Origin: Sulfurospirillaceae bacterium
GTDB taxonomy: Bacteria; Campylobacterota; Campylobacteria; Campylobacterales; Sulfurospirillaceae
DNA: 64,000 nucleotides
Reading direction: 5' to 3'
NCBI GenBank assembly: GCA_033723415.1
Contig: JAWVXD010000008.1
Span: 1-64,000, forward strand
Positions 1 through 64,000 of this stretch are shown here, in pieces; the stretch's first letter is position 1; every line of letters begins with the position of its first letter. The notes beneath the pieces are model-generated. The model saw only the letters and a program-made list of their open reading frames with translations. It was not told the origin of the DNA and searched no databases. A program made the position numbers and the translations under genes.

Positions 1-1
1 A

Positions 2-205
2 GCAGCAACAGATACATCTGATTCTATAGAGAGAAGCTACAATGAAACACAAAAAGACGTGGATGAGATATTTGAACAAGTATCCAAGATCAATGACATA
101 TCAACTCAAAATGCAAGAAGCACAGAAGAGATAGCCAGTGCTGCAGAGCACCTAAATGCTATGACTGAAACATTGAACAACAAGTTGAGCGAGTTTAGAA
201 CGTGA
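2..205 (+). CDS. Methyl-accepting chemotaxis protein, C-terminal fragment (5' end outside window)
   Basis: Hand translation of frame 2: ...VSKINDISTQNARSTEEIASAAEHLNAMTETLNNKLSEFRT*, a typical MCP methylation-helix C-terminus. Confidence 0.85.
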   Translation, partial: AATDTSDSIERSYNETQKDVDEIFEQVSKINDISTQNARSTEEIASAAEHLNAMTETLNNKLSEFRT

Positions 206-212
206 GAAAAAG

Positions 213-232
213 GAGCCCCAAAAAAGGGGCTC
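213..232. terminator. Intrinsic terminator hairpin between convergent genes
   Basis: GAGCCCC-AAAAAA-GGGGCTC; the A-run at 207-211 gives a U-tract on the minus strand. Confidence 0.75.
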
Positions 233-241
233 TAAATAAAA

Positions 242-628
242 TTATTCTGCTACAGGTACTTCTACAGGAGTAGATTCCCATAAGCCGTGTTTTGTACAAT
301 ATCCATGAGCAACAAGTTTTAATTTTTTACCCATAGGTCTTATATTAAATGTTACTTCTGTATGCGATTTTTCATTACCTAAAGTACCTGGAACAAAATC
401 AGCTCTTGCAAGTAGTGTTTCCCCGTTATAAAGTGCAATGTTTGCAATATAATGATCAAAATCATCTGGATGAGTATATTCATTTCCCATTTTTACTGTC
501 ACTTGAAATACTTCACCTTTTTTTGCTTCGCTTGCGCAATGGACAAATGGTGAATGTCTATCAATATAATCTTTCTTTGATTCTCTTTCGACTGTGTCAA
601 TATCGACATAACGATTAACTGTTGGCAT
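242..628 (-). CDS. Desulfoferrodoxin/neelaredoxin-like (class II SORL) superoxide-reductase-like protein
   Basis: Iron-ligand pattern H..HP...HYI...YCTKHGLWE; SD AAGGAG upstream. Confidence 0.85.
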   Translation of the reverse strand: MPTVNRYVDIDTVERESKKDYIDRHSPFVHCASEAKKGEVFQVTVKMGNEYTHPDDFDHYIANIALYNGETLLARADFVPGTLGNEKSHTEVTFNIRPMGKKLKLVAHGYCTKHGLWESTPVEVPVAE

Positions 629-691
629 AAAATCTCCTTTATCTTGTTTTGATAATGTATTATAATATAAATAGGATTAATTTAGTCTTAT

Positions 692-1537
692 TTATATTAT
701 TTTTGTTTTCACCTTATGATCATTTAATCCTAATACATCTTTATTTGTCTCTCCAAAGCCAAGTAACAATATTTGAGCCAAGCCAAATACGCTTAGACCA
801 ATCTCTCTTCCGACAGATTTTTCCAGTTCTTTTTGGTGTTTATCAAACATTACAAAACTTCTTGCGTCATTTACAACTACAAAATCAGCGGCATTGTCAA
901 ACATATCCAGCATCAATGCCCCAGACATCTTAAATGCTAAATTTGGATTTATATCCAGTATTTCATATCCGCTGCTTTGGTCTTTTAAATCATAATTTAT
1001 CACATTTATGCCCAAAATATTTAGTATCTCAGAATATGAATCAAGATCTGTATATTTGCTTATCAGACATTTGTGTGAACCGAGATACATTGCTGCATTA
1101 AATTGTTCAAATTTATGTTTAATGTGCTTTGAGATCTTTTTATTTCCTAACTCTTTTACTAAAAAGTCTGCTAATGTGTATATCTCTATATCTAGATCTA
1201 GTTCCAATTTTTCCTCTCTAAGTAGAGAGTTGATCTCATTCTTCAGCTCTTCATTATTTTTTAATTCTTCTACACATACACAAAGAGATAAATATGAGCT
1301 GTCATCAGCACATATGATACTGCATTGTTCTTTATTCGCCAAAGCCAAATTTTTAGCATTATTTATATAGAAATTTTTCATATCAAATCCCATATCTTCA
1401 ATGCCTGTGTCTCTTGAGAAATTTTTTATATTAACAAGTTTTACATTTAAAAATTTTAACAGTTCTTGTGTAGATCTGGCAATCGGTTCTGTCGTATTTA
1501 TATCTATAATGCTATCAAATAGTACATATTTTTTCAT
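692..1537 (-). CDS. HdrB/SdhE-like (CCG-domain) protein lacking the cluster-binding cysteines
   Basis: NAKNLALA, ADFVVV and FD..QKELEK..G segments follow the HdrB/SdhE layout, but the CCG and CxxC positions read RDTG, DDSS, SSG and DARS. Confidence 0.7.
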   Translation of the reverse strand: MKKYVLFDSIIDINTTEPIARSTQELLKFLNVKLVNIKNFSRDTGIEDMGFDMKNFYINNAKNLALANKEQCSIICADDSSYLSLCVCVEELKNNEELKNEINSLLREEKLELDLDIEIYTLADFLVKELGNKKISKHIKHKFEQFNAAMYLGSHKCLISKYTDLDSYSEILNILGINVINYDLKDQSSGYEILDINPNLAFKMSGALMLDMFDNAADFVVVNDARSFVMFDKHQKELEKSVGREIGLSVFGLAQILLLGFGETNKDVLGLNDHKVKTKII

Positions 1538-2169
1538 ATTTGACTCCTTGATCGTGATATTTCATTTTTGATATCTGATATTTTTTTCTCTACTTCAAAA
1601 TCAAATGGAAAAACTTTATTGCAGATATCAGTGTGAAGCCAAATTCCAGTCTCTTTATTATCTATAATGTTGAAAATCTGTTTAGCTTGTCCAGGGTATT
1701 TTTTTGCCATTTCATATGCAAAAAGAAATAGAGCATCTCCTTGGAAATCATCAGTATAATCATAGACATCCGAAGCATAGTGATAGATTATGAGCTTTTC
1801 AAAGATTTTTTTATCTGACGCTACAACAAAAGGGTCAATCAAGTCAAATTTTTTATAAAAATCTTCCGTATTGATTATTAAATCTTTTGTTGTTCTTTTT
1901 TGATTCATAGGAAGCAGGGTTAACTCTTCGCCAAAAGCTTCAACTATTGCTGATATTTTGGTTTTTGTAAAGAGATTTTTACCCAAAATACTAATAGCAG
2001 CATTTCTGCCTACAGGGTAATCAAATAGTCTATCCTCTTCTTTGATTAGGGCCAGTAAATCATCTAAAGTTTTACTATCTTCAATTTTAATTATATGCTT
2101 CTTATAGAATGGAAGATAATCACACGATGCGTCAAATCTAAACACACTTAATCTAAGCTCAAGCTCCAT
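1534..2169 (-). CDS. SdhB/FrdB N-terminus-like protein without Fe-S cysteine motifs (probably DUF5644-type)
   Basis: LSVFRFDASCDYLPFYKK...TLDDLLALIKEED resembles the SdhB N-terminus; ATGA overlap with the downstream gene. Confidence 0.6.
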   Translation of the reverse strand: MELELRLSVFRFDASCDYLPFYKKHIIKIEDSKTLDDLLALIKEEDRLFDYPVGRNAAISILGKNLFTKTKISAIVEAFGEELTLLPMNQKRTTKDLIINTEDFYKKFDLIDPFVVASDKKIFEKLIIYHYASDVYDYTDDFQGDALFLFAYEMAKKYPGQAKQIFNIIDNKETGIWLHTDICNKVFPFDFEVEKKISDIKNEISRSRSQI

Positions 2170-2359
2170 AATATGTACTCCTTTGTTTGATCATGAACAT
2201 AATTTGACATTAGTTTACTCTAAATAAACTTAATCTCTAACAAAATAAAAATTTACTGTATAATGCCTCGAAAAGTATAAGAATATTTGACATAAAATAT
2301 ACATGAGATAAAAAATCTAAAATCTAGAACACTATAATATGATACAAAGGAGACAGATA

Positions 2360-2437
2360 ATGAAGCACTATGTGCAAAGAATCAGCTTGTCAGAGAGAGA
2401 TTTATATATAAATGAATTCCGAGATATAGGAGAATGA
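2360..2437 (+). CDS. Small ORF 1 upstream of truD, 25 aa: MKHYVQRISLSERDLYINEFRDIGE
   Basis: SD AAGGAG (2347-2352) 7 nt before ATG; TATAAT at 2333-2338; similar to small ORF 2. Confidence 0.6.
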   Translation: MKHYVQRISLSERDLYINEFRDIGE

Positions 2438-2439
2438 TA

Positions 2440-2523
2440 GTGAATAATACAAAAACGATTGTTTTATGCTTTAGTGAGATGAATTTGTTTTGGAACAGAT
2501 TCTGTGAGAAAGGAGAAAATTAA
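2440..2523 (+). CDS. Small ORF 2 upstream of truD, 27 aa: MNNTKTIVLCFSEMNLFWNRFCEKGEN (alternative ATG at 2434)
   Basis: SD AGGAG (2428-2432) 7 nt before GTG; stop codon ends 1 nt before the truD ATG; similar to small ORF 1. Confidence 0.55.
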   Translation: MNNTKTIVLCFSEMNLFWNRFCEKGEN

Positions 2524-2524
2524 T

Positions 2525-3607
2525 ATGAATAGATTGTTTTTTTTAAAGCATTCTGCAGTTGACGTACTTTTTACAAAAAATTCCAGTGATTTTGTAGTCA
2601 ATGAGTTGCCTTTATATGAATTTTCAGGTGAAGGGGAACATTTAATACTACAAATACGTAAAAAGAACATGACCACATGGGATATGCTTCAAAAACTAAG
2701 CGAAGTGTGCGGTGCAAAAGTCAGGGATTTTGGATATGCAGGGTTAAAAGACAAAGATGGTTTGACAACTCAGTATGTATCCGTACATAAAAGTTATGAA
2801 GATAAATTTGCAGATTTCAATGATGATAAGATAAAGATCGTTTCCAAGACATATCATAATAATAAGATAAGAATAGGACATTTAAGCGGCAATAGATTTT
2901 TTATAAGATTGAAGAAAGTAAATAAGATAGATGCAAGTAAACTTGAAAATGCAATAAAAGTTTTGGCAGAAGAGGGCTTTCCTAATTATTTCGGATATCA
3001 GCGCTTTGGTGTTTCAGGAGATAATTATAAAATTGGTAAAGAGATACTAGAGGGTAAACGAAAAGAGAGAAGAGCTAAGATGAAAAACTTTTTTATAAGT
3101 GCATATCAAAGTCATCTTTTTAACGAATGGTTGTCTTCACGTATTGAGATTTCACATCTTTTAGAGGGTTTTGATGACGGTGAGGCAGTAAAAGCACTCG
3201 GCTTTTCAAAAGAATTGATAAAAGAGTTACGCAGGCAAAAAAGATTTTTAAAAATATTCAAAGGAGATGTTGCCCACCATTATCCTATAGGAAAAGCTTT
3301 CTTATGTGAAGATTTAGGGACTGAAATTGAGCGATTTTTCAATAAAGAGATAACACTTACAGGCTGGTTACCTGGAGGTAGGAGCATGAGAAGTGAAGAA
3401 TTTGCAAAAGAACTAGAAGATAAAGTGTATGCAGAAGCAGAACAATACTTGAAACAAATGGATGGTTCGCGCAGGTTTGCTTGGGCATTTTTAAAAGATG
3501 TTGAGTATAAATATAAAGAGGATGAAAATTGGTTTGAAATGCATTTTAGTTTACCGAAAGGATCGTATGCAACAGTTGTTTTAGAAGAATTGACTCATAA
3601 ATTATGA
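2525..3607 (+). CDS. truD: tRNA pseudouridine(13) synthase TruD
   Basis: DFVVNE, GEGEH, GYAGLKDK...TTQ, PNYFGYQRFG and LPKGSYATVVLEEL motifs; start set at ATG 2525 behind SD AAGGAG. Confidence 0.95.
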   Translation: MNRLFFLKHSAVDVLFTKNSSDFVVNELPLYEFSGEGEHLILQIRKKNMTTWDMLQKLSEVCGAKVRDFGYAGLKDKDGLTTQYVSVHKSYEDKFADFNDDKIKIVSKTYHNNKIRIGHLSGNRFFIRLKKVNKIDASKLENAIKVLAEEGFPNYFGYQRFGVSGDNYKIGKEILEGKRKERRAKMKNFFISAYQSHLFNEWLSSRIEISHLLEGFDDGEAVKALGFSKELIKELRRQKRFLKIFKGDVAHHYPIGKAFLCEDLGTEIERFFNKEITLTGWLPGGRSMRSEEFAKELEDKVYAEAEQYLKQMDGSRRFAWAFLKDVEYKYKEDENWFEMHFSLPKGSYATVVLEELTHKL

Positions 3608-3613
3608 TATAAT
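3605..3613 (+). promoter_or_regulatory. Extended -10 promoter (TGnTATAAT) for rnpB, overlapping the truD stop codon
   Basis: TGATATAAT ends 7 nt before the P1 helix of the RNA. Confidence 0.7.
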
Positions 3614-3620
3614 CCGATAT

Positions 3621-3947
3621 CAAAAGGTACAACAGGTGGTAGCTTAGAGAAATCTAAGAGGAAAGTCCGGGCTGTTTTGAGACAGGGTTTCGTCTAACGG
3701 ACGACTGGGGTAACCCAAGGGATTAGTGCAACAGAAAGTAAACTACCGCGCAAGCGGCAAAGGTGAAACGGCGAGGTAAGAGCTCACCAGAGTCTTGAGT
3801 AATCTAGACTGCTATGTAAACCCAACCTGCAGCAAGAATGGATTGGTTTCGTCTCATATTTATACCATTCGCTAGAGTATTATCGCAAGATAGTAAGTAG
3901 ATAAATTATCACCCACGACAAAACCCGGCTTATCGTTGTACCTTTTG
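3621..3947 (+). ncRNA. rnpB: RNase P RNA (bacterial type A)
   Basis: Conserved GAGGAAAGTCCGGGCT, AGTGCAACAGAAA, GGTGAAACGGCGAGGTAAGAGC and ACAAAACCCGGCTTAT; terminal helix CAAAAGGTACAAC/GTTGTACCTTTTG. Confidence 0.97.
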
Positions 3948-3960
3948 TTCTAGTCTTTTC

Positions 3961-4302
3961 TTACATACTCTCGATATCTTTGATGTCGATTCCAGAGATC
4001 TTCTCCATCTCTAGTTCCACTTTATTTATAAATTCTTGTCTATTATGTTCATCCATGTTATTATATAGGATATCCAAAATATACTTTACACCGTTTGCAT
4101 TTATCTTTTTGACGCTAGCCAAATAGTGTACAAATGCTATCAATTTGATGTCATTTATAGAATATAGTTTTTTGGGCTTTCCTTGTTCTGTAGGCAGTAA
4201 ACCTTTTTCTTCATACATTTTTAGAGTTCTAGGTTTTGTTGCTAATATCTCTGCGATACTGCTAATAGGTAGAATATTTTTGTCATTGTCTAAAAGTGCC
4301 AC
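3961..4302 (-). CDS. MerR-family (HspR-like) transcriptional regulator
   Basis: ISSIAEILATKPRTLKMYEEKGLL...LYS MerR HTH; SD AAAGGA before GTG. Confidence 0.85.
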   Translation of the reverse strand: MALLDNDKNILPISSIAEILATKPRTLKMYEEKGLLPTEQGKPKKLYSINDIKLIAFVHYLASVKKINANGVKYILDILYNNMDEHNRQEFINKVELEMEKISGIDIKDIESM

Positions 4303-4463
4303 ATTTTTCCTTTAAAATTTCCTAATTATATCAAAATTCAATTCAAAAGAAATATTTTAATAAGAATTTATGCTTAAACCAGTATAATGTACATATTTAA
4401 CATCAAATATGTAATAAATTTACTATTTATTTGTTAAAAAATAACATATATAAAGGAAAAAAT

Positions 4464-5666
4464 ATCGAACAAAAAGAAAAAAAACTCGTTGTAAAAAACC
4501 TTTATAAAGTTTTTGGTGAAAATCCAAAACTGGCTATGAAGCTTGTAAAAAAAGGTAAAAGTAAAGAAGAAATATTTAAACAAACAGGGATGACAATAGG
4601 TGTCCAGGATGCTGGATTTGAAGTTTATAAGGGTGAGATTTTTGTTATTATGGGGCTTTCAGGCTCTGGAAAATCTACCTTGGTAAGACTTTTAAATAGA
4701 CTTATAGAACCTACTCATGGTCAAATTTTTATTGATGATATTGAAATTACAAATCTCAGTGATAAGAAGTTGAAGAGTATCAGAAGAAACAAAATTTCTA
4801 TGGTATTTCAATCATTTGCGCTAATGCCACATCTAAATATCTTAGATAATACAGCCTTCGGACTAGAACTTAGCGGAATGAAAAAAGAAGATAGATACGA
4901 AAAAGCCTATGCTGCACTGAAGCAAGTCGGTTTAGAAAATTATGGTGATGTATATCCGGATGAGTTGAGTGGCGGTATGCAGCAAAGAGTCGGACTTGCT
5001 CGTGCACTTGCGAATGACCCTGATATATTACTTATGGATGAAGCTTTTTCAGCACTTGATCCTTTGATTAGAACTGAGATGCAAGATGAACTTTTGAACC
5101 TTCAAAACGAGCATGAAAGAACAGTCGTATTTATTTCGCATGATCTTGATGAAGCTATTAGAATAGGTGATCGGATCGCTATCATGCAAAATGCAAACAT
5201 TGCGCAAATAGGTACTCCTGAAGAGATCATCAGTAATCCTGCAAATGATTATGTAAAATCTTTTTTCAAAGGTGTGAACGTTACTTCGGTTCTGAGCGCT
5301 TCTCATATTGCGAGAAAAACAAATCTAACTATAGTAAAGAAGGAAGGCTCTGGTATAAAATCGGCAATCCAGTATATGAGCGACTATGACAGAGAATTTG
5401 GTTTTTTTGTAGAAAAAAACAATAAATATCTTGGTTGTCTGACAATGTCCTCTCTCACTAAACAGCAAAAATTAGGCGGGACTATTTATGATGCTATTAT
5501 CGAACAAGAAACTATACTTGAAACTACACCTATAAGCGATATTATCAGCTTAGTTGCAAAAGCCAAAAATCCTATAGCAGTTTTAGGAGAAGACGGAAAA
5601 TATAAAGGTTCGATTTCAAAAAGCATACTGCTTGAAACTTTTGATGAAGGATATATAAATGAGTAG
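4464..5666 (+). CDS. proV: Glycine betaine/proline ABC transporter ATP-binding subunit (start probably ATC 4464; ORF track uses TTG 4431)
   Basis: Walker [41 protein letters not shown]-terminal CBS-like region. Confidence 0.93.
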
Positions 5667-6657
5667 TAATCCTTGGGGAGCAGCAACAGAACAAAATTCT
5701 ACTATGGATTGGAGTCATGTAGCTGCAAAGGCATCTTATAAATTTGATATATCTCATCCGTTTCATGATCTTGTTATACCTCTTGGCAAGTGGGTAGATA
5801 CATCACTTACATGGTTAGTAGGTAACTTTCGGGATTTCTTTCAACTTACAAAAGTACCTGTTGAAACTATACTTTTGGGTGTTCAGAATTTTCTATTACA
5901 TATCAATCCTTTTATCGTAATACTTTTCTTTGGATTGTTAGCATGGCAGGTGTCATCAAAAAAGATGGCATTTCTAACATTGTTATCATTTTTGGCCCTT
6001 GGTTTTATAGGTGTTTGGGAGCAGTCCATGATAACTTTAGCATTGGTTTTGACTTCGGTTATATTCTCGATGCTTCTTGGTCTTCCTCTTGGCATTTTAA
6101 GTGCAAAAAGTGACAGGTTTGACAATATAATAAGGCCAATCTTGGATGCTATGCAGACAACCCCTGCTTTTGTTTATCTAATACCTATAGTCATGTTGTT
6201 TGGTATTGGAAATGTTCCAGGTGTTATTGTCACCATCATATTTGCATTACCACCGTTAATTCGTTTGACGAATTTAGGAATCAGACAGGTACCGGAAGAT
6301 TTGATCGAAGCATCTAGATCATTTGGAGCTAGTGAGATACAAATGTTGTTTAAAGTGCAATTACCTGTTGCTATGCCGACAATTATGGCAGGTATCAATC
6401 AGACACTTATGTTGTCTTTATCTATGGTGGTAATTGCATCTATGATCGCAGTAGGAGGACTAGGACAGATGGTACTTAGAGGAATAGGAAGACTAGATAT
6501 AGGACTTGCAGCAGTTGGAGGTCTAGGTATAGTTTTACTTGCGATTGTTTTAGATAGATTAACTCAACAGATGGGTAAAAAAGATAAAAAAGACAAAACC
6601 AAATGGTTCGCCAAAGGTCCGATAGGACTAATCTATAAATTAAGGAGTATTAGATGA
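5659..6657 (+). CDS. proW: Glycine betaine/proline ABC transporter permease
   Basis: [25 protein letters not shown] (EAA loop). Confidence 0.93.
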
Positions 6658-7625
6658 AAAGATTTTTGTTAAGTTTAATTTTGACTTTTATGGCCGGAAG
6701 CTTATATGCAGGTATCAAAGTGGTACCGTTAAAAAGTTCCGTTGCTGAGGAAAGTTTTCAAACATATATAGTTATGGATGCGTTAAAGGCATTAGGATAC
6801 AACGTTGAACCTATTAAAGAAGTAGCTTATGCGGTTGCTTATGAGACTATGGCTCAAAATAGCAACAGTGACAATATATATTTTATGACAACTAATTGGA
6901 GACCTTTACATGACAGTATGTTCAACAAAGTTGGCGGAAACAAAAAATTGTTTCGAAAAGGCGTTTATATAGCAAATTGTGCTCAAGGATATTTGATCGA
7001 TAAAAAGACAGCAGAAAAATATCATATAAAATATATTAATCAACTCAAAGATCCAAAAATTGCAAAGCTTTTTGATGCCAATGGCAATGGAAAAGCAGAT
7101 TTAGCAGGATGTAATCCTGGTTGGGGTTGTGAAAAAGTAATAGAATATCAATTAGATGCGTATGGACTTAGAAAGACCGTAACACACAACCAAGGGGAAT
7201 ATTCTGCCATTATTGCCGATACTATCGCTAGATACAAAAAAGGAAAACCGATTCTTTATTATACTTGGACTCCATATTGGGTTAGCGGTATATTGGTCCC
7301 TGGAAAAGATGTAACTTGGTTACAAGTAACACACTCTGCAAATCCAAATTCAAAAAGTACAAAACTTTCAAACGGTATGGATTTTGGTTTTAATATTAAC
7401 GATCAAAGCATTGTAGCAAACAAGAGTGTAGAAACAAAACATCCTGATGTTGCAAAACTTTTTTCTATTATGAAATTAAGTGTAAATGACGTAAGTAGTG
7501 AAAATATGCTCGTTGCACATGGTCAAAATAAAGATGCTGATATGCAAAGACATGCAAAGATGTGGATACAACAACATCAAGCAACTTTCAATAAATGGAT
7601 AAAAGAAGCAAAAGCAGCTAAATAA
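6654..7625 (+). CDS. proX: Glycine betaine/proline ABC transporter substrate-binding protein
   Basis: Signal peptide; [29 protein letters not shown]. Confidence 0.93.
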
Positions 7626-7630
7626 TTTTT

Positions 7631-7664
7631 AAACTTGTATGAGATATAAGTCTCATACAAGTTT
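7631..7664. terminator. Bidirectional terminator hairpin
   Basis: AAACTTGTATGAGA-N6-TCTCATACAAGTTT between convergent proX and the chemoreceptor gene. Confidence 0.8.
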
Positions 7665-7685
7665 TTATACTACAAAATACTAAGA

Positions 7686-8780
7686 TTACACGTTATTTTT
7701 TTCATTCAACATTTGATTTAAAAGATTAAAAAGTTCTTTAGATGCTTTTTCTGCATCTTTGAAAAAATTTATAACTATTGATATATCGTTTAAGCAAGTT
7801 CCGTCTTGTACACATTTTATAGCGCCGTTGATCGAGTCATGAACTGTTTTATGCGGTTGTTCTATAGCATTGTAAGCTTTTGTATCTTTAAAGTTTTCTC
7901 TTCCTACTTCTTTGTACCATTGTCCTAAACGACAGTTCTCGTGATCTGATAGGAACTCATGTTTGTTATCAAAAATACTAGAGTAACCACTAGCTTTAAA
8001 TAGAACATGATCTAGTTTTGCAAGTGATACGAATATAGAATAGTTAATATTTGTTGAATCTTCACTAATCTTACCTGAATCTTCGACTAGTTTTGCAAAA
8101 TATTCTCTAAATTGTGATATATGAGAGTTAGACTGTGTAGATAGTGTCTCTATATCTTCACTTTGTTTAAACATGGAATTTGCATTTTGTTTAAGTATGT
8201 TTATATTCATTTCAACTTCGGATGTTGCCTTTTGTGTTCGTTCTGCCAATTTTCTTACTTCATCTGCCACTACGGCAAATCCCCTGCCGTGTTCTCCTGC
8301 ACGTGCAGCTTCTATAGCTGCATTTAATGCGAGTAGATTTGTTTGATCTGAAATATCCTTTATTAGAGTGATAACTTGAAATATCTCATCAACACTACTA
8401 TGTAGATTTTCCGCAGAATGTCTTGATTCACTGGAAGCATCTGTGATCTTAATCAGAGAATCTATAATGCCCTTAGATGTTTCATTTAGTGTACCTATAC
8501 TAGATGAAATGCGCTTACTTATGTTACCAATTTCTGTAGATAAATCAAGATTAGCTTTTATATTTCCTTGTATCTCTCTAATATTGTTAATACACCCATC
8601 TGCCATAGCAGTTGTAAGAGCAGTTTTGAGTTTACTTTCAGACATTGAAGTATGATCTTTATTCTTTTCAGATGTCAGATCTTCAATTTTGAGTTTTAAG
8701 TATTCGATTTCTTTTTTCAACTCATTATTTTCATCTTCCAGTGAAATATTTTTTTCTTTTATAATTTTGCTTCCAAACAT
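7686..8780 (-). CDS. Soluble chemoreceptor with C-terminal CZB zinc-binding domain (TlpD-like)
   Basis: [40 protein letters not shown] ligands [23 protein letters not shown]; no TM segment. Confidence 0.9.
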
Positions 8781-8947
8781 TATAATCCTTTCTTATAAAA
8801 ATTAATTATAGCATAAAGGAATAAATGGAGATACTTTATAGTATGAAGTTTGTTGAATTTTTTAATTATGTCATAAAAGTGTAACAATTCAGAGGCAGGA
8901 GCAAAATATCATGTCTTATTAAGTAAGCTCTCATTGATTTATAAATA

Positions 8948-9667
8948 TCATTCCCAAACTAAGAGTTTCATATGACTTATCGTTTTGTCTTGAATATACC
9001 CATTTGGTAGACTATATTTTTGTAAAATTTTTTTTATTAGTTCCTTTTGTGGAATTAACCCTCTTATTTCTAGATGCCAAGAAAAATTTTCTATTGCTTC
9101 TTGTAGATTTCTATTTGTAACTCTTTCTTCTCTAAATAATTCTTGTCTATATTGTTTGTTATTTTTCTTTAGCCAATCTTCTATTCTTTTAGCTCCGTTT
9201 GGTGATTTGTACACAGAGCCATGTTCTGCAAAAAGAGATTCCAATATCTCATTGTCTCTAACACCTGCCCACCCGAGGTAGATTTTAACTTTTGCACATT
9301 TATCCATCTTTATAAAATCATCTTCTTCTGATACGGCCGGAGACATTGTACTTATTGCAAAATCATATTTTGTATTTTTGATATGAAAGTCACTCCATGA
9401 TGTGTGTTTTATTGTGATATTTGAGATATTTAATCTCTTAGCGTCTTGTTCTAAAACATCTAACATGCCTTTTGACGAGTCTATAGCATCGACCCTTAGT
9501 GCTTTCTTTGCTATTCTTATAGTATAAACACCGGTTCCGCACCCAATGTCTAAAACAGTTTTTTTGCTAAAGTCAACATTTAAAACTTTTAGAACATTTG
9601 CTTCAAATCCATCTTCATTTTCAGTGTATCTAGCATAGTTTTTTGCTTTCTCATCCCATTTATTCAT
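8948..9667 (-). CDS. Class I SAM-dependent methyltransferase
   Basis: VLDIGCGTG motif I, AIDSSKGML. Confidence 0.85.
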   Translation of the reverse strand: MNKWDEKAKNYARYTENEDGFEANVLKVLNVDFSKKTVLDIGCGTGVYTIRIAKKALRVDAIDSSKGMLDVLEQDAKRLNISNITIKHTSWSDFHIKNTKYDFAISTMSPAVSEEDDFIKMDKCAKVKIYLGWAGVRDNEILESLFAEHGSVYKSPNGAKRIEDWLKKNNKQYRQELFREERVTNRNLQEAIENFSWHLEIRGLIPQKELIKKILQKYSLPNGYIQDKTISHMKLLVWE

Positions 9668-10521
9668 GTCTTACCTTCCTGTGCAAGTATTAAGGCAGCG
9701 GCTATTATCAAAACGGCGCCGCTGATTTGATATATATTGATCGTATCATCCAAAATCAGATATGAAAGATATACAGTGACTACAGGCTCAAAAGTTGAAA
9801 TCATTGATGCTTTTACAGGCCCTACTATTTTCATGCCTGCAAAAAATGTGACAATTGCCATGATACCAGAAACTATAGCAAGTGCAAAAATCCAAATCCA
9901 TTGATTAAAAGCAGTAGGCATTGATGCGTGAGTGGAAATATTATACAAAAGATATGTGAAGGATGCACTACTTACGATGATACTCGTGCCTACGATCGAA
10001 TCTATACCCTTCATCGCCTTTGCTCCTACGATTATATAAATAGAGTACACAAATGCTGCACCGACTCCAAAAATTATTCCGATATAATTTATGTGCTCAA
10101 ATTTTATACCTATGACAAGTACGGCCCCAATTGTTGCCATTACGAGTGCTGCGATTTCAAGCTTTTTTATCCTGGTTTTTAATAAAAAAGCAGATAGAAC
10201 AAGGACGATACTAGGATAAAGATATAATAAGATAGCAGTGAGTGATGCACTGATAAAGGTGAGGGCGCTGAAATATAAGAATGATTGAGTCGCATACCCA
10301 ATGCCTCCCATAAGAATCAGGGTTACTAATGTTTTTCCTCGAGGGTATTTATGCCCTTTAGCAAGTACATAAATATTTAAAAAAACAGCTGCTATGAGGA
10401 AGCGAAACAATAAAAGTACAGGAACACTTACATGATTTTTATAGGCAAAAGATGCGAAGACAGGCATAAATCCAAAACTTGCAGCCGAGATAAAAACCAA
10501 TAAAAAACCGGTATATTTCAA
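9664..10521 (-). CDS. EamA/DMT family transporter
   Basis: About 10 hydrophobic helices, LLLFRFLIAA, GPVKASMISTFEPV. Confidence 0.88.
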   Translation of the reverse strand: MKYTGFLLVFISAASFGFMPVFASFAYKNHVSVPVLLLFRFLIAAVFLNIYVLAKGHKYPRGKTLVTLILMGGIGYATQSFLYFSALTFISASLTAILLYLYPSIVLVLSAFLLKTRIKKLEIAALVMATIGAVLVIGIKFEHINYIGIIFGVGAAFVYSIYIIVGAKAMKGIDSIVGTSIIVSSASFTYLLYNISTHASMPTAFNQWIWIFALAIVSGIMAIVTFFAGMKIVGPVKASMISTFEPVVTVYLSYLILDDTINIYQISGAVLIIAAALILAQEGKT

Positions 10522-11408
10522 CTTTTTATTTCCTTTTTACTGAACAAAGATAGATAAATTCCAATTCCTATAAGAGAAGCACCAAAAATATGATATAAAT
10601 GTAGTTTTTCACCTAAAAATATATAAGCTAAGATGGAGCCGAAAAGTGGCATGAGATGAGTAAATTGCCCTGTTTTATTTGCTCCTATTTGGTGGATGCC
10701 TTTGTGCCAAAAATAAAATGACAAAACCGAAGTAAATAGCGATACATAGACAAAAACCCAAATGTAATTTTTTACCATAACTATGTCTTGACGTATCGAA
10801 AATCCTTTCATCTCGTAGATCATAAAAAGCCAAAAAAGACCAACATAGACAATCGTCGTAAAAAATTCTAAGTCACTCAAATCTTTTGGCTTAAATTTTA
10901 CCAAAACTGAATATAAAGCCCAGGTTAAAGAAGAAGCTACAATCCACAGATCACCGTAATTTAGTTTTAGATGACTAATAGTTGATAGATCACCTCTTAA
11001 TATTAAGAAAATAACACCAAGAGTTGAGATGATGATACCTGTAAGTTGCTTTTTGTTGATGTTGATCTTTAAAATAAAATAGGACAATACTAAGATTAAT
11101 ATCGGTATAAAAGAGTTGATCAGCAAAGCATTTGTAGCGGTTGTATATTGAAGTCCTACGTACAATAAAGTATTGAATGCCGTAATGCCAAGCCATGATA
11201 AAATGCTCAAAATCACAAAGTTGTTTTTCAATACAGTCATGATCTTAGAAAATTTACCGATAAAAACAGGTAACATGAATATCGCAGCACCAAGCCAGCG
11301 AAACAGTGCCAATTGCAATGGATGAATATCTGCATGAACGTATCTGCCGATTACAAAATTACCCGACCAAAACAAAACACACAAGATTAATAAAAAAAAT
11401 ACTGGTAT
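10518..11408 (-). CDS. EamA/DMT family transporter (start probably ATA 11408; ORF track uses TTG 11384)
   Basis: LFWSGNFVIGR, GLQYTTATNA, GANKTGQFTHLMPLFG. Confidence 0.88.
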   Translation of the reverse strand: MPVFFLLILCVLFWSGNFVIGRYVHADIHPLQLALFRWLGAAIFMLPVFIGKFSKIMTVLKNNFVILSILSWLGITAFNTLLYVGLQYTTATNALLINSFIPILILVLSYFILKININKKQLTGIIISTLGVIFLILRGDLSTISHLKLNYGDLWIVASSLTWALYSVLVKFKPKDLSDLEFFTTIVYVGLFWLFMIYEMKGFSIRQDIVMVKNYIWVFVYVSLFTSVLSFYFWHKGIHQIGANKTGQFTHLMPLFGSILAYIFLGEKLHLYHIFGASLIGIGIYLSLFSKKEIKS

Positions 11409-11464
11409 AATAAATCCTTTAAAAAATTATGATTATATCATTGAAATTATAAAAAGAGTATGTA

Positions 11465-11812
11465 ATGAATGTTAAAAATAGAACAAAATTAAAAACATCA
11501 GATCTATTCGGTAATTTTAGTTATCCTGAGCAGAGTTGGTCGGTTCCCTCATGGGTCGCAAAAAATGAGATGTTTATGGAGATATTAAAAGATGTGATCT
11601 CCTTCAACGTCACTGAAGAGAGCTATATCGAACCAAAATCATTTGATGAGCTATTTTCATACCTTGGAGGTAAAAATTATGCAGTCTTTGAGGAGCGGTT
11701 TGTAGTATGCCTCTCTCAGGGAAGATTGGCATACTTAACAAATGCCGGCTTCACAAAAGTTTCTGCGACGCCGGATTTGTTTCATCTTTCAAATTGGAAG
11801 ATTCATCTTTAA
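11465..11812 (+). CDS. Hypothetical protein
   Basis: 115-aa ORF filling the gap between two minus-strand genes; no recognised motif. Confidence 0.55.
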   Translation: MNVKNRTKLKTSDLFGNFSYPEQSWSVPSWVAKNEMFMEILKDVISFNVTEESYIEPKSFDELFSYLGGKNYAVFEERFVVCLSQGRLAYLTNAGFTKVSATPDLFHLSNWKIHL

Positions 11813-12828
11813 CCCATAGGGTATAATATTTCTTTATGAACCGCATCTAATTTTTGCATTAATTCTGGAGATATTTTATAGTCAAAAGCATCCAAGATAA
11901 CATCAAGTTGCTTGGCATCAGTAACACCGATAATCGTCGAAGCTATAAAATCAAAATGCATACTCCATGCAGTAGAAAGTGTTGTGACATCGACTCCGAA
12001 TTCTTTGCCTATTTCCATATACTTTTCCACAGAAGCCAAAGTTTTATCGTTGACAAATCTTGAAGCTTGGGCTTGAACACGTGGATTTGGATCGGCAAGA
12101 TATCTTGCAAATCTTGCATTTTTAGGCATAAATTTTTGATTATATTTTCCTGTTAAAACGCCACCTGCTAATGGAGAGTAAGGGAGCAGTGAAATATTTT
12201 CTTTTTTACATACTTGTGCCAACTCATCTAGAAATCTTCTATTAAGCATAGAAAAATTATTTTGGATTGATTCAAATCTTGCCAGATTCTTAAATTTTGA
12301 TACTTCATTGGCTTTAGTCAATCCATAGGCAGTATCATTTGAAGTGCCCAAATATCTAATTTTGCCGGCTTTGACAAATTCATCTAACACATAAAGAGTT
12401 TCCTCTATAGGAACGGTCATATCAGGCCAATGCACTTGATATAAGTCCAGATAATCTGTCTTTAACCTTTTTAGAGAGGCATCTAGTGCTTTTGTGATGT
12501 GAAATCTGTCTACTGCGGTCAAACCATGTCTAATCGGTGGTACAAACCATCCGTTTGCCGCTCCAGCAACTTTTGATGCTAAAATGATTGAATCTCTTGG
12601 TTTATCACTCATCCATTCGCCGATTATCTCTTCAGTAAGACCATTATAATCAGCTGAAGGAGGTACAGGATATAACTCTGCAGTATCGAAAAAATTTATA
12701 CCTGCTTCATAAGCTTTGTCCATTATCCTAAAAGCTTCTTTTTTGTCACAAAAACTTCCAAATGTCATTGTTCCTAAGCAAATCGGAGTAACTCTTAATC
12801 CGCTCTTGCCTATATATCTATAGTTCAT
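11809..12828 (-). CDS. Aldo/keto reductase (Tas-like)
   Basis: CLGTMTFG, GINFFDTAELY, SLKRLKTDYLDLYQVHWPD, PYSPLAGGVLTGKY. Confidence 0.92.
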   Translation of the reverse strand: MNYRYIGKSGLRVTPICLGTMTFGSFCDKKEAFRIMDKAYEAGINFFDTAELYPVPPSADYNGLTEEIIGEWMSDKPRDSIILASKVAGAANGWFVPPIRHGLTAVDRFHITKALDASLKRLKTDYLDLYQVHWPDMTVPIEETLYVLDEFVKAGKIRYLGTSNDTAYGLTKANEVSKFKNLARFESIQNNFSMLNRRFLDELAQVCKKENISLLPYSPLAGGVLTGKYNQKFMPKNARFARYLADPNPRVQAQASRFVNDKTLASVEKYMEIGKEFGVDVTTLSTAWSMHFDFIASTIIGVTDAKQLDVILDAFDYKISPELMQKLDAVHKEILYPMG

Positions 12829-12923
12829 ATTTTTCCTTTAAAATGTACTTTATACTTGATTTTTCGAGTATTTATTTTATCATATTTTTTACAATAAAAA
12901 AATCGTGGGGATGAGTTTGGAGT

Positions 12924-13142
12924 TTAATTTTTTAGAAATTCTTTTGTTTTTTGGATCTTATTCATGGTTTTTAGAACTTTGTCTTTTTCTTTACTTACGA
13001 CTTTTATCGCTTCTTCAAGCAAAGATAAAGCTTCTTTAGCTTTATCTATGTCTTGAAAGTTTGGTAATTCCATAATAGATTTATTTATATTTTCTATATT
13101 TTCTTCAATTATTGCAATCTTAAGATCATTTAGCCATTTCAT
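12924..13142 (-). CDS. Small helical protein downstream of fliS (FliT-like position)
   Basis: Overlaps the fliS 3' end; short coiled-coil protein. Confidence 0.6.
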   Translation of the reverse strand: MKWLNDLKIAIIEENIENINKSIMELPNFQDIDKAKEALSLLEEAIKVVSKEKDKVLKTMNKIQKTKEFLKN

Positions 13143-13506
13143 ACTTTGTCTCTTCTTCCCATGTTAAAAGTAATTCTTTTGTGACATGCAGAACTTCGTC
13201 TATTTTCAAAGGATTGTTTGTCATATTGGCTTCTGATAATGTTTTGATCTGATGTATATAAAGACCAGATAGGTAATGAGATATATTTCCGGCATCATAG
13301 TTTAAAGAATTTAATAATTCTATAAATATGGCAATGCTTCTATTTATCCAATAAGATTTCTTCTCTGTATCTTTATTTTCTATTGCTCTTTTTGCATGAG
13401 AAGAGAATTTTAAAATACCTTCATATAACATCGTAATCAATTTATCTGGAGACTCTATTGATATGTTATTCTGTGAATATATCGCATAGGCTGAATTTGT
13501 ACTCAT
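13126..13506 (-). CDS. fliS: Flagellin export chaperone FliS
   Basis: ESPDKLITMLYEG, ELLNSLNYD, YLSGLY; follows fliD. Confidence 0.93.
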   Translation of the reverse strand: MSTNSAYAIYSQNNISIESPDKLITMLYEGILKFSSHAKRAIENKDTEKKSYWINRSIAIFIELLNSLNYDAGNISHYLSGLYIHQIKTLSEANMTNNPLKIDEVLHVTKELLLTWEEETKYEMAK

Positions 13507-13508
13507 TT

Positions 13509-14909
13509 TTATCCTTTTGTACTATTGTTGCTTGTTAAAGATTGTATTTGCATACTTAATGATTGAAAAGATGAATTAAAGTTTGAAATCATTGAATCAT
13601 ATGATATAAACTTAGATGTAAGCGTGGCGTATTTAGCATCTAAAGAAGCAGTTGCTTTTTGTTTTTCATCAGCAAGTGATGTTGCTTGTGTCGTAAATTG
13701 TGTATTTAATTGTGTTAAAACACCGGTTGAACTATCAATATAACTAGACAAAAGAGAATTATAGTTCGTAAAATACCCATTTGTAGTAGTCGTTGTTGTT
13801 CCTGTAGTTGTAGTTGATCCCCTAAAAAAATCTTGAACATCTGCAGGATTTGTGCTAAGTTTACTATCTAATGTTGTTTGATCTAGTTGCAATAATCCTG
13901 CACTATTTAAACTTACTCCGTAATCTGACAGACTTCTCCCTTTGCTATCAATTGAAAGGAGTTGATTGTTAATGGCAGATTTTAGATCTCTAACTTCGCT
14001 TGTTCCTTGAAAAATTCCAGCAGTTTTTGTTGATGAATCATAACTTGTTGAACTGTTTAAGCTGTCCATTAAGCTATTGTAATCTTTTACAAAGGATGAA
14101 ACAGCATTGCTTATTGAGCTTGTATCTTGTTTGATAGATATATTGGATGCGCCGGTACTATTAATATTTATGTTTACTCCTACAATTAAGTCACTGACTG
14201 TGTTCGTAGGTCTTGTTATATTTATATTATTATATGTAAATTGTGCATCAGCTGCTGTTTGAATATGATTACCAACAGCGTTCAATCCCAAATCGGTTAC
14301 GGCAGTTCCTCCACCTGTGGATGTTACTGTGATTGCATTACTTGTTCCGGTATCAGTTGATTTTAATGTCAGTTTATACGGAGTTGTTCCTCCAACATTT
14401 AAAAGAGATGCTGTGACTTTACCGTTTGTTGCACCATAAATCTGACTTTGTAAATCAGCAAGAGTAGTAGTAGAAGTAACAGGTATACCATAATTATTTC
14501 CGCCAATATTTATATTTATAGTATCTGGTCCACCTGTAAATGTACTCGTTGTATTTGCATATGAGTTACTTTGGTAAATATCTTGTTTTGCCAACTGTGT
14601 GACGTTCAGAGAAAAATCTTGTGCCGGAACACCTGAACTTGCAGTAACTGATACATTACTTGATGAGGAGGTAACAGTGTTGTTGAGATATGTTAACTCA
14701 CTTGATAGTGTACTTGTGTCTGCTTTTAGTGTTGCCACTAAAGTTGTCAATGCAGTCAAGTCTTTCGTTTTAGTAGTGTTCTGAGTTATTTTATTGTCTA
14801 TCGGTGTTATTATACTGCTTGTTTCAGCTGCTTTTAACTGATCTATAACACTTTGACTTAGTACGCCGTTACTACCAATTCCAAGAGAGCTTATTGCTGA
14901 AGTTGCCAT
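13509..14909 (-). CDS. fliD: Flagellar filament cap protein FliD
   Basis: ISSLGIGS...IDQLKAAE, VTQLAKQD, FVKDYNSL, C-terminal KFISYDSMISNFN. Confidence 0.92.
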   Translation of the reverse strand: MATSAISSLGIGSNGVLSQSVIDQLKAAETSSIITPIDNKITQNTTKTKDLTALTTLVATLKADTSTLSSELTYLNNTVTSSSSNVSVTASSGVPAQDFSLNVTQLAKQDIYQSNSYANTTSTFTGGPDTININIGGNNYGIPVTSTTTLADLQSQIYGATNGKVTASLLNVGGTTPYKLTLKSTDTGTSNAITVTSTGGGTAVTDLGLNAVGNHIQTAADAQFTYNNINITRPTNTVSDLIVGVNININSTGASNISIKQDTSSISNAVSSFVKDYNSLMDSLNSSTSYDSSTKTAGIFQGTSEVRDLKSAINNQLLSIDSKGRSLSDYGVSLNSAGLLQLDQTTLDSKLSTNPADVQDFFRGSTTTTGTTTTTTNGYFTNYNSLLSSYIDSSTGVLTQLNTQFTTQATSLADEKQKATASLDAKYATLTSKFISYDSMISNFNSSFQSLSMQIQSLTSNNSTKG

Positions 14910-14912
14910 AGA

Positions 14913-15281
14913 TTATCCTTTTTTATCAAAAATTATTCCCACGATTTCTTTCATCTTTTCAGACAATTTCATAGCTTCTTCAGTAGGTATCTTTCTTATT
15001 ACTTTGCCGGTACTTTTTTCTATGACATTCACAAATGTGGTATGTATTTTATCATTAAACCCAAATGTAATATTTGTAGCTAATGATTCCATATGGTCAT
15101 TCAGTGCCTTCAAAGTATGGTGTAACTTTTGACTGACATCATTCTTGCTCGAAGTTTGATCTTGTTGTGTCGAAGTTGCTCCACTGGAATTTTCAACTAT
15201 TTTTTTCGGATCCACAGAAGTGTTTGCTGTTGCTTGAGCTGTTTGAAAAACAGGTTTATTAGCAACATTAAATATATCCAT
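14913..15281 (-). CDS. flaG: FlaG family flagellar protein
   Basis: VNVIEKSTGKVIRKIPTEEAMKL...VGIIFDKKG; start reset to ATG 15281, 7 nt from SD AAGGAG. Confidence 0.9.
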   Translation of the reverse strand: MDIFNVANKPVFQTAQATANTSVDPKKIVENSSGATSTQQDQTSSKNDVSQKLHHTLKALNDHMESLATNITFGFNDKIHTTFVNVIEKSTGKVIRKIPTEEAMKLSEKMKEIVGIIFDKKG

Positions 15282-15314
15282 TTTCATGCTCCTTAAATAA
15301 GATGTTATAAACAT

Positions 15315-15341
15315 AAATCGGCTGAAAAATATTTTAATTTA
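15315..15341 (-). promoter_or_regulatory. Sigma28 (FliA) promoter of flaG-fliD-fliS
   Basis: Minus strand reads TAAA-N15-GCCGATTT. Confidence 0.85.
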
Positions 15342-15403
15342 TATGTTTTTTATATTTATATGATAAAATCCTAATTAAATTAATACACAAGTAGGTTTAA
15401 ACT

Positions 15404-15760
15404 ATGAAAATCGCACTGATATGTCAATCTTTGCTTTTATCAAAATCTTTAGAGATTTTTTTAAAAAACAAAATAACATCATACAAAAAATGCGATTTTG
15501 TGATCTGTGACAAAAAGCTTGATATAGATAAACCGCAATTCGTGATATCTCATAACGATGCAAATCTCAATATGCCCTTTTCTGAATCTTCACTTATTAT
15601 AGAATTGGAAAAATTTTATAATGATGAAATTTTAAACTTACCAAAAGTAGAAGAATCCGTAAGTACAAAAAATGAGGATCTTGAAGAAAAAATTGATGAA
15701 ATAACTAAGAAATTTAGAGATGATTTGATCAATGTAATAGTGCAATATTATGAAAAATAA
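15404..15760 (+). CDS. Hypothetical protein upstream of rsmD
   Basis: 118-aa ORF overlapping the rsmD start; SD-like AGG. Confidence 0.7.
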   Translation: MKIALICQSLLLSKSLEIFLKNKITSYKKCDFVICDKKLDIDKPQFVISHNDANLNMPFSESSLIIELEKFYNDEILNLPKVEESVSTKNEDLEEKIDEITKKFRDDLINVIVQYYEK

Positions 15761-16325
15761 AGAGCTGTATACCACAATAAGTGCAGGAATATATAAAGGT
15801 AAAAAAATAAAAATACCGGCCTTTGACAGTACAAGAAGTACAAAATCCATACTTAAAGAATCATTTTTTGACACAATTCAATTTGATATAAGAGACAATA
15901 TATTTGTAGAGGTATTCGGCGGTAGCGGTTCTATGGGTTTAGAAGCATTGAGCCGAGGTGCCAAAAGATCCTACTTTATAGAAAAAAATAAAGATGCTTA
16001 TGATATTCTTAGATCTAACTGTTCTCTTATAGACAAAGACAATGCAATTTGTAAGAGAGCAGACAGCTTTGAGTATTTTAATACTCTGCTAGAAAATATA
16101 TCTTCTCCTTCGTATTTTTATTTTGATCCACCATTTTCAATAAGAGAAGGGATGGAAGAAATATATGAAAGAGTTTATTATCTTATACAAAACATTCCTA
16201 CAGAAAAAGTAAAACTGATTACAATAGAACATATGAGCACTCTGCATATGCCGGAATCTATGGGGGCTTATCATTTAAAGAAAAGTAAGAAATTCGGGAA
16301 AAGTTCACTTTCATATTATTCATGA
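15750..16325 (+). CDS. rsmD: 16S rRNA m2G966 methyltransferase RsmD
   Basis: ISAGIYKGKKI, TRST, EVFGGSGSMGLEALSRGA, DPPF. Confidence 0.9.
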   Translation: MKNKELYTTISAGIYKGKKIKIPAFDSTRSTKSILKESFFDTIQFDIRDNIFVEVFGGSGSMGLEALSRGAKRSYFIEKNKDAYDILRSNCSLIDKDNAICKRADSFEYFNTLLENISSPSYFYFDPPFSIREGMEEIYERVYYLIQNIPTEKVKLITIEHMSTLHMPESMGAYHLKKSKKFGKSSLSYYS

Positions 16326-16331
16326 GAAAAG

Positions 16332-16365
16332 TTGTTACCGTTTTGTTATCAAGCTGTATTATAAT
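16332..16365 (+). promoter_or_regulatory. Pho-box-like direct repeats plus -10 of the pst operon
   Basis: TTGTTAC-N4-TTGTTAT (11-bp period) ending 10 nt before TATAAT (16360-16365). Confidence 0.7.
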
Positions 16366-16400
16366 TCACTCTGAATTTAAAAATTTTAAGGAGAATATAT

Positions 16401-17408
16401 ATGAAAAAGATTACTGCAGCTATTCTTAGCGGTGCATTATGTGCTGCTTCTTTAATGGCAGGAGACATGGTTAAGGGTGATGGCTCTAGTTTCATTCTTC
16501 CGATAAACCAAGCATGGGCTAAAGCTTACTATAAAGCTACAGGCAAAAAAGTACAATACAATGGTGGCGGAAGTGGAAAAGGTATCAAAGATGCAACTGC
16601 AAGATTGGTTGACTTTGGCGGAACAGATGCTCCTTTGACTCCAGCTGAACAAGCGAAACATAAAATGTTACAATTTCCTGGTACTATAGGCGCTACAGTT
16701 ATGGCTTATAACTTACCTGGTGTTAAAAGCGAAGAATTAAAATTATCAGACAAAGCTATAGTTGCTATAGCAAATGGCAGCGTAAAATATTGGGATAATC
16801 CAATGCTAACTGCAGTGAACCCAAATATTAAATTGCCACATGAAAAAATTGTTTTTGCAAGAAGATCTGATGCTTCAGGTACAACTTGGAATTTTACATA
16901 CTTCTTGTCTAGCGTAAGTTTAGACTGGAGAAAAAATTACGGTGTTAAAAAAACAGTTAACTGGCCTTCAAATAATATAGGTGGAAAAGGTAACCCAGGC
17001 GTTAGCTCTATAATTAAACAAACTCCATATTCAATCGGTTATATCGAATATGCTTACGCTATAGAATCTCATGCAAAAGTTGCACTAATTGAAAACAGAG
17101 ACGGTTACTTTGTTAAGCCTAGCATGAAAACATTCCAAGCTGCAGCAGCCGGTGCTGATTTTGATCCTAAAAAAGGTTTTTTTACTGTTATCGGCTATCC
17201 AAAAGGTAAAGATTCTTATCCATTGGTAGCAAGTACATTTATCATTATGCCAAAAGAAAAAGTAGCTGCTAATAAACAAATTACAGCTTTTTATGCTTGG
17301 ACTCATGAAAATGGTGCTAAAATAGCGGAAAAATTATTTTATGTACCGCTACCTACAAGCGTAACAAATAAAATAAAACAATATTGGAAAGATAACGGAG
17401 TTTACTAA
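16401..17408 (+). CDS. pstS: Phosphate ABC transporter substrate-binding protein
   Basis: GGGSGKGI, DFGGTDAPL, RRSDASGTT, SIGYIEYAYA. Confidence 0.95.
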   Translation: MKKITAAILSGALCAASLMAGDMVKGDGSSFILPINQAWAKAYYKATGKKVQYNGGGSGKGIKDATARLVDFGGTDAPLTPAEQAKHKMLQFPGTIGATVMAYNLPGVKSEELKLSDKAIVAIANGSVKYWDNPMLTAVNPNIKLPHEKIVFARRSDASGTTWNFTYFLSSVSLDWRKNYGVKKTVNWPSNNIGGKGNPGVSSIIKQTPYSIGYIEYAYAIESHAKVALIENRDGYFVKPSMKTFQAAAAGADFDPKKGFFTVIGYPKGKDSYPLVASTFIIMPKEKVAANKQITAFYAWTHENGAKIAEKLFYVPLPTSVTNKIKQYWKDNGVY

Positions 17409-17410
17409 CG

Positions 17411-18412
17411 TTGAATAAAGAATTTATTTTCAAAAGGGTTGCGTTTTCTAGCGCAACCCTTATTTTGGTTATATTGGTCTCTATTTTTGTGATGCTTTTT
17501 ATATCGGCTAAGCCTGCGATGCAAGAGTATGGTTGGCATTTTTTGGTAGATAGCAGTTGGGGTAAGACAATTGAGATCAAATCAGATAAACCTGCAGTTT
17601 CAAAAAAAACTGCTACAAAAACTGCTACAAATGATAGCGAAAATCTTTTTGCTGATCAAAACTCACCGATGTTTCCTATGTCAGATGAAAGTGTTGACTC
17701 TACAAGTCAAAATCAAAATACTATAACAAAAACAATATACGGTGGATATATTCCTATAATAGGAACGATTCTTTCAACCCTTATTGCTATGATTTTTTCA
17801 GTACCTATTGCAATGGGTATATCAATATTTTTATCTGAAATAGCCCCAAAGTTCTTAATTAAACCGGTTGGTCTTGCTATTGAATTACTAGCCGCTATTC
17901 CAAGTATTATATATGGAATGTGGGGATTGTTTTATTTTGCTCCCATCGTACAAAAGATATTTGGCGGGAATCAAATATCTATTTTGACAGCAGGATTGGT
18001 TCTTGGAATTATGATACTTCCTTTTATGGCGGCAATCACAAGAGATGCTATGAATACAACTCCTAGTGTTCTAAAAGAGTCTGCTTATTCTCTTGGCGCA
18101 ACAAAATTTGAAGTTGTCAAAGACATTATATTTCCATATGCAAAAGTAGGTATCATAGGCTCAATCATCCTCTCACTAGGTAGAGCATTGGGAGAAACTA
18201 TGGCTGTTGCATTTTTGATCGGCAGTGTATTTAAAATACCTGGAACACTAACAAGTCCAACTATATCGATTCCTGTTGTTCTGGCAAATAACTTTGGTGA
18301 AGCTGGCGGAGATATGATGAGCGCACTTTTTTATCTAGCCTTTGTATTGTTTGTATTTAGCTTTATAGTTATAGGGGTAGCAAAATTTTATTTTTTAAAA
18401 GGTCATAGATGA
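17411..18412 (+). CDS. pstC: Phosphate ABC transporter permease
   Basis: ELLAAIPSIIYGMWGL, LGRALGETMAV. Confidence 0.95.
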   Translation: MNKEFIFKRVAFSSATLILVILVSIFVMLFISAKPAMQEYGWHFLVDSSWGKTIEIKSDKPAVSKKTATKTATNDSENLFADQNSPMFPMSDESVDSTSQNQNTITKTIYGGYIPIIGTILSTLIAMIFSVPIAMGISIFLSEIAPKFLIKPVGLAIELLAAIPSIIYGMWGLFYFAPIVQKIFGGNQISILTAGLVLGIMILPFMAAITRDAMNTTPSVLKESAYSLGATKFEVVKDIIFPYAKVGIIGSIILSLGRALGETMAVAFLIGSVFKIPGTLTSPTISIPVVLANNFGEAGGDMMSALFYLAFVLFVFSFIVIGVAKFYFLKGHR

Positions 18413-19215
18413 AACGGTTGATTATAAATAAGATAGCACTTTTTCTCTCTATCATGTCTGCAATAATAGGGTTGACATTTTTGGCTTGGATACTCATAAC
18501 CTTATTTTTAAAAGGTGTTAATTCACTTAGTTTCAGTCTGTTTACCCAAAACTTAGTTGACGGTGGACTTAAGAACTTGATTTTTGGTCAATTTTTAATG
18601 GCTACGATTGCTACGATTATCGGAGTACCTCTAGGTATGATGGCCGGAATTTATTTGAGAGAGTACGGACATGGCAAATATGCAAATATTATAAGAGACC
18701 TCAGTGATATTATGATGAGTGCGCCGTCAATTATCATAGGATCTTTTGTCTTTGTGGTTATAGTTGTTCCATTTGGCAGTATAAACGGCTGGGCAGGTTC
18801 TATAGCACTTACGATTATGCTTATACCTATCGTGGTTAGTACTACTGATAATATGCTTTCTCTTGTTCCTAAAGAACTTCGGGAAGCAGGTATTGCTCTT
18901 GGCGGAGGTAAACATCAAGTTATATTAGATATAGTTTTAAAAGCTGCAAAAGTCGGACTGATGACAGGTATTTTACTGGGATTTGCAAGAATAATAGGTG
19001 AGACTGCACCTTTATTGTTTACATCAGGAACAAATAGCTTTTGGACAACGGATTTAAATAATGCATTTCCATCTTTAACGGTTAGTATATATAATCTGGC
19101 GAACTTTCCGACAGATAAAGCTAGAGATCTAGCCTGGGGTGCATCATTTATCTTGACTATGATCGTACTATTTATAAATATTGTAGGTAGATTTTTTACA
19201 AGGGACAAAGGATAG
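18409..19215 (+). CDS. pstA: Phosphate ABC transporter permease
   Basis: [26 protein letters not shown]. Confidence 0.95.
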
Positions 19216-19217
19216 AA

Positions 19218-20009
19218 ATGGCAAAAGAAATAATAATGAATATAAAAGACTTCTCATTTAGATATGTAGGTGCAGAAAAGCCTTCACTTGTATCTATTGA
19301 CCTACCTATTCATAAAAATAAAGTTACTGCGATGATTGGACCTAGCGGATGCGGGAAATCAACGCTTCTGAGATCATTAAATCGTATACATGACTTATAT
19401 CCAGGCAATGAATATAAGGGTGAAGTGAATTTGTTGAATTTAAGTACTGATGAATATGAAAATATTTTGAATATAAAAAAAGAGAATGATTTTATAAAAC
19501 TTCGTCAAAGAGTAGGTATGATCTTTCAAAAACCGACACCTTTCCCTATGAGTATTTTCGATAATGTAGCGTATGGCTTGAGATTGGCCGGTATCAAAGA
19601 TAAAACTATTCTGGAAGAAAAAGTTGTTGGAGCACTTAAAGGTTCAGCGATTTGGGAAGAAGTGAAAGATAGGTTAAAAGAGAGTGCCATGGGCTTAAGT
19701 GGTGGACAACAGCAAAGATTGTGTATCGCTAGAGCAGTTGCTCTTAAACCTGAAATCTTATTGTTGGATGAACCGACAAGTGCTCTTGATCCTATATCTA
19801 CAGGCTCAATTGAAGAGTTGGTGACAGAGCTTAAAAAAGAGATATCTATAGTAATTGTAACTCACAATATGCAACAGGCAAGTAGGCTTAGTGACTATAC
19901 GGCTTTTATGTATATCGGCAAGTTAATTGAGTATAATAGAACGGATAAAATTTTTCTTAATCCTCAAGAAAAATTGACAGAAGATTATGTGACAGGAAGG
20001 TTTGGATGA
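19218..20009 (+). CDS. pstB: Phosphate ABC transporter ATP-binding protein
   Basis: [38 protein letters not shown]. Confidence 0.96.
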
Positions 20010-20674
20010 TGTTGGAAAATTATAAAGAAATTTTAGATAAATCAAGAAAACGTGTATTGGATCTGGGCAATGATGTTGTGATGGCTTATGATTTATCGGT
20101 AGAGGCTTTTAGAGATAATGATCCTGAAAAAGCAGATCAATCTAGAAATTTATTGAAAAATTCTCATGAAAGAAACAGTAAAATAGATAATGAGATCATC
20201 AAAACACTAGCTCTTTTTTCTCCGGAAGCGAGAGATTTAAGAGTTGTTATCGCTCACCTAAAGATTGCAAGCGAACTTACAAGAATCTCTGATTATATTC
20301 GAGCATGTTCTAAAAATACAAAAATGCAAATAACAAGTGATTTTTCAGTAGAAGATATAAAAGAAGACACATTGGCTTATATGCAAAGTGCTGCAAAATC
20401 TCTAAAAGCAGCAGTAGAGTCTATCAAAGTTTCTTCTGAAGAAGCATTAGAAGAACTTTATAGAGAAGTCAATGTTGAAGAAAGCAAATGCGATGATATT
20501 CACTCAATCTTAGAACAAACAATCATACAAAAAGTCTGTGTTGTTCCTGATAAAGCAGTAGATTATATATCATTTTTAAAGAGTATGCGTAAGTTAGAGA
20601 GAATCTCCGATAGGAGTCTAAATATAGTCAAACTATCATATTTTGCCATAAAAGGTGGAAAGCTGAAATTATAA
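20006..20674 (+). CDS. phoU: Phosphate signalling protein PhoU
   Basis: PEARDLR...ELTRISDY and KLERISD repeats; follows pstB. Confidence 0.88.
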
Positions 20675-21348
20675 TGTCTGCACAAATTGTAATAATTGAG
20701 GACGAAGAAGATTTACTAGAGCTATTGGAATATCACCTTGCAAAAGAAGGATATAATGTCATTGGCTTTTTATCTACAAAGAAAGTTGAAGAATTTCTTT
20801 TAGAAGAGACTGTTGATCTTATGATAGTTGATAGAAATCTTCCTGGAGTAGAAGGCAGTGAATTTGTCAAGTATTTAAGAAACAGTGGTTATCAAATCCC
20901 TGCGATATTTGTCAGTGCAAAAGATAGTGAAGAAGATATAGAAGAAGGCTTTTTAAAAGGCGGGGATGATTATATCACAAAGCCTTACAATATGAATGAA
21001 CTGCTTCTTAGAATAAAAGCCATACTAAGACGTACCAAATCATCTGTCGAGAATGGCAAACTTGCATATAAGGATATTTTGATAGATCTTGACAAACGTG
21101 AAGTTTTCGTTGATAATGAAAAGATAACTTTGAGCAAATTAGAATTTGATCTGCTTGTCTATTTTGTGAATAATAAAAATATAGTATTAGACAGAAATAG
21201 ATTGCTGGAAGATGTTTGGAGAGATAAATATCTGAAGCAAGATAAAACGGTCAATGTGACTGTGAACAGATTGAAAAATAGAATAGATAAAGATAATAAA
21301 AAAGGCTATATAAACTCTATTCGAGGTATAGGTTATAAGTTTTGCTAA
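20674..21348 (+). CDS. OmpR/PhoB-family response regulator (probable phosphate regulon regulator)
   Basis: Receiver EDE...VD...KP; winged helix ending IRGIGYK; operon context. Confidence 0.9.
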   Translation: MSAQIVIIEDEEDLLELLEYHLAKEGYNVIGFLSTKKVEEFLLEETVDLMIVDRNLPGVEGSEFVKYLRNSGYQIPAIFVSAKDSEEDIEEGFLKGGDDYITKPYNMNELLLRIKAILRRTKSSVENGKLAYKDILIDLDKREVFVDNEKITLSKLEFDLLVYFVNNKNIVLDRNRLLEDVWRDKYLKQDKTVNVTVNRLKNRIDKDNKKGYINSIRGIGYKFC

Positions 21349-22736
21349 GATTAAACCAACTCTACTTTCGTAACTATTTTTTACTCTTTTTCGGTACTAT
21401 TTTACTTCTCTCAAGCATCGGGTATTTTTTACTTGAAAAAATTGAGATAAATAATCATAAAACAATGCTTGCAAATATGATTGATCAATTTGTGGTAACT
21501 CGTAAAAATTTTAAAAATCTAGATAAAACATTGCAAGATATTCATCGTGAGACATCTGTAAGAATCACAATAATAGATAAAAAAGGTAAAGTCTTATATG
21601 AAAGTAATCGTAGTATCATAGGTATGGAGAACCATCTTCATAGGCCAGAGATACAGCAGGCTTTGAAAGCTGAATTTGGTTATTCTATCAGGCATTCTGT
21701 AAGTGTTGATGCAAATATGTTATATGTTGCAAAAAAAGACAATGACTACTTTGTAAGGATGTCATTTCCTCTTAGCAACATAAAGGGTAAGTTCTTTAAA
21801 TTTTGGTTTGCAGGGATCATTTTATTTTCTCTTTCAATGTTGCTGTCTATCTGGATCTCAATGAAAATCAATAAAAAAATCGGTCATGATATACAAAGCA
21901 TTAAGAACAGTTTAGATAATTTGCTAAATAAAAAATACGAAATTGAGTTTGGCGATGGTAAATGTTGTGATGAATTCGACACAATTGAGCGACAAATCAG
22001 TAAAGTATCTAAAAAATTAGAAAAAAGAGAAAAACAAAAATCAAAATATGCCAAAAATCTAAAGACACTTAGTAAAAAACAAAGTGATATAATCTCGGCA
22101 ATAAGTCATGAGTTTAAAAATCCTATAGCTGCAGTCATAGGTTATGCACAAAGTGTGAAAGACGATAGGGATCTAAGCGTAACTATAAGAGACAAATTCT
22201 TGGACAAAGTCATAAATAATGCCCATAAAATTTCAACTATGATCAATAGAATTTCAATGGCCATAAAGTTTGAAAATGATACATTTACACCTGAATTTAG
22301 CAGTTTTAATCTGGCAAATGCTGCAAATGATGTCAGGGATATGTTGCTTCAAAAATATAAAGATAGAAAAATCATAATAGAAGTGCCTGATTTGATAATA
22401 AAAGCAGATAGAGTAATGATTGAAAACGTTTTGACGAACTTGATTGAAAACGCACTTAAATATTCCGAGGGTGAAGTAATTGTAAAAACAGAAAACGGGA
22501 CTCTTGAAATTATAGATTCCGGTATCGGGATCGATGAACAAGATTTGGAGAATATAACAAAACGTTTTTATAGAGTAGATTCGCTTACCTGGGACAATTC
22601 TATAGGTGTCGGTTTGTATATTGTTGAGTATATATTAAAAATACATGGATGTGAGTTAAAAATCGACAGTATTCCGGAGGTTGGTTCAAGATTTTACTTT
22701 GATCTTACACCTTTGATACAGTTAGAGGAGAGTTGA
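21342..22736 (+). CDS. PhoR-like sensor histidine kinase
   Basis: Two TM helices, MENHLHRPEI periplasmic motif, SHEFKNP, NLIENALKY, DSGIGI. Confidence 0.9.
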   Translation: MLRLNQLYFRNYFLLFFGTILLLSSIGYFLLEKIEINNHKTMLANMIDQFVVTRKNFKNLDKTLQDIHRETSVRITIIDKKGKVLYESNRSIIGMENHLHRPEIQQALKAEFGYSIRHSVSVDANMLYVAKKDNDYFVRMSFPLSNIKGKFFKFWFAGIILFSLSMLLSIWISMKINKKIGHDIQSIKNSLDNLLNKKYEIEFGDGKCCDEFDTIERQISKVSKKLEKREKQKSKYAKNLKTLSKKQSDIISAISHEFKNPIAAVIGYAQSVKDDRDLSVTIRDKFLDKVINNAHKISTMINRISMAIKFENDTFTPEFSSFNLANAANDVRDMLLQKYKDRKIIIEVPDLIIKADRVMIENVLTNLIENALKYSEGEVIVKTENGTLEIIDSGIGIDEQDLENITKRFYRVDSLTWDNSIGVGLYIVEYILKIHGCELKIDSIPEVGSRFYFDLTPLIQLEES

Positions 22737-22742
22737 TCTTTT

Positions 22743-22759
22743 TTGGAACATAAATTGCT
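22743..22759 (+). promoter_or_regulatory. Sigma54 promoter of flgI
   Basis: TTGGAACATAAATTGCT, GG-N10-GC. Confidence 0.85.
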
Positions 22760-22790
22760 TTAACTTTGGTAATAAAACCAAAGGATCGCA

Positions 22791-23849
22791 ATGAAGCTGT
22801 TTATTGTATTTTTTCTGATACTATCAAACATATCTTTTCTCCAGGCTGAAAAAATTAAAGATATCGCAAATATCATAGGTGTAAGAGAAAATCAACTCAT
22901 AGGTTATGGTCTCGTTGTTGGACTAAATGGAACGGGAGATGGAAGTTCTTCTACATTTACACTGCGTTCACTCTCCAATCTTTTACAAACAGTAAATGTA
23001 AAAATTGCTCCTGCTGATATAAAGTCAAAAAATGTTGCAGCCGTCATAGTTACTACAAAATTAGGACCTTTTTCAAGACAAGGGGATAAGTTAAATGTTG
23101 TTATCTCTTCTATAGGGGATGCAAAATCACTTCAGGGCGGAACTTTGCTTCTTACGGCACTTAAAGGCGTTGATGGGAAAATATATGCCCTGGCTCAAGG
23201 TTCTATAACAATCGGTGGAATGAACGAAAAACGTAGTCGTGGACAAGAAAACCATGCTACAAACGGCACTATATTCGGCGGAGGTATCGTTGAGAGAGAT
23301 GTCGCGTATGATCTTTATGATAAGAAAGTTGCTGATCTTAGTTTAAAGAAATCAGATTTTGATACTGCTGTAGCAATACAAAAAGCCATAAATTCATATT
23401 TTGACAATGACATTGCAACTGCCATAGATTCAAGAACAATAAGACTAAAAAAGCCTGATAGTCTGTCTATGGTTGAATTTTTAGCCAAAATGCTTAATGT
23501 CAATGTCAAATACACAAAAGAAGAGAAAATAGTCATAGATGAGCGAACAGGTACGGTTGTAAGCGGTATTAATATACATGTATCGCCTGTTATTATAACA
23601 CACGGTGATATCACTATAAAAATAGAACCACGAAAGACTATGCCAAATGATAATCAGCAAGTAGATATAGGTGATGGAGTAAAAATAGCAATCAATAAAA
23701 ATGAACTTAATATGAAAGAAAATGATATAACTATCGCAAATATTACAAGAGCCCTGCAAAAGCTTGGAGCAAAGCCAAAAGATATTATTTCTATTATAGA
23801 AAATATAAAAAGAGCAGGCGCAATTAACGCAAAATTGGAGATAATTTAA
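22791..23849 (+). CDS. flgI: Flagellar P-ring protein
   Basis: IKDIANIIGVRENQLIGYGLVVGLNGTGD, KSKNVAAV, IDERTGTVV. Confidence 0.96.
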   Translation: MKLFIVFFLILSNISFLQAEKIKDIANIIGVRENQLIGYGLVVGLNGTGDGSSSTFTLRSLSNLLQTVNVKIAPADIKSKNVAAVIVTTKLGPFSRQGDKLNVVISSIGDAKSLQGGTLLLTALKGVDGKIYALAQGSITIGGMNEKRSRGQENHATNGTIFGGGIVERDVAYDLYDKKVADLSLKKSDFDTAVAIQKAINSYFDNDIATAIDSRTIRLKKPDSLSMVEFLAKMLNVNVKYTKEEKIVIDERTGTVVSGINIHVSPVIITHGDITIKIEPRKTMPNDNQQVDIGDGVKIAINKNELNMKENDITIANITRALQKLGAKPKDIISIIENIKRAGAINAKLEII

Positions 23850-24142
23850 TGAGTTACAATGTTGATAATACAATCGCAAAATCGTATATAGGAGCACTCA
23901 AGGTTCCATCAAATACGCAAAACTTAAATGATAAAAAATTAAAAGAAGAAACAGACAAATTTGAAGCTTTTTTTATAAAAAAGATATTGGATGTTTCTAC
24001 AAAGGGCGAGAACTCTTTATTTGGGAAAAGTGCAGGTACTGATATATATCATTCAATGTATAATGATGCTATTAGTAACTCTATGGGAGGAAAATTTGGG
24101 CTAAGTCAGTTGCTTTTTAATTATTTAAAGAGTAAAGGTTAA
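23849..24142 (+). CDS. flgJ: Short FlgJ (rod-binding domain only)
   Basis: LKEETDKFEAFFIK...IYHSMY...FGLSQLLF; follows flgI. Confidence 0.8.
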   Translation: MSYNVDNTIAKSYIGALKVPSNTQNLNDKKLKEETDKFEAFFIKKILDVSTKGENSLFGKSAGTDIYHSMYNDAISNSMGGKFGLSQLLFNYLKSKG

Positions 24143-24165
24143 GTTTTATCATTTTTTGACGATAT
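24139..24165 (+). promoter_or_regulatory. Probable sigma28 promoter of flgM
   Basis: TTAA-N15-GACGATAT upstream of flgM. Confidence 0.6.
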
Positions 24166-24214
24166 AGTATTTAAGTAGAATAGTAAGTATCTAAGATACT
24201 AAAGGGGTTTAAAA

Positions 24215-24412
24215 ATGATTTCAAAAACTAGAGCCGGAAGTGCGGCTATCTTGCAGAATACACAAGATTTAAAAAAGAACAAGGGCACTGCCCAAGTAAA
24301 GAAAAACAAAGCGTTAGATAAGACGGATATGATAAAAGAGCAGATCAAGAATGGTACTTATAAAGTAGATATTCAAAAAACTGCCCAATCAATACTCAAG
24401 GAGCTTATTTAA
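24215..24412 (+). CDS. flgM: Anti-sigma28 factor FlgM
   Basis: IKEQIKNGTYKVDIQKTAQSI motif. Confidence 0.88.
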   Translation: MISKTRAGSAAILQNTQDLKKNKGTAQVKKNKALDKTDMIKEQIKNGTYKVDIQKTAQSILKELI

Positions 24413-24433
24413 CCTTTTAAACAAAGGATTTAA

Positions 24434-24862
24434 ATGTTGCTACATTACCTTACTAGTTCGATAAACGATATAGATAATTTAATAGAATTAACAAAAAAAG
24501 ATATAGAAGATATAAAAGAAGCAAATCATGAGCTTGTTTTTGAAAGAACAAAAATAAAAAATGATTTAGTTAAAGCATTTGAAAATAAAAAATCATTATT
24601 GGATAATGAACTCATAAAATTAGTCTCTGAAAACGAAAATTCCAGTCTTGATGCTATCTTGAACGATGAGCAAAAAGAATTGTTAAATAACATGAAAACA
24701 AAGTTGACGCAACTTAAAGAAGTAAATAAAGAGTATGCAAAATTTGTTGTCATAGTCAGTGAGTTTTATAATACCTTACTGGATAAAATTTTTCCAAGAG
24801 AGTTAGAGGGCTATAAAAAAGCCAATCATGCCCCGGCAAAATTATTTAAAGCGAGAGCATAA
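24434..24862 (+). CDS. flgN: FlgN-like flagellar chaperone
   Basis: Helical protein between flgM and flgK. Confidence 0.7.
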   Translation: MLLHYLTSSINDIDNLIELTKKDIEDIKEANHELVFERTKIKNDLVKAFENKKSLLDNELIKLVSENENSSLDAILNDEQKELLNNMKTKLTQLKEVNKEYAKFVVIVSEFYNTLLDKIFPRELEGYKKANHAPAKLFKARA

Positions 24863-26718
24863 TGAGTCTTTTTAGCACATTAAATACAGGTTATTCCGGT
24901 TTAAGTGCTGCAGAACTTGCAACTTCTGTGACCGGAAACAATATTTCAAATGCAAATAATGATTATTATACTAGACAAAGAGTTGTTACATCTGCTTCAA
25001 CACCTATGGATTTTACACCTGGCAGTGTAGGAACAGGAGTTACAGTTACTTCGATCGAGAGAATCCATAACGAATTTGTATATGGAAGGCTCAAAGACAC
25101 GTCAAACCAGTTGTCTTACAATCAATATTCACAACAAACTCTAAACGAGATTGCTGGATATTTTCCTGATTTACAAGGTTCTGGAATTGGAAATGATTTA
25201 GCAAATTATTTTAACTCTTGGAATTCTCTTTCCTCTAATGCGAGTAGTGAATCTCAAAAAGTAACTTTAATACAAAACGCATCAACGCTAGCAACAAACA
25301 TTTCAAAGACACATAGTCAGCTTGAAGCATTGCAAACTTCACTAAATGATCAGGTAAAAGCAAATATAAATGAAGTAAATGCTATAGGTAAACAAATTGC
25401 AAATTTAAATAAAAGTATTGCAACGGCTGAAAGTGTAAGTGGAAATAATGCAAATGATCTTAGAGATCAAAGAGACAATTTAGAGTTGAATTTATCTAAA
25501 ATAATGAGTATATCAGTTTCAAAAGGGAACATATCGACTCAAAATGTTATCGATTCCAATGCTACAGATCAAGGCAATAGTTATAATCTTAATATAGCAG
25601 GAAGTTCATTTGTGGATGGAGAAACATTTCATCCCCTTATTGTAGATAATACAAATAATCAAAGCAGTTATTACTCAATATATATGGGTTTGCAAGATGG
25701 AACAAAAGAAGATCTAACAACAAAGATACAAGGTGGAAAACTAGGGGCTATACTTGATCTAAGAGGTAGAAGCTTTAGTAATAGTAGTACAAATGGCGGA
25801 AGCCCTACTGATGGCATTTTGCAAGGTTATATCAATAACTTGGATACTTTTACGAATACTCTAATAACACAAACAAATAATATATACGCACAAAGTGCCA
25901 GCGATAAAATGCAAAGTCCTCCTCAAACAAATATAAAATCCGATACCGGTTTAATGAGTTCGGATCTAAATATAAATGCTGGAACTTTTGATGTGGTCAT
26001 GTATGATAGTTCCGGAGCAGAAGTCGGAAGAAAAACTATCACGATAAATCAAAATACGACAATGAGTAATGATACGCTAGGAGCTAGTATTATAACTCAG
26101 ATAAATTCTAAAACTGATGATAATCATGATAATAATCTGACAAATGACATAAGTAATAAATTTGTTGCTACTTATGGTCCAGACAATGTGCTTGCAATAG
26201 TACCGACAAATAGCAATACTTCGGGTGAATATAAAATATCATTAGAAGACAATGGTACAAATTTTCCTGGGGCCATAGGTTTGAATCAATTTTTTACAGG
26301 AAATAATGCAAAAAATATTAAAGTAAACTCTACTTATGTGCAACATCCTACAAAAATCCAAGCTTATAAGGCACCGATTAGTGGAAATAATGATGTAGCA
26401 AATAGTATGGTGCAATTACAATATGATAGTTTGAATTTCTATGGACAAAATAGAGATGTAATTCAGAACAAACTTTCAGGTTACTATGGTGCTATTACAA
26501 CTAAAATCGCAAGTGACGGTGAGCAAGCGGGTAAGAACGTTAGCACATCAACTGCATTGTTCAATACGGTACAAACGGAGTTTCAATCTATTAGCGGAGT
26601 AAGTACTGATCAAGAATTGACAAATTTGATGAAGTTTCAAACTGCATACAGTGCCAATGCAAAAATTATTACAACCATAGATCATATGTTGACGACATTG
26701 CTCGGTATTAAGCAATAG
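24862..26718 (+). CDS. flgK: Flagellar hook-associated protein 1
   Basis: NNISNANNDYYTRQRV, NDLRDQRD, SISGVSTDQELTNLMKFQTAYSANAK. Confidence 0.96.
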   Translation: MSLFSTLNTGYSGLSAAELATSVTGNNISNANNDYYTRQRVVTSASTPMDFTPGSVGTGVTVTSIERIHNEFVYGRLKDTSNQLSYNQYSQQTLNEIAGYFPDLQGSGIGNDLANYFNSWNSLSSNASSESQKVTLIQNASTLATNISKTHSQLEALQTSLNDQVKANINEVNAIGKQIANLNKSIATAESVSGNNANDLRDQRDNLELNLSKIMSISVSKGNISTQNVIDSNATDQGNSYNLNIAGSSFVDGETFHPLIVDNTNNQSSYYSIYMGLQDGTKEDLTTKIQGGKLGAILDLRGRSFSNSSTNGGSPTDGILQGYINNLDTFTNTLITQTNNIYAQSASDKMQSPPQTNIKSDTGLMSSDLNINAGTFDVVMYDSSGAEVGRKTITINQNTTMSNDTLGASIITQINSKTDDNHDNNLTNDISNKFVATYGPDNVLAIVPTNSNTSGEYKISLEDNGTNFPGAIGLNQFFTGNNAKNIKVNSTYVQHPTKIQAYKAPISGNNDVANSMVQLQYDSLNFYGQNRDVIQNKLSGYYGAITTKIASDGEQAGKNVSTSTALFNTVQTEFQSISGVSTDQELTNLMKFQTAYSANAKIITTIDHMLTTLLGIKQ

Positions 26719-26731
26719 AGGCAATATTTAG

Positions 26732-27541
26732 TTGAAAAAAATTCCGATTATAAGTATATTTACTATAGTATTTATACTTTTTTTCTCATTTGTATTGCCG
26801 TATTTTTATAGGGTGTCTCCATATGATCTTAATTATCATTCTATACTGCTAAGCCCTTCATTTGAGCATATATGCGGCACGGATAGATTAGGAAGAGACC
26901 TGCTGGCAAGATTGATGCAAGGTGGAAGAGTTTCACTAACGATCGGATTTTTAAGTTCACTGATAGCCAGTTTTATAGGTGTTATGATCGGTATGAGTGC
27001 CGGATTTTTTAAAGGCTTTGTAGATAAAAGTATCGTTGTCATGATCGATCTATTTTTAACATTTCCTACATTTTTTCTTTTGTTGGCATTGATTAGCTAT
27101 GTAAATGCTTCTGTGCTTATACTAATTGTTGTCATTTCTATTACAGGATGGATGGGTATGGCAAGGATGATAAGAAGTGAAAGTTTTGCAATATCGCATA
27201 TGCCTTTTATCAAAATCTTAAAGATAGCCAAAGTAAGCCCTTTTAAGATTATAATCAAGTATTATTTACCTCTCATCGCACCAATATTCCTTATTAGTTT
27301 TACTTTTGGTGTCAGCGGATCTATTTTGGCAGAAAGCGGTTTGAGTTTTTTAGGTATTGGTATAACGCCTCCACAAATGAGTTGGGGAACTATCATAAGT
27401 GAAGGTAAAGAAGTTATAGACATAGCTTGGTGGCTCAGTTTTTTCCCAGGTCTCCTTATATTCTTTGTCACTTTTTCATTGATCAACATCACAGACTATC
27501 TTCAAACTAAAACAAATGAAAAAGAGATTATAAATGTTTGA
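26732..27541 (+). CDS. DppC/OppC-type ABC transporter permease (stand-alone)
   Basis: GTDRLGRDLLAR, ILAESGLSFLGIG, SWGTII. Confidence 0.88.
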   Translation: MKKIPIISIFTIVFILFFSFVLPYFYRVSPYDLNYHSILLSPSFEHICGTDRLGRDLLARLMQGGRVSLTIGFLSSLIASFIGVMIGMSAGFFKGFVDKSIVVMIDLFLTFPTFFLLLALISYVNASVLILIVVISITGWMGMARMIRSESFAISHMPFIKILKIAKVSPFKIIIKYYLPLIAPIFLISFTFGVSGSILAESGLSFLGIGITPPQMSWGTIISEGKEVIDIAWWLSFFPGLLIFFVTFSLINITDYLQTKTNEKEIINV

Positions 27542-28286
27542 TACTAAAAATGTGCATGAAATGCTTCTTAAGGAGGCTGCAAAAAGAGATAATGCTCATG
27601 AGATAACGCAAGAAAAGCCTGATCCTTTATTGGTGGCATCAAAATACAAAGAGGAGTATATATCACTTTTATGTGCCATGTACGCCTATGGCAATGTAAA
27701 TGCAATAGTAAATTTTTTAAACTCTTTAGATTTTAATTTGTTAGATTCTGATGAATCGGAGATAAAAACAAAGCTTTGTGACAAATACTATAGATTTCAG
27801 TCTGTTTTGGATACTCAAGAGATATTTACGACATTAAATAAAATGAAAAAAATCTCATCATTAGAGTCAATTTTTATGGAAGGATATGCAAAAAAGTTTG
27901 ATGTTATGGATGGTATTTTTCATATAATTGAAACCATGTATGACATAAACCCGTACAGATCTAGAGGATATGAGTTCTTAATAGGGAAAATACCTAAAAA
28001 AAAGATTACTTCTCCATACAAAAGATGGCATATGTTCCTTAGATGGATGGTTAGAGATGACAATTTAGACTTTGGACTCTGGAGAGATATTGAGAAAAAA
28101 CATTTGCTTATGCCACTTGATACACATACCTTTAATATAGGCAAAAAACTTGGTTTGATCCAAAGAAAAGTATATGATTTCCAAGCAGTCTTAGAATTGA
28201 CAAATTCACTTAAAAAACTCGACTCAGAGGATCCTGTAAAGTTTGATTTTGCACTATATAGGATAGGGCAGGAAAATATACTTTAG
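27534..28286 (+). CDS. TIGR02757/DUF2400-family protein (HhH-GPD-like)
   Basis: KRWHMFLRWMVR, DFGLW, PLDTHT, DPVKFDFALY. Confidence 0.85.
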   Translation: MFDTKNVHEMLLKEAAKRDNAHEITQEKPDPLLVASKYKEEYISLLCAMYAYGNVNAIVNFLNSLDFNLLDSDESEIKTKLCDKYYRFQSVLDTQEIFTTLNKMKKISSLESIFMEGYAKKFDVMDGIFHIIETMYDINPYRSRGYEFLIGKIPKKKITSPYKRWHMFLRWMVRDDNLDFGLWRDIEKKHLLMPLDTHTFNIGKKLGLIQRKVYDFQAVLELTNSLKKLDSEDPVKFDFALYRIGQENIL

Positions 28287-28367
28287 TGTATAATTATTTA
28301 AGACTTAATCATTTATTAAATCATTTTTAGATAAAATCTGTCAAAATATTTAAAAGGAAATTGCGTA

Positions 28368-29045
28368 ATGAATGAAACATTTACATTCTTAGGCCTTATT
28401 GATCATGGGTACAGCTATATTTTTGTCTCACATATGTTGTTGGTGGCAGTTATAGTCTTGGTCATCGCCAAACTTGCTACTAGCTCATTACAATTGGTAC
28501 CAAGAGGAACACAAAATGTTATGGAGGCATATCTAGAGGGTATCTTAGCTATGGGAAAAGATGTCATTGGAGAAGAGCTGTCTAAGAAATATCTTCCACT
28601 TGTTGCAACTTTGGGCTTGATGATTTTTGTTGCAAACTTTTTGGGTATTTTCCCTGGATTTGAGTCACCATCAGGAAACCTCAATATGACTATTGCTTTA
28701 GCAATCATAGTTTTTCTGTATTATAATTTTGAAGGTTTACGCGTAAACGGATTTATACATTATTTTGGTCATTTTATGGGACCATTGAAGATACTGGCAC
28801 CTCTAATGTTTCCTATTGAGATAGTATCTCATTTATCAAGAATTATATCACTATCATTTCGTTTGTTCGGTAATATAAAAGGAGATGATCTTTTCTTGGC
28901 AGTAATCTTAATGCTTGCTCCTTGGATAGCACCTTTACCTGCATATGCTCTTTTAGTCTTTTCTGCAATCTTGCAAACATTTATCTTTATGATATTGACA
29001 TATGTTTATCTAGCAGGTGCAGTACTTATTAGTGAAGAACACTAA
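28368..29045 (+). CDS. atpB: F0F1 ATP synthase subunit a
   Basis: [23 protein letters not shown]. Confidence 0.96.
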
Positions 29046-29053
29046 ACTTTCTT

Positions 29054-29332
29054 ATGGAAAGACAAAGTTTATTTGAAAAAATACTTAGCCTACTACAAGG
29101 TGCTGCATGGGCATTGGTCGTAGTAGGCGCTTTCGCGTTCTTTATAAGCCTTTATCACCTAGGTCTGCTTATTGCTACATTTGGCGGATTTATAGGTTCT
29201 CTTGCCGGTTTCTTTTTTGTCATAATATTTGAAATCGTCCAAATTCAATTTGAAAAACTTCGAGAAATTAAAAAACAGACAAAACTTCTAGAAAAATTAG
29301 TTGAACAAAACAACAGCAATACGATAGTTTAG
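29054..29332 (+). CDS. Small two-helix membrane protein
   Basis: Two hydrophobic segments and a charged tail; follows atpB. Confidence 0.65.
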   Translation: MERQSLFEKILSLLQGAAWALVVVGAFAFFISLYHLGLLIATFGGFIGSLAGFFFVIIFEIVQIQFEKLREIKKQTKLLEKLVEQNNSNTIV

Positions 29333-29388
29333 AGAATTTAAAAGAAATTAATGTTAAAATAAGTCTATAAAAATTAAAGGTTTTATAG

Positions 29389-30819
29389 ATGTTTGAAGTT
29401 ATCATTGGTTTAGAAGTACACGCTCAATTAAATACAAAAACGAAGATATTTTGTAGTTGTCCTACTAGTTTTGGTCATGAGCCAAATACAAATGTTTGTC
29501 CGGTCTGTTTAGCACTACCAGGAGCACTTCCTGTTCTTAATATAGAAGCCGTAAAGAAAGCTATCGCATTTGGTACGGCTGTGAATGCTACTGTTCATCA
29601 CAGATCAATATTTAATAGAAAAAATTATTTTTATCCTGACCTGCCAAAAGGCTATCAAATCAGTCAATTTGAAATTCCGATAGTTGAAGGTGGAGAGATC
29701 ATAATCGATCTAGATGACGGAAACACAAAAAGAATAGGGGTAACAAGAGCTCATCTTGAAGAAGATGCAGGCAAAAACACGCATCAAGGCTCAATCAGTC
29801 ATGTGGATCTAAATCGAGCAGGCACTCCGCTTCTTGAGATTGTTAGTGAACCAGATATGCGAAGCGCTGATGAAGCTATAAAATATTTAAAGAAACTTCA
29901 TTCTATCGTTAGATATTTAGATATCAGTGATGCGAATATGCAAGAAGGAAGCTTTAGATGTGATGTCAATATATCAATAAGACCAAAAGGTGAAGACAAG
30001 CTTTATACGAGGGCAGAAATCAAAAACTTGAACTCTTTTAAATTTATCCAAAAAGCTATACACTATGAGATAGAACGTCAGACAAGTGCTTGGGAAGACG
30101 GTATTTATGAACAAGAAGTCGTTCAAGAGACAAGATTGTATGATATTGATAAAAATGAAACAAGAAGTATGAGAGGTAAAGAAGACAGTGCAGAGTACAG
30201 ATATTTCCCTGATCCAGATTTACTGCCTGTAGTCGTTTCAGAAGAGTTGATGCAGGAGTGTAAAAAAATACCAGAACTTCCGGATGAAAAGAAACTGAGA
30301 TTTATAAAAGATTTTGGGATTAAGGAGTACGATGCGCAGGTTTTGACAAGTACTGTTGAAATGGCAAAATTTTTTGAAGATATGATAGAGTTTGGCGCTG
30401 ATCCAAAGATGAGTGTTACTTGGCTTTGTGTGGAGTTACAAGGTAGACTGACTCATGGTATAAGTCTTGAAGAGAGTGCAATTGATGCCGAGAAATTAGC
30501 AAGTTTAGTCAAAAGAATACAAGATTCTACCATAAGCGGAAAAGCTGCGAAAGAAGTACTGGATTTTATTTTAGAAAATGATGATGCGAGTGTTGATGAA
30601 GCTATTGATAAATTAGGTTTGAAACAACTTAGTGATGATTCTTCTATATTAAGTTTGATTGATGAGATTTTAGAAGCTAATAATGATAAAGTTGAACAAT
30701 ATAAAAGCGGTAAAGATAAATTGTTTGGATTTTTTGTGGGTCAAGTCATGAAGGCCAGTAAAGGAACTGCAAATCCATCGAAAGTTAATGAGTTGCTAAT
30801 AAAAAAATTAGGTAGTTAA
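29389..30819 (+). CDS. gatB: Asp/Glu-tRNA amidotransferase subunit B
   Basis: [43 protein letters not shown]. Confidence 0.97.
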
Positions 30820-32373
30820 ATGCTTGCAAGGCTTATAATAACTTTTGCATATTTTTTAAATTCCAGCAATACATATAAAAAGGCAAAAAGTTATATATAT
30901 GATTTATTGGAAAATCCTAGATCTAAAATTAAGCCGTACTTTGATTATTTAATAATTTTTTTAGTCTTCTCAACCGTTGCTATACTAATTTACGATATCG
31001 GACATCATATACCTTATCATTTTGAACTAGTTGAAAATTTTGCAGTCTCTGTCTTTATATTTGAGTGGATCGGCAGATTTTGGATTAGTTCAAACTTGAG
31101 AACACTGATCATCCAATATCATGAAAAAATGCTTGAAAGTAGCCAAAAACCAAGCTTTTTTTATATATTGAAAATCATAACAAAGAAAAAACTTCAGTAT
31201 GTAGTTTCTCCTATGTCTATCATAGATTTACTTGCAATACTTCCAACTTTTAGACCTCTTCGTATTTTGAGAGTTTTTCTGATATTTAGATTGTTGAAGA
31301 TCTTTAGATATACAAAAAGCTTAAATTCGTTTTTTAGTATTTTAAAAGATAAAAACTTTGAATTCAAATTTTTATTTTTGCTTGGTGTTTTTACTATATT
31401 CATGTCTTCAACTATCATGTATGTTTTTGAGGGAACAGGCAATAACCCGCACATAAATTCATATTTAGATGCTGTTTATTGGTCTGTTATAACAATCTCC
31501 ACGGTCGGTTACGGTGATATTACACCTGTTACTTTGATCGGAAAAATAGTGACAGTATTCTTAATAAGCGGTGGTTTTTTGATTTTGATTCTTGCAACTT
31601 CAATTGTCACCAATGCGCTTTCAGAAAAAATCGAAATAGTTAGAGAAAATAAGTTTTTAACTAAAGCTCGAAAATTATCCAACTTGATAGTTATAGTCGG
31701 TTTTGGGAGAATGGGACAAGCTTTGGCTGAAGAGTTAAACAAAATCAACAAAAACTTTATTGTGATAGATGTAGATAACGATAAGATACAAAATGCTAAA
31801 AATCTAGGATATCTATATATGCAAGATGATGCTTCAAACTATGATACTATTAACAATATAGTATTTGAAAATGATGTAGAAAAAGTCGTGATATCAACAG
31901 AAAATGATGCTTTGAATCTATCAATTTTGCTTACAATAAAGGCAGAAAAAAGTGATATAGAAGTCATTGTACGCTCAAATAGTTATGAAAATATAAAAAA
32001 ATTCAAAATAGCCAAGGCTGATCATGTAGTATTTCCGTATGAAACAGTGGCTGAAGTTGCAGTTGAGTATATAGGAAATTCTGTAAGATTTGATGCGATA
32101 GATAATATTTTGCTTAGAAAAAACACCATAACACTTGATGAAATAGATATTTTAGAAGGTAGTGATTTTGTAGGAAAGAATATAGAAGATTTAGGTATCA
32201 ATGATTTGGATATCACAATTATAGCTATACTAAAAGAAGGAAATCTCAATAATTTTATCTTTAATCCAGATCATGTAAATTATAAATTCGAGGTCAACGA
32301 CATTCTTATTGTCGTAGGAGATGAAAAGCAGACAAGCAAAGTGAGAAATGAAATAACAAGGCAGCTTGCATGA
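30820..32373 (+). CDS. 6-TM potassium channel with RCK/TrkA domains
   Basis: Selectivity filter TVGYGD, basic S4 RPLRILRVFLIFRLLK, GFGRMG Rossmann motif. Confidence 0.92.
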   Translation: MLARLIITFAYFLNSSNTYKKAKSYIYDLLENPRSKIKPYFDYLIIFLVFSTVAILIYDIGHHIPYHFELVENFAVSVFIFEWIGRFWISSNLRTLIIQYHEKMLESSQKPSFFYILKIITKKKLQYVVSPMSIIDLLAILPTFRPLRILRVFLIFRLLKIFRYTKSLNSFFSILKDKNFEFKFLFLLGVFTIFMSSTIMYVFEGTGNNPHINSYLDAVYWSVITISTVGYGDITPVTLIGKIVTVFLISGGFLILILATSIVTNALSEKIEIVRENKFLTKARKLSNLIVIVGFGRMGQALAEELNKINKNFIVIDVDNDKIQNAKNLGYLYMQDDASNYDTINNIVFENDVEKVVISTENDALNLSILLTIKAEKSDIEVIVRSNSYENIKKFKIAKADHVVFPYETVAEVAVEYIGNSVRFDAIDNILLRKNTITLDEIDILEGSDFVGKNIEDLGINDLDITIIAILKEGNLNNFIFNPDHVNYKFEVNDILIVVGDEKQTSKVRNEITRQLA

Positions 32374-33062
32374 GGAAGGTTGTAGTATTTGGATACACTA
32401 AAACAGGACGGGAAATTGCTAAATTATTGCAAGATGACGAGTATGAATTGCAGATTATAGATGATGATCCAATTCAAGTAGGAGAAGCTAACAGAGACGG
32501 TTTCAATGCAATGTACTCAAGCATTAATGATGATAAAATTTTGGAAGATATAGGCATAGGAGATTCGGTAGAAGCACTTTTTTGTGCAAGTGATAACGAT
32601 AGTTTGAATCTATTCGTGACATTATCAGCTAGAAATCTTGACAAAGATCTTAAAATCTTAACTCTGATAAAAAAAGAACAAGATGATAAAAAAATGCTTT
32701 TAGCAGGTGCAAATCGTACTATTAGCCCTCATAATGTAGGGGCTATAAAGGCTTTTAGGATAATAGCAAAACCAAAAATGTCTAAAGTGTTAAATAAATT
32801 TTCTCTATTAAAAAATAAATTATCTTTGAGTGAGGTTGAAATCAAGATAAATTCTCTCTTTGACGGCATTCGTTTTAAAGATGTAAATCTGACTGAAGAA
32901 GCTAATATAATCTTTTTAGGTATATTAGATAAGAGTTTAAACGGAGAATTTATATTTTTTTCAAAGAATATTGACCATAAGATAAAACATGGTGATGTAC
33001 TTGTCTTGCTTGGCAGCAGAGGTGATATCAGAAATTTTAAAGATAAGATAGGAGTAAAATGA
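32370..33062 (+). CDS. Stand-alone TrkA/RCK domain protein
   Basis: VVVFGYTKTG, AGANRTISP, GDVLVLLG. Confidence 0.85.
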   Translation: MRKVVVFGYTKTGREIAKLLQDDEYELQIIDDDPIQVGEANRDGFNAMYSSINDDKILEDIGIGDSVEALFCASDNDSLNLFVTLSARNLDKDLKILTLIKKEQDDKKMLLAGANRTISPHNVGAIKAFRIIAKPKMSKVLNKFSLLKNKLSLSEVEIKINSLFDGIRFKDVNLTEEANIIFLGILDKSLNGEFIFFSKNIDHKIKHGDVLVLLGSRGDIRNFKDKIGVK

Positions 33063-33943
33063 GTATAGCTGTAATAGGAGCAGGAAAGTGGGGCAGTGCT
33101 CTGCATTTTGCATTTTCACAAAATTTTTCTTGTAAAATAACATCTAAACATAAAAGAGATATACCGGATTTTGTCTCTTTGGAAAAAGCTTTGGCATGCG
33201 AATATCTTGTCATGGCAATTCCGGCACAGGTCGTAGGAACTTGGTTGCGAGATCATTTTACTTTCAACAATCAAAAAATCTTAGTTGCCGCAAAAGGTAT
33301 AGAACAAAAAAGTGGAAAATTTTTAAATGAAATCTTTTCAGAATATGTTCCTGTCGAAAACCTATCGTATCTATCTGGTCCGTCATTTGCTTATGAAGTG
33401 ATGCAATCATTGCCTACTGCAATTGTAATCAATTCAACAAATATGCAATTAGCTAGTAAATTTTCATCATTTTTCCCTGATTTTATGAAAACATATGTAA
33501 GTGATGATGTAATAGGTGCTGAAGTGTGCGGAGCATACAAAAACGTTATAGCCATTGCAAGTGGGATATGCGCAGGGTTAAATCTAGGGCAGAATGCCAG
33601 AGCCAGTCTTATATCTAGAGGTTTGGTAGAGATGGCAAGGTTCGGTAGGTATTTTGGTGCTGAAGATGATACCTTTTTAGGTTTAAGCGGGGCAGGGGAC
33701 CTCTTTTTGAGTGCATCTAGTGAATTGTCTAGAAATTATAGAGTAGGTTTGGAACTAGCAAAAGAAAGAAAGATAGACGATATACTTAAAGAACTTGGAG
33801 AGGTAGCAGAAGGTGTTCACACAACTGACGCAATTATACATTTGAGCTTAGAAAGTGGTATATATGTACCTATCGCTACCGAAGTTCAAAAAATTATAAA
33901 AGGCAAAAACCCAAATTTGAGCTTAAGAGATTTACTGGAGTAA
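33059..33943 (+). CDS. gpsA: NAD(P)H-dependent glycerol-3-phosphate dehydrogenase
   Basis: GAGKWGSAL, LSGPSFA, KNVIAIASG, GLSGAGDL...SRNY. Confidence 0.95.
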   Translation: MSIAVIGAGKWGSALHFAFSQNFSCKITSKHKRDIPDFVSLEKALACEYLVMAIPAQVVGTWLRDHFTFNNQKILVAAKGIEQKSGKFLNEIFSEYVPVENLSYLSGPSFAYEVMQSLPTAIVINSTNMQLASKFSSFFPDFMKTYVSDDVIGAEVCGAYKNVIAIASGICAGLNLGQNARASLISRGLVEMARFGRYFGAEDDTFLGLSGAGDLFLSASSELSRNYRVGLELAKERKIDDILKELGEVAEGVHTTDAIIHLSLESGIYVPIATEVQKIIKGKNPNLSLRDLLE

Positions 33944-33947
33944 AAAT

Positions 33948-35171
33948 ATGAAACTTATAAAAAATGCCATAATCATAGAAGGTGAAGGCTTTGTTAAAAA
34001 AGATGTATTGGCTGATGATTTTAAAATAATTGAAATCAAAGACAGTATAAAATCTTTGGATAAATATGAAATTATTGATGCAAGAGGTGCCTATCTTCTC
34101 CCTGGATTAATAGATCTAAATGTCAGATTGGCAAATAATATATTAAATAAGGCAAACTTGGAAAAGCTTGTGAGTAGTGCAAAAAAAGGCGCAGTGACTA
34201 CTGCTGTTATTATGTCGGATTTTACGCCTAGATTAGATAGTTCTACGCTATTGGACTTTTTAAAATCATCATTTGACAATACTATGATAAACCTAAAAGT
34301 GACTGCTCCTTTGACCAATGAACAAAATGATAAACTAAACAATATAGCAACGCTTCTCAACAATGGCGCAACAGCAATTTTTGGAAATTCTAATTTAAAT
34401 CCTAACCTAATCAAAAGAGGAATGCAGTATGCGCATATGAAGGATAGACCTCTTTTTTGTTTTTGTTATGAACCTGATCTTGATGATATAGGAAATATGA
34501 ATGAAGGCGAAATATCTTCAAAGCTCGGGCTGTCAGGCATATCTAAATCTTCAGAGACTGTTGAAGTCGCAAAAATTGCAGAATTATCTATAGCAAATAA
34601 TGCCAGTATAGTATTTCAAACTTTATCAACAAAAAGATCTTTAGATATTGTTAGAAATGTAAAAGAATATTCTCCAAATACATATAGCGAAGTATCTATA
34701 CATCATCTCATAAGAAACGACAAGAGTTGTGACGGCTTTAATACATATGCGAAAATGCTACCTCCTTTAAGAGAAGAGGAAGAAAGAACCAAACTTGTAG
34801 ACGAAGTAAAAAAAGGACATATTGATATTCTAACATCATCACACTCTCCGAAATCTGTCCTATACAAAGATGTTGCTTTTTGTGATGCTGATTTTGGTAT
34901 AGGATCAATAGAAGAGTTTTTTAAGTTGGCATATACTTTTTTAGTAAAAAAAGAAGGGATATCTCTAAAAAATCTTATTGAGATGTGTTCGGTAAATCCG
35001 GCAAAAGTGTTAAAACTTGAAAAAAAAGGTAAGATAGAAGTCGGTTATGATGCTGATATGTTTATATTTGATGCAAGTCATAAAAGTAAAATCAAGAATG
35101 AACTTTCAATTTATCATGAAGAAGAATTGGATGGCATTATCAATCAAGTCTTTGTAGCTAAGGAATTTTAG
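33948..35171 (+). CDS. Dihydroorotase-like protein, probably catalytically inactive PyrC' type
   Basis: Amidohydrolase motifs (PGLID, PPLR, NPAK, GYDAD), but the HxH metal motif reads DLNVR. Confidence 0.8.
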   Translation: MKLIKNAIIIEGEGFVKKDVLADDFKIIEIKDSIKSLDKYEIIDARGAYLLPGLIDLNVRLANNILNKANLEKLVSSAKKGAVTTAVIMSDFTPRLDSSTLLDFLKSSFDNTMINLKVTAPLTNEQNDKLNNIATLLNNGATAIFGNSNLNPNLIKRGMQYAHMKDRPLFCFCYEPDLDDIGNMNEGEISSKLGLSGISKSSETVEVAKIAELSIANNASIVFQTLSTKRSLDIVRNVKEYSPNTYSEVSIHHLIRNDKSCDGFNTYAKMLPPLREEEERTKLVDEVKKGHIDILTSSHSPKSVLYKDVAFCDADFGIGSIEEFFKLAYTFLVKKEGISLKNLIEMCSVNPAKVLKLEKKGKIEVGYDADMFIFDASHKSKIKNELSIYHEEELDGIINQVFVAKEF

Positions 35172-35240
35172 CCGGCCCGTTTATAAAATATTGTGCAAAT
35201 TTTTGATACAATCAAATCCAAATTTTAAAAAAGATGACAA

Positions 35241-36695
35241 ATGCAAAAAGAAAAAGATAGTTATATTAAAAACCTTATAATTTTGTTTTGGGGTATAGTG
35301 ATCACAAGAGTGTTTCTTATGATATACCTGCCTTTAACCGATACTACTGAAGCAAGATATGCAAATATCGCGCTTATTATGTCCAAGACTAGAGATTGGA
35401 TTACTCCTTATTTTGATTATGGTGTGCCGTATTGGGGAAAACCGCCATTGTCATTTTGGTTTCAAGCTATATCTTATAATTTATTTGGAATTCACGATTA
35501 TACTCCAAGGATACCATCTCTTATCATAACACTTTTGACTGCATGGATCGTTTATAAATTGATGCTAGTGTTAAAAGACAGAGTAACTGCTCTTTGGACT
35601 ATTATTATATATTTTAGTTCTATGTTGGTTTATGCACTTTCTGGAGTAGTACTCCTTGATCCTTATCTTACGTTTGCAACTACTTTGTCTTATGCTGCTT
35701 TTATGCTACTTTTAAACGGTCATAAAAAATATTGGGGTTATCTGTTTTTTATAGGCTTGGGTATTGGATTGTTAGCAAAGGGACCTTTGACCATAGTTTT
35801 GGTTGGAGGAACTATTTTTATTTGGATATTGTTTTCTTTTAAAAGACGAATTAAAACTCTTCTGTTATTACCTTGGGTTCGTGGGACATTTCTTATGCTT
35901 CTTATCGCAGTTCCATGGTATGTCATGGCAGAAAATAAAACTCCCGGATTCTTACATTATTTTATAATAGGTGAGCATTTTGATAGATTTCTAGATTCCG
36001 GATGGAAGGGTGATCTTTATGGTCATGCGCATTTTAAACCTCTTGGTACTATCTGGTTTATGTGGCTATACTGTTCTCTGCCATGGGGATTAGCCGGTAT
36101 TATTCTTATTTTAAAGAACCTTGTTAATAAAACGAATCGTGAGAAAATGATCGCAAAAATCAAAACAGATGAGATATCATTTTATTTTATTTGGATGATA
36201 TTCCCTATGTTGTTTTTCACAATGTCGGCAAATATTACTGAAACTTACGTTTTATATGGATTCCCTGCGCTTGGAATTTTGTTTTCTATGTATTACAATA
36301 GTTTAGAAGAGAATATTAGAAAAAAACAGAAAAAGTTTTTCCTTGCAGGAGCCGTTTTAATTCCACTTTTAGGATTTTTTGGAACATTTTATGTCATAAA
36401 AACGGTGCATACTCTAAAAACAGAAAAATTTTTGATTCAAAAATATTATAGCTTGGCCAAGAACAATGAGCCAATTTATTTTTTAAATCACAAAGAGTTC
36501 TCTGAGGTTTACTATATGAATAAAAAAGTTGATATTACTACGATGGCGGAATTAAGAGAAATAGTAAAAAATAACCCGCACAAGAAATACTTTGTAGTCG
36601 GGCAAAATAATCATGATCATATTATTGAGCAAAATTTCAAAAATTTAAAATTGGTATATAAAAGCGAAAGACACACCCTTTTTTCAAACAACTAG
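35241..36695 (+). CDS. ArnT/PMT-family (GT-C) membrane glycosyltransferase
   Basis: DTTEARYA, DWITP, WGKPPL, LAKGP, many TM helices. Confidence 0.88.
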   Translation: MQKEKDSYIKNLIILFWGIVITRVFLMIYLPLTDTTEARYANIALIMSKTRDWITPYFDYGVPYWGKPPLSFWFQAISYNLFGIHDYTPRIPSLIITLLTAWIVYKLMLVLKDRVTALWTIIIYFSSMLVYALSGVVLLDPYLTFATTLSYAAFMLLLNGHKKYWGYLFFIGLGIGLLAKGPLTIVLVGGTIFIWILFSFKRRIKTLLLLPWVRGTFLMLLIAVPWYVMAENKTPGFLHYFIIGEHFDRFLDSGWKGDLYGHAHFKPLGTIWFMWLYCSLPWGLAGIILILKNLVNKTNREKMIAKIKTDEISFYFIWMIFPMLFFTMSANITETYVLYGFPALGILFSMYYNSLEENIRKKQKKFFLAGAVLIPLLGFFGTFYVIKTVHTLKTEKFLIQKYYSLAKNNEPIYFLNHKEFSEVYYMNKKVDITTMAELREIVKNNPHKKYFVVGQNNHDHIIEQNFKNLKLVYKSERHTLFSNN

Positions 36696-37423
36696 TAAAA
36701 GATTTTGGAAAGATAGAGCCCTTGCGGCTCTAATGGGGATTTGCTTATAAGGGTTTTTTTCTCTAGTTGCATTGACAGATCATCTTTCGTTAAAGAATGA
36801 TTTTCAATTTTAAGTAAAAAATCACACATCATTCTTATCTGACTTCTCAAAAAGCTATTGCCTAAAAAGTAGATGATCGTATTGTTTTTATATCTGTATG
36901 CCCCTGTTTTATAGATAGTTCGTATGTCTGTTTTTGTTTCACTTCCTTCTTTCCTAAAATAACCAAAATCATGTGTCCCTACAAATAATTGAGAGTTGTC
37001 ATACAAAGACCGTGTATCTAGATCAGGTTTAAAGATACAATAATCAGCCATAAAGGGGTTGAATTTATCGTGAGAGATAAGATAACGGTAAAGTCTCATT
37101 TTGGCACTAAATCTTGCATGAAAATCTTTGTCTATAAACTCTATTTTTTTGATAAATACAGCAGGATGGATCATCTTATTTATATTTATTCTTAATTTTT
37201 CTAAATTAGAAAAATAAGTAGGAATATCTACATGACAGACTTGATTTAGTGCATGCACACCTCTATCAGTACGTCCGCTTGCTTGCAATGATTGGTCTAT
37301 GCCAAGCTTTAAAAAAGCCTTTTGCATCACTCCTATTACAGTAGGCATTTGTTTGTTTTTTTGTATCTGAGAGCCAAAAAACTTTGAACCGTCATAAGAG
37401 AATGTAATTTTTATTCTTTTCAC
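36692..37423 (-). CDS. truA: tRNA pseudouridine(38-40) synthase
   Basis: YDGSKFFGSQ, SGRTDRGVHA, FHARFSA, FLRSQIR. Confidence 0.95.
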   Translation of the reverse strand: MKRIKITFSYDGSKFFGSQIQKNKQMPTVIGVMQKAFLKLGIDQSLQASGRTDRGVHALNQVCHVDIPTYFSNLEKLRININKMIHPAVFIKKIEFIDKDFHARFSAKMRLYRYLISHDKFNPFMADYCIFKPDLDTRSLYDNSQLFVGTHDFGYFRKEGSETKTDIRTIYKTGAYRYKNNTIIYFLGNSFLRSQIRMMCDFLLKIENHSLTKDDLSMQLEKKTLISKSPLEPQGLYLSKIFY

Positions 37424-37426
37424 GTT

Positions 37427-38452
37427 TTAAAACCTCAATACCACTTTTCTTTTATAAATTGAATATGATATAAGCATTGAGAGGAGTGAAACTATAAATA
37501 TTGCCCCAAACGCATTTATTTTAGCGATTATTACGGCAGTAGAAAAATAGGCAAATATAGATAGAAATTGATAAAAATATATTTTTGCAGATGCATATCT
37601 AGATACAACTACAGAAATGCCTATAGCTAAGAATACAGTCGTAAAAGGGAAAAGGGCTATTAGCATAAAAAATGCAAAATCATAAGCTCTGCCTTTATCT
37701 TTAAATGCTAAACGCCAATAAGAATAAATTGTCTGCATATATCCTATATTTTCACTTGGTTCAGAATTAATATACATTTTTTTAAAGTTTACCTGTTGCA
37801 TTTTGTCTTTTTGAAACTCAAATGCCTTACCGTCCTCGAGTATGAGTCTTAGCGCTCCGTTATCATTTTTGATCAGTGCTTTCTGTGATAGGACCAATCT
37901 AGGAGATTCTTGTTTCGTTCCTATTTTGTATAAAGATACGTTTTCATAGATTTGATTTTTTTCTGCTTTGCTTATATATACCAACCAATTTGAAAACTTT
38001 TGACCAAATTTACTTTCTTGAATATTGAATTTTGCTTTTGCTTTTTTATATTCTAAGAAATTGTTATTAAGCTGATTGGAAAGAGGAACAAGAACAACTA
38101 TGTTTATGATCAGCAATATAGAAAATAGAGCCGCTAAAATCGTAAAAAATTTTGACATTTTTCTTGGTGAATATCCCAAACTGAAAAGTATGATCAATTC
38201 GTTTTCTTTTGATAAATTAAAAAGAGTCAAACATAGCGATACGAAAAACGTTATAGGGATAGTATATATCAACAGTTTTGGTATCAAATATACATACATA
38301 GTGAAAAGTTCTATGAAATTCATCTTAATAACAGATGTAACATTTGCAATGTTTATAAAAAATATAATAGATGCAACAAAAAATAATATAAAAAATAGAG
38401 TGCTAAATACCTCCATAAAATTTTTTAATAAATAACTATTTACTCTACCCAT
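37427..38452 (-). CDS. LptF/LptG-family LPS export permease
   Basis: 3+3 TM layout, LSKENELIILFSLG motif. Confidence 0.85.
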   Translation of the reverse strand: MGRVNSYLLKNFMEVFSTLFFILFFVASIIFFINIANVTSVIKMNFIELFTMYVYLIPKLLIYTIPITFFVSLCLTLFNLSKENELIILFSLGYSPRKMSKFFTILAALFSILLIINIVVLVPLSNQLNNNFLEYKKAKAKFNIQESKFGQKFSNWLVYISKAEKNQIYENVSLYKIGTKQESPRLVLSQKALIKNDNGALRLILEDGKAFEFQKDKMQQVNFKKMYINSEPSENIGYMQTIYSYWRLAFKDKGRAYDFAFFMLIALFPFTTVFLAIGISVVVSRYASAKIYFYQFLSIFAYFSTAVIIAKINAFGAIFIVSLLSMLISYSIYKRKVVLRF

Positions 38453-39173
38453 AAATTTTTTCCATTAGTGTTAAGATATTTGTATCAAAGATCCAAGTGA
38501 TAAATAATCCAAGTGTTAAAAATGGTATAAATGGAAGCTGAAATCCTTTTTTCCCGACAACTAAAAATGCAGGTAAGGAAATCAGTGCAGATATATATAT
38601 CGCACCAAGACCAAGTTTAACGCCTAAAACAGCACCTATGATACCTGCTATGATAATGTCCGCTTCACCCATTGCCTCTTTTTTTATAACCCAAGATATT
38701 ATCATCCTAAGTAGTGAAAATCCACCGGCAAAGAGCAGGGCATCATACAAGCTGACAGGCAAATTTCTAGCGAATAAAGACAAAAATAATGCGGGAAAAC
38801 TAAGCACATCAGGAACAGCTTTATATCTTAGATCTATGATGCTCAGAGCAAATAGAATGGCAAACAACAGACCTAATATCATCCCTTCTATCAAGGTATC
38901 ACTTTTGAAGTATGAAATTACAAATATAAAAGACGTAAACAATTCAACTAAAGGATATTGTAACGAGATCTTTTCTTTACAAAAAGCACATTTGCCACCT
39001 AATGCGATCCAAGAGAAAACCGGTATATTATGGTAAAACTTTAATTTTGTTTTACATTTTGGACAATGTGATGATGGAAATGATATGCTTTTGTTCTCAG
39101 GAACTCTCAATATTACGACATTGAGAAAAGATCCGATAGAAAGCCCTATGAGTGCAAATAAAATGATCTCCAT
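38445..39173 (-). CDS. Prepilin peptidase (A24)
   Basis: GSFLNVVILRVP, two CxxC motifs, IDL, MGEAD, PFIPFL. Confidence 0.92.
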   Translation of the reverse strand: MEIILFALIGLSIGSFLNVVILRVPENKSISFPSSHCPKCKTKLKFYHNIPVFSWIALGGKCAFCKEKISLQYPLVELFTSFIFVISYFKSDTLIEGMILGLLFAILFALSIIDLRYKAVPDVLSFPALFLSLFARNLPVSLYDALLFAGGFSLLRMIISWVIKKEAMGEADIIIAGIIGAVLGVKLGLGAIYISALISLPAFLVVGKKGFQLPFIPFLTLGLFITWIFDTNILTLMEKIYG

Positions 39174-39845
39174 CTATATTCCTCCAAATCTTCTCTGTGT
39201 TTTTTTGTAGGTTGATATGATTTTTTCAAGCTCTTCTAGTGAGAAATCAGGCCAAAAAGTGTCTGTAAATGCAAGTTCAGCATATGCACATTGCCAAAGT
39301 AAAAAATTTGACAGTCTTTTTTCTCCGCCTGTTCTAATCAAGAGGTCCACATCAGGAAATCCGCCTGTATCAAGTGCATTATTTATATCAGCTTCTGTAA
39401 TATTGTTTTTATTTATCTTGTTTACAGCCCTAACTATCTCATCTCTTGAACCGTAGTTTATAGCTAAAACCTGAGTTAATCCGCTATTATCTTGTGTTTT
39501 TAAAACGGTTTCGTCTATCCTTTTTTGTAAGTTCTTGGAAAATTTGCCTATATCACCGATGACTTTAAATCTTATATTATTATCTATCAACGTTTTAAGT
39601 TCTTGTTTTAAAAATCTATTTAATAATTTCATTAAAAAGTCAACTTCTTCTTTACCTCTTTTCCAATTTTCTGTGCTAAAAGCATAAAGTGTTAGATACT
39701 GTATATCAATCTGTGCTGCTTTTTTTGTTATTTCTATTAATTTTTTTGCTCCCTCTTTATGTCCGAAAGAGCGAACTTTTCCATGGTTTTTAGCCCATCT
39801 ACCGTTTCCGTCCATGATTATGGCTAAGTGCTTCAAAGTATTCAA
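39174..39845 (-). CDS. uppS: Undecaprenyl diphosphate synthase
   Basis: HLAIIMDGNGRWA, YAFSTENWKR, IRTGGEKRLSNFLLWQ, RRFGG. Confidence 0.96.
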   Translation of the reverse strand: MNTLKHLAIIMDGNGRWAKNHGKVRSFGHKEGAKKLIEITKKAAQIDIQYLTLYAFSTENWKRGKEEVDFLMKLLNRFLKQELKTLIDNNIRFKVIGDIGKFSKNLQKRIDETVLKTQDNSGLTQVLAINYGSRDEIVRAVNKINKNNITEADINNALDTGGFPDVDLLIRTGGEKRLSNFLLWQCAYAELAFTDTFWPDFSLEELEKIISTYKKTQRRFGGI

Positions 39846-39847
39846 AT

Positions 39848-40582
39848 TTAACCCTTCATATCAAGGAGAACTTCACTAGAATCAAATAGTGGCAAAATCT
39901 CACTTTTCAAAGAAATATATGTATTTATTGTATTGTTTTCAAGTTCTTTTTTTAGTAAATCATAGCTTTTTTCAAATAAAACACCAAGTTCTAATGTTGG
40001 AATATTATTGTCTAAAGTCATTTTCCCACTTATAGGTCCCAGGTTTTCAAGGGCTAAATAAAAATAAGTGGATGAATCATTATGTATATTAAATTGCAAT
40101 AAAACTTTTCTATCCTCTATGATAACGGGAAAATGGAAAATTCCTTCACTTTGTGCTAGCAATATTTGGCTTAATGTCAAAAACTGCTCTTTTGTAGTTG
40201 CAGTATCTGCCATTTTATCTATAATTTTTTTCTTGATTGTTTTTATCGGATTTTTATCTTCGGTTAATAATTTAAAGAAAAATTTGCTTTCTATGTCTAG
40301 AAATTCCATATCTGTGTTAAAGATTTCAGGTTTTTGTATAAGATTTGATATATGTAAAATATTTTCTTTATTTTCTTTGAGAATGCCCCAATATTTTTTC
40401 TTTACATTGAGTTTGTTTTTGCTTTTTGCCATTAACTCCTTCCTTCCTAGAAGAAGTTTGTATTGGTTTGTGTATAGTTTTTCTAAAACCGTGATCGACA
40501 TAGGCAGATTTGTATTGAATGTTATATTTGACGAGTCAAATCTTTGAGATGTATTTATAATTTTACTGACTTGGTTTATCAT
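39848..40582 (-). CDS. Hypothetical protein between coaBC and uppS
   Basis: 244-aa ORF coupled to both neighbours. Confidence 0.75.
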   Translation of the reverse strand: MINQVSKIINTSQRFDSSNITFNTNLPMSITVLEKLYTNQYKLLLGRKELMAKSKNKLNVKKKYWGILKENKENILHISNLIQKPEIFNTDMEFLDIESKFFFKLLTEDKNPIKTIKKKIIDKMADTATTKEQFLTLSQILLAQSEGIFHFPVIIEDRKVLLQFNIHNDSSTYFYLALENLGPISGKMTLDNNIPTLELGVLFEKSYDLLKKELENNTINTYISLKSEILPLFDSSEVLLDMKG

Positions 40583-41772
40583 ATATTTTTCAGCTCGTTT
40601 AAAATCTCAAATGCAACATTTAATTTTGTGTCAAATTCGATCTTTTTTTCTTCCTTAGCAGTGATTAGTGTCACTTCGTTATTGTCACTGCCAAAGTTGT
40701 TGTTTTTATCTAAAACATTTAGGCAAACTGCATCCAAACCTTTATTTGTCAGCATATTACGTGCATTTTCTAGAGCAGTTTTCGGATCTAGTTCAGCTTT
40801 AAAGCCTATGGTCTTTATATCTTTTTTGTTTAAACTCTTTAAAATATCAATATTTTTGACAAGAGCTAGTGAAAATTCATCTCCTAAGTCTTCTTTTTTT
40901 AATTTTCCTTCATAAATCTCTTTGCAAACATAATCGCTTATTGCCGCTACCATAAAAAGGTAACTACCTGGTTTGATATTTCCCTTTAGTGTTGATTCCA
41001 AAGTACTAGAATTTGGGGCAATTATAACTTTTATGTTATTTGGAAGCTCATTCGTCTCTTCTGTAGTTATGTATGTTACTTTTGCACCAAGCAAATACGC
41101 ACAAAGAGCCAAAGATTTAGCCATCTTACCACTAGAAAAATTGCTGATATATCTTACAGAGTCGATCTTCTCTTTTGTACCGCCACCTGTAATGATGATA
41201 TCTTTATCATGCCAAAATTGATCTTGTAAAAGATTTGCACAAATCCTCCAATATATCTCATCTGGCTCTGCCATGGCTCCTAAACCTTTATCATTACAGG
41301 CAAGTAGCTTATCTTGCGGCTCAATGATCTTATATCCAAAGTTTTCTAATTTTTTGAGTGATTCTTGCGTACTTGGATGAAGTATCATATTTGTATTGGC
41401 TGATGGAGCTATGAAAATATTCTTATTAAAGGCAAGAAGTGTCTGGACAAGAAGATTATCGGCTATACCGTGAGCTATTTTATTTATGGTATTAGCAGAG
41501 ATGGGGGCTACAACAAATATATCTGCCCATTTACCTATATGTATATGATTGTTGTCATTTGCCCAACTTTCTGTGTCTACGTGCATCACTTCATTCTGGG
41601 ATATAGCTTCGAACATAAGAGGGGTTACAAATTTCTTGGACTCTTCACTCATTATCACTCTGACTGTTGCTCCTGCTTTGATAAAAAGTCTGATCAGTTC
41701 CAAAGTTTTGTATATAGCGATGCTGCCAGTGACTCCTACTAAGATTTTTCTGTTTTGTAACAGATCTTTCAT
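40579..41772 (-). CDS. coaBC: Phosphopantothenoylcysteine decarboxylase/ligase
   Basis: GVTGSIAIYK, APSANTNM, LACNDKG, DSVRYISNFSSGKM, GFKAE. Confidence 0.95.
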   Translation of the reverse strand: MKDLLQNRKILVGVTGSIAIYKTLELIRLFIKAGATVRVIMSEESKKFVTPLMFEAISQNEVMHVDTESWANDNNHIHIGKWADIFVVAPISANTINKIAHGIADNLLVQTLLAFNKNIFIAPSANTNMILHPSTQESLKKLENFGYKIIEPQDKLLACNDKGLGAMAEPDEIYWRICANLLQDQFWHDKDIIITGGGTKEKIDSVRYISNFSSGKMAKSLALCAYLLGAKVTYITTEETNELPNNIKVIIAPNSSTLESTLKGNIKPGSYLFMVAAISDYVCKEIYEGKLKKEDLGDEFSLALVKNIDILKSLNKKDIKTIGFKAELDPKTALENARNMLTNKGLDAVCLNVLDKNNNFGSDNNEVTLITAKEEKKIEFDTKLNVAFEILNELKNI

Positions 41773-43067
41773 TGTTTTTTACCAAAGAACTTGTAAAAAA
41801 AGTTATCTACCATCTTCAGTGGAGCTCTATTTATGGCTAGACTTCCTTTTTTGATATTCTGAGTAACAGTGGTTCCTGCTGCGATCATGACATCATCCTC
41901 GATTTCTACAGGAGCTACAAGCTGCGTATCGCTCCCGATAAAAACATTTTTACCTATGATTGTTTGATACTTGGCTTTACCATCATAATTACATGTGATA
42001 GTGCCACATCCTATATTTGTTCCTTGATCTATGGTACTATCTCCTAGATAGCTTAGATGACCCGCCTTTACACCGTTTAGTGTAGATTTCTTTATCTCCA
42101 CGAAGTTGCCTATATGTGTATTCGTAATTTGTGATAAAGGTCTTATTCGAGCCATAGGTCCTATACTTGAGTTATCAACTGTAGAATCCTCAACAACACT
42201 GTTAGTTTTTATTATGGAGCTTATTATCTTGGTATTGCCTAAAAGACTTACTCCATTCTCTATAATACTTTCTCCTGAAATTTCCACACCGGCTTCTATA
42301 TAGACAGTGGAGGGAAGTCTCATGATAACTCCGGCTTCCATAAATCGTTTTTTGATTCTTTGTTGCATGAATTCTTCTGCGATTGACAAATGATATTTTG
42401 AATTTACACCCATAAAGATATCTTCATCTACATCTATAGCTTTTACAGGAATATTCTGTTCATTTGCAATCTTGACAAGATCAGTTATATAGTATTCTTT
42501 TTGTTTGTTGTTATTTGTAAGTTTGGGCAAATTGTTTTTTAAAAAAGACGTATCAAATAGATAAACTCCGGCATTTGAATCTTTGACCTTCTTCTCATCA
42601 TCATTCGCATCTTTTTCTTCTACTATTTTTTGTACCGTATTGTTAACGTCTTTTATAACTCTTCCGTATCCGCTTGCATCTTTGGCATGAAAACTGCTCA
42701 TAACGATATCAGCATCTTCTTCTAAGAATAAAAGCATATCTTTTGCTTCAAGAAGAGGCATATCACCATTAAGTACCAATACCTTTTTGTTCTTTGGTTT
42801 CAGTCCCATGATTGCTCCCCCTGTTCCCGGGTAGTTGTCATGATCTTGTATGATATAATTTATATTATTAAAATATTGATTCATCTTTTCTTGTATGGCT
42901 TTTGATTGATGAAATAGTATTACAGATATGTCATCTGATACTTTTTTTGCTTCTTTTATGATGTGATATAATATCTCAAAACCACTAATCTTGTGCAAAA
43001 CTTTTGGTGTTTCTGATTTCATTCTAGTTCCAAAACCAGCGGCCATTATTGCTATAGAGATTTGCAT
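41769..43067 (-). CDS. glmU: Bifunctional UDP-GlcNAc pyrophosphorylase/acetyltransferase
   Basis: MAAGFGTRMKSETPKVLH, EYYITD, GNFVEIKK, HLSYLGD, CNYDG; start reset to ATG 43067. Confidence 0.96.
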   Translation of the reverse strand: MQISIAIMAAGFGTRMKSETPKVLHKISGFEILYHIIKEAKKVSDDISVILFHQSKAIQEKMNQYFNNINYIIQDHDNYPGTGGAIMGLKPKNKKVLVLNGDMPLLEAKDMLLFLEEDADIVMSSFHAKDASGYGRVIKDVNNTVQKIVEEKDANDDEKKVKDSNAGVYLFDTSFLKNNLPKLTNNNKQKEYYITDLVKIANEQNIPVKAIDVDEDIFMGVNSKYHLSIAEEFMQQRIKKRFMEAGVIMRLPSTVYIEAGVEISGESIIENGVSLLGNTKIISSIIKTNSVVEDSTVDNSSIGPMARIRPLSQITNTHIGNFVEIKKSTLNGVKAGHLSYLGDSTIDQGTNIGCGTITCNYDGKAKYQTIIGKNVFIGSDTQLVAPVEIEDDVMIAAGTTVTQNIKKGSLAINRAPLKMVDNFFYKFFGKKQ

Positions 43068-43219
43068 AAATCCCAACTCCTAAAAATTTGATGTAGAATA
43101 TATGATATTTTAACAGAACTTTGTTTTAAATGGGCTAAAGATAGAGCTAAAAAAAGATTTAATCATCTTTTAACACAAATAAACTTAAAATATGAAAATC
43201 AAATAAAAGGCTATTATTT

Positions 43220-43381
43220 ATGGATTTAGGAAGGGCACAATTTTACCCAATAGATTCAAATGTAACAAAAGAGGGCATAGCAAAGAACAGAAAAGTTAAG
43301 CCAAGTTTTTTTATGATTATTGACACAGAGAATAGTATCGCACAAAAAAGTATACTTGATATAAAGAAACAACAAGGATAG
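43220..43381 (+). pseudogene. motA'::'motB deletion remnant (53 codons)
   Basis: Hand translation MDLG-RAQFYPIDSNVTKEGIAKNRKVKPSFF...KSILDIKKQQG*: a MotA-like start joined to a degenerate OmpA-like/MotB C-terminal motif; SD AAAAGG upstream. Confidence 0.7.
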
Positions 43382-43383
43382 TA

Positions 43384-44118
43384 GTGAAGAAAAGTATATT
43401 TTTTATTTTTTTATTTTTTACGGTAGCTCTTTTCGGAGCTGACACCATACCTACGGTAAATCTCTCTCTTAGTGCACCAAATACGCCAGAGCAATTAGTA
43501 AGCAGTTTAAATCTATTAGTATTATTGACTATACTTGTTTTAGCACCTTCAATCCTCTTTGTCATGACGAGCTTTTTGAGACTTATTATCGTATTTTCAT
43601 TTTTGAGACAAGCATTAGGTACTCAACAAATGCCACCAAGTAATATCTTGGTTTCTTTGGCTCTTGTACTGACTTTTTTTATAATGCAGCCAGTTGCAAC
43701 AAAATCTTACAATGATGCGGTAAAGCCGTATCTTGCCAAACAAATAGGATATCAGGTGGCATTTGAGCGGGCTGCTAAACCTTTTAAGGCCTTCATGATC
43801 AGAAATACCAGAGAAAAAGATCTTGCACTTTTCTTTAGGATCAGAAAACTAGAAAATCCAAAAAATATAGAAGATGTTCCTCTTATTGTTGCAGTTCCTG
43901 CATTTATGATAAGTGAATTAAAAACTGCATTTGAGATCGGTTTTTTACTTTACCTGCCATTTTTGGTTATTGATATGGTTGTGAGTTCTATCTTGATGAG
44001 TATGGGTATGATGATGTTACCGCCTGTTATGATATCTTTGCCGTTTAAGTTGCTGATCTTCGTGCTGGTAGATGGTTGGAATCTGCTGATTGGCAGTCTA
44101 ATAAAAAGTTTTCATTAG
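43384..44118 (+). CDS. fliP: Flagellar export apparatus protein FliP
   Basis: MTSFLR, LRQALGTQQMPP, PAFMISELKTAF, MGMMMLPP. Confidence 0.97.
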   Translation: MKKSIFFIFLFFTVALFGADTIPTVNLSLSAPNTPEQLVSSLNLLVLLTILVLAPSILFVMTSFLRLIIVFSFLRQALGTQQMPPSNILVSLALVLTFFIMQPVATKSYNDAVKPYLAKQIGYQVAFERAAKPFKAFMIRNTREKDLALFFRIRKLENPKNIEDVPLIVAVPAFMISELKTAFEIGFLLYLPFLVIDMVVSSILMSMGMMMLPPVMISLPFKLLIFVLVDGWNLLIGSLIKSFH

Positions 44119-44906
44119 TTTTTCATTTTCTTCTCTAAGTTTCTTGACCACAATGATATAGGATAAGTTAAGATTAAATATCCGATCGCCAGTGGAATAT
44201 AACTTTCCAAGGTTGAAAAAGTATAAGAATTTACCTCTTGGGCATTCATCGTAAACTCATTTACCGAAATTATAGATAGTAAAGATGAATCTTTGATGAT
44301 TGATGCAAACTGCCCTGTGAGTGGAGGTATAATCCTTTTGTAGGCTTGTGGAAAGATGATATATCTATAGGTTTGAAAAACAGTAAATCCAAGAGACAAT
44401 GAGGTTTCGTATTGTTCTTTGGATATGCTAAATATACCGGCTCTTATTATCTCACTGACATATGCTCCGGAAAAAAGTGCCAATATGACGATTCCGACGA
44501 TATATCTGTTATCTAAACCTAAATTTGTTGCAACTATGTAAAAAAAGATAAGAATTTGAACTAAAAGGGGAGTACCTCTGATAATCTCAATATAAAATCT
44601 TGAAAAAAATCTAAGTAAAATAAATTTTGAATTTTGTCCATATGCAAAAAATAAACCGATAAAAAAACTAAGGATCAGAGCAAAAAATGATATATATATT
44701 GTTGTTGAAAAACCGTTTATAAATTTCTGTCTGTATTGATACACGCTATCCCAATGAAAATCATATGATGTGGTTGTGAACATAAAATAAAAAAATAAAA
44801 CAATTATCAGGGAAAGGAGTATCAGATTAAAGAGATAAACCTTCTTATCTATCTTCAACTCTTCTTGATAATTGTTTTTTTGTATAAAAAAGTCTATTAA
44901 TTTTAT
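44115..44906 (-). CDS. Polar amino acid ABC transporter permease (start probably ATA 44906; ORF track uses TTG 44858)
   Basis: YIEIIRGTPLLVQI, AYVSEIIRAG, IIKDSSL. Confidence 0.9.
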   Translation of the reverse strand: MKLIDFFIQKNNYQEELKIDKKVYLFNLILLSLIIVLFFYFMFTTTSYDFHWDSVYQYRQKFINGFSTTIYISFFALILSFFIGLFFAYGQNSKFILLRFFSRFYIEIIRGTPLLVQILIFFYIVATNLGLDNRYIVGIVILALFSGAYVSEIIRAGIFSISKEQYETSLSLGFTVFQTYRYIIFPQAYKRIIPPLTGQFASIIKDSSLLSIISVNEFTMNAQEVNSYTFSTLESYIPLAIGYLILTYPISLWSRNLEKKMKN

Positions 44907-44915
44907 GATATTATC

Positions 44916-45707
44916 CTAAAAGAAAAATGGAATACCAAGCTCATCAAATCTCTCTTTAGTACTTTTTAAATATTTGTTAGCCAATTTGTTGAATGTGCCG
45001 TCTGATTTTGCTTGTTTTATAAAAGCGTTTATTTCAGCTTTAAGCTTAGGTTGGCCTTTTCTCAGTGCTATTCCCCAATGCTCTGGATGATTTGAAATAG
45101 GAGTTAATAAAGCAACAGTTGTTTTCTTGTGTTTTTCCCAGCTTTTATAAACTGTTAATTGTCCGTAAATAAAAGCATCAGCTCTTTTTTGTATGACTTC
45201 AAGCACGGCAGAGCTAACTTGATCTAAAATTAAAAGTTTTGCTTTTTTCAGGTGTTTAGTGGCATAAACATCAGCTGTAGTACCCTTCTTTACTGCAATT
45301 ACCATGCCTTCTTTATTTAAATCTTTGATACTTTTAACACCGGAATTTGGGTACGTTAAAATACATAAGTTTGCATCAGCATACGGAATCGAAAAATCGA
45401 TAACTTTTCCTCGCTCTTTCGTAATTGTCATAGAAGAAATGATAATATCTATTTTTTTAGTTTTTAGAGATGGGATGAGCCCATTCCAGGCTATATTTTC
45501 TATTTTTACGGGTCTTCCTAGATACTTACCTAGCGCATAAGCCAAATCAACACTTACTCCACTTGGTTTACCGTCTTTTGTGCTCATTTCAAATGGAGGA
45601 TATGCTAACTCCATACCTACTTTCAATGGTTTCACATCTTTTGCATTTATTGATAATGCGCCAAAAAGTGCGATTAAAAGCACCAAAATAAAACTTTTTT
45701 TCAACAT
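44916..45707 (-). CDS. Polar amino acid ABC transporter substrate-binding protein (family 3)
   Basis: Signal peptide; GMELAYPPFE, SSMTITKER, DFSIPY. Confidence 0.92.
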   Translation of the reverse strand: MLKKSFILVLLIALFGALSINAKDVKPLKVGMELAYPPFEMSTKDGKPSGVSVDLAYALGKYLGRPVKIENIAWNGLIPSLKTKKIDIIISSMTITKERGKVIDFSIPYADANLCILTYPNSGVKSIKDLNKEGMVIAVKKGTTADVYATKHLKKAKLLILDQVSSAVLEVIQKRADAFIYGQLTVYKSWEKHKKTTVALLTPISNHPEHWGIALRKGQPKLKAEINAFIKQAKSDGTFNKLANKYLKSTKERFDELGIPFFF

Positions 45708-45822
45708 AACCTCTCCATTTTTAGCTAGATTCTATAAGAATTTTGCATTATGACAAAGAGTATATTAGAGTTTTATTAATCCAATCCTTTGTCATGATGC
45801 AAAAATATTGTCAGATTTGTTA

Positions 45823-46038
45823 TTAATCAGCGTGTCTGCCGTCACAAAAAGGCAGTCTGGAGCTTTTTTGACAGCTGCACAATTGATAACTTTTGCTTTT
45901 TTCTACTTGAAATTTTTTTGGCGTAAATTTACTACCTTTATGATTCCCGTTGCAAAAGACTCCTTTTTCTCCTCTTTTACAAGTACAAAAGAAGTAATCT
46001 TTGTCAGCTTCTAGTTCTATCCTTACCGGTCCTATCAT
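45823..46038 (-). CDS. Tandem CDGSH [2Fe-2S] (NEET/MiNT-like) protein
   Basis: CTC...FCNGNH and CSC...PFCDGRH motifs; SD AAAGGA. Confidence 0.88.
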   Translation of the reverse strand: MIGPVRIELEADKDYFFCTCKRGEKGVFCNGNHKGSKFTPKKFQVEKSKSYQLCSCQKSSRLPFCDGRHAD

Positions 46039-46160
46039 TGTTTATTCCTTTAAAATGTTTATTATAAGTTTACATACGAAGATGCTTTTGATGCTAATCA
46101 TAACATTATTAAGAGAAAATTGTAAATTTTTATAAATACAGTAAGTATGTATATAAGATA

Positions 46161-46246
46161 TGGTACCTGAGGCCGGACTCGAACCGGCACGAGCAAAGCT
46201 CACAAGATTTTGAGTCTAGCGCGTCTACCAGTTTCACCACTCAGGC
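46161..46246 (-). tRNA. tRNA-Leu(CAA)
   Basis: Minus strand GCCTGAGTGGTGAAACTGGTAGACGCGCTAGACT-CAA-AATCTTG...GGTTCGAGTCCGGCCTCAGGTACCA; long variable arm; encoded CCA. Confidence 0.96.
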
Positions 46247-46274
46247 ACCTAAAAGAGAATGGAATATTACAAAA

Positions 46275-46316
46275 AAAAAGCTTAAAGAGTGATTATCTCA
46301 CATCTTTAAGCTTTTT
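46275..46316 (-). terminator. Intrinsic terminator of hup
   Basis: AAAAAGCTTAAAGA...TCTTTAAGCTTTTT hairpin followed by a long U-tract on the minus strand. Confidence 0.8.
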
Positions 46317-46328
46317 AATTTTGAATAA

Positions 46329-46607
46329 TTAAGATTTTGCTACAGAATCTTTTAATTTTTTACCGACTTTGAATTTTACCGCAGTTGTCGCTGCAACGTC
46401 TACAACTCTATCCGTTCCTGGAACTCTTGCTTTTCTAGCAGCTCTTTTAGCTGTACTAAATGTTCCAAAACCAATAAAACTAACATTTTTACCGGCAACT
46501 AGTGCATCTTCTATAGCTTCGATAGCTGCATCAAGAACTTTCTGAGTATCTTTTTTTGATAGTTCAGCTTTCTCTGAAACTGCTTGTACAAATTCTGCTT
46601 TTTTCAT
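46329..46607 (-). CDS. hup: HU family DNA-binding protein
   Basis: MKKAEFV...IGFGTF...RAARKAR.PGT...KFKVGKKLK. Confidence 0.95.
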   Translation of the reverse strand: MKKAEFVQAVSEKAELSKKDTQKVLDAAIEAIEDALVAGKNVSFIGFGTFSTAKRAARKARVPGTDRVVDVAATTAVKFKVGKKLKDSVAKS

Positions 46608-46686
46608 TCTGCAATCCTTTAGAAATAATGTATTTTAGGCATTGTACAATTTTTTTTTAAAAAAAACAATAATTTTTTTAAAAAAT

Positions 46687-46713
46687 TAAATAAATTATGT
46701 AAAAAACCGATAT
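46687..46713 (+). promoter_or_regulatory. Possible sigma28 promoter upstream of flgL
   Basis: TAAA-N15-ACCGATAT. Confidence 0.55.
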
Positions 46714-46722
46714 TTTAGTCAT

Positions 46723-46739
46723 AAGGAACCATTTTTGCT
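46723..46739 (+). promoter_or_regulatory. Sigma54 promoter of flgL
   Basis: AAGGAACCATTTTTGCT, GG-N10-GC. Confidence 0.75.
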
Positions 46740-46771
46740 TATCTAAATCTGACAATTCATTAGGAGAATTT

Positions 46772-48766
46772 ATGAGAATTACTAATTCACTTTTTTATTT
46801 GAATACCTTGACAAACTACCAAAGTAATATGAAAAGTTTATATGATGCGAATAGCCAAATATCATCCGGTACAAAGATTCAAAACAGTTATCAAGATAGT
46901 GGTGTATACTCAGAAACTATGAGATTAAATAGCGAATTAACTACTTTAAAGCAAGTGCAAGATAATAGTTCAGCTGCTCAGACATTTGCTAACAATACAG
47001 ATTCTGCTATGAATCAGATGAATGACATGCTTACACAATTTAAAACTAAATTAATTCAGGCTGCAAATGGTTCAAACTCGACAACTAGTTTAACAGCCAT
47101 TGCAAATGATTTACAATCTTTAAGAGATAGTTTCGCATCGGTTGCCAACACTTCTATAAATGGTCAATTTATTTTTTCTGGGTCCGCAGTTAGTGTAAAA
47201 CCTATAAATAATGATGGAACCTATAATGGAAATGACAATAGTCTTACATCTGTTATAGGTTCAAACGTAAAGTTGCCCTATAATATAGACGGTCAATCTC
47301 TTTTTTTAGGAAAGGATAGTGATTATTCAAAAAGTGTATCTACAAATGTTGTCATGTATAATCAAACAACACTGGCCAATAACGGTGGCAAAGTCAACTT
47401 AAAATCAAGCGATACAATTCAAGATATGGTTGGTGGAAATGCAACTACTAATGGAAAACCAGTATTCTATCTATCAGGAAGAAAGCCAAATGGAGATACG
47501 TTTAACACTAAAATTTCAATAAGCACCACTTCAAAAGTTTCTGATTTATTAGACAGTATAGGAGCAGCATATGGAAATACTGCTACGAATCAAGTTGTAA
47601 ATGTAAGTTTAAATTCTTATGGGCAAATAGAAGTCAAAGGGGTGGCGAAAGGAAATTCTTTACTTCAAATGAATATTTTTGGAGCTATAGATAGAACAGC
47701 AGCCGGTACTGTTGGTACAGCAGATCAAACTGATATAAACAATCTCTCAGCTCAGCCAAATGTTGATATCATTGGATTCTTAAAAAGTAACTTTATAAAT
47801 TCCAGTACAACTTTAAGCGATGCCTCAAATTACTCTGTAAGAGGATTTGCAAAAGATGGGAATGTATTGTCTTCAAATGTATCTCAATTTGTGAAATCTA
47901 CAAGTGATTACGCAACGCCGGCTACTAAACTCTCAGAGGTGGCTGGATCATCAACTTTAGATGGAAAACAGTTTAATCTAACTGGAAAAGATACAAATGG
48001 TAATACTTTTAATGCAAAATTAAATCTTAGCAACAGTGCAAGTGGATCAACATTTACTGTAGGCGGCAATACTTACACTATCTTTGATGCTAGCGGTAAT
48101 CCTACTAAAGCTGACAATGTTACATACCAACAGCTAAATGATGTTGTTAGTATGATAACTTCAGGAACGATGCCTACTACAAATACGGTAACAGATTATA
48201 ACAGTGCATTGACTTCAGCACAACAAAATGTGAGTGTTTCTCTTGATAATCAAGGTAAAATGCAAATTAAGGATAACAACAAGACTTCATCAAGTATTGA
48301 ATTTACTATGTATGATTCAAATAATAGCACGTTTAATGGAACAAGTGCAGCTCCTGCTTTAACTTTTATGGCAAATGATGCAATAACTACTGATGGACCG
48401 AATCTTGATATCTTTAAGCAATTAGACAATATGATACAAGCGGTAAAAGATGGTAATTTTAATATGGATTCTACTTCATCTGATCCAAGAAATATAGGAA
48501 TACAAAATTCACTTCTACAGATTCAACATATAAGTGATCATGTAAACAAGATGCATACAAAAATTGGTTCCTATTCAAATGCACTGCAAAGGGCTAATGA
48601 TAGAGCAAGTTTTCTAAGCCTAAATGTAACAAAAGTAAAAAGTAAAGTAGCAGATGTTGACATCGCCCAAGCATACTTGAACTTCTCGCAATTGAGTAAT
48701 AGTTATCAGGCTATGCTTTCTACAATTGCAAAAATTAATTCTATGTCTCTATTAAAGTATATGTAA
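46772..48766 (+). CDS. flgL: Flagellar hook-associated protein 3
   Basis: MRIT...QISSGTKI, ANTSINGQFIFSG, YQAMLSTIAKINSMSLLKYM. Confidence 0.92.
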   Translation: MRITNSLFYLNTLTNYQSNMKSLYDANSQISSGTKIQNSYQDSGVYSETMRLNSELTTLKQVQDNSSAAQTFANNTDSAMNQMNDMLTQFKTKLIQAANGSNSTTSLTAIANDLQSLRDSFASVANTSINGQFIFSGSAVSVKPINNDGTYNGNDNSLTSVIGSNVKLPYNIDGQSLFLGKDSDYSKSVSTNVVMYNQTTLANNGGKVNLKSSDTIQDMVGGNATTNGKPVFYLSGRKPNGDTFNTKISISTTSKVSDLLDSIGAAYGNTATNQVVNVSLNSYGQIEVKGVAKGNSLLQMNIFGAIDRTAAGTVGTADQTDINNLSAQPNVDIIGFLKSNFINSSTTLSDASNYSVRGFAKDGNVLSSNVSQFVKSTSDYATPATKLSEVAGSSTLDGKQFNLTGKDTNGNTFNAKLNLSNSASGSTFTVGGNTYTIFDASGNPTKADNVTYQQLNDVVSMITSGTMPTTNTVTDYNSALTSAQQNVSVSLDNQGKMQIKDNNKTSSSIEFTMYDSNNSTFNGTSAAPALTFMANDAITTDGPNLDIFKQLDNMIQAVKDGNFNMDSTSSDPRNIGIQNSLLQIQHISDHVNKMHTKIGSYSNALQRANDRASFLSLNVTKVKSKVADVDIAQAYLNFSQLSNSYQAMLSTIAKINSMSLLKYM

Positions 48767-48819
48767 ATATAGCATTATTTGCTATAATACATTTTCTAAT
48801 AGATTGCAAAGGATACAGT

Positions 48820-50919
48820 ATTTTAAAAGAAACTATTTTTGTCGTTATTACATCATTTCTAATTTTTTTAGGACTTTCTACCATACTTGGTGATTCATCT
48901 ATCGTTGGTTTATATGGCGCAACACTTGGAAAAATAAATCATAAAATGTTTGGCTATCTGTCATATGTTTATCCATTTATATTTATTATTTTATCGTACT
49001 TCGTTTATAAAAATTCTACTTTTACCACAAGAAGGATAGAGATATATCTTGCCTATGTTCTTTTGTTCCTGTCTTCTTTGATGATTCAATCAGTAGTGAT
49101 TCCAGGTAATGGCTATATAGGTTATTCTATTACAGAATCAATAATATCATATATAGGAATAGCTGGTGTTTGGATTAGTATAATCGCTATAGTAGCTTTG
49201 AGTGTTGCTATGTTGTTTGACGTTAGATTTGATGAATTGTTTTCATTCTTGAAAGAAAAAAGCGAGGGAAATATAGAAAAAAAAAGTGAATATTTTGAGA
49301 TCGAAGAAGTTCCAAAGAAGAAAACTCAAGTAAAAAATTCAAAAAACAATATTGAAAACAGTAATCCAAATATTGTTGATGAAGAAACAATACAAGAAGA
49401 AGAACAGCTAGATACAGAGATAAAAGAAGAAAAACCTCTGAGTAAAAAATCAGAAATATTAAATGAAGTAGAAGAAAATAAAAAACTTTTGGATCAAATT
49501 GAAAAAGGAAAGATAGATAAACCAGAAAATTACCAGCTGCCGCCTTTAAAATTTTTAGTTGATCCTCCCAAAAGAAATCATCATATAAATGAAAGTGAAA
49601 TTGATCAAAAAATATCAAATCTACTTGATAAACTTAAAAGATTTAAGATTGACGGAGATGTTGTAAGGACTTATTCCGGCCCTGTTGTTACAACATTTGA
49701 ATTTAAGCCGGCACCACATATAAAAGTATCTAAGATCTTGACATTGCAAGATGACTTGGCTATGGCATTAAAAGCTAAAACTATTCGTATACAAGCTCCG
49801 ATCCCGGGCAAAGATGTAGTCGGTATTGAAGTACCGAATAAAAAAATCGAGACTATTTACTTAAAAGAGATACTAGAAAGCGATATTTTCAAAAACTCAT
49901 CCTCTCCTTTAACTATGGCACTTGGAAAGGATATAGTCGGAAATCCATTTGTGACAGATCTAAAAAAACTTCCACATCTTTTGATCGCAGGAACTACAGG
50001 AAGCGGTAAAAGTGTAGGTATCAATGCTATGCTTTTGTCTTTGCTTTATAGAAATTCTCCAGATACGCTCAAACTTCTCATGATAGATCCAAAAATGTTG
50101 GAGTTTTCAATTTACAATGATATCCCACATCTTTTAACACCAGTTATCACAAAGCCAAAGCATGCTATCGTAGCATTGTCAAATATGGTAAATGAGATGG
50201 AGCGAAGATATAAAGTTCTTACACAATCTAGAACAAAAAATATAGAAAACTATAATGAAAAAGTAAAAAAACACGGAGGAACACAACTTCCTTATATCGT
50301 TGTAATCATTGATGAATTGGCAGATTTGATGATGACAAGCGGAAAAGAAGTAGAGTTTTATATCTCACGTCTCGCTCAAATGGCAAGAGCAAGTGGAATA
50401 CATCTTTTAGTGGCTACTCAAAGACCTTCAGTAGATGTCGTGACTGGACTCATCAAAGCAAATCTTCCTTCTCGCATCAGTTTCAAAGTAGGACAAAAAA
50501 TAGATAGTAAAGTTATTTTAGATGCAAGTGGTGCAGATTCACTTCTAGGAAGAGGGGATATGCTCTTCACGCCGCCTTCTACTTCTGGATTGATCAGACT
50601 TCATGCTCCATATGCAAGCGAAGAAGAGATTGAAAAAGTTGTAGAATATCTTAAAAAGCAAAGAAAAGTAGAATATGATGATAACTTTCTAAAAGAAGAA
50701 GAGAGCAATTTTGGAAGTAGCAGTATAGCAAATGAAGATATTGATGAATTATTTGAAGATGCAAAAAATATAGTTCTAAATGAGAAAAAATGCTCTATCA
50801 GTTATATTCAAAGAAGACTGCAGATAGGCTATAACAGAGCTGCTAGAATCGTTGAACAATTAGAAGCTACAGGCATACTATCATCCGTAAATTCAAAAGG
50901 ACAAAGAGAAATTTTATAA
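48820..50919 (+). CDS. ftsK: DNA translocase FtsK (start probably ATT 48820; ORF track uses ATG 48946)
   Basis: PHLLIAGTTGSGKS, IDELADLMM, ATQRPS, gamma domain QRRLQIGYNRAAR. Confidence 0.95.
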   Translation: MLKETIFVVITSFLIFLGLSTILGDSSIVGLYGATLGKINHKMFGYLSYVYPFIFIILSYFVYKNSTFTTRRIEIYLAYVLLFLSSLMIQSVVIPGNGYIGYSITESIISYIGIAGVWISIIAIVALSVAMLFDVRFDELFSFLKEKSEGNIEKKSEYFEIEEVPKKKTQVKNSKNNIENSNPNIVDEETIQEEEQLDTEIKEEKPLSKKSEILNEVEENKKLLDQIEKGKIDKPENYQLPPLKFLVDPPKRNHHINESEIDQKISNLLDKLKRFKIDGDVVRTYSGPVVTTFEFKPAPHIKVSKILTLQDDLAMALKAKTIRIQAPIPGKDVVGIEVPNKKIETIYLKEILESDIFKNSSSPLTMALGKDIVGNPFVTDLKKLPHLLIAGTTGSGKSVGINAMLLSLLYRNSPDTLKLLMIDPKMLEFSIYNDIPHLLTPVITKPKHAIVALSNMVNEMERRYKVLTQSRTKNIENYNEKVKKHGGTQLPYIVVIIDELADLMMTSGKEVEFYISRLAQMARASGIHLLVATQRPSVDVVTGLIKANLPSRISFKVGQKIDSKVILDASGADSLLGRGDMLFTPPSTSGLIRLHAPYASEEEIEKVVEYLKKQRKVEYDDNFLKEEESNFGSSSIANEDIDELFEDAKNIVLNEKKCSISYIQRRLQIGYNRAARIVEQLEATGILSSVNSKGQREIL

Positions 50920-50984
50920 TTTTTAAATAACTTTGTGATACAATCCGTATGCTTATTAAATAAAGACTACAAGGAGAATTTAAT

Positions 50985-53540
50985 ATGGATAAATTGGATA
51001 TATATAATCAACATGTGCTTGAGAGATCAAAGCTTGGAGTTCCACCTCTCCCATTAGATGCTACACAAACTGATATGGTTGTTCAAAAGCTAAAAGAAGG
51101 CACTGGTGATCAAGAAATTCTTTTAGAACTTTTAGTGGAAAGAGTAAGCCCAGGTGTTGATGAAGCTGCATATGTAAAGGCTGCATTTTTAAATGCGATA
51201 GTAAAAAAAGAAGCTAAATGTAATTTGATTCCACCTGTAAAAGCTGTTGAAATCTTAGGAACGATGATGGGTGGTTATAATGTCCAACCTCTTATAGAAG
51301 CCCTTGAAGATGATGACGTAAATGTTGCTCAGGCAGCATGTGATGCACTTAAACATACGATATTAGTTTATAGTTCTTTCAATGATATAGAAAAATTATC
51401 TAAAAATAATAAATTTGCCAAAGAAGTTTTAGAATCTTGGGCAAATGCAGAATGGTTTACTTCAAAACCGGCTATGCCTGAAAAAATTACTGTTGCAGTT
51501 TTAAAAGTTCCTGGCGAAACAAATACGGATGATCTATCTCCTGCCAGCGAAGCTTTTACAAGAAGTGATATTCCTATGCATGCACAATGTATGCTTCTAA
51601 AAAGATTGCCTGGATCTTTAGAAAAAATAAAAGAGTTTCAAGCCAAGGGTTATGAAGTTGCTTATGTCGGTGATGTTGTTGGTACAGGAAGCAGTAGAAA
51701 ATCAGGTATAAACTCCGTTCAATGGTGGATGGGTAGAGAGATTCCCTTTGTTCCAAATAAAAAAACCGGAGGCTTGATCATAGGTAAAACTATTGCTCCA
51801 ATCTTTTTTAATACAGCTGAAGATAGCGGAGCTCTTCCGATAGAAGCAGATGTTGAATCCTTGGAGACAGGTGATTTGATTGACGTATTTCCATATGAAG
51901 GTGTGATCAAAAAAGATGGAGAAGTTGTTTCTAGATTTAATTTAACTCCAAATACTTTAGCAGATGAATATAGAGCAGGCGGTAGAATTCCTCTTATAAT
52001 AGGAAGAGGTTTGACTACAAAAGCCAGAGAATCATTAGGTTTAGGAGTTATAGATATCTTCGCAAGACCTGAACAACCAAAAGATAGCGGTAAAGGATAC
52101 TCACAAGCACAAAAAATCGTAGGTATGGCTTGTGGTCTAGAAGGTGTTAGACCAGGTATGTACGTTGAACCTATAACATCTACCGTCGGTAGTCAAGATA
52201 CAACAGGACCAATGACCAGAGATGAAATAAAAGAGCTTGCTGCTCTAGGTTTTAATGCTGATCTGGTATTACAGACTTTCTGTCATACTGCAGCCTATCC
52301 AAAACCATCAGATGTTCAAACTCAACACACGCTTCCTGATTTTATTAGAACAAGAGGCGGAGTCAGCCTAAAAGCAGGGGATGGTGTTATACACTCATGG
52401 CTAAACCGCATGGTATTACCTGATACAGTGGGAACAGGTGGAGATTCTCACACTAGATTTCCAGTTGGTATATCATTTCCTGCAGGAAGTGGATTGGTTG
52501 CATTTGCTGCAGTAACCGGTAGTATGCCTTTGAATATGCCTGAGTCAGTATTGGTAAAATTCAGCGGTACTCTACAACCGGGTATAACATTAAGAGATCT
52601 CGTAAATGCTATACCGTATTTTGCAATAAAACAAGGCTTATTGACAGTTCCAAAAAAAGGAAAAGTAAATATATTTGCCGGCAAAATTTTAGAGATAGAA
52701 GGCCTGCCTGATCTTAAAGCTGAACAAGCTTTTGAACTTAGTGATGCAAGTGCTGAGAGAAGTGCTGCAGCTTGTAGCATAGCTTTGAATAAAGAGCCTG
52801 TAGCAGAATATTTAAAATCAAATATAACTCTTTTAAAGTCTATGATAGATGCGGGGTATGGCGATGCAAATACTCTACAAAGAAGAATAGATAAGATGAA
52901 AGAATGGTTAGCAAATCCAACTTTAGTAAAAGCGGACAAAGATGCAGAATATGCAGCGGTGATCGAGATAAATATGGATGAAGTGAAAGAACCTATATTG
53001 GCTTGCCCAAATGATCCTGATGATGTTGCCACTTTGAGTGAGATATTGGCCGATCCAAATAGACCTCACAATATTGATGAAGTTTTTGTCGGAAGTTGTA
53101 TGACAAATATAGGTCATTACAGAGCTTTGGGTGAAGTACTAAAAGGTGAAGGTCAAGTTCCTACTAAGCTTTGGATCGCTCCTCCTACTAAAATGGATAA
53201 AGCAGAATTGACATCAGAGGGATATTACTCAATATTCGGTGCTGCAGGAGCTAGAATAGAAATACCTGGATGTTCTTTATGTATGGGTAATCAGGCACGA
53301 GTTAGAGATGGTGCAGTCGTATTCTCTACAAGTACAAGAAATTTTGACAATAGAATGGGAATGGATGCAAAAGTCTATTTAGGTAGTGCAGAATTAGCCG
53401 CTCTTTGTGCTCTTCTTGGTAGATTGCCAAGTGTTGAAGAATATATGAAACTTGTACCAAAGAAGCTAGAAGGAAAAGAAAGTCAAGTATATAAATATTT
53501 GAACTTTAACCTTATTGAAGATTATAAACTAGAAGCTTAA
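50985..53540 (+). CDS. acnB: Aconitate hydratase 2
   Basis: [47 protein letters not shown]. Confidence 0.97.
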
Positions 53541-53546
53541 ACAAAT

Positions 53547-53576
53547 AGAACAACCGCCTAATAGAGCGGTTGTTCT
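53547..53576 (+). terminator. Intrinsic terminator after acnB
   Basis: AGAACAACCGC-N8-GCGGTTGTTCT followed by TTATTATTT. Confidence 0.85.
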
Positions 53577-53656
53577 TTATTATTTATCAACCTATTAATT
53601 AGTTATTAACAAACATACTTGTAAAATATCAACCAAATTAAATCTCAGGGATTTTT

Positions 53657-54583
53657 ATGTTAAAAGATAAAATCCGTTTGAAAAAAAGCGGTATTCTTCT
53701 ATATGGCATAACACCGCCAAAAGTTAAACATACTCCAGATGAAATTCAAGCTATTGCTGATAAACATATTGAGCGAATCAATAATCTGGATATAGACGGT
53801 TTGGTGCTTTATGACATACAGGATGAATCAGATAGAACGCAAGAAGTTAGGCCATTTCCATTTGTAGAAACACTCAACTCTTCTTTTTATAAAGAGAAGT
53901 ATTTAAGTAGTTTAAAAGTGCCGGTCATTGTATATAAAGCAGTTGGAAAGTATGATGTTGACGAGTTTGAAGATTGGTTGTCAACAACTAAAAACAAGGA
54001 TTTTTATTCTGTTTTTGTAGGGGCAGCGTCACAAAAAACAAAAACTAATCTTACTATAAAAGAAGCCTATTTATTGAAAAGTAAGATAAATAAAGAGTTG
54101 GTATTGGGCGGTATTGTTATCCCTGAGAGACACATGGAAAAGCGAGATGAACACTTAAGAGTAACTTCTAAAATGCAAAATGGTTGCGAATATTTTATCT
54201 CACAAGCTGTATATAATCTTGATGCAGCCAAAAGCTTTTTAGATGATTATAGTGAGTATACAACAAGAGAAAATAGATCTACGGTTCCTATTATATTTAC
54301 TTTTACGCCATGTGGATCACTCAAAACGTTAGCTTTTATGAAGTGGTTGGGAGTAAATATACCAGACTACTTAGAAGAAAAACTAAAAAAATCAGATGAT
54401 ATACTAGAAGAATCAGTTAAACTATCAAAAGATATTTTTACTGAACTGTATATATACGGCAAAGAAAAAGGCATACCGATAGGTTGTAATGTTGAAAGTG
54501 TTGCCATTAGAAAAGTTGAAATAGAGGCATCATTAAAATTGTTAAAAGATATAAAACAGATAATAGATAAAATAGAAGGATGA
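53657..54583 (+). CDS. Divergent methylenetetrahydrofolate reductase-like flavoprotein
   Basis: [39 protein letters not shown] resemble MetF-fold motifs. Confidence 0.65.
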
Positions 54584-55872
54584 ACATGAATATCAATAAT
54601 AGTGAAAAAGAGTTTAAAAAAGCCAAAGAAGTAATCCCAGGAGGTGTTGATTCACCGGTTCGTGCATTTAAAAGTGTTGGTGGTACACCGATTTTTATAG
54701 AAAAAGGCGAGGGTGCATATCTGGTTGATGTTGATGGTAACAAGTACGTGGATTTTGTACAAAGCTGGGGACCACTTATATTTGGTCATTGTGATAAAAC
54801 AATCGAAAATGCTGTAGTAGATTCTGTCAAAAAAGGTTTGAGCTTTGGAGCTCCTACAAGTGTAGAAACTATTTTGGCTGAAAAAATATGTGATTTATTT
54901 GAGTCAATAGACAAGATAAGATTCGTAAGTAGCGGTACAGAAGCTGTGATGAGTGCTATCAGGCTTGCAAGAGGCTATACAAACAGAGATGATATCATCA
55001 AATTTGAAGGATGTTACCACGGACATAGTGACTCTCTCCTTGTTCAAGCCGGAAGTGGAGCTGTGACTTTTGGAACACCAAGTTCACCGGGCGTTCCGGC
55101 AGATCTGACCAAGCATACTCTGCTAGCTAAATACAACGATATCGAAAGCGTCAAAAAATGTTTTGAAAACTCACATGACGTGGCTTGTGTGATCATAGAG
55201 CCGATAGCCGGGAATATGGGATTTGTTCCAGCCGATATAGAGTTTTTAAAAGAATTGCGACAAGTATGTGATGCCAATGGAGCTTTATTGATCTTTGATG
55301 AAGTTATGAGTGGTTTTAGAGCATCCCTGAGGGGAGCTACAGGTTTAGTAGCTATCGCTCCAGATATCATAACATTTGGTAAAGTCATAGGCGGTGGTAT
55401 GCCTGTTGGTGCATTTTGTGCAAGAAAAGAGATCATGGACAGATTGAGTCCTGATGGACCGATCTATCAAGCAGGGACATTAAGCGGTAATCCTGTTGCT
55501 ATGAATGCAGGACTTGCCTCACTAAACAAATTGCTAGAGAATCCAAGTGTTTACGATGATTTTGAAAAGAAGGCTAAAAAACTTGTTAATGGCTTAAAAG
55601 AAGAGGCTGCAAAGAACAACATCGATTTGCAAGTTGACGTCAGAGGAAGTATGTTTGGATTTTTCTTCAATAAAACAGAAGTGAAAAATTTTGATGATGC
55701 ACTAGATTCTGACACAGATTTATTTGCAAGATTTCATCAAGGTATGCTGAATAGAGGTTTTTATTTTGCTTGCAGTCAATTTGAAACAGGCTTTATAAGT
55801 ACAAAGATAACCGATCAGATCATTGATGATGCATTGATCGCGGCGTCAGAAGTCTTTAAAGAGATAAAATGA
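54580..55872 (+). CDS. hemL: Glutamate-1-semialdehyde 2,1-aminomutase
   Basis: [44 protein letters not shown]. Confidence 0.97.
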
Positions 55873-56165
55873 GTAAAAATAAAAAGCCAAAGTTTGCAAA
55901 TATCATAGAAGGTGCTGAGCAACTTTCTCTTGGTATATCTATGGTTGTAGCAGTTTTAATCGGTATTGGCATAGGTGTATTGATGAAAAATTATTTTCAT
56001 CACACCTGGCTTCTTTGGCTTGGAGTATTTTGGGGAGTTGCAGCTGCTGTTTTAAATGTCTATAAAGCATACAAAAAGCAAATGAAATCACTTGATGAAC
56101 TAAAGGATGATGTGAGATATAAGAATATTAATACAGACGATGACGATGATGATGACGATAAATAA
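55869..56165 (+). CDS. AtpZ/AtpI-family small membrane protein with acidic tail
   Basis: [16 protein letters not shown]...[10 protein letters not shown] two-TM pattern. Confidence 0.75.
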
Positions 56166-56649
56166 GCTCTCTTTATTATATCTGATCGGAGATATTATAT
56201 TGATTGTAACTTCTCTATTTATCGGAAAATTTTGGTTAATCAACACACAAGCTGCATTTATATGCTCTATGCTTGTTACATTTTCATCATATTTTTCATA
56301 TAAGATCATGATAGAAAAAAGGATTGACAGTAATGATATCGGCAATAACAAAGATTCTTATGATGCATTAGAAGACCCTTACAATCTTTTTAATGATGAT
56401 GATAACGAAGAAAATGTGATAGAGAGAGAACAAAAGCCTAAAAAAGAAGGCAAGTTCAAAAATATCATAAAAGGGTTGGTTACAGGGATAAGTGGTGCAT
56501 TGAGTATATATAGGCTACTTGCATATCTCATCTTGTTTGTAGTAATATTATCTTTGATAAGAAATAGTCTTTTTGATGCAGTTGCTTTTTTCGTAGGGCT
56601 TAGCGTAGTGCCTTTAGTAAGCCTACTATCTGGTTTAGCGAGACACTAA
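56152..56649 (+). CDS. Hypothetical membrane protein
   Basis: Four hydrophobic segments; overlaps the previous gene; several possible ATGs between 56140 and 56152. Confidence 0.7.
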   Translation: MTINKLSLLYLIGDIILIVTSLFIGKFWLINTQAAFICSMLVTFSSYFSYKIMIEKRIDSNDIGNNKDSYDALEDPYNLFNDDDNEENVIEREQKPKKEGKFKNIIKGLVTGISGALSIYRLLAYLILFVVILSLIRNSLFDAVAFFVGLSVVPLVSLLSGLARH

Positions 56650-57324
56650 TGCAGAGCTTAGTATAGTTGTATTACCTTTGATTTGTACTAAGGCATTTGC
56701 ATTTTGTGATAGCTCTTCTATATTTGTATCAAGCTTCTTATTTCTTTTATCACCCTCAACATAGATTGAAAAAATTGGATATTTTTTATCGTCAAATTTT
56801 ATATATTCTCCTGTATTCAGTGTCAATTTTGAAGTGATTGTGTCTGAACCAAGATATGATGAATATATCTTATTTAACAGTCTAGTAAATTCTTCAATTT
56901 TTAATCTTATCTCCGGGAAAGTTGGATCAAATATCTTGTGATGTTTTGTCGTACTGTGGCTTGCACTTGATGCACTAATACAAAGGTCAAGTAGAGAATA
57001 AAGATTTACAATTTCTCCATATTCATCTATAGAAGATAGTTTTTTTGCTGCTTTTTTGTAAAGTTTTATGCCGATTTCACTTTCATCTAGATAACCTACA
57101 GTTATAGCGTAAAATGAGTAAGAACCATAGTTTAGATCTAATATAGTTGTTTTGAAGCCATAAGACATACTTGCATATGTCTTTGCAAGCTCAAAAATTT
57201 TTTTTGGTGCAACTTCACCTAAAAGATATTGGGCTTCTTGATTGAGTGATTTAACCCTTTCATCAGTGTCAAATGTGATGAAAGGGTTATAGTCATATTC
57301 TATCCAGGCCTCATTAAAAGTCAT
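56635..57324 (-). CDS. Hypothetical protein: PAS-like N-terminus plus degenerate HATPase-like C-terminus
   Basis: NPFITFD...LNQEAQYLLG (PAS-like); FDPTFPEIRL segment; SD GGAG before ATG 57324. Confidence 0.6.
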   Translation of the reverse strand: MTFNEAWIEYDYNPFITFDTDERVKSLNQEAQYLLGEVAPKKIFELAKTYASMSYGFKTTILDLNYGSYSFYAITVGYLDESEIGIKLYKKAAKKLSSIDEYGEIVNLYSLLDLCISASSASHSTTKHHKIFDPTFPEIRLKIEEFTRLLNKIYSSYLGSDTITSKLTLNTGEYIKFDDKKYPIFSIYVEGDKRNKKLDTNIEELSQNANALVQIKGNTTILSSALVSR

Positions 57325-57337
57325 TTTAATCTCCAAA

Positions 57338-59152
57338 TTAGCTTTCAATATAATTTTTTAATTTTCTTCCGACTTTTGGATGTTTTAATTTTTTTATTGC
57401 TGAACTTTCAATTTGTCTGACTCTCTCTCTTGTTACACTTAATTCTTTGCCTATCTCTTCAAGTGTTCTATCGCTTTCATCATGCATAAGTCCAAATCTC
57501 ATTCTGATTACGGCTTTTTCTCTATCGTTAAGTTGTTCTAATACATCATCTATCTGATCTCTAAGGTCAAATTTCAAAATATTTTCCATAGGAGAAATAC
57601 TACTTTTATCCTCTACGAAATCTCCGAATTTGCCATCTTCTTCGTTACCTATCGGAGCTTCTAGCGAGATAGGTTCTTTTGTTATCTTTATAACATTTTT
57701 AACCTTATCAACACTTAAACCGACTTCTTCTGCTATCATATCAACATCAGGCTCTTTTCCATTTTCTTGAAGATGTTTTCTTATGATTTTATTGATCCTG
57801 TTTATGGTCTCTATCATGTGAATTGGAATTCTGATCGTTCTTGCCTGATCTGCTATAGCTCTGCTTATAGCTTGTCTGATCCACCAAGTTGCGTAAGTTG
57901 AAAATTTATAACCTTTTTTGTATTCAAACTTATCTACTGCTTTCATAAGACCTATATTGCCTTCTTGGATAAGATCTAAGAAAGGAAGCCCTCTATTAGT
58001 ATATCTTTTTGCTATAGAGACAACTAGACGGAGGTTAGATTTTGCCATTCTTGTTTTTGCTCCATCAGCTATTTTCTTACCTCTTTTGATCTGCTCTAAT
58101 ATCTCTTTTAATCTATCTTCTTCTAGATCAAAACCTTGTTTACTCGCTTCTTTAGTTTGAAAAAGTTTTTTGATCTTCATATACGTTGAAACCATTGTAG
58201 CTTCAGGAACTTCAGCCGTGACTTCTTCTTTACTCATTCTTACGATTTTACTAAGAATCTTTTGATGGTTCTTTTTCAATGATTCGTTAAAAAGCGGTAG
58301 CATATATTCTAATCTTTTTAGCTCTTTCTCAAATTCACCATCACTTTTTAATGCAGTTTCCATAGATTTCACTAATTCATTTATTAGTTTACTTGTAGGA
58401 CCTAGTTCCATAAGTTTTTCTTTGAGAATCTTCTTTTTATATGCCAAAGTAAGGTCATACGTCATTTGAGACTCTTCATCAATATCTTCTTCCGGTGTTT
58501 TTGATAGTGATTTCATCCAGTCTTTTTTTGCTTTTTCTAATGCTTTAAAACTTTCTAATACTTTAACCGTTCTACTGTCATCTTTTTTATTCGGTTTTCT
58601 ATCGTCATCATCGTCACTATCGTCATCATCTTCAAAGCTTTTAAATAATTCTTTAACTCTTCTTTCACGATTTATCAAAGCTTCTCTATAATCTAGTATA
58701 AAATCTATGAGATAAGGGACAGAACAAAACGCATCGATGATGATATCTTCGCCAAATTCTATTCTTTTACTTATGTCAATTTCTTCTTCTTTTGTTAAAA
58801 GTGAAATTTGACCCATTTCTCTAAGGTACATACGGACAGGACTATCACTTCTTGACCATTCTAGAAGTTCTTTTTCACTTGCTAAATCAAATTCATCTTC
58901 TAGTGATTCATCATGAAGCTTTTGTCTTTCTTCCTCTCTCCTCTTGGCTTCTTCTATGTTTCTTAACTTTGCAATTTCAGCAGAAGTTATAAGAGAAACC
59001 TTATATTTCTTAACTAAGGAAAGGATCTTCTTTGCACTTGATGATGTTGGTTGTTTTGGGAAAATATTCATTACTTGTTCATAAACAACATAACCTTTTT
59101 CGTTCTCTTTAAATAATTCTTCTATGCTATCGTAAATTTCTTTTGTAGACAT
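57338..59152 (-). CDS. rpoD: RNA polymerase primary sigma factor
   Basis: [48 protein letters not shown]. Confidence 0.98.
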
Positions 59153-59239
59153 GAGCTGTTGCTCCTTTGAGATATTGGAGTTTAAAGAGAGGATTATACC
59201 TAAATTTATTTAAAATCACATTAATGGTGTCTTTCAGAG

Positions 59240-59256
59240 TTGGAACATTAATTGCT
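59240..59256 (+). promoter_or_regulatory. Sigma54 promoter of the rod genes
   Basis: TTGGAACATTAATTGCT, GG-N10-GC. Confidence 0.85.
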
Positions 59257-59289
59257 TTTGTTAGGTTAAATTTACGAATGGACAAGTAT

Positions 59290-60093
59290 ATGCAAAGTGG
59301 ATATTATAGCGCAACAGGCGGAATGATCACGCAGTTTAACAGACTAGATGTTATATCAAATAATCTGGCAAACCTCAATACTCCAGCCTTCAAAAAAGAC
59401 AAAATAATAGTCGGTGATTTTAAAAGAATTTTTCAAGAAACTCAAGAAAATATGCCAATACCTAACAATACGACAGAGGCAGCTAAGTTTTTAAACTCAA
59501 GTATAGACAGTGTTCCTCAAGTAGTTGAACATTATACTCAGTTTTCACAAGGTGGTTTGAAAAGCACCGGAAACAGTTTAGATTTTGCATTGAAAAGCCC
59601 TAATGTCTTTTTTATGGTAAAAACACCAAACGGCATAAGGCTTACGCAAGACGGTTCTTTTGTTATAAATAAGGATGGAGTTTTATCTACAAAAGAGGGA
59701 TATCCTGTGTTGCCCGCAAATTATTTTCAAAATTCACAACTAATAAAGGTCCCGCAAGATGCAACTCTTAGTGCGGATGCAGCAGGAAATTTGTATTCAA
59801 ACGGAAATGCGATAAGCAAATTTTACATAGCAACAAGTAACGATATAAAAAGTCTTCAAAAAGAGGGTAGTAATTTATATAAGTTTCCCAATATCAATGT
59901 TATCAAGCAATCCGCAAATCCAGATATTGTAGAGCAAGGATTTTTAGAAGATAGTAATGTAAACCCAGTTACAGAGATGGTTCATCTAATAGAAGCAAAC
60001 AGAATGGTGGAAATGTACCAAAAAGTTATGAATTCACATATGAATGATTTAAATACCGATGCAATTAATAAACTAGCATCCGTAACAGCATAA
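59290..60093 (+). CDS. flgF: Flagellar basal-body rod protein FlgF (FlgG2)
   Basis: MQSGYYSATGG...ISNNLANLNT, TGNSLDFAL, LEDSNVNPVTEM; start reset to lie downstream of the sigma54 site. Confidence 0.88.
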   Translation: MQSGYYSATGGMITQFNRLDVISNNLANLNTPAFKKDKIIVGDFKRIFQETQENMPIPNNTTEAAKFLNSSIDSVPQVVEHYTQFSQGGLKSTGNSLDFALKSPNVFFMVKTPNGIRLTQDGSFVINKDGVLSTKEGYPVLPANYFQNSQLIKVPQDATLSADAAGNLYSNGNAISKFYIATSNDIKSLQKEGSNLYKFPNINVIKQSANPDIVEQGFLEDSNVNPVTEMVHLIEANRMVEMYQKVMNSHMNDLNTDAINKLASVTA

Positions 60094-60122
60094 AATTACA
60101 ATAAAAAGGACAAGGAAGTAAG

Positions 60123-60911
60123 ATGTTAAGATCACTTTATACAGCAGCGACAGGAATGATTGCACAGCAAACTCAAATAGATACTACTTCAAATAATATT
60201 GCAAACGTAAATACCATAGGATATAAAAAACAAAGAGCTGAATTTGCAGATTTAATGTATCAGACTATGGAATATGCAGGAACTGCTACTAGTAACACTA
60301 CAGTTTCTCCTACAGGTATAGAAGTTGGATTAGGTGTTAGACCTACGGCAATATCAAAACTTTTTACGCAAGGAAACTTTAAAGAAACCGGAAATCCATT
60401 AGATATGGCTATAACAGGACAAGGTTTTTTCCAAATTCAATTGCCTGATGGTTCTACCGCTTATACAAGGAACGGTTCTTTTAAATTGGACAGTAATGGA
60501 AATATTGTAAACAGTGATGGTTATCAGTTGATTCCACAGATCACTATACCACAAGATGCAACTCAGATATCAATAGGAACAGATGGTACGGTTTCGGTCA
60601 TGCAAGCAGGACAAACTCAAATGTCGCAAGTAGGACAAATTGAATTGGCAAACTTCGTGAATCCAGCTGGGCTTCATTCTCTTGGTAATAACAATTATAT
60701 AAATACAACAGCATCAGGCGATGCAATCACAAGTACTCCAGGTTTGAATGGACTTGGAGAGATAAGACAGAACTTTGTTGAGATGAGTAATGTTCAACTG
60801 GTAGAAGAGATGACAGATCTTATAACAGGACAGAGAGCTTACGAAGCAAACTCTAAAGCTATAACTACCAGTGATGAAATGCTTCAAACAGTAAATGGAC
60901 TAAAAAGATAA
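60123..60911 (+). CDS. flgG: Flagellar distal rod protein
   Basis: MLRSLYTAATGM, SNNIANVNTIGYKK, EMSNVQLVEEM, QRAYEANSK. Confidence 0.96.
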   Translation: MLRSLYTAATGMIAQQTQIDTTSNNIANVNTIGYKKQRAEFADLMYQTMEYAGTATSNTTVSPTGIEVGLGVRPTAISKLFTQGNFKETGNPLDMAITGQGFFQIQLPDGSTAYTRNGSFKLDSNGNIVNSDGYQLIPQITIPQDATQISIGTDGTVSVMQAGQTQMSQVGQIELANFVNPAGLHSLGNNNYINTTASGDAITSTPGLNGLGEIRQNFVEMSNVQLVEEMTDLITGQRAYEANSKAITTSDEMLQTVNGLKR

Positions 60912-60915
60912 TTTT

Positions 60916-61086
60916 ATGCTTATTTTGCTTCCTTTTTTAGTGATTATTCTAATAATAGTCGCTATAAATAATATTTACTATAGTGATGTCAAACCAAAAG
61001 ACACACAAACAAAAAAGCATATTGAAAGACCTGTCGATAAATCAATACAGACAAATAACTATATCAAGAAATATATAAAGGAATAA
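60916..61086 (+). CDS. Small single-pass membrane protein, 56 aa (not in ORF track)
   Basis: MLILLPFLVIILIIVAINNIYYSDVKPKDTQTKKHIERPVDKSIQTNNYIKKYIKE*; fills the flgG-azlC gap. Confidence 0.55.
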   Translation: MLILLPFLVIILIIVAINNIYYSDVKPKDTQTKKHIERPVDKSIQTNNYIKKYIKE

Positions 61087-61090
61087 TTGC

Positions 61091-61765
61091 TTGAAATTTT
61101 TTTCCATATTTAAACTAACTATTCCTGTACTTATGGGTTATGTACCGCTGGGTATGGCTTTTGGACTATTACTTTCCAAGCTCATGATACCTTGGTACTA
61201 CGCTTTTTTCATGTCAGTATTTATTTTTGCCGGTAGTGCGCAGTTTTTGGCGTTAGTGTTATTCGCATCTCAAGCAACGGTTATAGAGATAGGTATTGCT
61301 ATATTTCTGCTCAATCTAAGACATACGTTTTATGGCTTATCTATGGTGAGTGTTTTTAAAGATTTTTCTTGGAAAAAACACTATCTGATTTTTGGTTTGA
61401 CTGACGAAACTTTTGCTCTTTTGAAAACAAGAGAAATCAATAAGGAAGAGAGAGAAAAAGTTTATCTCATCATTACGGCCTTAAATCAAAGTTATTGGGT
61501 TATCGGAAGTGTTATCGGAGCACTGTTAGGGAATATTTTACCTTTTAATTCTAAAGGATTGGAATTCTCTCTGACAGCATTATTTGTCGTCTTGTCTATA
61601 GACTTATACAAGAAAAGTAAACTTCATAAACCGTTTTTGATAGCTATTGCGATAGGTATTATCGGGATGTTGTCATTTCCGAGTAGCAAAATGTTGATAC
61701 TTTCATTGGGGCTTGCTATGTTTACATTGATACTTTTTAAAAAGGCGATAGAAAATGAGTCATGA
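61091..61765 (+). CDS. azlC: AzlC-family branched-chain amino acid exporter
   Basis: GYVPLGMAFG, FAGSAQF, NLRHTFYG, LTDETFA. Confidence 0.9.
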   Translation: MKFFSIFKLTIPVLMGYVPLGMAFGLLLSKLMIPWYYAFFMSVFIFAGSAQFLALVLFASQATVIEIGIAIFLLNLRHTFYGLSMVSVFKDFSWKKHYLIFGLTDETFALLKTREINKEEREKVYLIITALNQSYWVIGSVIGALLGNILPFNSKGLEFSLTALFVVLSIDLYKKSKLHKPFLIAIAIGIIGMLSFPSSKMLILSLGLAMFTLILFKKAIENES

Positions 61766-62081
61766 ATATTTGATAAGTGCTATTGCACTAGCCGCTGTTA
61801 TGACTTATATCACGCGTGTAATACCGTTTGTCTTTTTTGGAAATAAATCTCCGGCACCAATCATCAAATATATTGAGTGGAATATGCCGTTGATGATTAT
61901 GGTTATATTGGTATTTTATGCACTAAAAGATGTCAAATGGGGATTATATCCTTTTGGCTTGCCTGAAATTATAGGAGTTTTTATTGCAATTGTAATGCAC
62001 TTAAGATTTAGCAATGCGCTTTTGAGCATAATTTCTGCTACTGTCGTGTATATGGTTTTAGTGCAAAAGATTTTTGTATAG
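61755..62081 (+). CDS. azlD: AzlD-family exporter subunit
   Basis: TYITRVIPFVFF, LLSIISATVVYM; coupled to azlC. Confidence 0.88.
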   Translation: MSHEYLISAIALAAVMTYITRVIPFVFFGNKSPAPIIKYIEWNMPLMIMVILVFYALKDVKWGLYPFGLPEIIGVFIAIVMHLRFSNALLSIISATVVYMVLVQKIFV

Positions 62082-62150
62082 CATAAAAATATCATAAAAA
62101 TATCATACCTTTGATGATATAATAGTCTGAAATGTGATAAAGGAGAACTT

Positions 62151-62450
62151 ATGAATCCAAATGAACAACCAGATTTGAAGTTACAAGATGTCATAGAAGT
62201 CGATGGCGTTAGATACCTCGTATCAACCATTAAAATTGATGTTAGGCATGCTTGGTTAAATCAAAACTCATATGTTAAAGTGTATGAGACTATGATATTT
62301 GAAAAAGAGAATGGTCAAGTCCAGTATGATAAAGTAGTTTACAATAAAAGATATACTACGTATAAATGTGCGGTTGACGGACATGCCGAAGTATTGAAAC
62401 ACGCTAAAAAAATAATCGAAGTATGTCATCATGCAAGAGCAAAGATGTAA
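62151..62450 (+). CDS. Hypothetical protein with own promoter
   Basis: SD AAGGAG; extended -10 TGATATAAT at 62115-62123. Confidence 0.75.
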   Translation: MNPNEQPDLKLQDVIEVDGVRYLVSTIKIDVRHAWLNQNSYVKVYETMIFEKENGQVQYDKVVYNKRYTTYKCAVDGHAEVLKHAKKIIEVCHHARAKM

Positions 62451-62596
62451 ATCAAATGGTAGTTTAATTTAAGTAAAATCCTAAAAAAGAGAATACTTTT
62501 TTTCTCAAAAGAGATATTTTCTTTTTTGTATTTTGCGAAACTATGTTTGTAAGTCACTTTGTGTATATCAGTTCGGCATAATTATTAAATATATAA

Positions 62597-63637
62597 TTAT
62601 GCTACTTTAATGCAATTTCTTCCATCGTTTTTTGCATTGTAAAGTGCTTCATCGGCTCTTGCGACAATCATAGAATTAGTATCATCTTTTTGATAGATTG
62701 TAACTCCTATGCTAACGCTTTTCTTTCCCACTTTCTTAAAAGTATGCGCTTCCACTTTAGAGCGAATTTCTTCAGCCAGAGTTAATATCCCCGAAAGATC
62801 AGTTTCTAAGCAGATCAAAGCAAATTCTTCGCCTCCCCAACGTACCAGAATATCAGTTGAACGGATATCCTCTTGAATTAAGTTGGCAATTTCTACTAAA
62901 AAACTATCACCTATGTTATGTCCAAAATCGTCGTTGACTGATTTAAAGTGGTCAACATCAATTATCGCAAGACCAAAAGTATGATTGAATCTTTGACTAC
63001 GAGATATCTCATTGGATAAGACTTCATCAAATTTTGTACGATTATAAAGTCCAGTAAGTTTATCTGTCATAGCTAATTTTGCAAGAGTCTCTTTATTCAT
63101 AAAAATCCTTTTACTAGACTCTTCTAGTAAATAAGCACCTAGAGAACCAAAGGAAGCAGCACTAAAAATCCAAAACATATGCATCAAGAATTCTTTTTCT
63201 GAAAGATATAAAATTGCAAAAGAAGATATAATAATAACTATAGTTGCACTAATCATGGCATGGAAAAGTTTCAATCCTGAAACAGTAAAAATCCAAAAGA
63301 TACATAAGTATATTTCTGGTAAATAAAGATTTATATTGGAAAGTTTAGGAAGGATAATCAAATTTCCAATTGCAGCTACTGCAGGTGCAAAAATTAATAT
63401 ATAGATCATAATAGAATGGTATTTTTTAAAGAAAGTTAATACTGCGATGATAAGCAAAATCGGTACAATAATATAAAGATGAATAAAATGTGCTAAAGGT
63501 AAAGAGTTCTCAGGAACAATAATCACATCTATCTCTGAATAGATATAATATAAAAAAGCCGTTAGTGTTGCAATATAACGAATTTGAATAATTCGTGAAG
63601 ATTGTATCCATTCATTGAATTTTAAAGTATTAAACAC
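62597..63637 (-). CDS. Membrane-anchored diguanylate cyclase
   Basis: About 6 TM helices, DKLTGLYNR, DVDHFKSVND, RxxD I-site (RSTD) and intact GGEEF. Confidence 0.92.
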   Translation of the reverse strand: MFNTLKFNEWIQSSRIIQIRYIATLTAFLYYIYSEIDVIIVPENSLPLAHFIHLYIIVPILLIIAVLTFFKKYHSIMIYILIFAPAVAAIGNLIILPKLSNINLYLPEIYLCIFWIFTVSGLKLFHAMISATIVIIISSFAILYLSEKEFLMHMFWIFSAASFGSLGAYLLEESSKRIFMNKETLAKLAMTDKLTGLYNRTKFDEVLSNEISRSQRFNHTFGLAIIDVDHFKSVNDDFGHNIGDSFLVEIANLIQEDIRSTDILVRWGGEEFALICLETDLSGILTLAEEIRSKVEAHTFKKVGKKSVSIGVTIYQKDDTNSMIVARADEALYNAKNDGRNCIKVA

Positions 63638-63801
63638 TTTTATTATCCTTTTATTTTAAAAATTATTTAATAATATATCTAAAAAAGATATAATTAAGAA
63701 ATAGATTTTGCTTAAATTTAGAAAATTTTATCGATTTTAATACTAAACAGTAGCATATATTTATTTATGTAATTTAGTTAAAGTATGTTATTATAACATC
63801 T

Positions 63802-64000
63802 ATGCATTTAATCACAATAACAAATTTACTTTTTATGTTTATTCCTATTATTATTGTCGGTTATATCTATTTTTTGTGGACTAAAAATATCAAAGAGATA
63901 GGTTTAGCGACATTTAGGATGATAACTCAACTCCTGATCATAGGTTATTGTCTCACTTTTATTTTCAGTAGCAGCAATTTTATTTTTGGTTTTATTATAG
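63802..64000 (+). CDS. FetB/UPF0014-type ABC permease, N-terminal part (runs off window)
   Basis: MHLITITNLLFMFIPIIIV...ATFRMITQLLIIGYCLTFIF; R..xQLL.IGY.L motif. Confidence 0.7.
   Translation, partial: MHLITITNLLFMFIPIIIVGYIYFLWTKNIKEIGLATFRMITQLLIIGYCLTFIFSSSNFIFGFII

Follow-up and report, generated by a model that had tools for sequence, protein, structure and literature searches.

REP/RAYT elements are palindromes associated with Y1 transposases, short hairpin repeats that occur in lineage-specific bursts, and Rickettsia palindromic elements are found inserted into RNase P RNA. The primary paper on mycobacterial interspersed repetitive units (MIRU) is said to be that of Supply et al. from 1997. 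In the portions of the literature that summarize them, MIRU are mobile, insert at start codons and carry an internal ORF coupled by a −4 spacing (PMC12548453), with a size of 40–100 bp and 40–50 copies (PMC3184786). The same summary covers Neisseria REP2 and Borrelia IR-A/IR-B (PMC3184786), and Rickettsia palindromic elements are described as palindromic repeats that carry an ORF (PMC10969869).

We analyzed a stretch of 64,000 nucleotides from a Sulfurospirillaceae bacterium (hereafter the window), in which two mini-ORFs precede truD. Profile and matrix matches identify ORF1 and ORF2 as decayed copies, arranged in tandem, of a start-codon repeat of ~80 bp with two hairpins. As far as the cited summaries describe MIRU, this element shares with them its size, about 40–50 copies per genome, an intergenic position within operons, sites that are filled in some genomes and empty in others, inverted repeats inside the unit, an apparent start-codon insertion and an internal ORF whose −4 (ATGA) overlap couples it to the following gene, a coupling that is here predicted from sequence. 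It differs from MIRU, to which it is likened by description, in its phylum and its AT-rich sequence, in bringing its own SD and using three reading frames, and in that about two thirds of the copies (214/328) have no 5' ATG and some lie in rnpB or before rRNAs. By analogy, the element appears to work like a MIRU, and we do not file it as a MIRU member; the MIRU strategy would have been reached in a different phylum. Two stem-loops, an RBS as well as an ATG are also features of REP2, which differs in measuring 120–150 bp and in having a promoter and a co-regulated gene set, neither a promoter nor a regulon being evident here (PMC3184786). Unlike REP2, the ~80-bp element occurs in tandem arrays that contain a relay ORF. 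The element also resembles RPE-1, but Rickettsia palindromic elements insert in frame inside genes, unlike the ~80-bp element, and kinship was rejected after the RPE1 model TIGR01045 gave no match in the genome at E ≤ 10. Like REP/RAYT, it consists of short hairpin repeats with lineage-specific bursts; unlike REP/RAYT, it keeps a strict sense orientation before starts, and the Y1 gene has no copies on its flanks. No description of the repeat was found in the literature outside subscription journals and supplements, or in Rfam, and the family is apparently unpublished.

Layout and family membership of the truD leader

The leader and its neighborhood contain the following features, in window coordinates:

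1534–2169, minus strand: divergent gene with an Sdh/Frd iron-sulfur-subunit-like N-terminal domain (below curated cut-offs), synteny anchor with relatives
2259–2264, plus strand: TATAAT, candidate ancestral −10 box of truD, in the stretch common to same-genus and syntenic relatives
2333–2338, plus strand: TATAAT, candidate −10 box, absent from the promoter-scan output
2346–2353, plus strand: SD AAAGGAGA of ORF1, resembling the 3' end of the repeat
2360–2439, plus strand: repeat unit 1, strongly decayed, containing ORF1 and the SD of ORF2, second hairpin lost
2360–2437, plus strand: ORF1, 25 aa
2428–2432, plus strand: SD of ORF2, AGGAG, inside unit 1
2434–2437, plus strand: ATGA, where the in-frame ATG of ORF2 overlaps ORF1's stop codon TGA
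2440–2524, plus strand: repeat unit 2, with ORF2, the conserved core at 2468–2486, a weak remnant of hairpin 2 and the truD SD
GTG 2440 or ATG 2434 to TAA 2523, plus strand: ORF2, 27 aa for 2440–2523
2509–2516, plus strand: SD of truD, within unit 2
2525–3607, plus strand: truD, tRNA pseudouridine(13) synthase (NCBIfam NF002154, 524.6 bits against a cut-off of 469)
3624–3948, plus strand: rnpB (RNase P RNA, Rfam RF00010), with no repeat copy in the window

The elements listed in the initial annotation, i.e., TATAAT at 2333, SD and ORF1, SD and ORF2, and truD at 2525, are all present in the sequence, and in both ORFs the codons GGA GAA are indeed the SD of the next ORF. The coordinates 2440–2523 given for ORF2 also stand, with the correction that the start at 2440 is a GTG and that an in-frame ATG at 2434 overlaps the ORF1 stop. 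ORF1 and ORF2 are joined by this ATGA overlap, the ORF2 stop lies 1 nt upstream of truD, and the proposed SD/stop/start relay into truD is likely a working arrangement. A consensus promoter scan yielded 2 matches, compared with 3.9 expected by chance, and the TATAAT at 2259–2264 was among them. In nine syntenic relatives, a −10-like hexamer is located 29–33 nt upstream of the truD start. The TATAAT at 2333–2338 shows no listed difference in X3, a DNA run from a closer relative. Window positions 2346–2379 match another repeat locus, C5:82830–82863, at 88%. Divergent from truD, window positions 242–2169 on the minus strand carry a cluster of Sdh/Frd Fe-S-like, HdrB/SdhE-like and desulfoferrodoxin-domain genes with genus-wide synteny.

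Searching the leader against its own genome by blastn revealed a recurring 19-nt core. An iterated nhmmer profile had 44 matches at E < 1 (39 at E < 0.01) in this genome and none in the reversed genome, and ORF2 DNA was still among the matches (E = 4.6e-5) when the profile was built without the window. A CM derived from 77 of 120 distinct GTDB copies, picked for regular spacing, counted 37 copies in the own genome; unit 2 (2440–2528) matched CM R1 with 40.5 bits (E = 3e-6) and unit 1 matched the CM partially (E = 0.47). ORF1 was recovered with a PWM from 28 ATG-bearing copies, in which it ranked 14th of 90,024 ATG positions in the genome, all 13 higher positions being repeat copies. Its score of 20.5, versus −12 for the best non-member, was matched by none of 20,000 shuffles and, minus the SD and ATG terms, amounted to −3.2 versus a background 99.9th percentile of −13.6. 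The truD ATG is located at +49 relative to the core, with the unit in sense orientation to the gene; this agrees with the family arrangement, in which SD and start codon close the unit 44–49 nt after the core (family mode +46/+47). ORF1 and ORF2 are truly related because both match the genome-wide repeat, and their description as paralogous was correct. A third unit at 2280–2359 was also considered and discarded, its PWM score being that of the background median.

Structure, distribution and putative insertion sites of the repeat

In young copies an ATG, which may be missing, is followed by a hairpin of 4 bp, an unpaired core that is conserved, a hairpin of 12 bp, AAAGGAGA and the start codon, in this order. 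Thirteen of their 16 pairs change on both sides, with a covariation of 0.647 compared with 0.218 after shuffling, and the invariance of the core in the alignment is by construction, because the alignment was anchored on the searched core. Hairpin 2 has 62 G-U versus 13 A-C oppositions, an excess that indicates the sense strand. Its energy is −0.1 kcal/mol in unit 1 and −2.6 kcal/mol in unit 2, compared with a family median of −10 kcal/mol; the window units are classified as decayed members because neither has two intact hairpins. Fold z-scores were 0.38 for unit 1 and −2.15 for unit 2 together with the truD start. The truD start is predicted to be accessible (mean unpaired 0.68; 0.48 with ORF2 melted), and folding gave no support to occlusion of the truD SD until ORF2 is translated. 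In Rfam, the window and 15 loci with intact copies matched only rnpB and 16S rRNA. Some units contain a second small insert with a common 11-nt motif (G000:C5:215060–215187, G000:C3:327651–327753, L143 and G024 parA); the one in C5 has 42 nt and keeps the frame.

The repeat was present in all 24 searched genomes of the family with 2 to >100 copies, compared with 0–1 copies in 16 genomes of other families. In a sample of the phylum, 10 of 141 genomes had CM matches, with 0 of 51 and 0 of 53 in the two largest families. The exact core matched at least 121 GTDB stretches, and the 80 core matches listed were from Sulfurospirillum, Sulfurimonas, Sulfurovum, Arcobacter, Nitratifractor, other Campylobacterota or unclassified. 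Of the 119 copies with enough flank, 98 have a start codon with an open frame downstream, versus 0 of 120 on the opposite side. Of 99 downstream ORFs, the 60 that were scanned belong to housekeeping genes unrelated to each other and with no functional theme, and among the results listed for 43 genes and two operon regions, each in ~20 relatives, the presence of units was patchy. Two exact core matches in viral contigs, taken up as a possible phage link, are regarded as chance because hairpins and SD are missing.

Filled and empty sites at rplO-secY, parA and parB differ by an ATG[unit]SD-ATG in place of a plain stop/start junction; in the empty state of rplO-secY, the stop adjoins the ATG. Seven genomes have an ORF of 16–48 codons with variable length and sequence at rplO-secY, which spans from the upstream stop to the secY start in G000, G001, G003, G009, G010 and G012 and ends there in the G002/G011 type. 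The ORF from the 5' ATG stops early in G004 and G007, and G013 has a short frame only (200 nt examined). A version of 40–48 codons with a conserved N-terminal half was observed in G000 (L153:11434–11580), G001, G002, G010 and G011 and is possibly a domesticated repeat-derived leader.

Units also occur at non-coding RNAs. The rnpB genes of three relatives (G008, G015, G023) carry a full unit (L011:2726–2813, L021:2725–2811 and L020:1261–1347, respectively) with complementary ends and a degraded SD, which replaces the loop of a variable helix that we take to be P12. In the rRNA operon of G017, units are located directly upstream of 16S and 23S (L338:237–315 and 2382–2460), where there is no protein start, and an inverted unit follows 23S (L338:5434–5495, minus strand). 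Related-looking hairpin inserts without profile score precede 16S in G041 and G057.

At protein starts, the arrangement suggests insertion at the ATG with a short ATG(A) duplication. ATGA constitutes 168 of the 215 ATG starts after units versus 604 of 1226 genome-wide. With regard to the tetranucleotide direct repeats that MIRU have at both ends, at least 4 nt from the ATG are shared in 42 of 52 units, and shuffled pairings behaved likewise (P = 0.29). No site-specific target duplication longer than ATG(A) was seen.

Reading frames and peptides of the mini-ORFs

The frame test comprised 328 distinct units from all fetched loci and the own genome, including the rnpB/rRNA copies and the two viral core matches. 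A 5' ATG is present in 114 units and absent in 214. In 66 units this ATG is translatable, having either an SD or a stop that adjoins it upstream, and 56 of their frames are open, compared with 22 of 48 where it has neither (Fisher P = 1.4e-5); stops in the variable hairpin interrupt the main frame in 4 of 55 ATG units versus 63 of 214 others (P = 4e-4), pooled values that overstate significance because related copies and tandem neighbors were counted as independent. In the own genome alone, 13 of 14 ATG copies are open versus 13 of 22 non-ATG copies, which is borderline (P = 0.054). A mutation simulation (P = 2e-5) was given little weight because it ignores the constraint on the core. The open consensus frame could have been inherited from active subfamilies and not selected site by site.

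Forty-six of the frames with a translatable ATG stop within −16 to +4 of the next start, and the corresponding relay peptides have 25–29 residues and are spelled in different frames (26, 13, 6 and 1 other). Across the family, 27 of 48 relay ORFs terminate in the ATGA overlap. Differences between units are even across codon positions, and pN/pS to the nearest neighbor has similar values in translated units (0.72, 26 units) and in untranslated ones (0.68, 159 units). Judged by these substitution patterns, the mini-ORFs show no peptide-level selection, and it is the frame, not the peptide, that persists in repeat copies. This persistence of the frame in three frames provides a statistical handle that is lacking from the MIRU summaries. 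It also calls for caution in small-protein surveys, as dozens of SD-led ORFs of 25–29 codons per genome stem from one repeat in these bacteria.

The initial annotation had compared the C-termini of ORF1 and ORF2 and interpreted them as peptides under selection. The reported identity of 7 of 15 residues and the codon differences, among them Ser TCA versus AGT, were reproduced. In this 15-residue alignment, 27 of 45 nt of the DNA are identical, and at least 7 identical residues arose in 10.8% of 20,000 simulations in which substitutions were placed at random, leaving the SD codons unchanged and allowing no stops (27.6% when all 25 codons are considered). Because 10.8% of random placements reach it, the peptide match adds nothing beyond the DNA match. 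Selection on the peptide is not supported, given this probability (P = 0.11) and the similar pN/pS of translated and untranslated copies. A duplicated small-peptide family did not hold up either, given the use of three frames and the absence of the suggested motif SExxL[YF]xNxFxxxGE from all 46 relay peptides; it occurs in 1 of 244 units, a set that includes the window's own unit. The S and E of the motif derive from the DNA core, which is conserved with or without translation of the copy. Among the matches listed, tblastn of both peptides against the own genome returned noise only; NCBIfam has no family for either peptide, four versions of the ORFs are absent from a collection of 15 billion proteins, and a repeat-finding program did not report the ORF1/ORF2 pair.

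Origin of the truD leader

No unit was found upstream of truD in 29 GTDB relatives, and in nine syntenic same-genus genomes a leader of ~30 nt follows the −10 box. Closer relatives are represented by the DNA runs X3 and X4, in each of which a single contig spans the leader; the runs X2 and X6 do not reach it. At this locus X3 is 83 nt, i.e., one unit, shorter than the window, and 37 other letters connect the initial 29 nt at the place of ORF1 with the final 16 nt of unit 2. The stretch in X4 is shorter by 163 nt, compared with 165 nt for two units, and judged by this length has zero units. Reading by hand showed that the X3 unit, the closest orthologue observed, keeps the ORF1 frame without a stop until the ORF2 TAA, with at most five unlisted differences that may fall in the first codons of ORF1, and that it keeps only L of the motif residues S, E, L, N and F. 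SD, frame and stop position are kept in both window units and in the X3 unit despite 25–28 differences per 64 nt to the nearest translated copies. With 0, 1 and 2 units, lost hairpins and a kept relay, the truD locus forms a compact natural series, which is suited to testing ribosome delivery by short upstream ORFs and expression tuning by repeat number. Compared with window positions 2389–2508, the 37 replaced letters of X3 are ~40% different from unit 2 and the flanks 3–7% (hand count); this stretch may have eroded fast or been replaced by another copy.

We consider it likely that a MIRU-like repeat inserted at the truD start and that the mini-ORFs relay ribosomes to truD whatever peptide they spell. 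A unit would land at the ATG of a gene, leaving the old SD and ATG upstream and supplying a new SD and ATG downstream. Ribosomes that initiate at the old SD and ATG would have to traverse the unit, so that versions whose frame terminates at the new start would persist, and the mini-ORFs likely survive because a frame that is open up to the following start would deliver ribosomes to truD. Units in tandem would form a chain in which the preceding ORF reads each SD as Gly-Glu or Gly-Asp, which would explain the Gly-Glu relay first noticed at this locus. Over time hairpins would erode and SD and frame remain, as at truD. Translation of the mini-ORFs and its coupling to truD are putative, and coupling may add little because truD has its own strong SD and a start that is not predicted to be occluded. 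A farther-reaching version, which we regard as doubtful, is that the host has domesticated the repeat: erosion of hairpins with retention of SD, frame and stop would turn it into a ribosome-delivery leader, the number of units (0/1/2 at truD) would be a heritable dial on translation of housekeeping genes, and spread would target the ATG at gene starts and at 5' ends of stable RNAs.

The units could also be neutral debris of this repeat, in which case the mini-ORFs would owe their open frames to descent or to chance and truD would be translated unaided from its own SD. The decayed hairpins, the occurrence of zero, one and two units among close relatives, the strong truD SD, which is predicted to be accessible, and the 13 of 22 open non-ATG copies in the own genome agree with such a scenario, which is nevertheless unlikely in view of the SD, frame and stop kept in the three diverged units of the window and X3, and of the family-wide frame bias. 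It is further opposed by G013 (L010), where a different, unrelated-looking SD-led ORF of 14 codons, 44 nt before truD, has an ATGA overlap with truD and may be a collapsed unit.

Far less probable are two readings that assign a function to the product or the structure of the leader. The first, in which the ORFs form a duplicated small-peptide family or else a leader that stalls or senses in two stages and is tuned to TruD's modification of tRNA, would be in line with the 7/15 identity and its partly synonymous codon differences. TruD acts on tRNA-Glu, and ORF1 and ORF2 each have 3 Glu codons, above the family mode of 1–2. This interpretation is largely refuted by the simulated identity, the similar pN/pS values, the even differences across codon positions, the three frames, the motif missing from the relay peptides and the single one of five motif residues left in X3; neither a peptide conserved upstream of orthologues nor a dN/dS well below neutral, as expected of a conserved leader or arrest peptide, was found. 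The truD-specific cassette of the initial annotation is also at odds with the element being upstream of truD in 0 of 29 relatives and preceding unrelated genes and non-coding RNAs. The second is a cis-regulatory RNA, i.e., a switch or protein-binding leader whose copies still regulate truD by structure, to which the strong covariation, the conserved and unpaired core and the sense-strand G-U bias of young copies might point, together with the fold z-score of −2.15 for unit 2 and the truD start. Such regulation is highly improbable given downstream genes without functional theme, the patchiness of the repeat at orthologous junctions, its occurrence within rnpB and upstream of 16S/23S rRNA, the lack of an Rfam family and the loss of most of the family hairpins in both window units.

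Searches for Y1, GIY-YIG, RT and IS110 did not identify a mobilizer of the repeat. Of 41 genomes, 32 have Y1 transposases, whose presence showed no apparent relation to repeat copy number, and nearly all GIY-YIG matches are frames of ~600 aa, likely UvrC. The own genome has one RT, no IS110 and a single Y1 gene, which has no repeat copy on its flanks; among 14 Y1/RT loci, one has a repeat copy, ~800 nt away. A RAYT-like Y1 transposase gene of 219 aa (L152:455–1114, G000:C1) lies beside a restriction-modification-like gene and has short repeats on both sides that are unrelated to the ~80-bp element. A reverse-transcriptase gene (L395, G000:C1:80814–81374; frame of 579 aa) has no repeat copy nearby.

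At five truD starts, L002, L003, L011, L013 and L022 (G003, G004, G008, G012 and G001, respectively), an ATC codon aligns with Met1 of truD and lies a few bases downstream of AAGG, which resembles an SD. Nearby in-frame ATG, GTG or TTG codons are absent from L002, L003 and L013 and located at codon −2 in L011 and −8 in L022, and a non-canonical AUC start is possible for truD of one clade.
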